A DNA stretch of 64,000 nucleotides from Eledone cirrhosa (lineage: Eukaryota): NCBI GenBank assembly GCA_964016885.1, contig OZ024747.1, positions 88,102,001 through 88,166,000 on the forward strand, in the 5' to 3' direction. Both the position numbers and the translations under genes were made by a program. The first letter of the stretch is position 1. Each line of letters begins with the position of its first letter. Of this stretch, positions 1 to 64,000 are shown one piece after another. The notes beneath the pieces were generated by a model. The model was given only the letters and a program-made list of their open reading frames with translations, was not told the origin of the DNA and made no database searches.

Positions 1-52
1 GAAAGAAAGCAATTACTAATGTAAAGCTATTTACTTTATTTTTTATATAAAA

Positions 53-368
53 CTAGAATTTTTTTAAACACGCTGGCGTGTGTGTGTATATATGTGTGCG
101 CATGTGCATATGCACACATATGTATAAGTATATAAATATAAATGTGAAAACACACACACTTAGAGACATACATCCACACAAACACACATACAATCACACA
201 CACACATTCATTTACACAAACACACATACACAGCGTAGCAAATGCAACACCAGCTGCTGTTTTGCTATAGGTTTTCACCATCCCCTTCCTTCTACACACA
301 CACACACATACATTCACATAAACACACACACATATTGTTGACGGAAGTTGCTTAAATTTATATATAGA
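53..368 (-). mobile_element. Non-autonomous Helitron, complete copy
   Basis: On the minus strand it begins TC (368-367) and ends CTAG (56-53), inserted between A and T. Hairpin ACACGC-TG-GCGTGT at 68-81 lies 11 nt from the CTAG. CA-rich body; three more copies in the window. Confidence 0.85.
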
Positions 369-404
369 TTACCCTAAAAGAAAGACAGGCTCTTCCATGT
401 ACAC

Positions 405-636
405 TTAATCCTTTTCTTACCATATTTTTAATGAAATACACTACTTATAAATTTTTAATAATTTTCTAAATAATGGAGTGATTTAGTAATGTAACTAACT
501 TTCTCATTATTGAGCTAGTTTTATGAGCATAACTTAAGAGAGTGTTATATGATGATGATGATAAACACTTTAAAATAAACAGTGTTGTATCATAGAACCA
601 GTGACAGTTGCAGGGAGTTTGGTATAAAAAGGGTTA
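405..636. mobile_element. Old TTAA/CCCTTT-ended MITE family (family 2), diverged
   Basis: Ends TTAATCCTTTT...AAAAGGGTTAT. Related internal sequence (TCTCATTATTAAGCTGGTGTTTGGAGCATAACTTAAG-like) recurs near 20437-20885, 32660-32890, 38990-39484, 44548-44760, 46397-46660 and 62690-62925. Confidence 0.6.
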
Positions 637-690
637 TGTTTAACTTATACCTTTCAATTTTACAGAACAAAACTCTACATTAGTTAATAG

Positions 691-843
691 TGATTTCTAC
701 TATAGGCACAAGGCCAGCAATTTGTGGGAGGGGAAAGTCAATTAATCGACCCCAGTGCATCACTAGTGCTTTATTTTATCGACCCCGTAAGGATGAAAGG
801 CAAAGCATGGTGTCCAACACTCTACCAATACTGCCAATCCACA
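691..843 (-). mobile_element. tRNA-derived SINE family A, internally deleted
   Basis: Matches other copies (GGCACAAGGCCAGCAA...ATCGACCCCGTAAGGATGAAAGGCAAAG) but lacks the B-box segment. Confidence 0.8.
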
Positions 844-857
844 CTGTTAGTTAATAG

Positions 858-1044
858 TTGTTTCTACTTTTGGCACAAGGCCAGCAATTACCCAGTGCAT
901 TACTGGTACTTTATTTTATCGACCTCGTAAGGATGAAAGGCAAAGTTAACCTCGGCGGGATTTGAACTCAGAATGGCAAGGGCCGTAACTCTATGCGTCA
1001 AAGTATGGCGTCCGACCCTCTACCGGTACTGCCAATCCACCGCC
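858..1044 (-). mobile_element. tRNA-derived SINE family A
   Basis: Minus strand: GGCGGTGGATTGGCAGTA head, GAGTTCAAATCCC B-box, GCCTTTCATCC...GGTCGATAAAATAAAGTACCAG body; more than 10 copies in the window. Confidence 0.9.
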
Positions 1045-3036
1045 CTACCTTATGTTAGTTAATAATAATGTGAAATTGTTATACTCTTTCATTTTCAAAT
1101 AAGTTTAGATGCCAGACAAAGAATTAGCAGAATTGTTGCACCATTGAATGAAATTCCTTGTGTTATTAATTGATACTCTGAATTTAAATCCCATTGAGAG
1201 TCAACTTTGCTTGTCATCTTTCTGGGTGATCCATAAATAACGTACTGGTCTATGGTGGTGGGCTGGCAGAGCTGCATTCTCTGTGGCCTACTTGGGTAGT
1301 AAACTTAATCTATCCGTGAGTTTACCATTACCACTTGATACTATGTGCCTACACTATTGCTAGTATTTATTGAGTCTCTATTTTGAGGATATTTTCCTTC
1401 CTTCTCAGGTCATGAAAAAGGACATAGACATTGTTATTCTCTTGCTGACTAAGTAATAACATATCTTTATATATATAAACAATGTTTCAAAGGCCGAGAT
1501 GGAGTGCGAATGCATTAGAATCCATAGAATAATGAGAAAAATTCAGTGCAAAAAAGCTTTTAAAACAGCAAAATGCCGTTAGTGACAGTATTGGGTAAAA
1601 TTACCTCAAAGGGCAGAAATCACTTTTGTTGCCCCATGGCTTTTGTTATTCTTTTTAAATACAAATAGGTCGAAGACTAACCTGGACCGTCTCGAGTAGA
1701 TAGGAATATGTAGAAATCGATAAAATCCTTTAATAGGTTTCTGGGACTCGGGAAGCTGCACAAGTTGCATAATGGATATGCAAGTCATAAATGCATTTCC
1801 GTGATGGAATGGGAGCTTCTATCATTGGCAGCTTTCGTTTTGTAATATTCGTGTTTCTGAATGGAGACATTTAGTAAAGTTGCCTGTGTTATCACGTGAC
1901 TTTTCTCAAAAGAGGAAGGTCAAGTTGGCTGAACTGTTGGTGGGTAAATTCAGGGTGTGTACTAAGATATTTTCACAGCCTCACATATGAATACATCTAG
2001 TGTGTGTGTGTGTGTGTGTGTGTGTTAGATGTATTTATAACAAATAATTGATGATTAATTATGTTAATTTTTATATCTTCACAGAAGATAGGAATAATTA
2101 TGGAAGAAATTGCCATATAATGGCAATTATATATAATAAACAGCTTATCACTATTAAAAACTAGTAGATGACTAAATATGTTAGGCAAATTTGTTTCCCT
2201 AGAGGGTAATGAGATGCACTGAAAAGCCGTTTACATTGAGAGAGGAGTTGATGTAATTGTTACAGAATAGATGTTACAATAAAATACACTACCATGCTTG
2301 AAAGGAGTGTATGAACAACCATTCTAACCTATGGAAGCATGAAATAAATATAAAATGAACACACACACACACATACATACATACATATAGATACATATAG
2401 TTACATACATACATACATACATACATATAGTTACATAATAAAATATTTTGATTTAAAAAAAAATTTTAATTTGAATATTGAGAAGTAGCAGTATTGATTA
2501 ATGTGAAACTATTCTAGAGCTTAATGGAAAGGTTTATTAGTGTACTCAGTTATATAAAGATTGATTATAGTTTTTTTTTCTGTTGGTTGATTTAATGCAT
2601 TGCAAGTCATAGCAGTAGCTTCATGGCTTTTAGTTTTGAGCTCAATTTCTAACAAAATAAACCAATTTTGAATTCCATCTGAAATCAATAAAGGGCTATA
2701 GTTGGATGTGTCTACATAGACCAGGTCAGTACTGAAGCAGTGCTACTGATCTTCCAGACAAGTCAAGGATCTGTTGTCTTGCTTATGTATGGTCGTACAC
2801 AGGGGTAGTTGCCATGTCTTTGACACAACTGAGGGGCTCCCAATGCTCAACCACTTGCACATTGATTTACAAGCAGGCTGTTCTGTTGATCAAACAATTG
2901 GAACACTCACTGTCAAAACAACAGAGCTCCATTCCATTCTGATCAGTTTAATACTACATAAAATATTAGTAACAACGGCACCTAATAGATCCTTGTGATT
3001 CAGAAAAGGATTAGTAACTATTACTAGAGTGGCTTG

Positions 3037-3243
3037 GCGGATTGGCAGTATAGATAGTGTATCCGACACCATGCTTCGCAGCATAGAGTTACGGCCCTTT
3101 AGGGTCTGAGTTCAAATCCCACTAAGGTTGGCTTTGCCTTTCATCCTTACACAGTTGATAAAGTACCAGTTACATACTGGAGTTGATTTAATCGACTTTA
3201 CCCACCCCTTCAAATTGCTGGCCTTGTCCCTAAATCAGAAACC
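3037..3243 (+). mobile_element. SINE family A with 20-bp target-site duplication
   Basis: ACTATTACTAGAGTGGCTTG at both 3017-3036 and 3244-3263; A/B-box-like head. Confidence 0.9.
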
Positions 3244-3871
3244 ACTATTACTAGAGTGGCTTGATGGCTGAATCAGTAGAGTATCGAACAAAATAGTTTT
3301 TTTTTTACATTCTGAGTTCAAATCCTGAATAAGTCTTCTTATCCTTCCATCCCTCAAAATGCAATAAAATGAGTGCTGGGATTACAATACTCTAGAAGAC
3401 TACTCCAGCAAGGCCACACTTCAATAGTTGATCGAGTAAAAGACTATTTGATAAAAAAACAAAATGTACTCCAGTTTTAACCTCATAACAGGAAAGGATG
3501 AAACTAAATATAGCTACCGTATATACTCGCATATAAGTCGCACTTTTTTAACGATAAATAAGTATACATTTTTGGGGTGCGACCTATCCGATCGACATCA
3601 GACTGACCTATGATTTTTCATAGACTTAATCAACGATAGGTATTTATAAAAATAACTTTGTTAATATTTTTTATTATTTAACATAATAATTTCATATATC
3701 TACCTTCTTATACATATATTTCTTGATTTTAAATTTTTTACTAAAACTTCGTAGTGTTTACGTTTTTTTTTCTATCTGACCTAACCATCTGTCATTAAAA
3801 TCCATAGAAATGCATACCCGGTATTTAAAATGTGATTTCATTGTCTTAGCGTTGCTATGAACACATATTGT

Positions 3872-4049
3872 TTCTACTTTAGGCACAAGGCCAGCAATCA
3901 CCCAGTGCATTACTGGTACTTTATTTTATCGACCCCGTAAGGATAAAAGGCAAAGTCAACCTCGGCGGGATTTGAACTCAGATCGTAAAGGGACGTAACT
4001 ATGCTGGAAAGCATGGCGTCCAACCCTCTACCAATACTGCCAATCCACC
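3872..4049 (-). mobile_element. SINE family A nested in the pogo element
   Basis: 18-bp TSD GCTATGAACACATATTGT at 3854-3871 and 4050-4067. Confidence 0.92.
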
Positions 4050-4177
4050 GCTATGAACACATATTGTGATGTATTTACTTTAACAGGAAACAGATTATTG
4101 CATGTGGCGTTTCTTTTCAAAATTAGCAAGTGAGAAAAGTTGATAGTTGAAATTTTTTTTATAATTCACTGAGAAAT

Positions 4178-4587
4178 ATGAATTCCGGTAAGAAAAAAGT
4201 TATCAAACAGTTTTCACGTTAAAGGTGGTTGGTTATGCAGAAGAATTTGGAAATAGATCAGCAGAAAGGGAGTTTGGAGTGTCAGAAAAGGTGGTGAGAG
4301 GTTGGAGGAAACAAAAAGACAAGCTGGGAGAAATGCCTAAATCAAAGAGAGTAGCAAGGTTTGGAGTATCACCATATCAAGATCTTGAAAAAGAGCTAAA
4401 TGATTGGGTTTTAGATATCAGGAAAAATGGACACATTGTTACAAGACTTTCTATAAGAACGAAAGCCCTTCAACTTGCACCAAAGTACTACTTATTCCAA
4501 TTTAAATCGTCAGCAGGGTGGTGCACCAGGTTTATGAATAGGTTTGGACTGACTCTTTGCCAAAAGACACGGTGTAAATTTACGTAA
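4178..4587 (+). pseudogene. pogo-like transposase N-terminus (Brinker-type HTH plus CENP-B HTH); DDE domain missing
   Basis: ORF 4225-4587 reads GNRSAEREFGVSEKVVRGWRK...LEKELNDWV...FKSSAGWCTRFMNRFGL. The ATG at 4178 is reached through a frameshift in an A run. Confidence 0.85.
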
Positions 4588-4613
4588 CAGAATGTTCTCA
4601 ATATATAAGTTAA

Positions 4614-4846
4614 TTAACAGGTGTGAACATGTATTGGTGTTGTATCTTTCAACCACGTCGCTGTAATATTTTCGATGGTGTCCGTCAGATCTTCGCTTTC
4701 ACTTTCAAAGTAACTATCATCGTCAGAAATAAATACGTCTGATTCATTTGAAGATAAATCACTAATATTACCTTGTTTCTTTTTCATTTCGAATATCATC
4801 GCATGTAAAACCTTCAAAGTCGGTATTCGCTACTTTGGGAAGCCAT
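4614..4846 (-). pseudogene. Acidic N-terminal ORF relic, piggyBac-transposase-like, convergent to the pogo ORF
   Basis: CAACATGG start at 4846. With two frameshifts it reads MASQSS-TDFEGFTCDDIRNEK-KQGNISDLSSNESDVFISDDDSYFESESEDL...TWLKDTTPIHVH. Confidence 0.45.
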
Positions 4847-5939
4847 GTTGATATGCAAAAAATCTGTTATACTTTCAACGTTAAAAAACACGTGTTATTT
4901 CAAGTTGTTTCATTATATTAAGAGTTAATTTTCGCGCTTAAAGGCTTTATCTCGCAGTAATCTCGAATTGATGAGATTTCGATGACGTTAATGTTTATTT
5001 TATAAATAAATCATGGTTTGGAGTATATATCGCAACGGTGAAGTAATGGAAAGCTAACAGATTATTAGTTTCAATTATCATAAAAAATAGTAGTTTGACG
5101 GCCCAAATTTCAGTGCGACCTATCTGCGAGTCAATGGCAAATAGCCTATTTGTTAAATGAAAAGTAGGTATGCGACCTATCTGCCGGGGCGACCTATACG
5201 CGAGTATATACGGTCAGTATTTTTGTCTGACAGCTTACAGCCATTAATTTTTAAAAATATGAAAGTATATTTTGATTATTTTTTTTAGAAAGATTTGCTT
5301 GCTACTATTTTCAGTAGGTGAGGTTTCAATTTGACACATTGAAATACTTTACATCAATCAGCATATAATTCTCTAAAAATATTAAAAATTTTATTTAGAT
5401 AAGATTGCAGTATAATCAGACTTAGAACTATGTATGATAAAACACCCAGTCTTGTGTTTTTACTACTTACTCCCTCTACAAAATACATAAATAAAATACA
5501 TTATCACTTTAATATTGTTTAAAAATATAGTTATCTTTTCATTCTTATTTTTAGCAGAGTATATTTAATATATTCTTAAAGTGTTTATTAAAAACCTGTC
5601 AAGTGATGTTCCAAGCACCAACTTAACAATGAGTTAGATATTTTATTGAATTCTTACATACTTTTGATTATTTAAATAAATAATTAAAACTAGCCAAGCA
5701 GTTTGTTGTAACTGGGCAGTTTTCACCATAGAATACCTTTTTTTTCCAATTTTTAAAAATTCTATGTCAGACCATGTCTCCCCTTTCCTCATCTGCTGCT
5801 ACTTATTGAGGTGAAGATTTCACCTAAACGGATTTTATTTTGCTTATCTGATGGGTTGGGTAGGAAGAACATGGCAAAAATAAAGCTAATTAAGAAAAAA
5901 AACAAAAACAAATAAAGTAAAGCTGATTTATTCGGAGTG

Positions 5940-6395
5940 CAAATATTCAGATAAATACATGACAGGAATTCTTTACTTTCTTCTTTGTTCAGTAAGGTCT
6001 TCTTCAATGTATCGATAGATCTTCTTCAAAACTCCTGGAGTTCTTTGTAACAGCTCTTGTTTTAACAATTTCACTGTCACATTTTTGGAGGCCAATATAA
6101 CCCTAGCCACTTGTGACTTGTGAACAGATCCTCAACATTAGGGGACACTTTTTCTATGAGATTAGGTATAGATTCTAGCCATCATAGCTATGGGACTTCT
6201 ACCAATAGCTCCCTTGCTATCTACAGAAAATCTTATGTCCCCCAAGCATTAAGAGATTTTGTGCCTGCCTGTTCATCTCCACCAAGGTATGCCCTTATGT
6301 TTGTAGAGAGCTTGAAAACTTTGATTGAACTACAAAGTGACGGATTTTTCAAACAAGCTCGGATTTCATCAATTGTAGTAGTGTGTCATTGCCGG
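5940..6395 (-). pseudogene. Helitron RepHel PIF1-helicase fragment, degraded
   Basis: Minus-strand translation gives TIDEIRACLKNPSLCSSIKVFKLSTNIRAYLGGDEQAG, then LIEKVSPNV...SHKWL, VILASKNVTV and RSIDT, matching the order of the Helitron helicase motifs ACLKxS, LxxNMR, ILAPKN and SIDT. Confidence 0.8.
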
Positions 6396-6524
6396 GTTAT
6401 TTTCACCATACAATGCCTTTCAATTTTATTATTCCATGTAGACCATGTCTCTTCTGTGCCTCACCTCCTGTTACTTACTCCCCATGGCCTGTTCCCATGA
6501 ATGTCCATCAAACCCAGAGTGGTT

Positions 6525-6778
6525 TCTATGGAAAGTGGACTGGAGCAAATGAAATAAAGTGTCTTGCTCAAGGACACACTGCACTGCCAGGAATCGAACT
6601 CACAACCCTAACAACTAAGGAACAATGTGACATAGAGCCCTACACACATCAACAATATGAAATCAAAAGACAGACAGTAGAAAATAGTGTTTCAACTGAC
6701 AATGAAAACAACGCGCTGCCAAGAATTGAATTCACTACCTTACAATTGTGAGTTGAATACCCTAACCACTAAGCCAGG
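6525..6778 (-). mobile_element. tRNA-derived SINE family B head, with partial internal duplication
   Basis: GGCTTAGTGGTTAGGGTA head, GAGTTCGATTCC B-box and a CORE-like GTCCTTGAGCAAGACACTTTA; the B-box region is present twice. Confidence 0.7.
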
Positions 6779-7166
6779 CTACAAAGAAAAATCATACGCC
6801 CATTAACAATTCGAAATTGAAAGACAGACAGAGAAAAAGAGCATTTCAATGGATGGTGAAAAAAACCCATTCATTAATCTGATTGGCTATCTGTCACCTT
6901 TTCATTTCGTGCATTAATGGATATTTTTGTTGATAAAAATGATGGCAGCTTCTATGACATTCAATTTTAGAGATCTTGAAGTTGAGTTATTTCTCTTAGC
7001 AAATTATATTTTTTGATTACTAATAACCTAAAACATTCCTCCTGGGATGCAGATGACGAAAATTAAATCTGTTTTTCTTTAGGCCCATTCTCAAATATAT
7101 AGTGGATGTAGAAATATGGTTACAAAAGGGTTAAAAGATCTAAGAAATTCACTTATTTTTCTAATA

Positions 7167-7648
<482 letters not shown>

Positions 7649-7939
7649 TTTCTAATATGTTATTGTTTCTTAACTGTAAGGGGAAATATGATTTCACATC
7701 TAGTATGGGGTTATTATCTGTTTTGGGAGGGCCAACATTTCACATCTGGCTTGAACCTATAATCAACTTGGCATGGGTTTCATGTATCCTGTATTGTTTG
7801 TACTGTAACAGCAGTAATTTAATAGGATCATCTAACCCTTATGTAATGAATCAACAGACCAAGCTTAATTCATTCTTAATTAGCAAAGAAACGTTTTACA
7901 ACCTAAGATAATATTCTAAAAATAGAAAGTATGGTTTAA

Positions 7940-8157
7940 CCCTTTAGCATTTAAACCGGCTGTATCCGGTCAGAATTCTCTCACCTCTTTCTATTCAAAC
8001 TGACTGTAACAGGTCACCCATACTGATGTTAAGGTATCATTCTCAGAATAAATATCAAAATCTTGTAGATTCAATATCATGTGAAATAATTATGTAAGAC
8101 AAAGCCTTTACTACAAAAATACAATAGTATATATAGAGTAATGTAAATGCTAAAGGG
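7940..8157 (+). mobile_element. piggyBac-like MITE family 1 (about 220 bp)
   Basis: TTAA at 7936-7939 and 8158-8161; TIR CCCTTTAGCATTTA; nine copies in the window. Confidence 0.9.
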
Positions 8158-8532
8158 TTAATGATTAAATTTCAAGTTATTTTGCCATTATCTGATCAGG
8201 TCTGAGTCACAAATTTCGTGTTTCATACTTTGAATATTATATTAACCCTTTAGCTAAATTTCTCTTTTTCTTAGTGAATATTATATTGAAAAATCATATT
8301 TCCTGTGGATGTTGTTTCTATTATGTTTATCAATCGTTTTCATAGTGACACAATACATTATTAAGCTGTCATTCATTTTGTAAGTAATTTCTTTCTTGTA
8401 TGAATGTTAAAGGCATCGGGTTATGCTCTCTATTGACTTTTTCAGTCAGGTGATGGATCAAATCATTTTCATTAAAAAGAAGGATTTATTATTATTCATT
8501 ATGTGATATTTATTCTACTCAAATAATAATAA

Positions 8533-8746
8533 TGGTTTCTGATTTAGGCACAAGGCCAGCAATATGGGGGAGAGGAAAGTTGATTAAATCAACACTAGTG
8601 TGTGACTGGTACTTTATTTTATCGACCCCATAAGGATGAAAGGAAAAGCTAACCTCAGCGGGATTTGAACTCAGAACGTAAAGAACCGTAACTCTATGCT
8701 TCTATGCATGCTGTCTGACACTCTACTGATTCAGCCAATCCACGGC
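8533..8746 (-). mobile_element. SINE family A (long variant)
   Basis: Full head and body, includes the GGAAAGTTGATTAAATC segment, (AAT)n tail. Confidence 0.85.
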
Positions 8747-9989
8747 ACTTTTGCACTGAAATAATAAGACATATTCTTGAATTCTTTTGTTTAATAAGAT
8801 TTTGGAAGAATCTAATTTCTTTTCATATCAGTCTATAGTTGTTTGAATGGTTATATTACTAGTCTTTTCCCAGAAATTTTGTTAGTTTTCAGAAGTTAGG
8901 AATTAAAAACGCAGCAACCAGCAATTTTAAGGCCCCTTTTCACAAGAGCAAGAATCAGCATTGCGGGCCTCATAAAAAGCTTCACATTTATTATGGGATC
9001 CTTTTTAAAATATTATTTATAGCTGGATGCCCTTCCTGGTGTGAATCCTTTTAGTTTTTGCTTACAACATGCAGGGATATAGTGTTATAGATAAAATTAC
9101 CATTTAACATCTCTTTTTCATGCTTTCCTGGGTTAGATGGGTTGTCATGTTCTCAGGTTAGACAGGTCTGGTGGCCATGTCTTGCTCATATTATCTGTTT
9201 TTGGCTTAGTTTTCTATGGCTGGATGCTCTTCCTAATGTCAATACAATACATTTTAGTTAAGCTTTATACAAAAGTTGTCAGTGTCCATATCATTTGGTT
9301 TATTTTATTTCAATACGCCCTCCCTCTCCCACAAATGCTGTGCTGTGCTGTTCAAAATGCTAGTATTGATATTAGATCACCATTCTAGTTTCTATATTTC
9401 AAGTTTTCTACTGAATGAAATATCTCGTGTTGTGATGATGATGGTAAATAAAGTTATATGCAAATATGATTTTTGAAAAGTTATACAATTTCAATTAGTA
9501 ATTTCTAAAAAATTTAACAAACCTATTGATTTTATTGATCACCTTTAAAAAATGCTTGTCAGCAAAATAATTTGATTTAAATTTGCATAAATCTCTTGAA
9601 TAACAAATACTATTTCTGAAAGTTTTCTCACTGGTAATGTTATAAAGAAATTCTTTTCCCTAATCTTGTAGAAATATGTGATAAGTTGGTGCAGCACGTC
9701 AAATGAAACATTTCAGAGTCAATATGAAATATTTAGATAAGTGTAGAAGATAGAGAAAAAAAGAAGCTAGTGATACTTCAAACATTGACATTTCTGCTTC
9801 AGAAAGTACTCATGGTTTAGATTTCAATAACTGACTTTCTGATAGCTTTTATAAAGAAAGAGATACACTGTTTTTTGTTTTGTCTTGTTGATATATTTCA
9901 TTTATTTATTTATGTCTGTCTGTATGTATTTGTTAGTCTGAAAAGGAGGGACAATAGTGCTTATTGTCTTTAGTTTTTAATAAATTAAC

Positions 9990-10440
9990 ATAGTCAGCAT
10001 GTTTTTAAAAGCAGTAGAAGATATGTTGCCGCCATTAGGTGACACAGCTCAAATGGTATGGAGTATTGAGGAGAGGGCATGTCTATCAGGTAAAATATGA
10101 ATGCCTGTGTTTGTGTGAGTAATACTTTTAATGTATTAGTTGTCTGAACCTGAAGTAGTTTTATGACCCTGTAGATGTTAGCATCTCTTTGTGATACAGT
10201 TTTTGTTTTGAAAACTATCTGAAGTATCAATGGGTTGAGAGAGAGAGCAGTGGAGGGAGTATAGAGTTAGGCTTAGAATTTGTTGCATTTATGGTTGTTT
10301 GAGTAATATTTTAAGAGATGCTACTTATGGATTTCTTTCCTGAGGTCCCAATTTTTTTGGTGGGAGGGAAGGTGTATTTCAGGAAATTAAATTGCCTGTC
10401 TTAGTTTGTCCATGTATGACAAGAGGTGTTAAACTCATGT
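9990..10440 (-). pseudogene. Possible highly degraded non-LTR reverse transcriptase fragment
   Basis: ORF 9994-10230 (...NTLKVLLTQTQAFIFYLIDMPSPQY) loosely resembles the LLxxYKAxIRxxLDYxxPxY RT-thumb motif. Confidence 0.25.
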
Positions 10441-10464
10441 GTGTAAATTGATTGGAGGTATGTA

Positions 10465-10792
10465 ACTAACTGGCACTCTATCAGTTACGATGACGAGTGT
10501 TCCAGTTGATATGATCAATGGAACAGCCTGCTCATGAAATTATTGTGCAAGTGACTGAGCATTCTACAGATACACGTACCTTTACTTAGTTCCCAGGGAG
10601 ATTCAGCATGACACAGAATGTGACAAGGCTGGCTCTCCGAATTAAAGATACAACTTACTTTTGCCAGCTGAGTGGACTGGAGCAACTTGAAGTAAAGCAT
10701 TTTGTTCAAGGACACAATGTGCCACCGGGCAACAAACTCATGACCTTACGATTGTGAGTCGAATACCTTAACCACAATGTCATGCGCCTTCA
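10465..10792 (-). mobile_element. SINE family B, variant with a different 3' tail
   Basis: tRNA-like head plus GTCCTTGAACAAAATGCTTTACTTC. Its tail (10470-10563) is shared, inverted, with 2842-2935. Confidence 0.75.
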
Positions 10793-11266
10793 TTTGAGGC
10801 ATGTAGAATGATACCATTGACGATGGATTAAAAAAATCATAGATGAAGTGGTGTGAGATGTTTATGTTTATAAAATAGAGAAGAAACTGGGAGAGAGACT
10901 TATGTCAATGCAAACTGTGAAAACTTCCAATTAATTAACCCCTTACATATCAAATGCTTGAACCCACCACAGGCTCTTTGACACAAAACTGCTTATGTTA
11001 AAGTGTTTATATTTCTCTGAAACTTTTCCATTATAATTTTATGTAAGAATCTTTAAGTGGTTGTGTATGAGTCATAGAGAGAAGTTAACCTGCAATCCTA
11101 TTCCGTTCCTCCCAAAATGGAAAACAAGGTCATTAAATTTATGCTTATGTTACACTATTATAATTTCTATATTTGACAAGTATGTCAAAACTGAATTTTC
11201 AGATATAAACAGGAGTATTTATCCTCTACTGTTTGTAGATTTTAATTCTCTTCAATTATTTTTTTC

Positions 11267-11476
11267 TAGCATTTAAACTGGCTGTATCCAGCCAGAATTC
11301 TCTCACCTCTTTCTGTTTAAACCAGCCCTAACTAGCCACACATACTGATGTTAAGGTATTGTTCTCAAAATAAATAACATCAAAATCTCATAGCTTTGAT
11401 ATTATGAGAGATAATTATGCGTAATTTTATTGTGAAAATAGAATAGTAAATATAGAGTAATGTAAATGCTAAAGGG
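11267..11476 (+). mobile_element. MITE family 1, left end truncated
   Basis: Aligns to 7940-8157; right TIR followed by TTAA at 11477-11480. Confidence 0.85.
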
Positions 11477-11485
11477 TTAATAGCC

Positions 11486-12030
11486 CAGGCATGTTTGCAT
11501 GGTAAAAGAGTATGCTTTTTCAACCACATGTTCTTGGGTCAAGTCCAGCTGTGTGGCATCTTGGATAATTGTTTTCTACCATAGTCTTAGTTTGATTAAT
11601 ACTTTGACTAATATTTTGTGGAAACTGTGTTGAAACCTGTTGTATATCTATATGCATGTACACTGTAATGTGACCGCATAGGTGGCATAACAAAAAGCAC
11701 CCAGTCCACACTGTAAAGTGGTCGTGTAGGTGTCATGAAAAAAAGCTCCCAGCACACACTGTAAATGTGGTTGGGATTAGGTAGGGCATCCAGCTGTAGA
11801 AATCTAGCCAGAAACAGTCCTATATGAACAGGACATTGTCACCTCTCCCAAACTTCTACTATGGCTGTGTTTGTGTCCTATAACTTAGTAGTTTGACAAA
11901 AGTTGATCGATAATTAAAGTACGAGACTTGAAAAAATATGTACTGTGATCAGTATGATCAACTAAATTACCTTCAGTGTAATGTCCTATCATGGCCACAG
12001 TCTAATGACTGAAACCAATAAAAGAATAAA
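11486..12030 (+). mobile_element. tRNA-derived SINE family C (old) with a nested RTE-related segment
   Basis: CAGGCATGTTTGCATGGTAAAAG...CAACCACATGTTCTTGGGTCAAGTCC head; internal AGGGCATCCAGCTGTAGAAA block. Related copies near 18140-18315(-), 19060-19205(-), 22070-22180(-) and 49475-49850(+). Confidence 0.65.
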
Positions 12031-14699
12031 GAATACTGGCATTGTTGTTTCTATGTACAGTTTTATTTGCTTGCATGATGTATTGTGTATATTCATCAGA
12101 CTACAACTGCCAATCTCTTTTGATTTCATGTCATATCGACTATGAAACCCAACATCATAATAACCTAGCTAAATAATTTATCTTAAATTTTCTTTGCTCT
12201 ACCTCTCTACCTCTACCATGCGTACCCACTACTACCAGTTCATAGCACTTTTCCACTTAGCAGGTATATATCAATCATTATCTGCATTACTTGTCCATAC
12301 CAGCTTAGCTGTCTGTCTAGATTACAGTTCACATAAATTATTGAACATGTTAATTCATCTGAATGTGAAAATGTGAAAAGTATCTTCATGATGAATTTGT
12401 AGGAATATGCTGAACTTCGAACCTTTTCTTCTATAATAGAAACACACACACATGTGCTCACATACACACACACACACGTGCTCTCACACACACATCTGCA
12501 CACACACACACACCTCTATTCTATGTGTAAGTGTACTTTCAAACATTAACTGAATGAACACTCAGTACATATGAGCAGAGCATAGTATTCATTTTGGGGA
12601 GAAACAGGTGGCAGAGACTTTGAAGTTTGAACATTGATACCTCTTTCCACACAAACATATATATATATTTCATCTCTCTATCTAGCTAGCTGTATGTATG
12701 TATTGCAAAAGCCTAGATTTTCTCACTGCTACTTAGTATAAATGTCAAATCCTTTAGTCTTCTGTTTATTTTTGGCCATCAGTTTAAAATATTGCCTAAC
12801 AAAACCTCTGACTATTGATTAATAGCATAACTTAATAATCCTCTTAGCTTTTTCTGTCCAATGACATTTTCTAGTACTATATTGTGGGATTTACATAATC
12901 ACCAGAAGTATTGTTCTTAGAAACTTTAGTCATTAATGAACATAGCTACGCTAGTTTGATTATTTAATCTGTTACATTGAAGAACAAATCATTGCATTTG
13001 GATTTTCTATATATCTGTATCTATATATTTGTTTAAAGGTAAGATCAGATTGCTTATGGCACTGATTTTGTTTTCGATTTCAACTCTGTTATATTTTTAA
13101 AACGTGGCTTTAAAATATTCTTGTAATATATAAATTTATGTCATTTCTTTATAATTTTTTAAATTATTTATTTAGGGTAAAGTGTCTATTTAAAAGCAAT
13201 TGAAATTGAATAATTTAACACTTATGTCATCTCACTTTGTGTATAAACACTCCTGCTGCTTATAATCCTGCACTTTAAGCACATTTGAGAATTCTTTTGT
13301 TAATGTTATTAAATGTTTTAGTTCTACGTGTACTAGAAATAGGGACAAATGGAATCTATCTGTTTGCTTCGAAATAAAGAAAATAGTCATTACCTACTTT
13401 TGTAAAGTACAATGACCTCAGGCTATATTACTGCTTCTGTGATCATTATCATATTACATCTAACAATTGTCTTCAAGAAGAAAGCTAATTAATGTATACA
13501 TAATTGAACTATGAAATTAAGATTATTTTTTCTTAACCAGGGAGGTAATTTTACACACACACACACTTACAAACATATATGTGTGTTTAATTTAACACAC
13601 AATTGTTCTTTCTAATTATTGGTGTAGCCATATAATTATTTTCTGGAAATTGTTCAGAAATGTTAATATGCTGTAAGTGTTTTATGTACAAGTGTGCTAT
13701 AGAATGTTTAAACATTAATTGAATGAGCATTCAATTTACAATGAAACATGTACACAATAGCTGGTTTTTGTAACTGACAAGATCCTTAAATTATTTTATA
13801 TTATTTGAATAGCAAAAACCTTTGCTATTTGTCTTGATTTTTTTTCCACTCTTCTCTAATTCAGAATTTTAATTTTGTAGAAAGTTGTCATGTTTAATTC
13901 CTAACATCCCATAATGATTTAATGGAGAATATCTAAAAATGGGTTTGTTAATTCAAATGTTAATATATTTATACTGTTTGACGAATCGGTGTGAAAATTT
14001 GAAGTATTAGAGTAAAGACTTTAATTTTTAATATGATGTAGTCATAGTGTTTCTTTTTACTTTTCAAGAATGTTAAGACATTTTTGGTCTAATGTGGTTT
14101 TATGTAATACAGAATGTTAATATTCAAACATTTTTTGTCTTATACTCATTGTTCCCATTTCATATTGATATGATATGCATTTAATATTATAACTCTTCAC
14201 AATACTACTTTAGTTTTTCACTATCATACTTTTTATGAAGTAATTAATTTAATTTAGTTTTATTAACTCATCTATGACTAAATTAAGTTGAAATTTTAAG
14301 ATTAACTTTCTTAATCAGTTTACAGCTGTTAATAGTTTAATTTTCAGTTTTATCAAATCATTGCTGTTTTGACATATCGATTAAAAGGGGGGTTATTTCT
14401 AATCTTTAGATTAAACAGAACATTTTTTTTCTTTTTTTTTACTAAAATTGGATATTAAAATTTAAAGTTTAAAATTTATACTTATCTAAATAGTTCAGTC
14501 TTATCGATTCTGTTTTATTTAACTTTAAGCATTTTGCTTTCAAATGAAGAAAATACTTAGAGAAAATTGTTGATAAATAGTTATAGTCTCCTAATTTTTT
14601 TTTAATATGTGACATCAAATATATTTATTTACATATAACTGCAATTTATATAGTGAATATGAAATGACAAATCAATAGAAATTAATCAAAGAGAAGGCA

Positions 14700-14940
14700 T
14701 GCACACTCAATTACACACTTTGAGAGAGAGAATGCTGGTGTTTCCCTCTAAAAATCTTTAAGGCAAGCCAGCACACACAGGTTTGCCACAGATGATAGTG
14801 AGGCTAAGGTACTGGAATAGCTAAGCACCCTCACAATTACTCTCTGATACTTCAATAAAGCAAGTCTCTAACAAGAACTGCATTGTCAGCGGCCCAGTTC
14901 CCCCAAACATCTTGAATGTTACAGACTAAGAAATATAAAA
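14700..14940 (+). repeat. Unclassified interspersed repeat (second copy at 17170-17427)
   Basis: AGGCAAGCCA...TTGCCACnGATGATnGnGAGGCTAAGGnACTG...CCTCACA is shared by the two loci. Confidence 0.7.
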
Positions 14941-15503
14941 ACAAAATTGAAATTTGATTTTTTGTTCAACAGTTAAATCGAGAAGCAGAGAGGTATACAG
15001 TTTTGATGAAGGGACCCAATCACCTGTTGGCTGTTCCTTGATGCCAACAAAGCGTACTGAGGCCGTTTGCTTGCAGATGAATCGAATATTATTATTATTA
15101 GTCAATATAACCCATATTTACATTGAGAGATATAGTTTACCATGGTATTTCAGAAGCTTACTCTGTTTAGCTATATAAGTAATATATTTGAGGATTTTCA
15201 TCATTTTGTCTTTTTAAATATTCACTTTTATTTCATTACCAGATGTATCTTATAATAGATTTGACAATTTTAACTTCATATTTAAAATTATAAAACAATA
15301 TTTTAGATTCTGACTTGAAATAAAAGTACCATGCACGATCTGTTCTATTCTTAAATTATGTGAAATTTAATTGAGTTAAGGAATCATAAATAAATCAATA
15401 TTTGAATACATCTTTTAAAAGGTATATAGAAAAAAATTAAGAAATGTTACAAGGGTGTTTAAAATTAGGATCATTACCACATGTTAAAAAGGTTCCTATT
15501 TAA

Positions 15504-15724
15504 CCCTTCAGCATTTAAACCGGCTGTATCCGGCCAGAATTATTTCACCTCTTTCTGTTTAAACCAGCTGTAACCTGCCACTCATACTGATGTTAAGGTA
15601 TTGTTCTCAAAATAAATAATGTCAAAATCTCATAGATTTGATATTATGTGAGATAATTATGTGAGGTAAAGCCTTTACCACAAAAATATAATAGTAAATA
15701 TAGTATAATGTAAATGCTAAAGGG
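15504..15724 (+). mobile_element. MITE family 1, complete
   Basis: TTAA at 15500-15503 and 15725-15728; both TIRs present. Confidence 0.92.
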
Positions 15725-16041
15725 TTAAATTAAAACTTCTCAAAGTAATTTTGTTTAGACACCTTTTGTTATGTTACAAATATTATCTTAATTAAATAAT
15801 TAATAATTTTGGTAAATCTCTCCAAATTTCTTCATTAATTAATTGAAATGCAGTATGTCATTAGAAATATGATAATGAAAGGCTGATAAGAATTAAAATT
15901 CTGTAAGATTCTACAGTTGTGTAATTGTATAGATTTTTCTAATTTAGTTAATGTACTGTTAAACATGAAGCTATCAATTTTTTTGTTATCTACATTATGT
16001 AGATTTGTGACGTGAACTGTTGAAATGCTCAGCTCAGTATC

Positions 16042-16128
16042 ATGGATTTCTTGGAGTACAGCAGTCCCCTGACATTGGAGTCTTTGACAGGGAATACTGC
16101 AGATTTCCTGTCATCAGTATTCCACGCT
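16042..16128 (+). CDS. Candidate first coding exon of an unidentified host gene (MDFLEYSSPLTLESLTGNTADFLSSVFHA)
   Basis: Unique GC-richer island in AT-rich DNA; acceptor ...TATGTAG| at 16002; ATCATGG start; 29 codons; phase-0 donor GTATGT at 16129. Confidence 0.45.
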
Positions 16129-16407
16129 GTATGTATTATATGCACTTTAGTAATAAATTGAATATGTAGTAAATATGATATATTGTGTGAATCCAGTTTA
16201 GAATAGGAACACCAAATATCTGCACCATATCTCTGCAGAGGTAACTAGAAGAGTTAACACCAAGAGAAGCATTCAGATGTAAAACATTGCTTCAAAAAAG
16301 GACCACATGATGAGTGGAAAACCTATCATAAGATTAATCTCTTCTTTAGCATGGAAAATGGTCTTAAGACACTTGTTTTTGTAATAAATATGATATATAG
16401 CCACAGA

Positions 16408-16503
16408 AATTTAAATTTTAAAAAGTATATTATAGAGAGAAAAAAACACAAAAGAAAAAGATTCTTTTTTTGTCTCTAAAATATACTTTTTAAAATTTAA
16501 ATT
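16408..16503. repeat. Near-perfect AT-rich inverted repeat (arms about 39 bp)
   Basis: AATTTAAATTTTAAAAAGTATATTATAGAGAGAAAAAAA is mirrored by TTTTTTTGTCTCTAAAATATACTTTTTAAAATTTAAATT with 2 mismatches. Confidence 0.9.
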
Positions 16504-16574
16504 ATTTTCAATAACATTTATTCATCGAAAGCTTGTTTCCAATTTGTTTTCGTAAATCATGTCAATGTTACTAC

Positions 16575-16770
16575 TCACAGCTTTATGGGTTTAGCTGGCC
16601 TCCTATGAGGTTGTATCTCATAGGAGGTTTCTCAGATATTTTAATTATAGGTTTCCCAGTCCTACTGTGAAAAGCAGTGCTAAATTAAATGTCTTGCTCA
16701 AGAACACAACATGCCACCCAGCCCAGGAATTGAACCCGTATACAACAGTCCAGCCACTCGGCCTTGCAAC
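16575..16770 (-). mobile_element. SINE family B variant (second copy at 51490-51710)
   Basis: GTTTAGCTGGCCTCCTATGAGG...TAGGAGGTTTCT and GCTCAAGAACACAACAT occur in both copies. Confidence 0.7.
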
Positions 16771-17424
16771 TTTTGTAAAATCATATCTGTTTTGAGTTAA
16801 GAAGTGAAATCACTAAAGAGACTAGTACACTTTGTAGAGGCTAATACTTTTTATTTGTTTGTGCCAGAGTTTCTACTGCCCCAATTAAAAATCCAGTATT
16901 AATCGCATCCAACTGATTTAGTATGCTCTCTCTAAGTGCTTAAAAAAGTAGGGCACCATGTCTAGAGTCAAATGAACTAAACTATATTTGTGATAACTAG
17001 ACTACATCAAAATCTAATACACTCATATCAAATACAATCTTTTTATTCACAGTTGTATAAAAATATGATATAATGCTTACAGAAGAAAAATACAGACACA
17101 TATAATATATACAAATATAAATGCATAAAAGAGAGATAAAATAAAACATTAAAAAAAAGAAAAAATGGGGTGGTGGTGCAATTCACCATCAAGTGCGACA
17201 ATTGGCCGCACATCATATCATAAAGGATAACTAAACACTTTGAGGCAAGCCAATACGCTTGCAGCATTGCCACGGATGATGGCGAGGCTAAGGCACTGAA
17301 ACAACCAGGCATCCTCACAGATATCACCTGACACCTTAGTAAGGCGAGCTGCCAGTAATGACAAAAACTTCACTATCAGCAGCCGAACTCCACCAAAAGT
17401 TGAGTGCCACAGGCTGGAAAAAAT

Positions 17425-17645
17425 AATTGCTGGTTAAATCCTGGTATTTCCGAATTTTATTCTGTTTGGCAACAGAAGCAATGACCTCCATGTTTACTGC
17501 AGCGTCCATGATGTGGGAGGGGGAAAAAGAGTCACTGACTATGGCATCCCAAATTAGATACCTACCTCTTACAAAGGGACAAAGGGTAAGGCCGTCTGAT
17601 CTCTTCCCATCACTTCTGGATAAATCAGTGGGCTCCAGAACTAAT
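17425..17645 (-). pseudogene. CRE-type non-LTR retrotransposon, restriction-like endonuclease fragment
   Basis: Minus frame reads LEPTDLSRSDGKRSDGLTLCPFVRGRYLIWDAIVSDSFSPS...KIRKYQDL, matching EPxxLxRxDGKRPDGxT...WD...KxxKY. Confidence 0.8.
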
Positions 17646-19204
17646 ACTGTTTAAATATCAGTTCACATTGTAAACATTTTTACATATACTCTCATTTGTT
17701 TAGTTTTCTAAAAGTAATTAGATTAGGCTAGGAATTCTGTCAAGTTATACCTGGATATATTTTTTATCTTCAGTATTTATTGCTAAATTATTGAAATGTA
17801 TTTAAATGCTATAATTTCCCATAGCTTCTCTCTGACATTGCTCTCTACTACAAAACAAATCAGTATAAAAATGGATATAAGTTATCACCATTGACATTTT
17901 ACTTCTGCTTACATCTGCTTTTCTATACTGGCATAGGTTGGATAAGAGTTTTTGAGGCAGTTTTCTATGGTCAACTGCTCTTCCTGACACCAATCGTTTT
18001 TTTTTTTTTTTAAATAAGATACTTAACTTCAGCAGAACATATTGCTTATGTAACTTATATGAGACATAAACAAACATCATTACCTGTGTAAGCAGTATCA
18101 AATGTAAAGACACACATGTACACATAAAATATATAGGTTGGTGATATAGACAATGGGCTTCTACACAGTTTCCATCAACAGAATTCACTCAACAGGCATT
18201 GGTCAGCCTGAGGTGATTATAAAAGTCATTTGCGTAAGGTGCCATACAATGGGATTGAACTTGAAATCATATGGTTGTGAAGCAGGCTTTTTAACCACAC
18301 ATCCATGCCTGCATCTATCATGTTTAACCTTGAGATAGATTTTTTTAAAGAATAACTTTAATAATTTTCTGAAGCGAACTAAATGATAAAAAAGTTTGAA
18401 ATAGAGCTGATGTAAAGTAAGACTAACCTATGTTTTTTAATTACATAAAGATATGAAATCAGCTGTAAATATAAAATTGTCAATAGGCATAACAATTTAT
18501 TTTACCTGTTTCACTCTCAAGTAAAATTCATTTCAACATAGAACTGTTGTGTTAGAAAGAATATCATTTTTAATAAGAAACTATTTATTCAGAATAAAAG
18601 ATGAGAAAAGATATATAGAAATAATAATTATTTGAAATGATCTCCTTATTGCGCAGCTATCATTTTAATTCATTGATGGATTGCATTGATACGTATTGAT
18701 TTTCTTGTATCCATTATTATTGCTAAAATTATCAGGATATTTGATAAGCAGACAAGTATTGGTGAAAACTAATGGAAAATAGGTTTTATTTTTAATCCTT
18801 ACTATTGAATTCTGAATACACACAGTAAATGTAAACACAAATAAAGAAACACACATAGACACTTTTAATGGTTTCAGCCATTAGACTGTAGCCATGCTGG
18901 AGCACCACCTTAAAGGAGTATTGTTTTTTTTAGTTGATAATGTTGTATTTTTCAAGCTTGGTACTTATTTTATCAATCTCTAATTTGTTGAACTGCTAAG
19001 TTATGGGACATAAACACTGACAGAGACATAAACACAGATATGGATGTACACACATGTAATGAGCTTCTGCACTTTACGTTGACTAACTATCCATTGGTCA
19101 ACTTGACATTATATTAGAAGACATTTGTTCCAAAGTATCATGCAGTGTGACTAATTCAGAATGATGAGTTTGTGAAGCGATCTCCTTAACTACACAGCCA
19201 TGCT

Positions 19205-19244
<40 letters not shown>

Positions 19245-19472
19245 TACAAGTAATCAAAGTGTGTATGCATTTTTGGGGACATCCTGTATTTATAGTTCAC
19301 CAATGTGTTCTGGCAGTTCCATTAGCCTCATTGACAGCATATTACTATCAACTTTTCCTAGGAATCACATTACTGAAGTGAAAAGATTTCTGACAAAAAG
19401 AAAATTCTCTGGTACATATTTAAAAAAACAAACTAGAAAGAAGTGTATACATGAATGTGTGTGTTTATATAT

Positions 19473-19662
19473 ATATGAAAAGATTCAGGACCCTGACGGC
19501 TGAGCTCTGGCCATTTCAACAGTTAGATCCGATCTAGCTGTTGAAACGGCCGGAGCTCAGCCGTCAGGGTCCTCAATCTTTTCATATTACCCACTCTACT
19601 ACCCCAAGTATCAAGTACTCTAGTGGGTTAAGGTCTACCTGGTTTTTACCACACCCTATCTG

Positions 19663-19665
<3 letters not shown>
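19473..19665. mobile_element. Fold-back element between TA runs, probably Penelope-like
   Basis: 57-bp arms (19473-19529 and 19531-19587) with 4 mismatches and a 1-nt spacer; tail ACTCTACTACCCCAAGTATCAAGTACTC shared with 37088-37116. Confidence 0.75.
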
Positions 19666-19702
<37 letters not shown>

Positions 19703-20067
19703 ATATTCACATACATGCAATATATTCTTAGAATTTATAGTATTTTCCATTTATCTCATACTCCATTTGCTATTTTATATCCATATTTTATCATATATAT
19801 TTCAAATATATAAAATATTGCAAATATTTTGTTTTGTTTTACTCCTCACCTCTTCAAGAATAGTGAAATTATCTAATAAATATGATTAATTTAATTTCTC
19901 TAATTTAGTTATTACCATAGCAACCAGTTCATGCATTGTGTTATGTTACCACATTAGGAGAGCATATTCTTTATGATTCAGTGACATTAACTGCTGCTGT
20001 TAGCACGTAAGAATCTATTTGTGAAGCTATCTGTTAATATGTTTCACTAATATTATATTTAAAAACA

Positions 20068-20252
20068 TGGCGGTGGATTGGCAGTATCGGTAGAGGGTCG
20101 GACGCCATGCTTTCCAGCATAGTTACGTCCCTTTACGATCTGGGTTCAAATCCCACCGAGGTTGACTTTGCCTTTCATCCTTACGGGGTCGATAAAATAA
20201 AGTACCAGTAATGAACTGGGTAATTGCTGGCCTTGTGCCTAAAGTAGAAACA
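20068..20252 (+). mobile_element. SINE family A, young short variant
   Basis: 16-bp TSD ATTATATTTAAAAACA at 20052-20067 and 20253-20268; CpGs retained. Confidence 0.93.
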
Positions 20253-20549
20253 ATTATATTTAAAAACAAATGGGGTTTATTGTTTGTATGATTTGATAAA
20301 TTAAGACATGTTCATTTATGAAGAATTTTTATAAACTCATTTTAAAATTTACTTAACAGAATATAAGATATTTTTGTAGTTGGAATATTTCAGTTTAAGG
20401 CATTCTCTTTATTATTACTTACTATCTATTTTCCTATTAACCCTTTCATTACTCTATTTATATTGAAAGTCACTGCCTATTATTTTCAGATCATTTTGAA
20501 AATAATCAAGAATTAGGAGTAATTTATTAATATACTATTTCATTATTAA

Positions 20550-20737
20550 CCCAGAATTCTCTCACCTCTTTCTGTTCAAACCAGCTGTAACTGGCCACTC
20601 ATATTGACGTTAAGGTATTGTTCTCAAAATAAATAACATCAAAATCTCGTACATTCAATATTATGTGAGATAATTATGTAAAATAAAGCCTTTACCACAA
20701 AAAATACAATCGTATATATAATGTAAATGCTAAAGGG
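20550..20737 (+). mobile_element. MITE family 1 nested at a TTAA inside a family 2 MITE
   Basis: TTAA at 20546-20549 and 20738-20741; small deletion after the left CCC; host sequence resumes GCTGATATTTGGAGC. Confidence 0.85.
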
Positions 20738-22179
20738 TTAAGCTGATATTTGGAGCATTACCTGAAGGTTCTTACATAAAATTATGGTGCAAGGATTTTA
20801 GATACATATAATCACTCTAAAATTAACTGCTTTTTATCATCAAGCCAAAAGCAGTTTCAGGCAGTTTGGTGTCAAAAAGGTTATGTTTATTTTATGAGAT
20901 AGTATTAGAATGCTATACAGCAAAGATCGTTGTAAAGTCGATATTGTTTTAAAATAAAATGCCATCGATTGATGTAAAATTTTGAATAAAATATATAATC
21001 ATTTGAAATAAAAAAAAAATTAATTATAAATTATAAATAGGAAACAAAAAGATTTTGGTTTTGCGTTTGAATTTTGTACCAGTATGTACAGGCAGTTCTT
21101 TTCGTTTTATTCATAAATTCTAATGAGTTATCATTTAATTTTTTAATGAATCTTATCTCAAAATTTAACATTAGTTCTTTTGAGAGTTGCATTTCACTGC
21201 AAGTGACCTTTAAACTATACATTGTGCTTTATTAGATAAATAACTACACTTTATGAATTTGAATCTTGCCAGAGTCAATTATGCCTTATGGTGTTCATAA
21301 ATATCATCATTATCATTTTGTGCCCGTTTTCCATGCTGGAATGGGATGGATGGGTCATCATAATCTGAGACTAGATAAGTCAGATAAACGACATGTCACT
21401 CATACATTCCAGTTTTGGCATGGTTTCCACAACTGGATTCCCTTCTTAATGCCAACCACTTTACTAAGTGTACTGGGTGCATTTTACCATGGTACCAGCA
21501 CTAGAGAGATTGTCATGGGCTTGGCAAGACCAAAGAGTTTTCTCTATCTTATATTGTCTCCATTTCATTGCTACTTTACAAAGTGTACAGTGTGCAGTTT
21601 ATTGTGGCAACAACTAGAGAAGTTGTCATGTCCTTGATAAAACCGAAGTGTCCCCTCTACCCTATATTGTCTCAGTACATTTGTCAACCACTTTATAGGG
21701 GAATTGAAAAATAAGCATCAATAGCATACTAGAGATAAGTTAAACATCTCAGTTTCATGATACTCACAAAATATATTTTGTGCTTAGGATAGAACTCAGT
21801 CATCATTTGATTAGAAACTGTGCAACCAACAGAGAATTGGATTATATGTTTTATGGTATCATCATTTTTTATGTTTGATTTTCCATGCTGGCATGGTTTG
21901 GGCAGTATTTTATGGCTATTAGGCTTTCCTGATGCCAACTCTTGTCTTTTCTTAAGTCAAACTGTCGAGCTGAGGGATATATTTTTTATATGCAATATAA
22001 ACAAACAGCACTACCTGGCAAAAATGTGAAGCAAAGATAGATATGTAAACATATGCACACTCACTTGTATAGGATGGTCTTCCTTACAATTTCCACCTCT
22101 CAATTGTATTCATAAAGCATTGGTCAGTCTGAGGCTATAATGAAAGACATTTGCTCAAGTTGACAAACAGTGACATAGA

Positions 22180-22995
22180 AAATAAGCGATAAACTCAATG
22201 CCTTTTGCATCCCTAAAACTGAGGCCATCACCTTCCCTGCAAAGGAAATAACCTTGGCCTTTGGAGCAGGTGAGGAGGAGTGTTGACATGGTATGGATTG
22301 TCTGTTTGTCTCTGGCTCAAAGTGATGAACTCAACACTTATCCTGGGACAAAGAAACCAACTGGATTTGCCTCAAACAATGTCAGATTTTCCTGTGATAT
22401 TATCAGCTTGGTGTGCTTTTGATCAGGGGTCAAGAGTCAGAAGACATGGAACCCACCAAACATAAACTGTCACTATGCCAAATTTATTGTGCAAAATATT
22501 CTTAACTCTCTCATGAGATATGCTAATAGCATTTGTTATTTGATTTATAGTCAATCACCTGTCACCCATCACCATGTGGTGAACATTATCAATGTTTTCT
22601 TTGGTGGTAGCAGTTGCAAGACATCCAGACTTTGGGTCATTTTCAAGAATCCCACCCCCTGAATTCAGCTGTCTACTTTTGCACTATTGATAAAGCTGGA
22701 GTGTGATCCACTCCCTAATGTAGCTAATGTAGCAATCATGTCAGCATGAATGTCCTTGGGAGTGAAACCCTTTTTCTTCAGTTATTTGATAACACCACGA
22801 TGCCAAATTTTGTCCATTTCCAAGAGAAGTCACTACTAGTTACATTTGAAGTTTTCTTTGAACAGTCAGATATCAGTTTACCTGGAAAGAAACAATGCAG
22901 TTATTAATAAGAAGAGTTGAAATTAATATATGCAAGATTTTGCAACTCTAGCATCATTCCTTCATAGTCAGCATATGAACTTTTCAGCCCACCCT

Positions 22996-22997
<2 letters not shown>
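22180..22997 (-). mobile_element. mariner relic, 3'-truncated
   Basis: TIR-like end CAAGGGTGGGCTGAAAAGTTC; translation MDKIWHRGVIK*LKKKGFTPKDIHADMIATL; WVP motif (TGGGTTCCA) further downstream. Confidence 0.8.
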
Positions 22998-23029
<32 letters not shown>

Positions 23030-23377
23030 GGGTCTTCTATATATATATATATATATATAGGGTCTTCTAAATCCTTTAAATAATTTTTGTTAAATAATTT
23101 TTGGTTTTTTATTTGCTTTTTGATTCTGATTGCTTCTAAAGAACTTTGCAATATATTGTCTGAAAAATTGGAAGGATAGATTTCTGTGGTAAATATATGA
23201 AGCATACTGTTTTAACGTTTTGATATTTCTGTGCTGATATATTGATATCTGGTTACCTCTATACAAAGGCCATATGTATTAAAATGCATATGGAAAGATT
23301 ACAGAGTCTATTTTATCTGTTCATATGCCTGTATGTGTGCATAGAGATGCTGGAATACTCACGCAGATATCTTATAT

Positions 23378-23416
<39 letters not shown>

Positions 23417-23689
23417 GGTATAGTTCTGTATATGTTACAGATATGCATAATATTATATACATGAACGATAATCATGTGTGAGGGCATGAATATTATTCGT
23501 TTACTCTTTATGTATATATATATAGTGAAATTCTTTATAACACAAGGAAATGTTTTTATGACACAAGAAATTATAGAGTTGATCACGTAAAGTCATGTGT
23601 ATGTCTATATTATCGATTAGAGCTTGACATAACTTTCTCTTTTTCTTTTTTCAGAAAGTGCATATGCGTATATATATATATACTTATAT

Positions 23690-24528
23690 ATCTCCGTATT
23701 TTTATAAATAGGGTAATTTTTTGAAGATTTATCTCAGATTTTGGTACATTGACCTCAGAGTTTTAAACTAAACATATGGTCATTATTGAGCAAAATTATT
23801 TTCTCACATTATATATCTATGTCTCATTCATGAATATTGATATTTACATTATATTACCCAGTTCATATGAATTGATAATTCAAATTGATAGGACATGACG
23901 TAAAGATGTAACTGTATCATCCCTCTCTCTAGATATAGCTCTTTCTTCTTCTCTCTCTTTATATATGATGAAGTTTTCTCTCTTGGTTTTCACCTCCCCC
24001 TATATAATTATTATTATTTTTTCTCCCTCTTTCTTTTCCTCCCACCTCTCTCTCTCTCTCTGTTTTCTCTTCATCTCCATTTTTTTTTCTCTCCGTCTCT
24101 TCTCTAACTGTGCTTAACACTATAACTAAATAATTACTGTACTCCTTCTCTCTTAAATCTCTCTATTTGTATGGTGAATTATTATTATTCAGCTGTTGCC
24201 TTCGGTTGCCTCTCTTTTTTCACCTCCTCCTTCTTTCTCTCTCCCCTATTTCTCTCTATTTCTCTCTGTTTTTCTTTACATACATTTCTTCTTTCTCTCC
24301 GTCTTTCTTTTTAACTGTGCTTAACACTATAACTAAATATTTATAAACACTTCACTACCAAGCCAGCTTCCTACCTTAATGGTCGCTTATATTTATGGTA
24401 CGTCAAAATTATTTATATATTGTATTTTATCTGACGAAGGCATGCCATATTTTTAATATGGTATCCCTGAAATATGTATAATGAAATAAATATGGTTTTA
24501 TCAATATAGTTTCCATTTGTTTAATATC
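23690..24528 (+). mobile_element. Non-coding element between TA runs ending in a hammerhead motif; Penelope-like derivative
   Basis: Pyrimidine-rich internal direct repeat (TAACTGTGCTTAACACTATAACTAAATA at 24105 and 24312); hammerhead motif about 40 nt before the (TA)n. Confidence 0.55.
24423..24488 (+). ncRNA. Minimal type I hammerhead ribozyme motif
   Basis: Stem I TATTTTAT/ATGAAATA; CTGACGA at 24431-24437; stem II AGGCATGCCATATT/AATATGGTATCCCT (13 of 14 paired); GAAA at 24469-24472; TATGTA; TA cleavage site at 24479-24480. Confidence 0.75.
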
Positions 24529-24584
<56 letters not shown>

Positions 24585-24588
<4 letters not shown>

Positions 24589-25174
24589 GTATGGTCACGT
24601 GACGCGCATGAAAGACGACAGCTGTATAACAAAGTGCAGGGCAATAAAGATAGACGGTAGCTACGGAGTAGGCAGACCCAGAAAAACCTGGGACGAGCTG
24701 ATAAATTCCGACCTCATACACTTACACCTCTCCAAGACAATGTCACTGGACCGAGACCTTTGGCGGTACTCAGTAATAGAGAAGACCCGCCTTACCTGAA
24801 TACAAAGTAAAACCTACTACAGTCAGTAGGCATCTCTAACAAAATACACCCCCGTCCCACCCCATCCACACCGCCCCTTTCAATGTAAAGTTATGTTGGT
24901 GCCACAACATCCAGGCCGAAACAAATGAGATTGTGTAGGTGTCACGACAAAAAAACACACAGTCCACGCTGTAATGTGGCCGTGTAGGCAACACGGTAAA
25001 AACCTCCCAGCCCCACACTGTAAATGTGCTTGGTGTTAGGAAGGGCATCCAGCTGTAGAAAACCCGCCAGACAGTCCTATGCGAGCAAGACAATCACTCT
25101 TGCCTCAAGTGGGAAAACTCCCGTCCAAACCCATGCAAGCGTGGAACACGGACGTTAAACGATGATGATGATGA
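24585..25174 (+). mobile_element. RTE-clade LINE 3' fragment
   Basis: WYGHVTRMKDDSC...GRPRKTW...DRDLWR C-terminus, 3' UTR and (GAT)n tail; same family as 57534-60548. Confidence 0.9.
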
Positions 25175-25329
25175 TATATATTATTCATTAATGAAAATCC
25201 AGTTAAATCACTTTAGCTCTTAACTATAATTTAATTTGAATTTATTACGTATTTTAATCTTTGAATGAGTATCACATTTTCTTTAATGCTTAACAAAATA
25301 TATGGTTCAATGTGTTCTAATTTTAAATG

Positions 25330-25675
25330 TCATCATCATCATCATCATCATTTTACGTCCACTTTTCCCTGCTTGCAAGTGTAGGACGAGAACTAATTCT
25401 GGCTTGATTTCTACAGCTGGATGCCCTTCCTAACACCAACCTCATTTACAGTGAGTGCTGGGTGCTTTTTTGCTGTGGCACCTCCACGACCACTTTGCAG
25501 TGGAATGATATGGACCCCAGTCCCTATCATCTCATTTCTACAGCTGAGTAAACTGGAGCAATGTGAAATAAAGTGTCTTGCTCAAGGAAACAACACATCA
25601 CCCGGTCTGAGAATTGAACTCACAACCTTTCGATTGCAAGGCCAATGCTCTAACCACTAAGCCAGGTGGCTCCAT
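25330..25675 (-). mobile_element. SINE family B with RTE-derived body and tail
   Basis: Near-collinear inverted copy of 37423-37768; (GAT)n tail. Confidence 0.9.
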
Positions 25676-26469
25676 GTATAGATTGAAAACAATTTCTAGT
25701 AAAGAACACAACACAACCTATTTGCAGTAAAATGTATTGTAAAATGTTGACATGTGGATTAAAGTAAAATATCCTTCATTGATATATACATTGGTAATAC
25801 TGACCACATTGGAAAGAATTAACAGAAAAGAATATATGGTTATGCATGCATGTATGTCATCATCATCATCATCATGTTTTATGTCTGTTTTCCAAGCTTT
25901 CATGGACAACTCTCCTAACCCATGCTAGAATGGAAAAAATGGACATTAAACAATGATGAATTAGCAGCAGAGTCATTAGAATGTCAGTTAGAATGCTTTA
26001 TGGAATTCTTTTCAGCTCTCTGAGTTCAAATCATGCTGAGGTCAACTTTGCCTTTCGTCTTTTTGAGGTCAATAAAAAAAAATTCCAGTCTAGTACTGGG
26101 GTCGATTCTTCCTCTCTCTCTGGAAGAAATCTGTTGTACTCAGGCCTGGAGAGGGATGGACTCAACCAGGCTTAAAATGCCCAAGAAATGCTGTATGTCA
26201 ATACAGCGCCCCTATGATTCAGGAGTTCAGGACCATACATACATATATATATATGTATATACATATAAAAGAAGCGTTTATCGGTGCATTTTAGCACACA
26301 AACCAACACTAACACTTTAGAGAGTGTATTGGGTGCATTTTATTGTGGCACCAGCACTAGAGATGTTGTCAGATCCTCTTCAACTCCAATTACTCTCCAT
26401 TTGATTTTGATTCTTAAACACCGTAGCTTCAAATCTGTTAGCATTTATACTCTTAGTATTGTAGTGCTT

Positions 26470-26960
26470 GTACAGGTGGATGTCTCTTTAGCACTATGGC
26501 ATTATTCACGAGGTTGTTTCTTCAAATCATTCTTCACAACTTTGTCTTATATCTTCCTAGGTCCCCCACTTCCACATGTTCCATCTACCTCAAGCACTTT
26601 TTATTCAACTCTCACTCTCTTTACACACCACATTCCCACACTTGTGCAATTGTCCCTATTGTATCCTACCTTCAATTCTTCTCATACTCAACTTTTCTCT
26701 CAATTCACTTGTGTTCTGTTGTTCACACACACTACTATTACACATCCAGTGAAGTATACATATCTCATTTCCTTTTAGCCACCACAAATCTACATTCAGA
26801 ACCCATGTCTTGCAACCATACAGCATTGCTGTTCAAACACATGCATCATATAATCTGTACTTTATTCTGAGAGAAAAGCTCTTTGTTGCCAGCAGAGCTA
26901 ATGACTCTCTGAATTTCTTCTTCCCTGTTCTCACTCTGGATCTAACATCTACCTCCACTA
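26470..26960 (-). mobile_element. Older RTE LINE fragment
   Basis: KKKFRESLALLATKSFSLRIKYRLYDACV parallels the ORF at 58034-58375. Confidence 0.75.
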
Positions 26961-26964
26961 CTAA

Positions 26965-27177
26965 TGGTTTCAGATTTAGGCACAAGGCCAGCAATTTTTG
27001 GGAAGGGGAAAGTTGATTAAATCGACCCCAGTGCATTACTGGTACTTTATTTTATTGCCCCTGTAAGGATGAAACGCAAAGCTAACCTCAGTGGGATTTG
27101 AACTCAGAACATAAAGGGCCATAACTCTATGCTGCAAAGCATGGTGTCTGATGCTATACCAATACTGCCAATCCACT
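26965..27177 (-). mobile_element. SINE family A (long variant)
   Basis: Full alignment to 8533-8746. Confidence 0.88.
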
Positions 27178-27820
27178 GAGGTAAAGCATTAATAATACAG
27201 CTATGGATGAAAGAAACAGCACATAACTCCTATATTTATGCCATTTTGTATTTTGTTGCTTTGTTTTTTTTTTATTTGTTGACACTGTCCCTTTATTTGT
27301 TTTACGATCCATATGTTAATTCTTTCACACACAGACACACACATGTATTTATGTATGTGTGTATATCTCTGCATGTGTGCATATATATATGTATGAGAAC
27401 ATGTCGTCAAATTTTAGACTTTCAATATCGTATCTTCTTCATCTCTACCACAAGACTACTAATATCATGACTGAAGATTATATTGGATTAAAATCCAAGT
27501 TCATCTCAGAATGCAATTTCTAAGACCATATTTATATAACAGCAAGTTTGTGAAATGTCTACACTTAAATCTGAAAACTTATTACTGAGGTATACTAAGC
27601 TTCATTTGTGTCTAAGGTGATTTAAAATTGTGATAGTGTTGTTCAACTATCTCAAACACGTGAGCTTCATGTGACCTCCAAACTACTTTTCTATTGCCTG
27701 CAGCAAAACAATTTTCGTGACTAATATTTTCCTGACTAATATTTTCCTAAAACTTGGCAGTTTGTCCATTTTAATAATATTTATTGTCCAGTTTTTTTTG
27801 CAATTTATCCATGAAGTACA

Positions 27821-28075
27821 ATCATCATCATCATTTTACGTCCGCTTTTCCCTGCTTGCAAGGGTGGGACGAGTCCTATTAAGCATGGAATCTCTCCATT
27901 TGTCACGGTCCTTTGTCATCTCCTCCGAGAGCTTCAACAATCTGAGGTCTGCTCTCATCACCTCTGCCCATGATTTTTGTGGTCTTCCTCGACTGCGTCT
28001 TCCTTCTACTGGGATTTCTTGGTACTTCTTTACCCAGCGGTTATTCTCGATGCACATCACATGTCCATACATGCA
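27821..28075 (-). mobile_element. RTE LINE 3' end; subfamily whose ORF runs into the tail
   Basis: YGHVMCIENNRWVKK...GRRSRGRPQKSW...DRDKWR...EKRT*, then (GAT)n. Confidence 0.88.
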
Positions 28076-28202
28076 ATAAAATGACAAAACAAAAACAATT
28101 TATCAAAAGTGAAATTAGCAAAAGTAAAAATGGAATTAAGGAAATTCGAAACAGTTAATTTGTCCCCCTAAATTTTGTATAAATCCACATATCCCTTTTT
28201 CT

Positions 28203-28455
28203 ATCATCTTCTTCTCTTCTTCACCCACTTATTCCTGAGAGGGTCGTGGGGGCAGAGTCCTCAAACACTCCTTCTAGCGGGTCCTGTCAAAAGCAACTGT
28301 CTCCAACTGATCTGGTTGGATCCCCAAGCATGACCAGCCAAGCTGATGGATGTTATCCAACTGTCTTGCTTGGGGTCTGTCCCTGGGTCTCTTACCGGTT
28401 GCTTTTGCCTGTAAAATCTGTGCAGTGATTCTTTTGTGAGACATTCTAACCACAT
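28203..28455 (-). mobile_element. 3' end of a second RTE family with a (GAA)n tail
   Basis: Inverted match to 50305-50548. Confidence 0.8.
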
Positions 28456-30689
28456 GCCTATAGTATTGGAGCTGTGATCTTTCAATTCATTTTGATAAAA
28501 AACAACAACAGAATAAGTAGCCAATTAGCATTATAATTGGTGGAAATCAGCCCCTCCACCTCACTTTCAGCCCACTGTGCCTATCACCTATGATGTAATG
28601 GCCCTTTTGAGTCCTTGAGTTTGAGACCTCTGGTCTAGTTACTGATAGTTTATTGTAGACAGACATTCTGAGTTAAGATTTTGCAGTGGTATTTCTACAA
28701 TTTTTGTTTTTAGTAAAGTAAATCTGACCTAAAACATTTGTGCATACATACATGCTAGGACATATACATATTCACAAGAATTATCATCATCATTACCATT
28801 TTATGACCACTTTCCATGTTGGGCAAATTGTGACAAATTGTGTATCAGTTTTTATTTGGAGTTACAGCCTTCTCATGCATTCCCTTTACTGAGTGAATAT
28901 CATATCACATAGCAAAAACCAGGGAAATGTGGTGGTAGAGAGACTAATGGAAGAGTGTCAGTGAAAGCAGCTACATACACAACACATGCACACATCCACC
29001 TACACACAGAGGGTGCAGATAAATATTGGATGCATTTGTAATGAATGCATTATTATCTTTTTTTTTTTTTTGTAATGCTCTCAATTCTCCTCAGAGTTTG
29101 AATTGTTTCATATTTGTAGCAATGATAAAATATTTATGCACTTAACACTATCTTACTAGATCCCTTACTAGATCAATAGCTTTGCTCGCCAATGCTCTTC
29201 ATTAATATTAGTTAAGTTGCCAAGAAAACATTTAGTCATACAACATGATTTGAGAGGTTTTCATGGGTTTATATAATATGGTATACTGTATCATGAACAA
29301 ATCACGATATCTATGGCTAATATAATATAGTTGAAACCAATGTTATTAGTGAGAAGGAAGTGATATAAATATAATTATAATAATAGTTTTGACCTTCATG
29401 TAGATTATGAATTCTTCATAAAGTGTATGTAAGAATTCAATGTAGCATAAACAGTTTAATTTATAGATGTATGAAATGGTGTAGTTTGTAAACTAAGAAA
29501 TAAATTGTTTCAAACAGTTGGAATAACCCTATTCAGGAAAATATAATTAAGTCTTTGAATGCAGAAAAAAATTTCACCTATTGTTCCAAAAATGTACTGG
29601 TATATTTTAGTTTAGTTTGTGAAGCATAGGCCCAGGCATTGTAGATAAAGGAAATTTGATAAAAATATTTCTAGATGTAATGTCTTATATAAATTAGTAA
29701 TATCAAACAGGTTTACTTTGCATAATAGGCATAAATTTCTAGTATGTCGGTTGGATATTAGCAGACATTGTAGATATAATACTATTTCATCTCTATGTAT
29801 TTTTTTTGCTGACCTAAATTGAAACATCTGAATATATATATATATCTAAATAAACACTTATACAAATGTTGTTCAGTAGCACAGGACCTGGCAAATAATA
29901 ATCACATATGCACCAAATATGTCCCAGAACTTACAATTGATTAAACGATTGACTGATCATCAGTTTTTATCCTATCACTGGTGCTGCACTGTATCTCAAT
30001 AGCATTGTCTATTTAACTGTAACTAGATGAGCCATATAGAGGTACAGTTCACAAGCAGTTTTATTAGTTTTGAACTGTGAGTTGAAATCCTCTTGCAGTT
30101 CTAGAGAAAAGTACAAGACATCGTTCCATTATATCTTACATTTTATTTAATTCAACGTTGTTGGTGATTATTCTTTAAGCTAAATGTTTTATGGGATATT
30201 GCTATGAAATATTTTTTGATTCAAGTGATTGGCATTAGGTAAGGATTCCAGCTGTAGAGCCCATCCCAAAATGAAATGTTTCTAAGATAACCAGACCCAC
30301 TTATGCATCGAATGTTTAAACTGGTGAACCAATAATAACAAAGTTACACATCAATAAACTATATATATAATCATTATCATCACCGTTTAATGTCCATTTT
30401 TCTATGCTAGCATGGGTTAGTCAAGTTGTCCTATTGTGAACAATCCCAGGTTCGGTGACCATGTCTTGCTCATACAGAAATGATTCTGGCTTGGTTTCTA
30501 CAGCTGGCCTTCTTCATGTCAACCTCATTTACAGTGAGTACTGGGTGCCTTTTGAGTTACTGTGGATTGGGTGCTTTTTGTGACACCTACACGACTAATT
30601 TACAGTCTCATTAATGATCAATAATATAATATATATATATATGAGAGAGAGAGAATTGTTGAAAGTATGTATATCAAAGTAGATCTGAT

Positions 30690-32285
30690 TATAAAAAGAT
30701 TGGAATATCAAGAATGATGATCAATCAAGCTGGTATAACTTGACAAAGTAGGGTATATCACCAGCTTCTTGTTTCAAAGTAAAAATGATTGATGTAAAAC
30801 CACCAGAGGATAAGCCGCTATTAGAATATTTTCTTTTACTTGTTAATTTCTATGGAAGATTTATTGATAATTAATGAGACTAACCTGATAGCTTCATCAC
30901 TTTGTAGATATGGTACACCATTTACATGAAAAGTTCAACAACAAAAGGCATTTGCATATGTAAAGCTGATGTTAGTATCAAATCTAGTAATCCAGATTTA
31001 TTATATCATAAAAGAAGTTACCTTAGCAACTAATGCAAGTATAAAAGCTATATCAGGAATACTTTCACAAGATGACTGTTCTATATTATGTTTGTAAAGA
31101 GCATTAATTCCAGTTGAAACAAGATACTCAAATATTGAAAGGAGAGCTTTCGTAATTGTAACGTGTACACAAAGTATGACACTATCTGTTTGGCCAATTT
31201 AGACTACTATAATTTAATTTTGGTAAAAATTGTAGTTTATCAAAAGTAATATCGCATGTATTTCGAGATGTGCCTCACAAATGACAACCTTTCATTATGA
31301 AATGTCTTGTGTAAAGGAATTTCAAATACCTCCATTGGAATTTATTAATAATTGTTTTTACTTTAGGCACAAGGCCAGCAATTTGAAGGAGAGGGAAAAG
31401 TTGTTTAAATCGAGCCCAGTGCATTGCTAGTGCTTTATTTATCGACTCCGTAAGGATGAAAGGCAAAGCTAACATCGACAGGATTTGAGCTCAACATAAT
31501 TTAATAATAATACTGGTTTTGATGGACCTGACTATGATGATGGGAATTCTTTCATCCTTCTTGTAGAAACTTCTATAAAGTGAAAATATAAAATTGGAGA
31601 TTGTCAATAATATTTCATCTGGTATAGTAAAAAGGATTTTTTTTTAGTATTTTTAAATAATAATTGGAGCAATTATTCTGATTAAAGTTCATTTAAGCCA
31701 TTGAGAAATAAGATAACAGTGGAAGATGGTCTCTTGTGAAATAGAAAATTGTTTTATCAACCTATATGGGAAAAATAATGATAAAAGTTGTGCACTGTAG
31801 TTCAATAGCAACAAGGATTTGGTTAACATTAGAAGGAATGTACCCAGCTTACTGTGAAGATGTGAAACAACCAATATGTAATATATGTTAGAATAAAATT
31901 AGAATTAAATAAAATAGTACCCACATTGCCTAAAGAAAATAAAGTATGGATATGTGTGCATATGGATTCTATTTATATCAAGAATTGTGGACTGTTAACA
32001 TTTATTGATATATACCCTGTGTATTCAGAAGTATGAAAGTTTGAATGAAGAAGCATAGACAGCTAAGCAGATATTAAGAACTGTGTTTGTCAGAAATGGT
32101 ATTCAAGAAACATTAGAGTGTGACAAAGATTGTGAATTTGATAATAATCACTTTTGTACATACCTCAATATGATCCAATGTAAACTTATGAAAACACCCT
32201 CATATCACCCAGTATCATATGAAATTACTGATAGAATGGTGATAATTGTTAAAATGGATTAAAAAGCATATTCACCAACTAATGA
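30690..32285 (+). pseudogene. Ty3/Gypsy pol relic (RNase H plus integrase), interrupted by a SINE A at about 31352-31494
   Basis: LATNASIKAISGILSQ...ETRYSNIERRAFVIV (about 31023-31160); VHMD, KQILRTVFVRNGIQETLECD and KTPSYHPVS..DRMV (31950-32255). RNase H precedes integrase. Confidence 0.8.
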
Positions 32286-32294
32286 TTCTATTAA

Positions 32295-32483
32295 CTCTTT
32301 AGCATTTAAACCAGCTGTATCCGGCCTGAATTCTCTCACCTCTTTCTGTTCAAACCAGCTGTAACTGGCCACTCATACTGATGTTAAGGTATTGTTCTCA
32401 AAATAAATAATATCAAAATATCATAAATTTGATATTATCTGAGATAATTATGTGAGGTAATGCCTTTACCATGAAAATATAAT
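32295..32483 (+). mobile_element. MITE family 1, right end truncated
   Basis: TTAA at 32291-32294 plus left TIR. Confidence 0.85.
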
Positions 32484-34759
32484 TGTGAACAAAATACAGA
32501 ATGAGTCTCTTAAATTTGAATGATATTCCAGATTCTATTAATAAAGATTGTAATTTGACAACTGATACAGAAACAACACAGCAAATGGTGTTAGATGCAG
32601 TTCTGAAATAACAAAAAAACGAATTTATATCTGGGAAATGTGATACCATTGTTGTGCTAATTACCATATTTCTAATGGAATGGACTGCTTATGATTTTCA
32701 AATAATTTTGAAAATAATGAAAAATTAGGAGCAGTTCAATAATATATCTTTCTCACGATTAAGCTGGTGTTTGGAACATAACTTAAGAATGGTTCTTACA
32801 TAAAATGTTCATGGAAAGTTTTTAGACAAATATAAACACTTTAAAGCAAACAGTTTTGTATTGGAGGACCAGGATTGATTTCTGACAGCTTGATTTAACA
32901 ATTTTGATATTCTGAGTGTGAATGGTTGCTTGTGACATTAACTGATACAGCAACATCATAGGATTGGATTATTTGAAATATTATGTTTAACAATTCAGTT
33001 TCATGAAAGTTAATCATTGACATAAATATAAATAGAATTATATTCAATGAAAGGTGATGGTAATTTCTCTGAGGAACTCTCAGTTGTTTGGCCTAATGTG
33101 ATTCTACTTGTGAAATTAACATGTAGGCACCAAAATATTCTGCAAGTGTGTATACTCATAAAAGAAATAGCACCTACTCAAGATACCACACAGTGAGATT
33201 GAACCTGGAACTTTATAATTGTGAAACAAACTTCTTAATCAGTTGGCCGAAACCTAATGTCAACCCAAAGTATATGACACACAGTGAGATTGAACCTACG
33301 ACCTTATGATTGCAAAGTGAGCTTCTTAATCACTCAACTATACCTCTGTCCACCTCATGAAATTATGGTTGGAATTTCCTCCAGTTGTTACAATCCTTTA
33401 GATTCTGATTAACTTATTGACCTGGTGATTTCTAGTGCTTTTGGTACTCAGTATCAATTATCTATGATTTATTATTAAAATGCATTTGTTAGCATCGAAA
33501 AATTGACATTAAATGGTGATGATGATAAGAGTAACTCTATTCATTAAAATGTTTGCTAAATAGAATGATCTTAGAAAAAATTTGAATATGTTTTGTATTA
33601 ACTCTGTACTTATAGCTATACAGGTGAAAGGCAGTTTTAAGTATATGTTTGGCCGCAATATGCTTCACTGTAACTTATTTTACAAGCTCTTCCTCTGTCT
33701 GATTATTTGCCAAATTATTTATATTTCAAATTGTATTTATATTATAAATATCTTGGTACAGCAATAAGGGCATTGAATATGTAAATGTGGAACACCAATT
33801 TCTCCTTCCTGGTAAATTTAAGGTTCATATAAGAAATTATATGTCACAACATGGCAACCTCTCTAGTACTGCCTCGAAAAATGCATCAAGTATACCCTGT
33901 AAAGTAGTTGGTGATAGGAAGGGTATCCAGCTGTAGAAGCAATATTAAAAAATTGTGTCAAGTACATGACAATCTAGTGTTGGCCGATATACATGACAAA
34001 TGCACCCAGTACACTCTGTAAAGTGGATGGTTATAGGAAAGGCATCCAACCATAGAAAACCTACTGTACAAATGGTAGGAGGACTCTTCAGTTCTGTTGA
34101 AGGTATGATAACCTACCTAGTACCTGTGCCATGACAAAATACACTCCTTAATGTTCAGGAATGTATTTAAGTAATAATTGGACTTGCAGCTCATCTTGTA
34201 GGTTAGTAACTCAGATTAAGTGTTTACTTGGTTTGTGATGACATCATAGGTATGTTGTAAGAAAATGAATAAACAAACTTATATATTTACTCTATTAGAA
34301 ATATTGAGTTCTTCCTCCTTTGTGAACCACTAAGATCTTTTGATCTGAATCCAATACACACACACACAAACAGGCAATTCTGTCACTTTTTTCCATATTT
34401 CATATGTATTAAGTTTATCATTAAAAAATCCTAAAATTATGATAATGATTACACACACACATATATATATGTTATATAAAATATTTTCATTCAGTGTTTA
34501 TCATTCAAATTATTTCATGGAAAATTTTTATCATGTATTATTTTAAAGCTATCTAATATAGTTTGCATTATCTTACTTCATATTTATTAAATTCATTAGG
34601 ATAAAAAAAATTTAAATGAATATTTAAACCAACTTTAAATTATATTGCAATAACTTCTTTTATAATAAGTATAGGAATGTTGATAAAATCATTTACCTTG
34701 TGGCTTAAAATAGCAAAGGATAAAAAGTTTTAAATAATATATAAAGTCTATTGTTACTC

Positions 34760-34830
34760 TCGCCAATCATCAATAATGTAGTTCTTGATTGTTTGGCTTA
34801 CAAAAGATGGTAGCGCTATGCTGATTGGTG
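34760..34830 (+). promoter_or_regulatory. Candidate promoter: opposed CCAAT boxes around a YY1-like site
   Basis: GCCAATCA at 34762-34769, AAGATGG at 34804-34810, CTGATTGG at 34821-34828, at the start of a unique repeat-free tract ending in a splice donor at 35266. Confidence 0.4.
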
Positions 34831-35211
34831 AAATGTGCAGTCACCAAAAACGTTGCTTACTGGCTATTCCATCTTTAGCTTAGGGATTTATAGCCAGATA
34901 AAATAATGTTGATTGCTGAACTGTCAGTCAAGTAGGTTGGAAGCTTTATTTAGGAATTAGTTTTGCTTGTATTCCAAACAATTTCATTTGTTGCCATATG
35001 TGGCACTGTAAGCTATGATACTGGACATGGCAGTGCAACATTTGTCCATTAGATCACTGCCAACTAACTACATCATCGGCTGCTTTCAACATTTATACTT
35101 CTCAATTATGCTGAATGGAAACAAGCTGAAATGTATACCTGAATTAATATTTTTCCATACATACCTGTATGTATTTTTCCTTTCTTATACCTGTCAAGTA
35201 TTGTTTGGTAA

Positions 35212-35265
35212 ATGGCCGTAGTCTGCTTCAATTCTTTAGGAATTAGATGCAGCATAGTTAGACAG
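35212..35265 (+). CDS. Candidate alternative first coding exon (MAVVCFNSLGIRCSIVRQ)
   Basis: ATG at 35212, 18 codons, strong phase-0 donor CAG|GTAGGT, downstream of the CCAAT boxes. Confidence 0.4.
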
Positions 35266-35483
35266 GTAGGTTATTTTTGTTACACACTAAATATAAAAAT
35301 ATATGTGTTTTATAGTAATGTCCTTTCCTACTATATAATTTTCTTATAATTCATAAGATTTGTTTTTTTCATTTTTTACTTAAAAATGAAAGGTAGAGCT
35401 TTGATGAGAGATTCGTTAATTTTGTAACAATATCTTAATATTCACCTACCATACAAACACACACCTTTGATTTTTTTTTATAG

Positions 35484-35495
35484 CTGGTCAGACAG
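35484..35495 (+). CDS. Candidate 12-nt microexon (LVRQ in phase 0)
   Basis: T-tract...ATAG|CTGGTCAGACAG|GTCGGA; acceptor strong, donor weak. Confidence 0.25.
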
Positions 35496-36721
35496 GTCGG
35501 ACTGTGTATATTCTCTTTACTGCTTCAAAAATATATGAAAATGATTATTGTATCAAATCAGTAAAATCTTTCATTATAGATGATACTGAAACTTTAGCCA
35601 CTGCATTATAAAAATTTATTATTCAGAAAATGTTATATGTATATACATATATAAATGAGAAAACTCATCAGTAGAACAACCGATCAGAAACAACATTGTT
35701 TTAATGTTATATATATGCATTAAAAGAGAATGATTATAATATCACTTCTTATGAATGATACATATTTAGTTACAAATGATACAAGTTCAGAAAACTTAAA
35801 AAAAAAAAAAATACATTAGCTTTTATACTTGATCTAGTATTTATTTTATGTTCCTAACTCTTATAAAATATCATTTTACACCTAATAACCAAACTATTTT
35901 TGTTTTTAGAAAATGTAACATTTATTTTAAAGTAGTCGATAGCCACTATTTTAATGTAATGGATAATGAAAGTGTTTTTAAATGTAGCATTGGGAATAAA
36001 ATTGCTATTAGAACTGTTAAAAATTTTGTCTTTCTCAAAGGTTTTTGTTTTTAAATCTTTGAAAAACTAGAGTAAAATGTCTAAATATAATCTTTATCAC
36101 CATCACTATTTTCTGCCGATTTTAAATTGTTACTTGAAACTAACATTGTCTTAAAATTGTTTTTATAACAGAAATCTTAATTTCATTTCAAACATATTTC
36201 TGGCTATTTTTCTACATTCTAATTCATTTACTTGATTCTTACTATTGATAGATATTTTACCATATTCATTATACAGTCTTTCCTATACATTATTTACACT
36301 GCACAAACTAGAAATCATTTAATTTCATCTCAAAACTAGCCTTCTCAAAATTAGGATTGTTTTGGGAAAGCCAGTACAATGCAAGTTAGAAATAAAGGAA
36401 CAAAATGAGAATACATTATGACAAAGAAAACAATAGTTTTACCTTATATCTCATGATATTTCAGGGCTAGGACATCGATTTTAATCAAATTAAATCGAAT
36501 CCAACTACTTAAAAAATTATATGTAGACACAACAAATTTTGAAAATTTGTTTACATATGATTTAAAAAAAATTTAATTTGATTGAAATAGTCAAATATTA
36601 GCGATCCTAGATTGATATGTAACACATACAATGAAACATGTGTCAGTGTTATGCAATAAAAGTTATTTCCACTTTTCTAGAATGTGATGTTTTAAATGAT
36701 AATTTTGTAAATTTATGTATA

Positions 36722-37150
36722 TATATATTACAAAAAGTCAAGGCCCGAAAGCTGAGCTCTTGTTGTTTCAACAGCTAATTTCAGACTATTGACAACAAAA
36801 CTTGCAGTGTACTGGCCATCTCATCAGGGGTATGGCTTAAGTGACTGATGTGTCAGTAAATAAGTTGCCCATATAAGTAATAAGTTGTCCATATAAGGGT
36901 ATAAGATCTTCATAAAGAACATTTACCCTTAGACAACTTATTATTTTACCAACACTTCAATCACCTAAGCCACGCCTCCTGATGAGATGGCCTGTACACA
37001 GCAAGTCTGTTTGTTAACAGTCTGGAATTAGCTGTCAAAATAGCAAGAGCTCAGCCATTGGGCTCTAACTCTTTCTAATATAGTCACACTCTACTATCCC
37101 AAGTATCGAGTACTCTGTTGAATAATAGTCTGACTAATTTAATACTGATA
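36722..37150. mobile_element. Long fold-back element with degenerate hammerhead cores on both arms; Penelope-like inverted terminal structure
   Basis: Arms about 36722-36903 and 36922-37082. CTGATGAG at 36979 (+) and TCATCAG at 36821 (-). GAAATTAGCTGTT (-) and GGAATTAGCTGTC (+). Tail shared with 19588-19620. Confidence 0.7.
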
Positions 37151-37364
37151 TGTATATGCGTATATGTGTGTTTGTGTGTGCATTGAATAATGAAAATAAA
37201 ACAAGGCAAAGGTAGGTTCATAATTATTTCATTGTTTTACTGTTGTTCAAGAGAGTTGATTGATCATGATAAATTGATATATTGACTAAGAGATAGTGGC
37301 TATGCCACCACCTATTTCTAGTCATGATACCCTAGATCCACCTCACCACCTTCCTTAGAATCAA

Positions 37365-37399
<35 letters not shown>

Positions 37400-37422
37400 T
37401 ATGTGTGTGTATATATATATAT

Positions 37423-37768
37423 GGAGGCACATAGCTTAGTGGTTAGAGCATTGGCCTTGCAATTGAAAGGTTGTGAGTTCAATTCTCAGACTGGGTGATG
37501 TGTTGTTTCCTTGAGCAAGACACTTTATTTCACATTGCTCCAGTTTACTCAGCTGTAGAAATGAGATGATAGGGACTGGGGTCCATATCATTCCACTACA
37601 GAGTGGTCATGGAGGTGCCACGGCAAAAAAGAACCCAGCACTCACTCTAAATGAAGTTGGTTTTAGGAAGGGCATCCAGCTGTAGAAATCAAGCCAGAAT
37701 CAGTTCCCGTCACACCCTTGCAAGCAGGGAAAAAGCGGACGTAAAATGAAATGAAATGAAATGATGAT
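37423..37768 (+). mobile_element. SINE family B, full length
   Basis: tRNA-like head (AGCTTAGTGGTTAGAGCA, GAGTTCAATTCT), CORE-like box, GGAAGGGCATCCAGCTGTAGAAA, RTE-type tail. Confidence 0.92.
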
Positions 37769-37929
37769 ATTATTAATTAGATCATGTGTAAAGGCTACTG
37801 TAAATTGTGTAATTGTGAGATAGCTGGTAGCTTAAGTAAAGCATGAAGAGAGGAAAAAATACCAAAAGAATGCAGAAATAGTGAAATAAACAGTGAAGGT
37901 AACAGATGTCATAAAGCTTGCTCAATGTT

Positions 37930-38606
37930 CTGCTCACTTAACAAAAATAGCATCAGCTGAGCTGAAACTGGATTTATTGTTGAGCACAGCCTACCTATTG
38001 CTATATTGGATCATTTACTTGGTCTTATTGCCAAATATCTCTTGATTCAAAAATCTCCAAAGACATCAAATGCACAAGAACTAAAGGAACTTGCATTCTT
38101 TTCAATGATTTATTGTTGAAGCTAAATTCAGCAAAGTTCTCCCTTATTGTAGATGAAACAACGGACATTTTTACCAAAAAGCAATCTGTTCTAGTAGCAA
38201 GGTATTACAACTCTGAAACTCAAAAGACAAATTTTTGATGCATCTGGAAATTAAAGACTGCAGTGCATTGGGAATTTACAATTGTCTACAATTATTTTTC
38301 ATTGAAAATAATATTTCTCTTGAAAACTTAATTGAATTTATCAATGATAATGCCAGTGTTATGATAGGAAACAAAAGGGGAGTTCAACATATGTTGAAGC
38401 AGAAAAATCCTGATATATCCATACAGCCTTGTGTTTTCCATTCCTTACATCTGTGTGCTTCTACAACCTGCGATGAATTACCATATTATTTGGAAGAATT
38501 AGCAAGAAATATATTTTCGTACCCGAGCAACAGTCTAAAGTGCCCAGCTAAATATAAGGAATTTCAAAAAATAGCAAATATCAGTCCTCACAATTTTTTC
38601 ATATAA
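37930..38606 (+). pseudogene. hAT-family transposase relic
   Basis: LPIAILDHL, IKCTRTK, FSLIVDETTD, DNASVMIG and CVFHSLHLCAS (CxxH) motifs in the expected order, with frameshifts. Confidence 0.88.
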
Positions 38607-39124
38607 ACTGCACAATTTGTACAAAAAAGTACAAAGAGTTACTTTTTTTATAGCAAATTTTATATTTCTCGCAAATTGTTTACGTATAGGAGACACCACT
38701 GTTATCTGGAAATGTTAAAATAAGTGATATGCTTTTCAGAAATCTTATATTTTAACACAAATATCTTAAATCATTATTATCATCATCATTTTAGATGTCA
38801 GGTTAATTATTCCTAGAGTAAAGAAACAATGAAGTCAGAAATGATAGTATATATTTAGAATCATCATCTTCATTCCAATTATTATCATTTTACACCTGCT
38901 TTCCATGTTGGCAGTATTTGGATAATTTAGGATAAACATATAAATTATGTTGGAACAGAAAGCTAAGACAAATATAAATGGCTAAATAGAAATCTGCTTA
39001 GTAGCGTTTGCATGGTTTTTAACCAGTTTGATATTGCTCTGGTTCTATGATACAAAACTTTGATTTAGAGTGTTTATATTTTATCTTCAAACCTTCCAGC
39101 ATAATTTTATGTAAGTGCCTTTAA

Positions 39125-39340
39125 CTCTTTGGCATTTAAACCAGCCGTATTTGGCCAGAATTCCCTCACCTCTTTCTGTTTAAACTGGCTGTAACTGGCT
39201 GCTCATACTGATGTTAAGGTTTTGTTTTCAAAATAAATAATATCAAAATCTCAGATTCTATATGCGAGATAATTATATGAAATAAAGTGTTTACCATGAA
39301 AATACAATAGTAAATATAGAGTAATGTAAATGCTAAAGGG
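39125..39340 (+). mobile_element. MITE family 1 nested in a family 2 MITE
   Basis: TTAA at 39121-39124 and 39341-39344. Confidence 0.9.
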
Positions 39341-40121
39341 TTAAGTTATCCTCCAAATACCAGCTTAATAATGAGAAATTTAGTTATATTACTAAAGCAC
39401 CTCAATTTTCTTGATTATTAAAAAAATTATTTGAAAATCATAGGCAGCATCTTCAATAGAAATTGTGGTCACAAGAGAATTAAATATTTTATACGCCATT
39501 AAATTTGACATGTTTTTATTTCTACTGGATATGAATATAGCAGAAAAGAAAATATATGGATTGAAATATTTTTATATACCAATGCAAAAGATGAAGTTAA
39601 TTGTCTGATCTAAAAGTGATATAAATTACTTATACAGTTATTTTTCATTGTGTGTGTGTGTATACATGCATGTGTGTGTGAAAGAAAAAGAGACAGACAA
39701 ACATACATACAGGCAACAGAGCAACACGGTAACCTGTATGTTAGTTTTATCGGCTTATTAATTCCTTTGATATGGTCAGTCTTCAGTGGAAGATAATGGC
39801 TAAACTGGTCTGATCAAAGAGTCATTCACTGTTTTGTAAAGGAAGTAACGACTCAGGCTTTCGATTGTATTAATCAGCAACTTTGTCCTGTTATAGTGTT
39901 GAATATCGATATCTCTTCTTGTATGTTCAGCAACATATAGTTCCTTTACAAATTTACAGCTGTGGTATTACAATTAATACTATACTAATTTCAATAGAGA
40001 TATGGTAACAAAAGGGTTAAAGGCAAAGACCCAGGTTCCATCTTCAACTCAATCTTGTTGGATTGCAAAGGACATTTGACTTTGCTTCTGACTTATGAAT
40101 GCTAGAGATATCACACTTTAA

Positions 40122-40329
40122 CCCTTTAGCATTTACATTACTCTATATATACTATTGTATTTTCACAGTAAAGGCTTTATCTCACATAATATTGAATCTA
40201 TGAGATTTTGATATTATTTATTTTGAGAACAATACCTTAACATCAGTATGAGTGGTTACCTAAAGTTGGTTTAAACAGAAAGAGGTGGGAGAATTCTAGC
40301 CAGATACAACTGGTTTCAATGCTAAAGGG
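40122..40329 (-). mobile_element. MITE family 1
   Basis: TTAA at 40118-40121 and 40330-40333; orientation reversed relative to 39125. Confidence 0.9.
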
Positions 40330-40644
40330 TTAAAATAGCAGAGAAAACTAACAAACAAAAAAACCAACTAATGTCATAAAACACCTGATCACATGGTGAG
40401 CCACAGCTTGAGATATTTTCTGATAAGATACAGAATCTCTAAGGAATATTTCATTAAGTTTGTGTTATGTTGTTTATATTTGATTTGAACCTTTTTTTCA
40501 TTTATAATGAGGAAGTCTAAAGAATATATGATTAATTCTGATAAAAACACACACCAATCTGATGATCAGTGTGTTGAGAATTTCAAACTATATGTTAGGA
40601 ACATAGTTGGTTATAAAAAAGCACTTTGCAAGACAATGCTGCTG

Positions 40645-40675
<31 letters not shown>

Positions 40676-41552
40676 ATACTAGATCACATTCAAAAGAAGG
40701 ACATCTAATGATTGGCAAGGCTCAGTTACCAACAAATGACAACCTTCTGGCTCCCTGTTGTAATGTTTATTCCACCACCTTTTCTAATGTTACCACAAAA
40801 GCCTCTAGTATTCTGAACTAACAAGCTGCTTTCCTCTTGTCTCTCCTTTTACCATCTCACTACAGTCTTTCAGCTTGAATGCCTTTCATCATAGGTCTGC
40901 TCAATCAGAGCTAACATGAGTCTAAACAACAACTGCCTGAGAATTAATTCTGTCTATTGAAAAAATATAACTAAAAAAGAAACCCCAGAAAACTATTTAA
41001 AAACTTCCAATAGAATATCTCTTTAGAGCAGCATTGATATTGTTTTCTGGGAGATATTATTTTCAACTGTTAACTGAAATGAAAGCTGCTTACAAGTAAA
41101 GATGTATGAAAACGTAGCCATAGCTGCATCAAGTTGCTTTTAAGAAGAGTACCACTAATATTTCCATTCTTGACTATGTAGGAAAATGTTTCATTGCATT
41201 CATTGCTTTGACCAGTTATTTTTAAACATAGTTGTCTCATTTACCATTATTTTACTGGTTTTTAGGGCAGTAGAATTTTAATATTAGTAGAGAGTTGGAC
41301 AACATGCTTTGCAGAATAGTTATGTCCCTTTACGTTCTGAGTTCAAATCCCACCAATATTAGCTTTGTCTTTCATCCTTAAAGGGTCAATAAAATCAAGT
41401 ACTAGTAATAAACTGAAATCAATTTAATCGACTTTCCCCACCCCCAAATTCTTGGCTTTGTGGCTGAATTTTACAAACCATCTCCGGGTCAAGTATATTC
41501 TATGTTTATGTTTGCTGTAATTCCTTTTATTGATTAACTAATTAAACAATCT

Positions 41553-41626
41553 GCACCTGACGATGTCGCCAAGGTATTGCGTCATGATTGGATGATGTAA
41601 CTTGCCCATTGAAATGTGTATAGAGT
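41553..41626 (+). ncRNA. Degenerate type I hammerhead motif in a short Penelope-like terminal fragment
   Basis: CTGACGA at 41557-41563; long imperfect stem II (CAAG..TTGCGTCAT/ATGATGTAACTTG); GAAA at 41611-41614; TGTGTA; TA; weak stem I GCAC/GAGT. A and TA runs about 55 nt downstream. Confidence 0.5.
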
Positions 41627-41908
41627 TTTTTGCAACATTAAAACTTTAAAGGGATATTTTCAGTCCACCCTTCTGTTGTTTAAAAAAAAAAAAAAAAAAA
41701 AATATATATATATCATCATCATCATCATCATCGTTTAGCATCCATTTTCCATGCTAGCATGGGTAGGATGGGCTGTCCCTTTGTGACAGATCTGGTTGGA
41801 GAACCATGTTTCGTTCACACAGGGCTGATTTTGGTTTGGTTTCTACAGCTGGATGCCCTTTCTAATGCCAACCACATTTGCATATATATATATATATATA
41901 TATATATA

Positions 41909-42746
41909 CAAGGTGTGTCGTCTGAAAAGTAACAGGTCTTAGTGTGCTGTGTAAGCTATGAGTGGGGTAGGGTGCATTGCTATGTGGCGTAATATCCGGG
42001 GAGTATATGACTGCGATCTCAGCTCTCTGCAGCCATTGTACATTTTTTAGTGTGCTTTTGTTAACAGCTACTCAATTTCAGGCCTTTGAGCGATGGGCAT
42101 AGAGCAACAAACCAACTTGAAGTTTCTGGTCTGGCTGGGAAAAACACCATCAAAAGCACTCAGAATACTGCAGCAAGTGTACGGAAATGAGACGATGTCG
42201 TGCTCACGGATTTTTGAGTGGCACAAAAGGTTTAAAGGGATGCGAAGACGGGTAAGTCGACCCCAGGAGCAGGAGGCCTTCAACGAATGGGACTGAGGCC
42301 AATGTTGAGCATGTGAAGCAGCTGGTGCATGGTGATCGATTGCAAGTGAGATGGGCATGAACCACAACAGCGTTTGGAAGATTATCATGAAATATTTAGG
42401 CATGCGGAAGATCACCAGCTCACAACACTCTCGACATCCAGCAGTTCCTGGCCAAGAAGAACTTTGCCGTACTGAAACAACATCCTTATTCACCTGATCG
42501 TGCTTCCTGTGACTTTTTTTCTTTTCCCCAAGCTCAAGGGAACCTGTTTTGAAGGAGTTGAGTCCATCAAGGGGGCCATAATGAAGGAGCTGAGGGGCAT
42601 CTCAGAAGAATCTTTCCAGCAGTGCATAGAAGCATGGCAGAGAAGGATAGAAAAAGTGCATTTGACTCAAAGGGGAATTATGTAGTAAGTTGTTTGGAAT
42701 TAAAATAGTTTGTGACACCAGTCCTATTACTTATCAGACAGGTGTC

Positions 42747-42747
<1 letters not shown>
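41909..42747 (+). mobile_element. mariner relic, internally deleted
   Basis: Degenerate TIRs (CTGAAAAGTAACAGGTCT vs CTGATAAGTAATAGGACT) in a TA run; HTH EQQTNLKFLVWLGKT...EWHKRFK; YSPDxAxCDFFLFPKLK motif near 42487-42537. Confidence 0.9.
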
Positions 42748-42777
<30 letters not shown>

Positions 42778-44178
42778 AGTATATTTCTAGATTGATTAAA
42801 AATAATATAGTCTTTGCTATTAGATACTTCATTGACCATTCAGCTCATTGCTTAAAATTGTTAAATGTATTATAACAGAGTGTTACCATTTATGGAAAGT
42901 AAGAAAAAGGAAAAAAAAAGAAGAGATTTTAGAAATTCATTTAACAAAGATCCTTATTAATTAGGTCATTATTGTTATTCTTCACTGTTTTTGTTTATGA
43001 AACTTGAAGCCATTGCAAATGTCTTTATAACATTATCAAATATTTTTGATTGAATTACAAAAAAATTGTTATTTTTAGATGATAGAGTTGACAGTCCATG
43101 TAGAAACCTGATATTCTTATAAGTATGAATGACATGGCTTGAAGGAACAAAGTATCAAAAGTCGGTTATTGATAGTAACTTATGCACAAGTAGATGAAGA
43201 AAGATTTAGAAATGTTTAGCTATATCTGATCTATAACATTTCAGTAGTATTTAAAACTAAAATAGTTTTGAACAAGCAATGACCTGTCCAATTTGTGTGT
43301 CAGTGTAAAAGATAAGCATAGAATCACTCGTGTGTTGATGTCATTTAGCTATTGAAAATTATCAAACTACATATAAAACACTTGCCAGCTAGGTATCCTA
43401 CTTCTGTGCTAGTCTCTTTTATCTGGGTGGTTGGTTATATCTTTTGCCTCAAGTACAGCATGTCATCAGTGAGGTGAAGTATGAACACTTAAAATGTCTG
43501 CCTATTTCCTTGACATGCCAAACCATTGTTAATAATGGCATATACAGACACATATGCATCATCATCGTTTAACGACCATTTTCTATGATTTGTTCTATGT
43601 GAGGCAAGTTGCTTCAGGTGGCCGTGTCTTGCTCATATAGGACTGCTTCTGGTTAGACTTCTATGGCTGGATACCAATCACATTTACAGTGTAGGCTGGG
43701 TGCTTTTAGTCATGACACCTACAATGTTTATATATAATAAACATGCATAATGTCTTGCTGTGGGTATCTTAAGCTGTGGTCATATCAAACCTACCTCAGT
43801 ATCTGTGTAAGAGTGCTATATACATGTATACAACAGCAAGGCTGTATATATGTTTACTTTACATAAACATATCATATATAGCTCTGTATACACCTTTATT
43901 CTGAATAATGCCAATACTAATTGTTTCAAATATAGGCACAATTTATAATATTAAGTAGTTCAAACAACACTGATAGCTATGTGGTTGAGCCTGTGGCAGT
44001 GGAGAATTCTGGCATTCTTGGTCCCTGGATCGCATTCCTACACACTTCTCTCTGGGCAGAGTTGGCTGCCTGCATGTGTTAGTTGGAGTGGCTGTTCCAG
44101 CACATCTCCCTCACCATCCTCTGGGGCAATGTCATCTCCATTCTGTCTGCCAGGACCACAAGGCAGACTAACTCTTAA

Positions 44179-44386
44179 CCCTATAGCATTTACATTACTC
44201 TATATTTACTATTGTATTTCCACGGTTAAGGTTTTGCTTCATATAATATCAAAGCTATGATATTTTGATGTTATTTATTTTGAGAACAATACCTTAACGT
44301 TGGTGTGAATGGCTGGTTGCAGTTGGTTTGAACAGAAAGAGGTAAGAGAATTCTGGCCAGTTACGGCCAGTTTAAATGCTAAAGAG
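44179..44386 (-). mobile_element. MITE family 1
   Basis: TTAA at 44175-44178 and 44387-44390. Confidence 0.88.
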
Positions 44387-45309
44387 TTAAACAGTGAATA
44401 GTAAATACCGATCTCACACATATACACATACTATAGAATGATAGTTAGACTGACAGACATTTCCAAATAAAAGCATCTTTGCTAAATGTTCCCCTTGATA
44501 TCATTGTCATCTCAATGTTATTTGTTAGCCTTGTGATATTATGAGTTTAATCTTTTTGATACCAAGCCACTTGAAACAAGACTAGGTTCTCTGATACAAA
44601 ACTATTTGCTTTAAAGTGTTTATATTTATCTAAAACATCCTTCCATCCTAATTTTATGTAAGAACTTTTGTTATACTATGATTCAAACACCAATATTATT
44701 TTCAGAATGATTTGAACTATATAGATAGCGTGTTCATTAGAAATATTGTAACAAGAGCTAAGGAGCATTGCATTATCACACATACCTAATATATCATGTC
44801 TGGTTTAGAAAACTTTTCTGAAAAATATAATTCATAAGACATCTGAGGTTGTTGTCTCTCATTTATTCTTCAGTATTTTTGTCTATAGTTGAATAGTTCA
44901 ATAAACTCTTTTAAGATTGAAAAATCCAATTATAACTCAACAAAAAATTGGAAAATGAACTCAGTTGTTGTAGAATAGTTAGTTTAACATTCACCTCAGC
45001 TTATGTGTGAACAGTTATGATAGTAATTTATATATAGCTTAGTTAGAATACAAAAACATCTTAGGTTGTTGTTGAATTGTCTCAGTCATATCTGCTTAAA
45101 AAAGATCAGTCGCACAGAGAAGAATAATCTAAATCTTCAGTTGGCTCTTATTAATATGAGCTAACCCATTTTTCTTTATTGTGTGCAAAATCATCTTTAG
45201 ATTTAGGATTGAAACCATTACGAAAAATACCTGAGTTTGTGGTCGGTGATTTGGTGGTTGTTACATTTTGAGGTTTTATATCTATTGTAAATTTTGCTTT
45301 TATAATTTA

Positions 45310-45680
45310 CTAGAATTATTTTCAACGTGCTGACGTATATGTGTATATGCATACATTTATATGTATGAGTATATAAACGTGCAAACACAGACACACTTAC
45401 AAAAATACACATTCACACAAATACACACATACATTCACACAAACACACACACATACATTTACACAAAGATGCACAAACACACTGTAGCAAATGGAACACC
45501 AGCTGCTGTTTTGCAATAGTTTTTTCACCATCTCCTTCCTTTCTTTTACACACACATACATTAACACTTGTCCCTTGTAGATTTAAAGGCCTCATGCCTA
45601 TGCAAAAGGTTTATTTGTTCGCATTACTGTTTCAATTTATATTGTGTGATGGATAGAAGTCACTCAAATTTATATATAGA
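45310..45680 (-). mobile_element. Non-autonomous Helitron with a foreign 63-bp insert
   Basis: CTAG at 45310-45313, TC end at 45680-45679, A/T target site; insert at 45569-45631. Confidence 0.85.
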
Positions 45681-45887
45681 TTATAAATATGCATTATCTA
45701 ATATAACTTACATTATTTCTTGTTAGTGGATACTTATTTTTAATATATTTTCAATTATATTATATTTGGTTTTGTCTTGTCCCTTTAGTAACCACTTTAG
45801 AAGCCACTATCTCTTTAATAGTAGCCACTAGATTATAATCTACTTCTTTAATAGGAACTACTTAATTATGATCTATCTCTAATATTG

Positions 45888-46140
45888 AAGGTGCTTGGCC
45901 TAGTGGTTAGGGCGTGGGGCTCATGATCATAATGTTGTGGATTCAATTCCCAGATTGGCAGCATGTATTCTTTTAGCAAAACAGTTCATTTCACATTGCT
46001 CCAGTCAACTTAGTTGAAAAATTTGCAGCTAGAGGTTAACCCTTGTGATAGACTGGCATCCTGTACAGGGGGGAATCTTGTACCATCAGTCACTTATGGA
46101 ACTAGGATAAACTTTGACCTTCTGATCTTGGGATGGACTT
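45888..46140 (+). mobile_element. SINE family B variant, old
   Basis: GGCCTAGTGGTTAGGGCG head and ATTTCACATTGCTCCAGTC body. Confidence 0.7.
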
Positions 46141-47291
46141 TTTTGAAACTTTAATAATAATTGTTTCTACTTTTGGCACAAGGCCAGCAATTATCCCAGT
46201 GCATTACTGTTACTTAAGGTGGTGATGTCAAAAGTGTCTTTACTCCCAGATTCATAAAGTATTTGTATATTAAAACTAAGACAACATAGAGAGAGAGAGA
46301 GGACACAATGATAAAGTAAAAATGCAAGTTGAATGGTTTTGACCCAAAGTCTTTTACAAAGTATATAAATTTGTTTCAGTTGCTAGTTGGAACAATTTAA
46401 CCCTTTCATTATCATATTTCTAACAAAAGATATTGTCTCTGATTTTGAAACCATTTTAAAATAATAAAAAAATTTGAAGGAATTTAGAAATATAACTAAT
46501 TTTCTCATTGTTAGGCTGGTGTTTGGAGCCTAACTTAAGAAAGGTTCTTACATGAAACTATGATGGAAGGTTTGTAGTTAAATATAAATACTTAAAAGTA
46601 AAAAGCTTCATATCATGGAACCAGAGTCACTTTCAGGCAGTTTGGTCTGGAAAAAGTATGGGAAAAATAATTTACCATGTCCCTTGTAGATTTAAAGGCC
46701 TCATGCCTATGCAAAAGGTTTATTTGTTCGCATTACTGTTCCATTTGAGAACTACATATTATTTGAAATGCTTGCTTTTAATTTCTTTAAAGGTTTTTAC
46801 ATAAAAATAAGATGGAAGGTTTTTACTAAAATACAAACACTTTAAAATAAATAGCTCTGTATTATAGAGCCATGGGTAATTTATTTCAGGTTGCTTGGTA
46901 TCAAAGAGTTAAAGGCTTCCTGCCTGCTCAAGACAATTATTTATTCACATTACTGTTCGTTTTTTTAATCTTCTAAAGAAAAATATTTTAATGAACTATT
47001 ATTAATTGATAGCCTAATATTTTCCAAAAAGCTTGCTTTATTTTCTTTAAACCAGTAGTCCATATTTAAAATAAATTTATGTAGGATTTAATTAGCATAC
47101 CACCATTCTTGTATCCTTAACAACAGCATTAAAATGCCAAAGTATAAAATTAATTAGGATGATGTAGTGTTGAATATTTTCAAAATTATATGAAAATCAT
47201 AGATAGTGCCTTTCATCAGAAATATGATAATGAAGATTTATTTTAATTATTGAAGAATTTGCTGGGATTTACTGAAATTATTATATTATTA

Positions 47292-47475
47292 TGGTGGATT
47301 GGCAATATCGGTAGAAGGTCGGATGCCATGCTTTCCAGCATAGTTACGTCCCTTTATGTTCTGAGTTCAAATCCTACCGAGGTTAACTTTGCCTTTCATC
47401 CTTACGGTGTCGAAAAAATAAAGTACCAGTAATGCACTGGGATAATTGCTGGCCTTGTGCCAAAAGTAAAAACAA
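47292..47475 (+). mobile_element. SINE family A, short variant
   Basis: Full alignment to 20068-20252; ATTATTATGGT repeated at both ends. Confidence 0.88.
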
Positions 47476-49052
47476 TTATTATTATGGTAGCATATGTTAC
47501 ATGAGTAACAAAATCAGGTAACACAAAGTCGTTAGAATGATAGGTAAAATGCTTTGCAGTGTTTGTTCTGGCTCTCTGTGCTCTGAGTTCAAATCCTATT
47601 AAGGTCAACTTTGTTTTTTTATCTTTTTGAGGTTGATAAATGAAGTACTGGTTCAATACTTTTGGCAATTCTTCCTCCACATCTCTTTCTCACTTCTCTC
47701 TCTCTATTTCTCTGGAAGAAATCGATTGTGTTTCAACCTTGAGAGGGATGGGCTATTATCAACTTTAATGTCCAAGATGGTTTCCCAATGACTCTATCGG
47801 GAGTTAAGAGTCAGGGATGGACGAAGCTTCAGGTCAGAGCTGCTTGTACAGACATATGGTAAACTCTCTCCTATGCATGTTGGCATTAATAAGAAAAACC
47901 AGCGTGTCTGTGTGCTTAAGGAATAATATTTGATATCATTTTATTGATTTAATTATTATAAGACAAGTCCTGCCTTAGAGTTAAATTATCTTATGAACTA
48001 AGAGTATTTAAATACTGAGGAGATTATAGAAGTACTGATATTTCATTATTTAATCCACCTTTTATCCATTAAGCCATTCCTAATTCTGTTGCTTAATGAG
48101 AATATTTTAATCAGTTTTCCTTATTGTTGTTATGTAGTTTGCACAGCAATAGAGTTGCTGATTCTGCCAGTTATTATTATAAAAGAAATTATTAATAGAG
48201 CGTCGGACAACGTTTAGTGGCATAGAGTTACATCCCTTTATGTTCGGAGGTCAATTTTGTTTTTTATCCTTCCAGTGGTCAATAAATAAATTACCAGTCA
48301 AGTATTAGGGTTAATACAGTCAACTAACCCCCTCCCTAATAATTTCCATCCTTGTACCTATATTAGAAAAAAAAATACTTTAGGACAAAATAAATTGCAT
48401 TAGCCAGGAATAAAACCTGTCTTGCCTACATGGCAGGTGAGGATTCTGCCACTGACCCACCAATTAGGAGGACTGATTAGCTCCATTGATTAGCATACTG
48501 AGCTAAAAATGTCTTAGGTTTGATCACCATACTGACTAGCCTGTTATTATTTTTATTTCAAACTTATCTTGTATAGAAGTGTTTAGTCATATTTTACTAT
48601 TTAATTCTATCCCTAATAAATATCTTTATTTTTGTTTTTAATATATGTAATGAATTGACCCCAGTGTGTTACTGGTATTTTCCCAAATAATAAGTATTTT
48701 ATGGCCATTTTTACCACTAAAACAGATGTTAGCCTTGTATGTCCCATGATATGGTATCCTTTCTGAGGAAACCAATCCTTTTTAGTCTCTTTTTACAACA
48801 TGCAGTGATATAGTATCTCTATTCTAAACTGTATATTTACAGTAATTATACAGGTTATATAATATACATTGAAAAGGTTTAAGGAATGAAAAAATAAGAT
48901 AATCAAGAAAAGTGTTCTGATTTTTCTGTGTATTTTTCTTTATTTTTAGAGCTAATATTTTAGGACATTATAAAGAATTTTCCTTATGTTAAAAAAAGAT
49001 CACAATTATCAAATTCTGTTTTCCTTGAAAAGTTGTTTGCAATTTCTTATAA

Positions 49053-49367
49053 ATAGAATTTTTTTTCAACATGCTGACATGTATGTGTATATGTGTGTGT
49101 ATGTGCATATGCATACATTTATATGTATGAGTATATAAATATAAATGCGCAAACACAGACACACAAAAATATGCACTCACAGACACACACATACATTTAC
49201 ACAAACACACACATACTCACACACAGTGTAGTAAATAGAACACTAGCTGCTGTTTTGCTATAGTTTTTCACTATCACCTTCCTTCCTTTTTACACACAAA
49301 CATTCACACAAACACACACACACATTGTGTGACGAACAGATGGAAGTCACTCAAATTTATATATGGA
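49053..49367 (-). mobile_element. Non-autonomous Helitron
   Basis: Aligns to 53-368; CTAG mutated to ATAG on the + strand; TC end at 49367-49366. Confidence 0.8.
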
Positions 49368-49859
49368 TTGAAAATTCATGATGCTAGTCAAGTTTTTTTT
49401 AATTAATGAAAGTTTGAATATTTGGAAATAATATTCAGCTTTGGTGAACAATTTTTATGAGTTACCAAAAAAGGTGCAGGCAAGGTGATCTGGTTAAGAA
49501 GTTCATTTTACAACTGCATGTTTTAGAGTCCAAAGCCACTGCATGACATCATGGCAAGGGTCTTCTGCTAGAACCTTCAGTTGACTAAAATTTTTTTGAT
49601 GGAAACTGTACAGAAAACTAGTGTGTGTATATGTGTGTGTTATATGCATGTAGGAATATGCATATCTTTGTATGAATCCATATCTATATTTACGTTGACA
49701 CTGCTTCACAATTGGTGTTGCTTATTTATTTCCTGTAAATTAGCAGTTTGACAAATAGAGATTACTACAATGTTTTCCAGACTTAATAAGTACTGAGGTT
49801 GATATGATCAACTAAAGCTCTTCAAAGCAATTCTCCAGTATGACCTGGAATAAGAATCA

Positions 49860-50548
49860 GTGCTGCAAAAACTGAGATACTCGTCCTCTCAAGGAGGCCT
49901 CCTGTGTGCACTCTACATGTAAATGGAGTTCACTGAAGCAGGTAGAGAAATTCAAGTATTTTGGGGCCATGTTCACACGTGATGGAAGGCAGGAAGCTGA
50001 ATTAAATCAAGAATTGCAAGAGCTGGTGCAATAATGCGCCAGCATTCAGTAATCAGAAGGGAGGTAGGCATAAAGGCCAAACTTACTATCTTCAATTCTG
50101 TATTCATGCCAAACCTTACCTATGGTCATGAATCATGAGTATTGACTAAAAGAATATGATCACAAATACAAGCGGCCAAAATGGGATTCCTTCGAAGGGT
50201 CTTTGGAATAATGTTACTCAATAGAGTGTGTTGCTTGGAGATTAGAGAGTCACTCCAGGTAGAGCCGCTACTTCTCCGAATTGAGAGATCACAGCTCAGA
50301 TACTATAGACATGTGGTTAGAATGTCTCAGGAAAGAATCGCTTGACAGATTTTATGGGCAAAACCAACTGGCAGGAGACCCAGGGTAGACCCCAAGCAAG
50401 ATGGTTGGATAACATCCTTGGGTTTGGTTTCGCTTGAGGATCCAGTCGGAACAGTTGGAGATGGTTGCTTCTGACAGGACCCGCTAGAAGTATTTGAGGA
50501 CTCTGACCCCACAACCTTCTCAGGAATAAGTGGGCGAAGAAGAAGAAG
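49860..50548 (+). mobile_element. RTE-clade LINE 3' fragment (second family)
   Basis: LKQVEKFKYFGAMFTRDGRQE, PNLTYGHES and GRRPRVDP motifs with frameshifts; (GAA)n tail. Confidence 0.85.
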
Positions 50549-51197
50549 ACCTTAGTACAATGACTGAAACCAGTAAAATAATAAAAAAGAATTTCATTAA
50601 TTTCATTTATTTTCCTTTCTACATATTTCTGCTGAGTTGATTATTTATTTAGGGGAGAAGCAAATGAAGTTCATTAAGATATCAAATATTTGATAAATTT
50701 GATTGATTGAATAATTTAAATATATTCAATTACTCAAGTATACCATTGTTATTGTATATTATTAAAAGGTATTTCATACAGCACATTTTCTCTTCCAAAC
50801 TTTGATTATATTCATAGAATCAGCATTAGTCTGTAATTGCTTATTTCAATTGCTTTGTGCTCAACTTATTGTTGTAGTCAATTTATATTGATAAACTTAG
50901 TTGTGATGATTTTAGTTTCTCTGTTGCTAATGAGGACATAGTTAGTTTGACATTTGCTTTCCAGCACTGAAATGTTTGCATACTGCCTTGGCACATGCAT
51001 ACACTTATCACCACCAGCACTGCATTTTATCACTAGCAATGGCACCAACTATTAAAATGATTTGGTATTTAAGTACTCCTTTTGCTCCAAATTCAGGCCC
51101 ACTCTGCTCTTATCGAGGCTGTTGGACTTTAACCTACCTCAGAATCATCACCCATGACTAGTCAAGCAGACCTTAGTACCAACAGATACCCAGGGAC

Positions 51198-51302
51198 ATG
51201 ATGTCCATTTCTCATTCATTTTCTTCACCTTCTGCATTTCGGTCTTCATACCGGAATCTTATGAGGACTTTGGGATCTCCTATTCGATCCAATTCGGTTG
51301 AG
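51198..51302 (+). CDS. Candidate alternative first coding exon (MMSISHSFSSPSAFRSSYRNLMRTLGSPIRSNSVE)
   Basis: Unique CpG-containing tract; possible acceptor TTTGCTTTCCAG| at 50964; 35 codons; phase-0 donor GAG|GTCAGT at 51303. Confidence 0.45.
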
Positions 51303-53082
51303 GTCAGTCTTTGCCATCTAGTCTTTTTATTTCTATATATATTTTTCTCTTTTAATTAAAACATGTGTTACATATATGTTAATATGTTAGTAGATAAAGA
51401 GGTTATCTTTTTGGATGTAACAGTGTTATTAGATCATGAGATGATTTGATATTGATTTTGTTATCCATATTGATATGTTCTCTTGCAGATTGTTGTTGTT
51501 GTTACAGCTCACCCCTCTGTAAGTTTAGCTGGCCTCCTATGAGGCTGCATATTGTAGGAGGTTTCTTGATAAGAACCTCAGTTTTATCATGAAAAGCAAT
51601 GGGAAATGAAGCATTGTGCTCAAGAACACAACATACTACCCAGTCCAGGACACAAATCTACTACCTTATGATCATGAGTTCAACATCTTAACCACTAGGC
51701 CATGAACTTTGCAGATTATTTTACACTAAATTAGATCTCTGATTCCTAGCAAATTTAAAACAATGAATAGCTAATAATTTTTTTACTTTGTTTCTTTTTT
51801 TTTTTTCATTATTCATGATTATAGATATACAGTTCAGCTTATAGGTATGTAGCAGTGAATTGGCAGGGTTGTTAAAATGTAAGATTAAATGGCTTGGTAT
51901 TTGTTGTGGCTCTCTACACTTGGAGTTCAAATCACATCAAGGTCAAATTTGCCTTTGATCCTTTCAGGGTTGATTAAAATACTGGGCTAGGGCTGGCGGA
52001 TTGGCAGAATTGTTTCAAAGTTGGACTGGTTGTTTTGTGATATCTTTTCTGGCTTTCTGCATTAAGATTTCAAATCCTTCCTCCTGAAAAGCAGTGACAG
52101 TTCTGCTAGGAGTTGCAATTGGTAGATAATATCAACAATGGAATGACCAGTGGAAACCGAGTTTACTTGGTTTGATATGACAATTGACCCCTTTCTTTTC
52201 TTTATAGATATACTGTTTGGGAATGTGTGTTGCTTTTTGAAAACCTTTTTTAAGAAATCAAAATGAGTTTCCAATTATTTAAAATCCCAAATTTACTGTT
52301 CACTGTCACAGAATGAAATTGGAAGTTAATTGTAAAATATATTTGTTGAAAAATACCTTAGTTATTTATCCTATTAGTTTCCTTGTTTTAAAGTAGAAAG
52401 TGACACTGATAAATTATTTGCATAAAGTCTTTGGAATAACGTAATATATATACTTTAAATACTTTTATTTGTGTGATTGATGGCTCTTTGTATGTATAAA
52501 AAAACAATTATGTTTACATAAGTGTTACTGCTGAGTTTGTGAGATATGAGACTCTCAGCGAAAGCCTCGACTATATTTGTCATTGCTGCACCTGTACTTG
52601 ACAAAAAGATTTAAGTTTCAGTGGTTTAGTGTGCTTGTTTATTGGGTGCTTAACTCATAATGGAGTTGTAGGGGAACCCTTATAACATACGTCTGGGGCA
52701 TTTGTAAAGCTGGAGTAGCTCCTTCATCTTCATGTTTGACTATAGCTGATTTCTTTCAGAGAGAAAAAGAGATAGAAGAACCAATCCTAGTGTTGGATTG
52801 GTACATTATTTATCGATCTCAAAAGGATGAAAGATAATATTGGCCTTGGCTGGATTTCAACTCAGATAACAGAAAGCTGGAATAAATACTGCAAAACATT
52901 CTAGCTGACATTCTAACAACTCTGCCAGTTTGCCCTCTTATAGTTGATTTATTTGTAATTAAATAGTCAAGGTATAGTAAACTGTTGTAAACAACAATAT
53001 ATGACTGACAAATGTTTGTCAACATGAAGTGATGACCAAAAATTCTATGAACTGGAAAAATGCAATAGAAAACAAATACTAG

Positions 53083-53258
53083 AAGTATCGGTAGAGGGTT
53101 GGACGCCATGCTTTGCAGCATAGAGTTATGGACTTTTTATGATCTGAGTTCAAATCCCGCCGAGGTTAACTTTGCCTTTCATCCTTATGGGGTCGATAGA
53201 ATAAAGTACCAGTAATAAACTAGGGTAATTGTTGGCCTTGTGCCAAAAGTAGAAAAAA
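53083..53258 (+). mobile_element. SINE family A, short variant
   Basis: Aligns to 20068-20252; head slightly truncated. Confidence 0.88.
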
Positions 53259-54627
53259 TTATTTTACTTTGAAGTTAATAACATGAAGATACACTTTTCC
53301 ATTGAGGTCCCAGCAACCAAATTCAGTGCAAGACATACGTTTTAATTCATAAACATGAAGTTATTGATTGAAAATTGGCCTTTATTACATTAATTGGAGG
53401 GAGTAGACTTCTTTTTGCTGATAAGTAATATTTATTTATTAAAAAAGAAAAAAAAATTTAACAGTCTAAATATAATTTTTCTATTTTTTGAAAATTAATT
53501 AAACTACTTGAGAAATTGCTGAAGTACAACATTTTTTGGCTATGTGACAATGTTTATATATTAATTACATTAGTCCTATTTGAAGATTTAAAAAAAAATA
53601 GAAAAATTAAATCACCTTTTATTTTGTTCATCTATTCAAATTAACATACCCCTTATATATATATTTTTGTTATATTGTATTTTATAGATTAATACCTTAG
53701 AACAAATAATCTTGCTATGTAAAAAGATATTCAAGATACCTACTTATTTTTTTCATTTGAATCAATCTCAAGACAATGGCTGAAGGTTATTTCAACTTAT
53801 TGACATTATTTGTAATCAATTAAAACAAGTAATCTTAAAATATCATATTAAAGTGTTTGCTTAACTTGATTTTTTAAAAACATTATGCCTGTGAAATAAT
53901 AGATATTCCTGTTTTTGTTCTGATTTCAATCATGTTAACACTTATTTCAAAACAGATAGTATTGATTCAGTAATTATAGAGCTTTGGCATGCCACCAGAA
54001 GCATTCCAGCAGGTATAAAATAGTTTTCTGTTTTCTTTTGAGTTACTACAGTGATATCCTGCTATAAAAAGAAAACATTGAGAGAACTCTACAAATAGAA
54101 GTGGTCTGGTAACAATAACATGTTTCAGAAACTGTTATTTGTCATTAGAAATTCATACTATTGATTATAGTAAACACAAACTCATTACATTTTAAATAAT
54201 TGGAGACAACAAAACATTTTAAATTGTTATTTTAGTTTGAACTATGCACTAAATATATTTTACATTAACTTTTGTAGAATATTGTTTTCAAATCAACTGC
54301 TTTTGTTGAAATAGTTTGAGTTCATGAAAATGATATCATGTCTAATAATTTAACTCTTTTGACTCCAAACCACCTGAAACAGGCCTTGGTTCTACAATAC
54401 AAAACTTTATCATAATAGTATGTAACAATCATTGCTAAGTTATGTTCCATATATTGTCTTTCATCATCATCATTGTTTAACAACCATTTTCCACGTTAGT
54501 ATGGGTGAGACGAGCTGTCCTGTTGTGAGACAAGCCAGCTCAGATGACCGGTCTATCCAAAACAATTGTAGGTGATTTACATACAAATGAAAGAGTTCTA
54601 GTACTGTAGAAGTCATTTCTATAATAA

Positions 54628-54670
<43 letters not shown>

Positions 54671-54675
<5 letters not shown>

Positions 54676-55718
54676 ACAGGAGGCTGGACTGGTGTAAATC
54701 CTTGGAAGGTTTATTATACTATGATCATTTCAATGACCGGGTTCAGTATGAATCCGGTGATATCATCAGGTATTCGAAATATAATAAAGGAATATAACAG
54801 ATAAAATCCATGGGGCTGAAAATCAATGGGGCTGAAAATCAGAGACAAGAGGATGACCGACTATTTAGCAGCTTCTACCTCAGTCGGTCGCCCTCGAGTG
54901 TTGATTATTAAGTCTACTTATGACCATCTGGTGAGGGGGCGTAAGCTTATAATGTACTACTACCTCCCCGTCAAAGAGAAAAGGTCATGCCACACTCAGG
55001 CTGACCGTGCGTGCTAGAAATTGCTGCAAAAAATGTTTTTTCCAAAGCACATATATCTTTAACAAAGGCATATATAGTGGGCGTCTGTATGGTATAATGT
55101 AAGGTCAGAAATTTTGGTTAGCAATTAGGAATGTAAACTTATGTTTAAAGTTATAGGATGAAATTAGAAAAATAAGAGAAATAAGGTTTGAGTTGTGAGA
55201 TTTAGTTAAAGAATTTACAGAAAGAGTCTTTTATGAAAAAGTTTAAGTGTATTATAGATATTCTCGATAAGTTTTCAGGGTAGGATATAGATTAAGCCCT
55301 TGTTTAGCAGTGAATAATCAGCGACGACTGCAGATCCCGGCCAGCCCTTCCTAACCATGTGTCAGCCGTTCCGAGTGATATCGTCTAGCTAAAGAAATGG
55401 AAATTAATTTTTCCGAGCACTCCAGGAATGTAACTGTTTTAGGCGTCAGGTGTGCTAGCGGGAAGTCCGCCGTCACCGTCAGGCCATCGTCTATACCAAA
55501 CGAATACTATTAATTCACACAGGAGGGGATTTATTTACGTGCCAGTAGAGGGAGGCATGATACAGCTAATAGTTATGATTACGCCTAGAAATTTTAAGGT
55601 ACTATTTGGCGGCCAAAACCGGCGGCGCGCCGGGCCCCGGGACGAAACAGCCATTCCTAGTGATTTCGTTGGCCAGTTCGATCCAGTGGTGAACCAACTA
55701 ACCTAAATAAAAATAAAA
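54671..55718 (-). mobile_element. About 1.05-kb CpG-rich non-coding element inside (TA)n, with a 3' hammerhead; Penelope-like or retrozyme-like
   Basis: TA arrays on both sides (54630-54670 and 55719-55741); no recognisable long ORF; CpG-rich right end (CGGCGGCGCGCCGGGCCCCGG); hammerhead about 45 nt from the left end. Confidence 0.65.
54716..54773 (-). ncRNA. Minimal type I hammerhead ribozyme motif
   Basis: Minus strand reads ATAC-CTGATGA-TATCACCGGATTCA-TAC-TGAACCCGGTCATT-GAAA-TGATCA-TA-GTAT. Stem I is perfect (4 bp), stem II pairs 11 of 14, and stem III is the palindrome ATGATCAT. Confidence 0.75.
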
Positions 55719-57152
55719 ATATATATATATATATATATATAAGTAATAATAATTTAATTAAATTGGGCAAAACCATTTTGCTGGTTTGAGAGTTGATGAG
55801 GGTGAAGATGTGAGTGTGTAAACTTGCCTTTCTTTATTTCCTCTTCTGGTCACTTCTATGTGCCAACACACTTCTCCTTGTCCTCCTCTCCTTTCAATCT
55901 TTTCTTTATTTCATCTGCCTGTCACCCACCTTATGGATTGTCTCTCTGTAGACCACTGGTCGCTGGTCTCTGTCCTCTGAGGCACTTTTGTCCATCGCTG
56001 TCTTTGACAGCATTCAGCTGAATTAACAACTGTTCTAGCAAAGAGTTTTCTCATTTTTATATACATATTAAGTTATTTAATTGATTTACCAACGTTTCTA
56101 TCAATACAGAAATATGTGCCATCATTCTCCTCTGTACTGATTTCTTCAGAATCCATTAAACAATATAAATAACATTTATCTTTGATATCAGACATCTCCA
56201 TTTCGATGATGTAAACAAATTTAAAATACAGTTGGTAAGACATTAAAACTTTATGGAAGACTAAACGTACAAATTAAAATTTATTAGTGATAAAATATAA
56301 CGTGCCATAACTAACCAATATTTACTTGACTTCTAAAATTTAATGCAAGTATATTAGACTCTAAAATAACAATGTAGAAACACAGCCAAAGCTCATAAAT
56401 TTAATCATACTTATTAATTGAAGAAACAACAATTTCAAGCATAACATTAATAGAATATATTAATAAAAATAGTATAAAATTATGTAAGCTTAATTCAATA
56501 ATAAAGTATCAATCACTAGGAGAATTACTAGTTATTAAGAAATTAACAGCCTAAAAAACCCGTATTAATAGAAGTGAAAGGATTATTTTTAGGATCATAA
56601 TAATTATTGTACAGTAAGTTAATTACATTCAACTGCATTCATACACACACATATATAACCATGTACACTCACATATAGACACATTTAACTACATATACAT
56701 ATATACATATAAACCTGTGCACTCATACTTAAATTATGTAGGCACACACATATATACAAATACAAACATATATGCACACACACACATACATACACACAAA
56801 AATATAGGCAGATATACACCTATGTACTTACAGAAAATCCATATTTTCATGATCCTTAACACACATACCTACATATACATTTTCATACACACACACACAT
56901 ATATATATATATACACATACACATGTACTAAACGCACATATGTACACATATTAATTCTGGTTATTTTATACTTTTATAAGCACTGTGATATTGTAAAACT
57001 ACTGTGGCTAGAAATTAATTGATTGGATTAAACTTTTAACTGTCATTTGAATCATTCTTTGCCTAATATGGTTGTGTTATTAACTTGTCTATATAAATAT
57101 ATATATATATATGTATATATATATAAACACACATTTATACATACACACACAC

Positions 57153-57206
<54 letters not shown>

Positions 57207-57533
57207 ATATCATCATCATCATCACCGTTTTACATCCATTCTTCCACGTTAACATGGGTTAGATGGGCTCTCCTGTTGTGGGCAGTGTCCAGTCGGCTGA
57301 CCTTATCTTGCTCATGCTGGAACTGATTCTGGCTTGATTTCTACAGCTGGATGCCCTTACTAACACCAACTTCATATACAGGGAGTGCTGTAATATATAT
57401 ATATATATATATATAGTACCAGTAATGCACTGGGTTAATTGCTGGTCTTGTGTGAAAAGTAGAAACAATTATTATTACCCCTATTAATACCTTCAGTATC
57501 GTTATGTTTAATCACATTACTTATATTAATATT

Positions 57534-60500
57534 CATCATCATCATCATCATCTTCGTTTAACGTCCATTTTCCACGCTAGCATGGGTTAGACGGGAGTTG
57601 TCTCACTTGAGGCAAGGCTGGTCGGGTGATCGTGTCTCGCTCATATAGGACTATCTGGCAGGTTTTCTACGGCTGGATGCCCTTCCTAACACCAACCACA
57701 TTTACAGTGTGGACTGGGAACTTTTTACCGTGTTACCTACATGGCCACATTACAGCGTGGACTGTGTGTGTTTTTTGTCGTGACACCTACACGATCTCGA
57801 TCTCATTATCTCATGCTGTTGGTGGGAGTGGGAGGATAGGGTAGGGGTAGTGGATTGGAGTGTATATTTGGTTAAGAGGTGCCTACTGACTGTAGGTTTC
57901 GCTTTGTACATAGGCAAGGCGGGTCTTCTGTATTACTGCATAGCGCCAAAGATCTCAGTCCAGAGACATTGTCTTAGAGAGGTGCAAGTGTGTAAGGTCG
58001 GAATTTATCAGATCATCCCAGGTTTTTCTGGGTCTACCTACTCCGTAAACAACCATCAATTTTGATCACCCTGCACTTTTTTATGCAGCTGTCATCTTTC
58101 ATGCGCATCATGTAACCATACCAACGTAGTCTCCTCTCAAGTAAACAGCATCTGATCCCTCTTATTCCTAATTTCTCACTTAGTTCATTTATGCTTTGCC
58201 GTTCACGTATATTACTATTACACATCCAACGGAGCATGAATGCTTCGTTCCTTTCCAGTCTACGCAGGTCCTCTGCACGTAATGTCCATGTCTCACTGCC
58301 ATGTAACATTGCTGTTCGTATACAGGCATCATACAATCTGCCTTTCATTTTTAGAGAGAAACCTTTTGTGGCCAACAGCGGTATAAGCTCTCTGAACTTT
58401 TTCTATCCCATTCTGACTGGCTACTGTACTTTCAGAACACCCTCCACCACTGCTGATTTCGTCACCCAGGTACCGGAAAGTGTCTACTATTTCTATAGAA
58501 CCATCTGGGCAATAGAAGGAGCTAGTATCCTTTGGACACTTGCTACTTATTGCACCTGAGCATTGGCCATATATAAAGTCTACGTTCTTAGATAGTTTAC
58601 CTGTGATCCCACTACATCTTTTATGTACCCATACTTTGCATTTGGAACATAAAATGGAATTTCTGCCTACTCCTTTCTGCCTACTCAGCTATGAGCGTTA
58701 GATCATCTAAGTAGAGGGGTTTACTTTTAGCTAGGTACTTCTTTTGTAGTTGTCATACAAGAAAAAGAGCATCTGTGGTACTTTTACCTGACACAAACCC
58801 AAACTGCATTTCATCTAGATCAATTCGCTCTCTGATTAGTTGTGCTATAACTCTTTCTGTGACCTTCATGACCTGGTCAACTAACTTAATGCTTCTATAG
58901 TTTCCCCTATCTGGAGCATCCCCTTTACCCTTGTAGCAGATAATGATGATGCTGTTACGCCAGTCTTTCGGTATGACCCCATTCTGTATTACTTGGTTAA
59001 CTATACGGGTGACCATAGTGTGTCCCACCATAGCAGATGCCTTCAACATCTCAGAAACTATCTCCGAAGGCCCAGCTGCCTTGCCTGTCTTCATCTTTGA
59101 TTGCCTTACTTATTATACTACCTTTAACTTGCACCGCTGGTCTTTCTATTGGATCGATTTGGGGCAGACTATCTTTTTCCCATTTATTCTCCTCATTTAA
59201 TAGTCTCTCGTAGTGACACTTCCAGGCTATCTTCTTATCAGTATCACTGAGCGCAAGTACACCATTATCATTACGGATACACTTCTCCCCGACAATATCA
59301 CGGTTTTCCTTGACACATTGTCTAGCAATCCTGAACACCTCACGTTTTTGGTCCTCACGTTGTAGAACATGCTTGAACTTTCTATCCTCTGCTACCCTTT
59401 TTGCAAGGTACACTTGTCTCCTAGCTTCTCTCCTAACCACATGATAGTGCTCTCTACTTCCCCCATCCTGCCATACTTTCCAAGCCTGCTTTTTGGCCTT
59501 TATTGTCTCTTCCACCTTATTGTTCCACCACCAAGTTACTCTCCTCCTGCCATACTTTCCAAGCCTGCTTTTTGGCCTTTATTGTCTCTTCCACCTTACT
59601 GTTCCACCACCCAAGTTACTCTCCTCCTGCCAATAGGTCTGCTCCAGCCACAGATTTCATCCGTTGCTTTCAGCAGGTTCACTTTCAAGAATTGCCACTG
59701 TTCCTCTATATCGCACATCTCTAATTGCTCTTCCTTATTGTCAAAGGAATCAAGTAATAAGCTTTTAAATTTGTCACTGGCTATGGGTGTCCTTCAACTT
59801 CGATATTCTTCTCCTCAAGGTAGGCCTTCTCTGTCGTCGAGTACGTCTATTCCTGACTATGAGGTCACTAACTACTAGGCTATGTTGGGAGGTGCATTCT
59901 TCACGGGGGAGGGATTTAGTGTTTACAACAGACATTTTGTCCGGTCTTCTAGTAAGGATATAATCTATCTATCTGGCTGGCGTGTTCTCCTGATCTATAG
60001 GTGATCAAGTGGTTTTCACGTTTTTTGAAGTTTGTGTTACAGATAGTTAGGCTATTTGCGTCACAGAATTCCAGGATTCTGAAGCCCTCCTCATTTCTAT
60101 TTCCAACCCCATAGCCTCCATGGATTCCATCATAGCTATCACTATGTTGTCCAACGTGACGGTCTAGATTGCCAGCAATAATTAAGTAGTCACTGTCGGT
60201 TATTTGGGAGTTAGTGTGCATTAGCATCTCATAGAACCTGTCCTTTATAACATCAGGTAGACCAGATTGGGGTGCATAAGCAGATATTATTGTCACAGTA
60301 GTTCTATTTAATTCAATTATTCTGTCATTCACTCTATTTACGACAATTACCTTATCTACCCATTTTTCAGCTAACATAATTCCTACACCACCCTGTCCGT
60401 TGTCATTTCCCACCCAGAAAAGTTTATAGCATCGTTTTTTAACCCACAATGAATCTGGCAGACCCCCTCTCCACCTAGTCTCTTGAATACAACAAACATC

Positions 60501-60548
60501 AACTTCTTTACGTTCAAGCATCTCTACAACCTCATTTGTAGTTTTCAT
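57534..60548 (-). mobile_element. RTE-clade LINE, 5'-truncated, frameshifted and internally deleted
   Basis: APE endonuclease (CIQETRW, GVG, SAYAPQ, SQID; 59949-60548); RT start (GKAAGP, YKGKGD..NYRSIKL, QFGF..GKSTTDA; 58753-59094); C-terminus (LHGSETW, RLRWYG; 58034-58375); 3' UTR and (GAT)n tail. Confidence 0.95.
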
Positions 60549-61649
60549 TATTTTCCATATTTGGTAACTGGAAAATATTTGGCTATTCTGAAAAAAAAAT
60601 TAGTCTCTTGATGTTTCGATAGCAAGGATTTGTTCTTCCTGCTTCACTTCATCATCATTATCATCATTTTAACGTCTCCTTTCCCTGCTAGCAAGGGTTG
60701 GACAGGTAATAAAATAAGTACAAGATTTGAAAAAAAAACTGATGTCTATATGATCAATGAAATCTTATTACAGGGATGCTCTAGTATGGATGCAGTCCAA
60801 TGGCTGAAACTAGTGAAAGGGTGCTGAAGTATAGAGATTTAGTGAGTAAATATATCTCATGGCATTGGCTCCTACTTTCTATATTAGGTCGATAGATTTG
60901 AAGTAGGGCATCAGTTCATTCAATCTTCCAAATTTTACATCACACAGCAATAAGTTATTAATAACGATGTTGTTGATAAAATTATACTACTACAGTGTAT
61001 GCACAAGTACAAAACCTGAAAAGATTTTCTCAGAGCTGTTTACAGATAAAGCTATATTCTCTTGAAAATGGCAGTTTATATAATGGATAAATGTATAGAT
61101 GGATATTTATAATGGATATATGCATATATATATATATGTGTGTGTGTGTGTGTTTATGAATAATTGTATCTCAGCCAAATAGAAACTGAACACACTTCAT
61201 GTGATATTTATTTTAAGTACAAATTTTAAAGGACATGTTTTTTTTTATTTCGTAAACAAATGGAAATAATACATTTTTGCATGAATGAAATAGTTTGGGT
61301 TAATTAAACAAAAATATTAGTAAAAATTTATAAACTGTTGGATGCATTAATCAAATTAACCTGTTTTTTTTTAGATTTTTATCTATACTAAATATTTCAT
61401 TCTCCTCAGATAATATGCATTAAAGAGGAAGAGATAGGCATGTTTGTTTGTTGTGGCATCTAGAAAGATTCTAAATATCATAAGGATTGCATTAACTAAC
61501 AAATAGTAGCACTAATTTACTAATTCAGTAACACTAGTTTTAAGAGAAAGCCAAATTGTATATTTATCCTGTTCTATACTAATAGCATGGTATTTCTATA
61601 AACAGATCTTGCTGAATGTGTATTTATACCTATTCAGTAACTGATTTTA

Positions 61650-62170
61650 GGCATTCATTCAGGATGGGTTGAACCAGCCATAACTGGTTCATCTACAGCA
61701 TTGTGAACAGAGGCTCCTCATCCACAACAATCACAAATGTCCGATGTGGATATTGCCAATCCATCACAGTTCGAGTCGCAAGCAGTATATATGCAAAGAC
61801 CAGATATTAACTCAAGATTCAACTTCTTCATAACAGTTAATGTTTTCAACTCTCCATCTTACTATTTATGCCATCATAGAATGGGACTCTGGCAAGACTA
61901 CGTTGTGGATGAGTTCATGAGTGGTGGAATGCTTGACTAAACAAACAGTGGAACCTTTCCATAAAGACTTGTTGGAAATAATTGGTCCAGTAACAACAAT
62001 GACTTTTGAAGTTTGGCACATTGACAGGCATGTTCTCCCAGTGGAGCAAATAATAAATGTGCAAAACTAGACTGTTAGCCCATGGGGAATGATATTTCTT
62101 TGCGTGCTGGAATGTGTAAACATTGAAGGCATCTATATAGGCTTGAATACGACTCATCTGTGAAGTCACC
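61650..62170 (-). pseudogene. Possible Sola-type DNA transposase relic
   Basis: IQAYIDAFNVYTFQHAKK...YFQQVFMERFH loosely matches the Sola1 motifs HIxSFPxYxSHYxR and YRxxFxxxFNLSF. Confidence 0.3.
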
Positions 62171-63711
62171 CATATAATTAATATGTTGGCTTTTGTTTAA
62201 AAATATTGATCAAGCCAAGTTTGTTCAATATTTGTATATAATATCCATATCACAATTTATGATATTGTGTATGTGCGGTAAATAAATATATACATATACA
62301 CCAGGTCTGAACACAAAAGAACCAAACTCCCACTGTCACTGCTTCTGTCTTTCCTGTTCTCCCCATCTCTCACTATTATGAGCAAATGAGGGGCCTATGA
62401 CTGGCTACCCCCACAGCCCCAGTGGACAGAATAGAGAAAGTGTTTTCCTGGAGGATTAAAAATATAACAAAATACAAATTTCTTAAGAACTTTTTTTCAT
62501 TTAGATGATTTCTAATTTATATTTTTATTGCTATGAACAGAACTCTTTCAAGTGAACTTATTCCAATTCTAGTCTGTTTTATGTTCTTTTCATTAAAAGT
62601 TAGATGGATTCAAAACTATATTTGTAAAGAAATAGTATTTGTGAAAATAGTTGATAATAGCCAACTGTTTTGTTTATAAGTTTTGTAAGTCTTTTGATTC
62701 CATCCAAGTGAAAACCAGATCTGGTTCTCTGAAATAAATCCACTCATTTTAAAGAGTTCCTATTTAAATTAGAATCTTCCAACATAATTTCATATAAAGG
62801 CCATATGTTAATTTTCTATCTTAGAAGTGATATAATTAATAATTTTAGTAAATCCCTCAAAACTGTTCATTAATTAATTGAAGTAAAGTGTATTTCATTA
62901 GAAATGCAGTCACAAAATGGTTTGAAAAAGCAAGTGTATAAAAATCTTTAAAAGTGATTTCACTGATGCTATGTATAAACATTCATCACCAAACTGTAAA
63001 CCGAATGCTGTCAATGTATCAAATGGACAAGGATGTAAGGCCATACACATTCGCATGCATACACAAACATACATGAATGAATTTTGAGTGGGGTATTGTT
63101 TATACAGATTTTAAAAGTTAATCTAACAAAGCTATGTATACATAAGTAAATGTTTGATCTATTTCAGTTTCATCTCAGTTATTTTATGTCAAAATATCTC
63201 CTGATATATCTTTAGGTTTCTCATATCACCAGGCCAGACCAGTCTATAATCAAGCTAAAAACTACCATGTGATAGTAAACTGTACAAGTGGACACTATAC
63301 TTATCTTTCATTATTTCATTACTGCCAAAGGCAATATATATATATAACTGTTTACTTACTATATTAACACCGTAGAGAGAAATGGAAAGCTACAATTTCA
63401 CTAGTTGAATTAGCAAACATGTATTGTTTCATCCTTGTTATTATTGGCAATAGTAAATAATGGAGTTGAGATTAAAGAAATTGATTGATTATCTTTTTAT
63501 CTCTTCCTAAAACGATAAGCAATCAATAATCATCACTCATATTATTTTACAATTTATGCAAACTATATGTAAAACAGCGATGATGCTGCTGCTGATGATG
63601 ATGCTTTCATATTATTGATTCTATTACTAAAGCAACATTTACCTTTCAAAATCGGTCTCAGTATGCTATAAATCATTAAACCCATATAGTTTAAGCTGGA
63701 AAATAATTTAA

Positions 63712-63932
63712 CCCTTTAGCATTTAAACCAACCTTCTCCAGCCAGAATCCTCTCACCTCTTTCTGTTCAAACCAGCTGTAACTGGCCACTCATAGTGATG
63801 ATAAGGTATTGTTCTCAAAATAAATAATATCAACATCTCATAGATTCAATATTATGTGAGATAATTTTGTGAGGTAATGCCTTTACCATGACAATATAAT
63901 AGTATATATAGAGTAAAGTAAATGGTAAAGGG
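63712..63932 (+). mobile_element. MITE family 1, complete
   Basis: TTAA at 63708-63711 and 63933-63936. Confidence 0.9.
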
Positions 63933-64000
63933 TTAAGAAACAAATAAAAGATAAATAATAACAAAAATTACAAAAAGAGGGTAAAATTAATTAAAATCTG

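What the first reader, a model, noticed from the sequence alone, without database searches (positions are those of the whole stretch)
54630..55741. Non-coding 1-kb element in (TA)n carrying a hammerhead ribozyme with palindromic stem III
Seen: the minus strand at 54716-54773 has all core bases (CUGAUGA, GAAA, UA), a perfect stem I and the self-complementary stem III AUGAUCAU. The element has no recognisable ORF, keeps many CpGs and sits between two TA arrays. Known: Penelope-like elements (PLEs) and retrozymes carry minimal type I hammerheads that can work as dimers through a palindromic stem III. Inference: a young, microsatellite-targeting, non-autonomous ribozyme-bearing retroelement. Caveat: the stem II closing pair is U-U in this copy.
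Basis: partly seen in the sequence, partly recalled or inferred. Interest (0 to 1): 0.75.

Follow-up and report, generated by a model that had tools for sequence, protein, structure and literature searches.

The report
Protein-less Penelope hitchhiker with hammerhead ribozyme
This stretch is a cut-short, two-armed copy of a protein-less jumping repeat whose hammerhead-ribozyme-shaped motif occurs over 5,000 times in this animal genome; the two arms of such copies almost always end at two different fixed sites, likely because a borrowed Penelope-type enzyme copies one RNA onto both ends of a DNA break, starting beside two small predicted hairpins.

Summary
The hammerhead motif is real (minus strand 54716-54773) and has more than 5,000 genomic copies. 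The '1-kb element' is not the element: it is a truncated, head-to-head insertion (a 1,000-bp arm plus a 45-bp inverted arm) of a non-coding unit of about 1.5-2.9 kb. The family has at least 7 subfamilies and all Penelope-like (PLE) hallmarks except an ORF. The U-U pair is no defect: 82 of 83 copies have it, as do most published Hydra-clade hammerheads. Copies end at two fixed sites 139 nt apart; 39 of 41 two-armed insertions use each site once (p=4e-10). Each site lies a few bases before a conserved bulged hairpin that a young Hydra-like autonomous element also carries. The hammerhead is conserved between subfamilies, yet 0 of 100 listed copies stop at its cleavage site. Best reading: a non-autonomous PLE mobilised in trans, probably by a Hydra-clade enzyme, by twin target-primed reverse transcription. 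The partner family, cleavage and expression are not shown. This scan noted the two-end rule and the twin hairpins earlier on other DNA; I found neither in print in 7 searches.

The parts
54630..54670 (.). (TA)n target, left side
54671..55670 (-). Long arm: 1,000 bp of the non-coding unit, sense on minus; its 3' end at 54671 is the inner fixed end (site B)
54716..54773 (-). Minimal type I hammerhead, Hydra-like U-U at the base of stem II, palindromic stem III; predicted cut between 54720 and 54719
54803..54841 (.). 16-bp tandem duplication found only in this copy among 20 aligned
54849..54895 (-). Conserved 13-15 bp hairpin with compensatory changes; 5' ends of arms pile up at its base, just after a CACT Inr-like motif (about 54895-54900)
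55670..55715 (+). Short inverted arm: last 45 nt of the tail, ending at the outer fixed end (site A); fused head-to-head to the long arm with about 1-2 nt overlap
55720..55741 (.). (TA)n target, right side

Best explanation
The stretch is a truncated, head-to-head insertion of a high-copy, non-coding repeat family with Penelope-type ends and a hammerhead motif, likely mobilised in trans by the reverse transcriptase/endonuclease of an autonomous Penelope-like element, probably of the Hydra clade. SHOWN: a tandem unit without an ORF, (TA)n targets, two fixed 3' ends (B inner, A outer, 139 nt apart), one of each per two-armed insertion, a bulged hairpin sequence (RCTC-C...G-TT-GAGY) a few bases 3' of each end, and a hammerhead conserved between subfamilies. 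INFERRED: a copy that still reads through site A is transcribed, mostly from a start about 160 nt upstream of the hammerhead cut site. Two enzyme subunits bind the two hairpins of one uncleaved RNA and nick both strands of a (TA)n. Each DNA end primes reverse transcription a few bases 5' of its hairpin. The two cDNAs stop at variable points and are joined head to head. The hairpin used is not copied, so the window copy (long B arm, 45-nt A arm) has neither hairpin and would be dead on arrival. The hammerhead is predicted to cut only slowly, as a dimer through AUGAUCAU or with protein help, and a cut linear RNA does not appear to be the template.
For: Copy number: 4,729 exact 30-mers and 5,058 intact-core motifs, reversed controls 0. 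Head-to-tail units of 2,057-2,271 bp without a TA spacer. 0 of 91 read-through junctions examined (of 192) lead into a sense PLE ORF. End rule in 78 pattern-sampled loci: 39 A+B, 2 B+B, 0 A+A, 3 A+undefined, p=3.6e-10. The same inner+outer rule holds in 10 of 10 scorable two-armed copies of autonomous family P and 2 of 2 of Hydra-like family H (read by eye). The two arms come from one subfamily, median 2.6% apart. Hairpin 1 is 97.5% paired in 15 aligned copies against 12-50% when slid; hairpin 2 keeps its pairs in about 73-78 of 91 copies; most ends lie 2-7 nt before a hairpin. The TTGAGYRCT strand lies within 100 nt of a downstream (TA)n in 20 of 34 sequence clusters against a mean of 1.1 of 11.5 for 40 permuted motifs; an upstream RCTC partner is present in 19 of 28 near against 6 of 19 far clusters. 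H has a U-U hammerhead and this hairpin in its tail; U-U is in 13 of the 20 Hydra-clade families displayed from File S2 of PMC8557442. Hammerhead 5' half: 3 of 35 positions vary among 7 subfamily majorities against 102 of 280 elsewhere, p=5e-4, and all three changes keep the structure. In vitro precedent: two internal start sites, extension of both DNA strands, hammerhead dispensable (PMC11167929).
Against: No autonomous element sharing this family's terminal sequence was found. U-U hammerheads also occur in Neptune-like family P, and P obeys the two-end rule without the TTGAG motif in its tail, so the motif is not needed for the rule in general. A second hairpin after H's outer end is at best degenerate. 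Hairpin 1 has no compensatory change, only one G-U change. The motif was chosen after seeing the data. Arms are closer to each other than to the nearest other copy in only 10 of 51 pairs, and only 7 share private variants, so 'one RNA molecule' is not proven. Two B+B insertions exist. Of two direct fusions of a family arm to a coding PLE, one is to Hydra-like H (L159) and one to a Neptune-like family (L156), and target deletions could explain both. The monomer's predicted best fold hides the cut site in an 11-bp alternative helix (-17.4 against -7.4 kcal/mol for the hammerhead fold without stem III). The in vitro study saw no strand difference in start-site use.
Confidence: 0.7

Rival explanations
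1. A long retrozyme: the hammerhead cuts tandem transcripts as a dimer, the 2-kb monomer is ligated into a circle, and a PLE enzyme copies the circle; the two fixed ends arise as in the best explanation.
For: Hammerhead conserved between subfamilies. Ligation would leave no cut-site footprint, which fits 0 of 100. Adjacent units at L031/L032 are 99.7-99.9% alike. The circle model is proposed in PMC4209133.
Against: 34 of 106 arm 5' ends fall 140-180 nt upstream of the cut site, then drop to 4 in the next 20 nt and at most 3 per 20 nt beyond, as expected for a linear RNA starting there; an Inr-like TCACT and a TATA-like motif lie at that point in one subfamily, as described for pLTRs in PMC3846280. 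Snap-back of the cDNA at the hairpin could mimic this on a circle. Other tandem pairs are only 92-98% alike. Published retrozyme units are 51-972 bp.
Confidence: 0.2
2. Inverted copies arise by self-priming on an antisense RNA into one hairpin cDNA, and the one-sided tail is made by endonuclease resolution of the intermediate (the models of PMC3846280 and PMC8557442), not by two priming events on a sense RNA.
For: Several arm junctions are fold-backs at the 5' hairpin. This model also gives one long and one short end.
Against: The offset is 139 nt here, about 67 nt in H and about 60 nt in P, and follows the spacing of sense-strand hairpins rather than a fixed stagger. Arms are often very unequal and non-overlapping, as in the window (1,000 against 45 nt). 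Both ends abut (TA)n. Sense RNA is the template in vitro.
Confidence: 0.12
3. The copies are only 5'-truncated ends of an autonomous PLE with a very long 3' UTR.
For: Most copies are short 3' fragments. Family H has a 3' UTR of about 2 kb or more. Only 91 of 192 read-through junctions were examined, and 30 of the loci reach only 1.5 kb downstream.
Against: Complete units run from site A back to the next hammerhead without an ORF in several subfamilies. 32 of 91 junctions reach the next hammerhead within the locus, 31 of them after 1.3-2.7 kb, and none shows a sense PLE protein match.
Confidence: 0.06

Closest known systems
Hydra clade of C-terminal EN+ Penelope-like elements (Craig et al. 2021, PMC8557442; passages; supplement searches; supplement parts 52-53)
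   Same: (TA)n preference, partial tandems, inverted 5'-truncated copy, one-sided tail, hammerhead near the 3' end, U-U at the base of stem II, GAGCACT/GAGTA-type motif near the 3' end of several published consensus sequences (read by eye)
   Different: No RT/GIY-YIG ORF; tail 139 nt rather than 30-40; stem II about 14 positions long; no sequence homology to a Hydra family shown
Minimal type I hammerheads of metazoan PLEs (Cervera and de la Pena 2014, PMC4209133; parts 1-2 of 4 read)
   Same: Core, 4-bp stem I, long stem II, palindromic stem III predicted to need a dimer
   Different: U-U in place of the G10.1-C11.1 pair that the paper calls highly conserved
Metazoan non-LTR retrozymes (PMC7229834, part 2 of 6 read; bioRxiv 10.64898/2026.07.22.740005, parts 1-2 of 5 read)
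   Same: Non-coding tandem units, each with a type I hammerhead, PLE-derived
   Different: Unit about 1.5-2.9 kb against 51-972 bp; mostly dispersed 5'-truncated copies; circular RNA not shown
Non-autonomous Chlamys elements such as MRC1 (passage in PMC8557442)
   Same: Non-coding PLE derivative with pLTRs and head-to-tail copies
   Different: Those resemble an autonomous partner at the 3' end and belong to a clade that mostly lacks canonical hammerheads; here the partner is not identified
Poseidon of Anolis carolinensis, PAc (Frangieh et al. 2024, PMC11167929; parts 1-2 of 4 read)
   Same: Two internal RT start sites that define the tail; AT-rich target; no ends at the hammerhead cut site
   Different: There the sites are adjacent, lie inside the ORF and showed no strand preference; here they are 139 nt apart in non-coding RNA and used once each per insertion

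Membership tests
Minimal type I hammerhead (PMC4209133) | Core CUGANGA, GAAA, UH | tested here: met
   intact in 64 of 83 de-duplicated copies
Minimal type I hammerhead (PMC4209133) | Short stem I (4-5 bp) and long stem II | tested here: met
   stem I intact in 73 of 83
Minimal type I hammerhead (PMC4209133) | Palindromic stem III region | tested here: met
   intact in 71 of 83; predicted duplex -7.2 kcal/mol
Minimal type I hammerhead (PMC4209133) | G10.1-C11.1 pair | tested here: not met
   U-U in 82 of 83; this matches the Hydra-clade form instead (13 of 20 families displayed)
Minimal type I hammerhead (PMC4209133) | Self-cleavage as a dimer | not testable with these tools
   needs an in vitro assay
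Autonomous EN+ Penelope-like element | ORF with telomerase-like RT and GIY-YIG endonuclease | tested here: not met
Non-autonomous Penelope-like element | Partial tandems / pLTR arrangement | tested here: met
Non-autonomous Penelope-like element | 5' truncation with an adjacent inverted copy | tested here: met
   44 two-armed insertions in 78 loci
Non-autonomous Penelope-like element | [quoted passage not shown] | tested here: met
   39 of 41; 139 nt, longer than the published 30-40 bp
Non-autonomous Penelope-like element | 3'-end similarity to an autonomous partner | tested here: inconclusive
   shared hairpin motif and U-U hammerhead with family H; no alignable partner found
Hydra-dependent element | (TA)n insertion preference | tested here: met
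   not specific, since families P and N2 share it
Hydra-dependent element | Mobilised by a Hydra-clade RT | not testable with these tools
   only indirect signs; H was assigned to Hydra by eye from RT motifs, no tree was built
Non-LTR retrozyme | Tandem non-coding units each with a type I hammerhead | tested here: met
   true for a minority of loci
Non-LTR retrozyme | Short unit (150-450 bp; up to 972 bp) | tested here: not met
   about 1.5-2.9 kb
Non-LTR retrozyme | Abundant circular RNA | not testable with these tools
   needs RNA data or experiments

The most novel reading that the evidence does not exclude
Twin bulged hairpins on one sense RNA position the two subunits of a Hydra-type RT dimer, so each end of a double-nicked (TA)n primes at its own site. 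This would explain both the one-sided tail and the head-to-head structure of Penelope insertions. This family is a natural experiment: a roughly 45-nt loop in hairpin 1 goes with a tail of 139 nt instead of about 60, and a purely non-coding 2-kb cargo is carried in trans. Its hammerhead is kept by selection although cut RNA leaves no footprint, so its role would lie outside template production.
Probability: 0.5. Interest if true: 0.75.

Novelty: new variant of a known kind. Interest (0 to 1): 0.5.

Why it matters
How Penelope-like elements integrate, why their copies are head-to-head with a tail on one side, and what their hammerheads do are stated as open in PMC8557442 and PMC11167929. This family gives a large countable sample (39 of 41 for the two-end rule), two start sites far enough apart to be mutated separately, and a candidate minimal cis signal that would let a non-coding 2-kb RNA be inserted into (TA)n in trans. 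The hammerhead itself is a known type, and the window copy is an ordinary fragment.

Tried and rejected
Rfam scans gave no hammerhead match; this is a limit of the models, not evidence against. A DNA transposon with terminal inverted repeats was considered because of the inverted 45 bp and rejected: the inverted part varies in length and units are tandem. A 5'-cutting ribozyme (HDV-like, hairpin) at the arm-end hot spot was considered by eye from recalled consensus features and did not fit; a 47-nt intron there is not conserved in one subfamily. Partner search: Neptune-like families N1, N2 and P have their own hammerheads or ends and no alignable module; a 13-nt AT-rich match to P lies away from P's ends. 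50 GIY-YIG loci held the module only once, as a separate insertion. Family H shares motifs only. A weak Pfam TLC hit on a T-rich frame of the unit is below the cut-off and was rejected. No RNA holder listed. Contigs of three runs of one sample showed no empty site and give no copy number. The search of scan notes by sequence returned nothing. Lunse et al. 2017 is not held and is recalled only. Supplements of the bioRxiv preprint and of the other papers were not seen and may list related families. The first hammerhead tally returned 0 rows through a script error and was redone.

Full report
1. Observation. The motif is present as described. One hit is found in the 64-kb window; 1 of 100 dinucleotide shuffles gave any hit and none a hit with a 6-nt palindrome. 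Rfam does not detect it. The element has no long ORF and a higher CpG ratio than any 1-kb bin of the window (0.93 against 0.33 overall).

2. The family. G000 is a 3.0-Gb animal genome; a cephalopod is my guess from recall and from scan notes, not tested. A DNA search gave 4,249 candidates, 40 scored, the best about 92% identical. Pattern counts: 4,729 exact 30-mers, 5,058 intact-core motifs, 5,318 relaxed, all controls 0. Full copies are head-to-tail units of 2,057-2,271 bp in the window's subfamily. 67 arms fall into 7 groups of three or more, 1.8-4.0% from their own majority. The window copy is 4.3% from the majority of 22 relatives, nearest 4.8%. 192 places read through the outer end. I examined 91 of them in 90 loci: 32 reach the next hammerhead within the locus, 31 after 1.3-2.7 kb, and none leads into a sense PLE ORF; PLE protein hits were on the opposite strand, one query's hits came from a translated piece of this element itself, and one 364-aa frame looks by eye like an inserted LINE. 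The family is therefore non-autonomous as far as sampled.

3. The window copy. Bases 54671-55670 match the unit forwards and 55670-55715 match the unit's far 3' end inverted. It is a head-to-head, two-armed insertion in (TA)n.

4. Two fixed ends. Copies end at A (outer) or B (inner, 139 nt upstream), nearly always against (TA)n. For an end-neutral sample I took the first 100 hits of the hammerhead 30-mer, all on contig C1: 85 loci were fetched, 7 duplicates dropped, and one hit already held as L003 left out, leaving 78. Result: 39 A+B, 2 B+B, 0 A+A, 3 A with an undefined end, 19 solo A, 18 solo B, 1 solo undefined; binomial p=3.6e-10. The window copy is B+A. Autonomous Neptune-like family P (775-aa RT + GIY-YIG frame) is inner+outer in 10 of 11 two-armed loci, one being masked; Hydra-like family H in 2 of 2 (by eye). 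Arms of one insertion belong to one subfamily (median 2.6% apart; the one pair at 17% is two separate neighbours), but they are closer to each other than to the nearest other copy in only 10 of 51 pairs. The one-sided tail is described qualitatively in PMC3846280 and PMC8557442 and tied to two RT start sites in PMC11167929. I found no count of this rule and no hairpin signal in searches.

5. Hairpins at the ends. TTGAGYRCT occurs in the tail and again about 20 nt past site A. In the fetched loci it lies within 100 nt upstream of (TA)n in 20 of 34 clusters, against a mean of 1.1 of 11.5 for 40 permuted motifs (motif chosen). An upstream RCTC partner is found in 19 of 28 near clusters, 6 of 19 far clusters and 14% of random windows. 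Hairpin 1 (8 pairs, TT bulge, about 45-nt loop) is 97.5% paired in 15 copies but has no compensatory change; hairpin 2 keeps its pairs in 73-78 of 91 copies, 12 not matching. A ends lie 1-12 nt before hairpin 2 (39 of 56 at 2 or 6 nt); B ends lie 0-17 nt before hairpin 1 (42 of 57 at 2-7 nt). H carries the same hairpin just after its inner end, and similar motifs are at the 3' ends of several published Hydra consensus sequences (by eye). P and N2 tails lack it. I reached the motif and the model; scan notes read describe the same on other DNA and led me to count the pair above the bulge.

6. The hammerhead. In 83 de-duplicated copies from similarity searches: core intact 64, U-U 82, palindrome intact 71, next pair A-U 33 or G-U 48. 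U-U also occurs in three other hammerhead families of this genome and in 13 of 20 Hydra-clade families displayed from File S2 (not all rows were shown). Among 7 subfamily majorities the unselected 5' half varies at 3 of 35 positions against 102 of 280 in the rest of the terminal module. Of the first 100 of 5,233 hits just 3' of the cut site, none stops there; the pattern would show about three quarters of such junctions. Predicted monomer folding hides the cut site; a dimer pairs through the palindrome. Activity is untested.

7. The 5' hot spot. A second hairpin about 110-160 nt upstream of the cut site shows covariation (92% paired, 4 pairs with changes on both sides). 34 of 106 arm ends fall 140-180 nt upstream of the cut site and few beyond. 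A transcription start, nuclease trimming to the hairpin, or cDNA snap-back could each explain this; a TATA-like motif followed by TCACT in one subfamily resembles the pLTR promoter of PMC3846280.

8. Partner. Not identified. The clade-level pointer to Hydra rests on the hairpin, the U-U form, the (TA)n target and a young intact H family (95-98% protein identity among 127 other hits). P is also young and has U-U. One direct fusion each to H and to N2 was seen.

9. Verdict. Real feature; a new, long-unit, long-tail, non-autonomous variant of Penelope-like elements, not a classical retrozyme. Identity as a non-autonomous PLE about 0.9; twin priming on one sense RNA about 0.7; Hydra-clade partner about 0.6; catalytically active hammerhead about 0.6. 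Interest 0.5.

Noticed in passing
L218:6337-8661: Young autonomous Neptune-like PLE (family P), 150 scored matches at 94-100% protein identity, many with a 775-aa open frame; U-U hammerhead; about 60-nt tail; two-armed copies are inner+outer.
   Followed up: partly
L281-L329: Young Hydra-like PLE (family H) whose 3' UTR carries a long microsatellite-like (TA/TG) stretch between the ORF and the hammerhead in all copies read.
   Followed up: partly
L159:1529-2560 and L156:2459-4927: Direct fusions of a coding PLE fragment (H; Neptune-like N2) to the 5' end of a family arm without a TA spacer: template switches or target deletions.
   Followed up: partly
L152:2547-2581 and L151:3714-3792: Short site-A fragments joined in direct orientation to upstream sequence (one exactly at site B), suggesting template jumps.
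   Followed up: no
loci: At least 8 further hammerhead families with different palindromes (CTAG, GTAC, TATATA, CGCG, TGCGCA, CTAATTAG, CCCGGG, GATC) sit in the same (TA)n fields; the TATATA family shows inner/outer ends and the TTGAG motif.
   Followed up: partly
window 55363-55520 and the unit just beyond the long arm: An internal 155-bp duplication (about 72% alike) in the unit; each copy holds a degenerate TTGAGTGCT-like motif of unknown role.
   Followed up: no
window 25599-25667 (-): tRNA-like Rfam hit at 29.5 bits, probably a tRNA-derived SINE head.
   Followed up: no
window 4192-4584 (+): Tc5/pogo-type transposase DNA-binding fragment (PF03221).
   Followed up: no
window 59054-60599 (-): Broken LINE with an endonuclease-domain fragment (PF03372 below cut-off); a 79-bp tandem lies at 59466-59632.
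   Followed up: no
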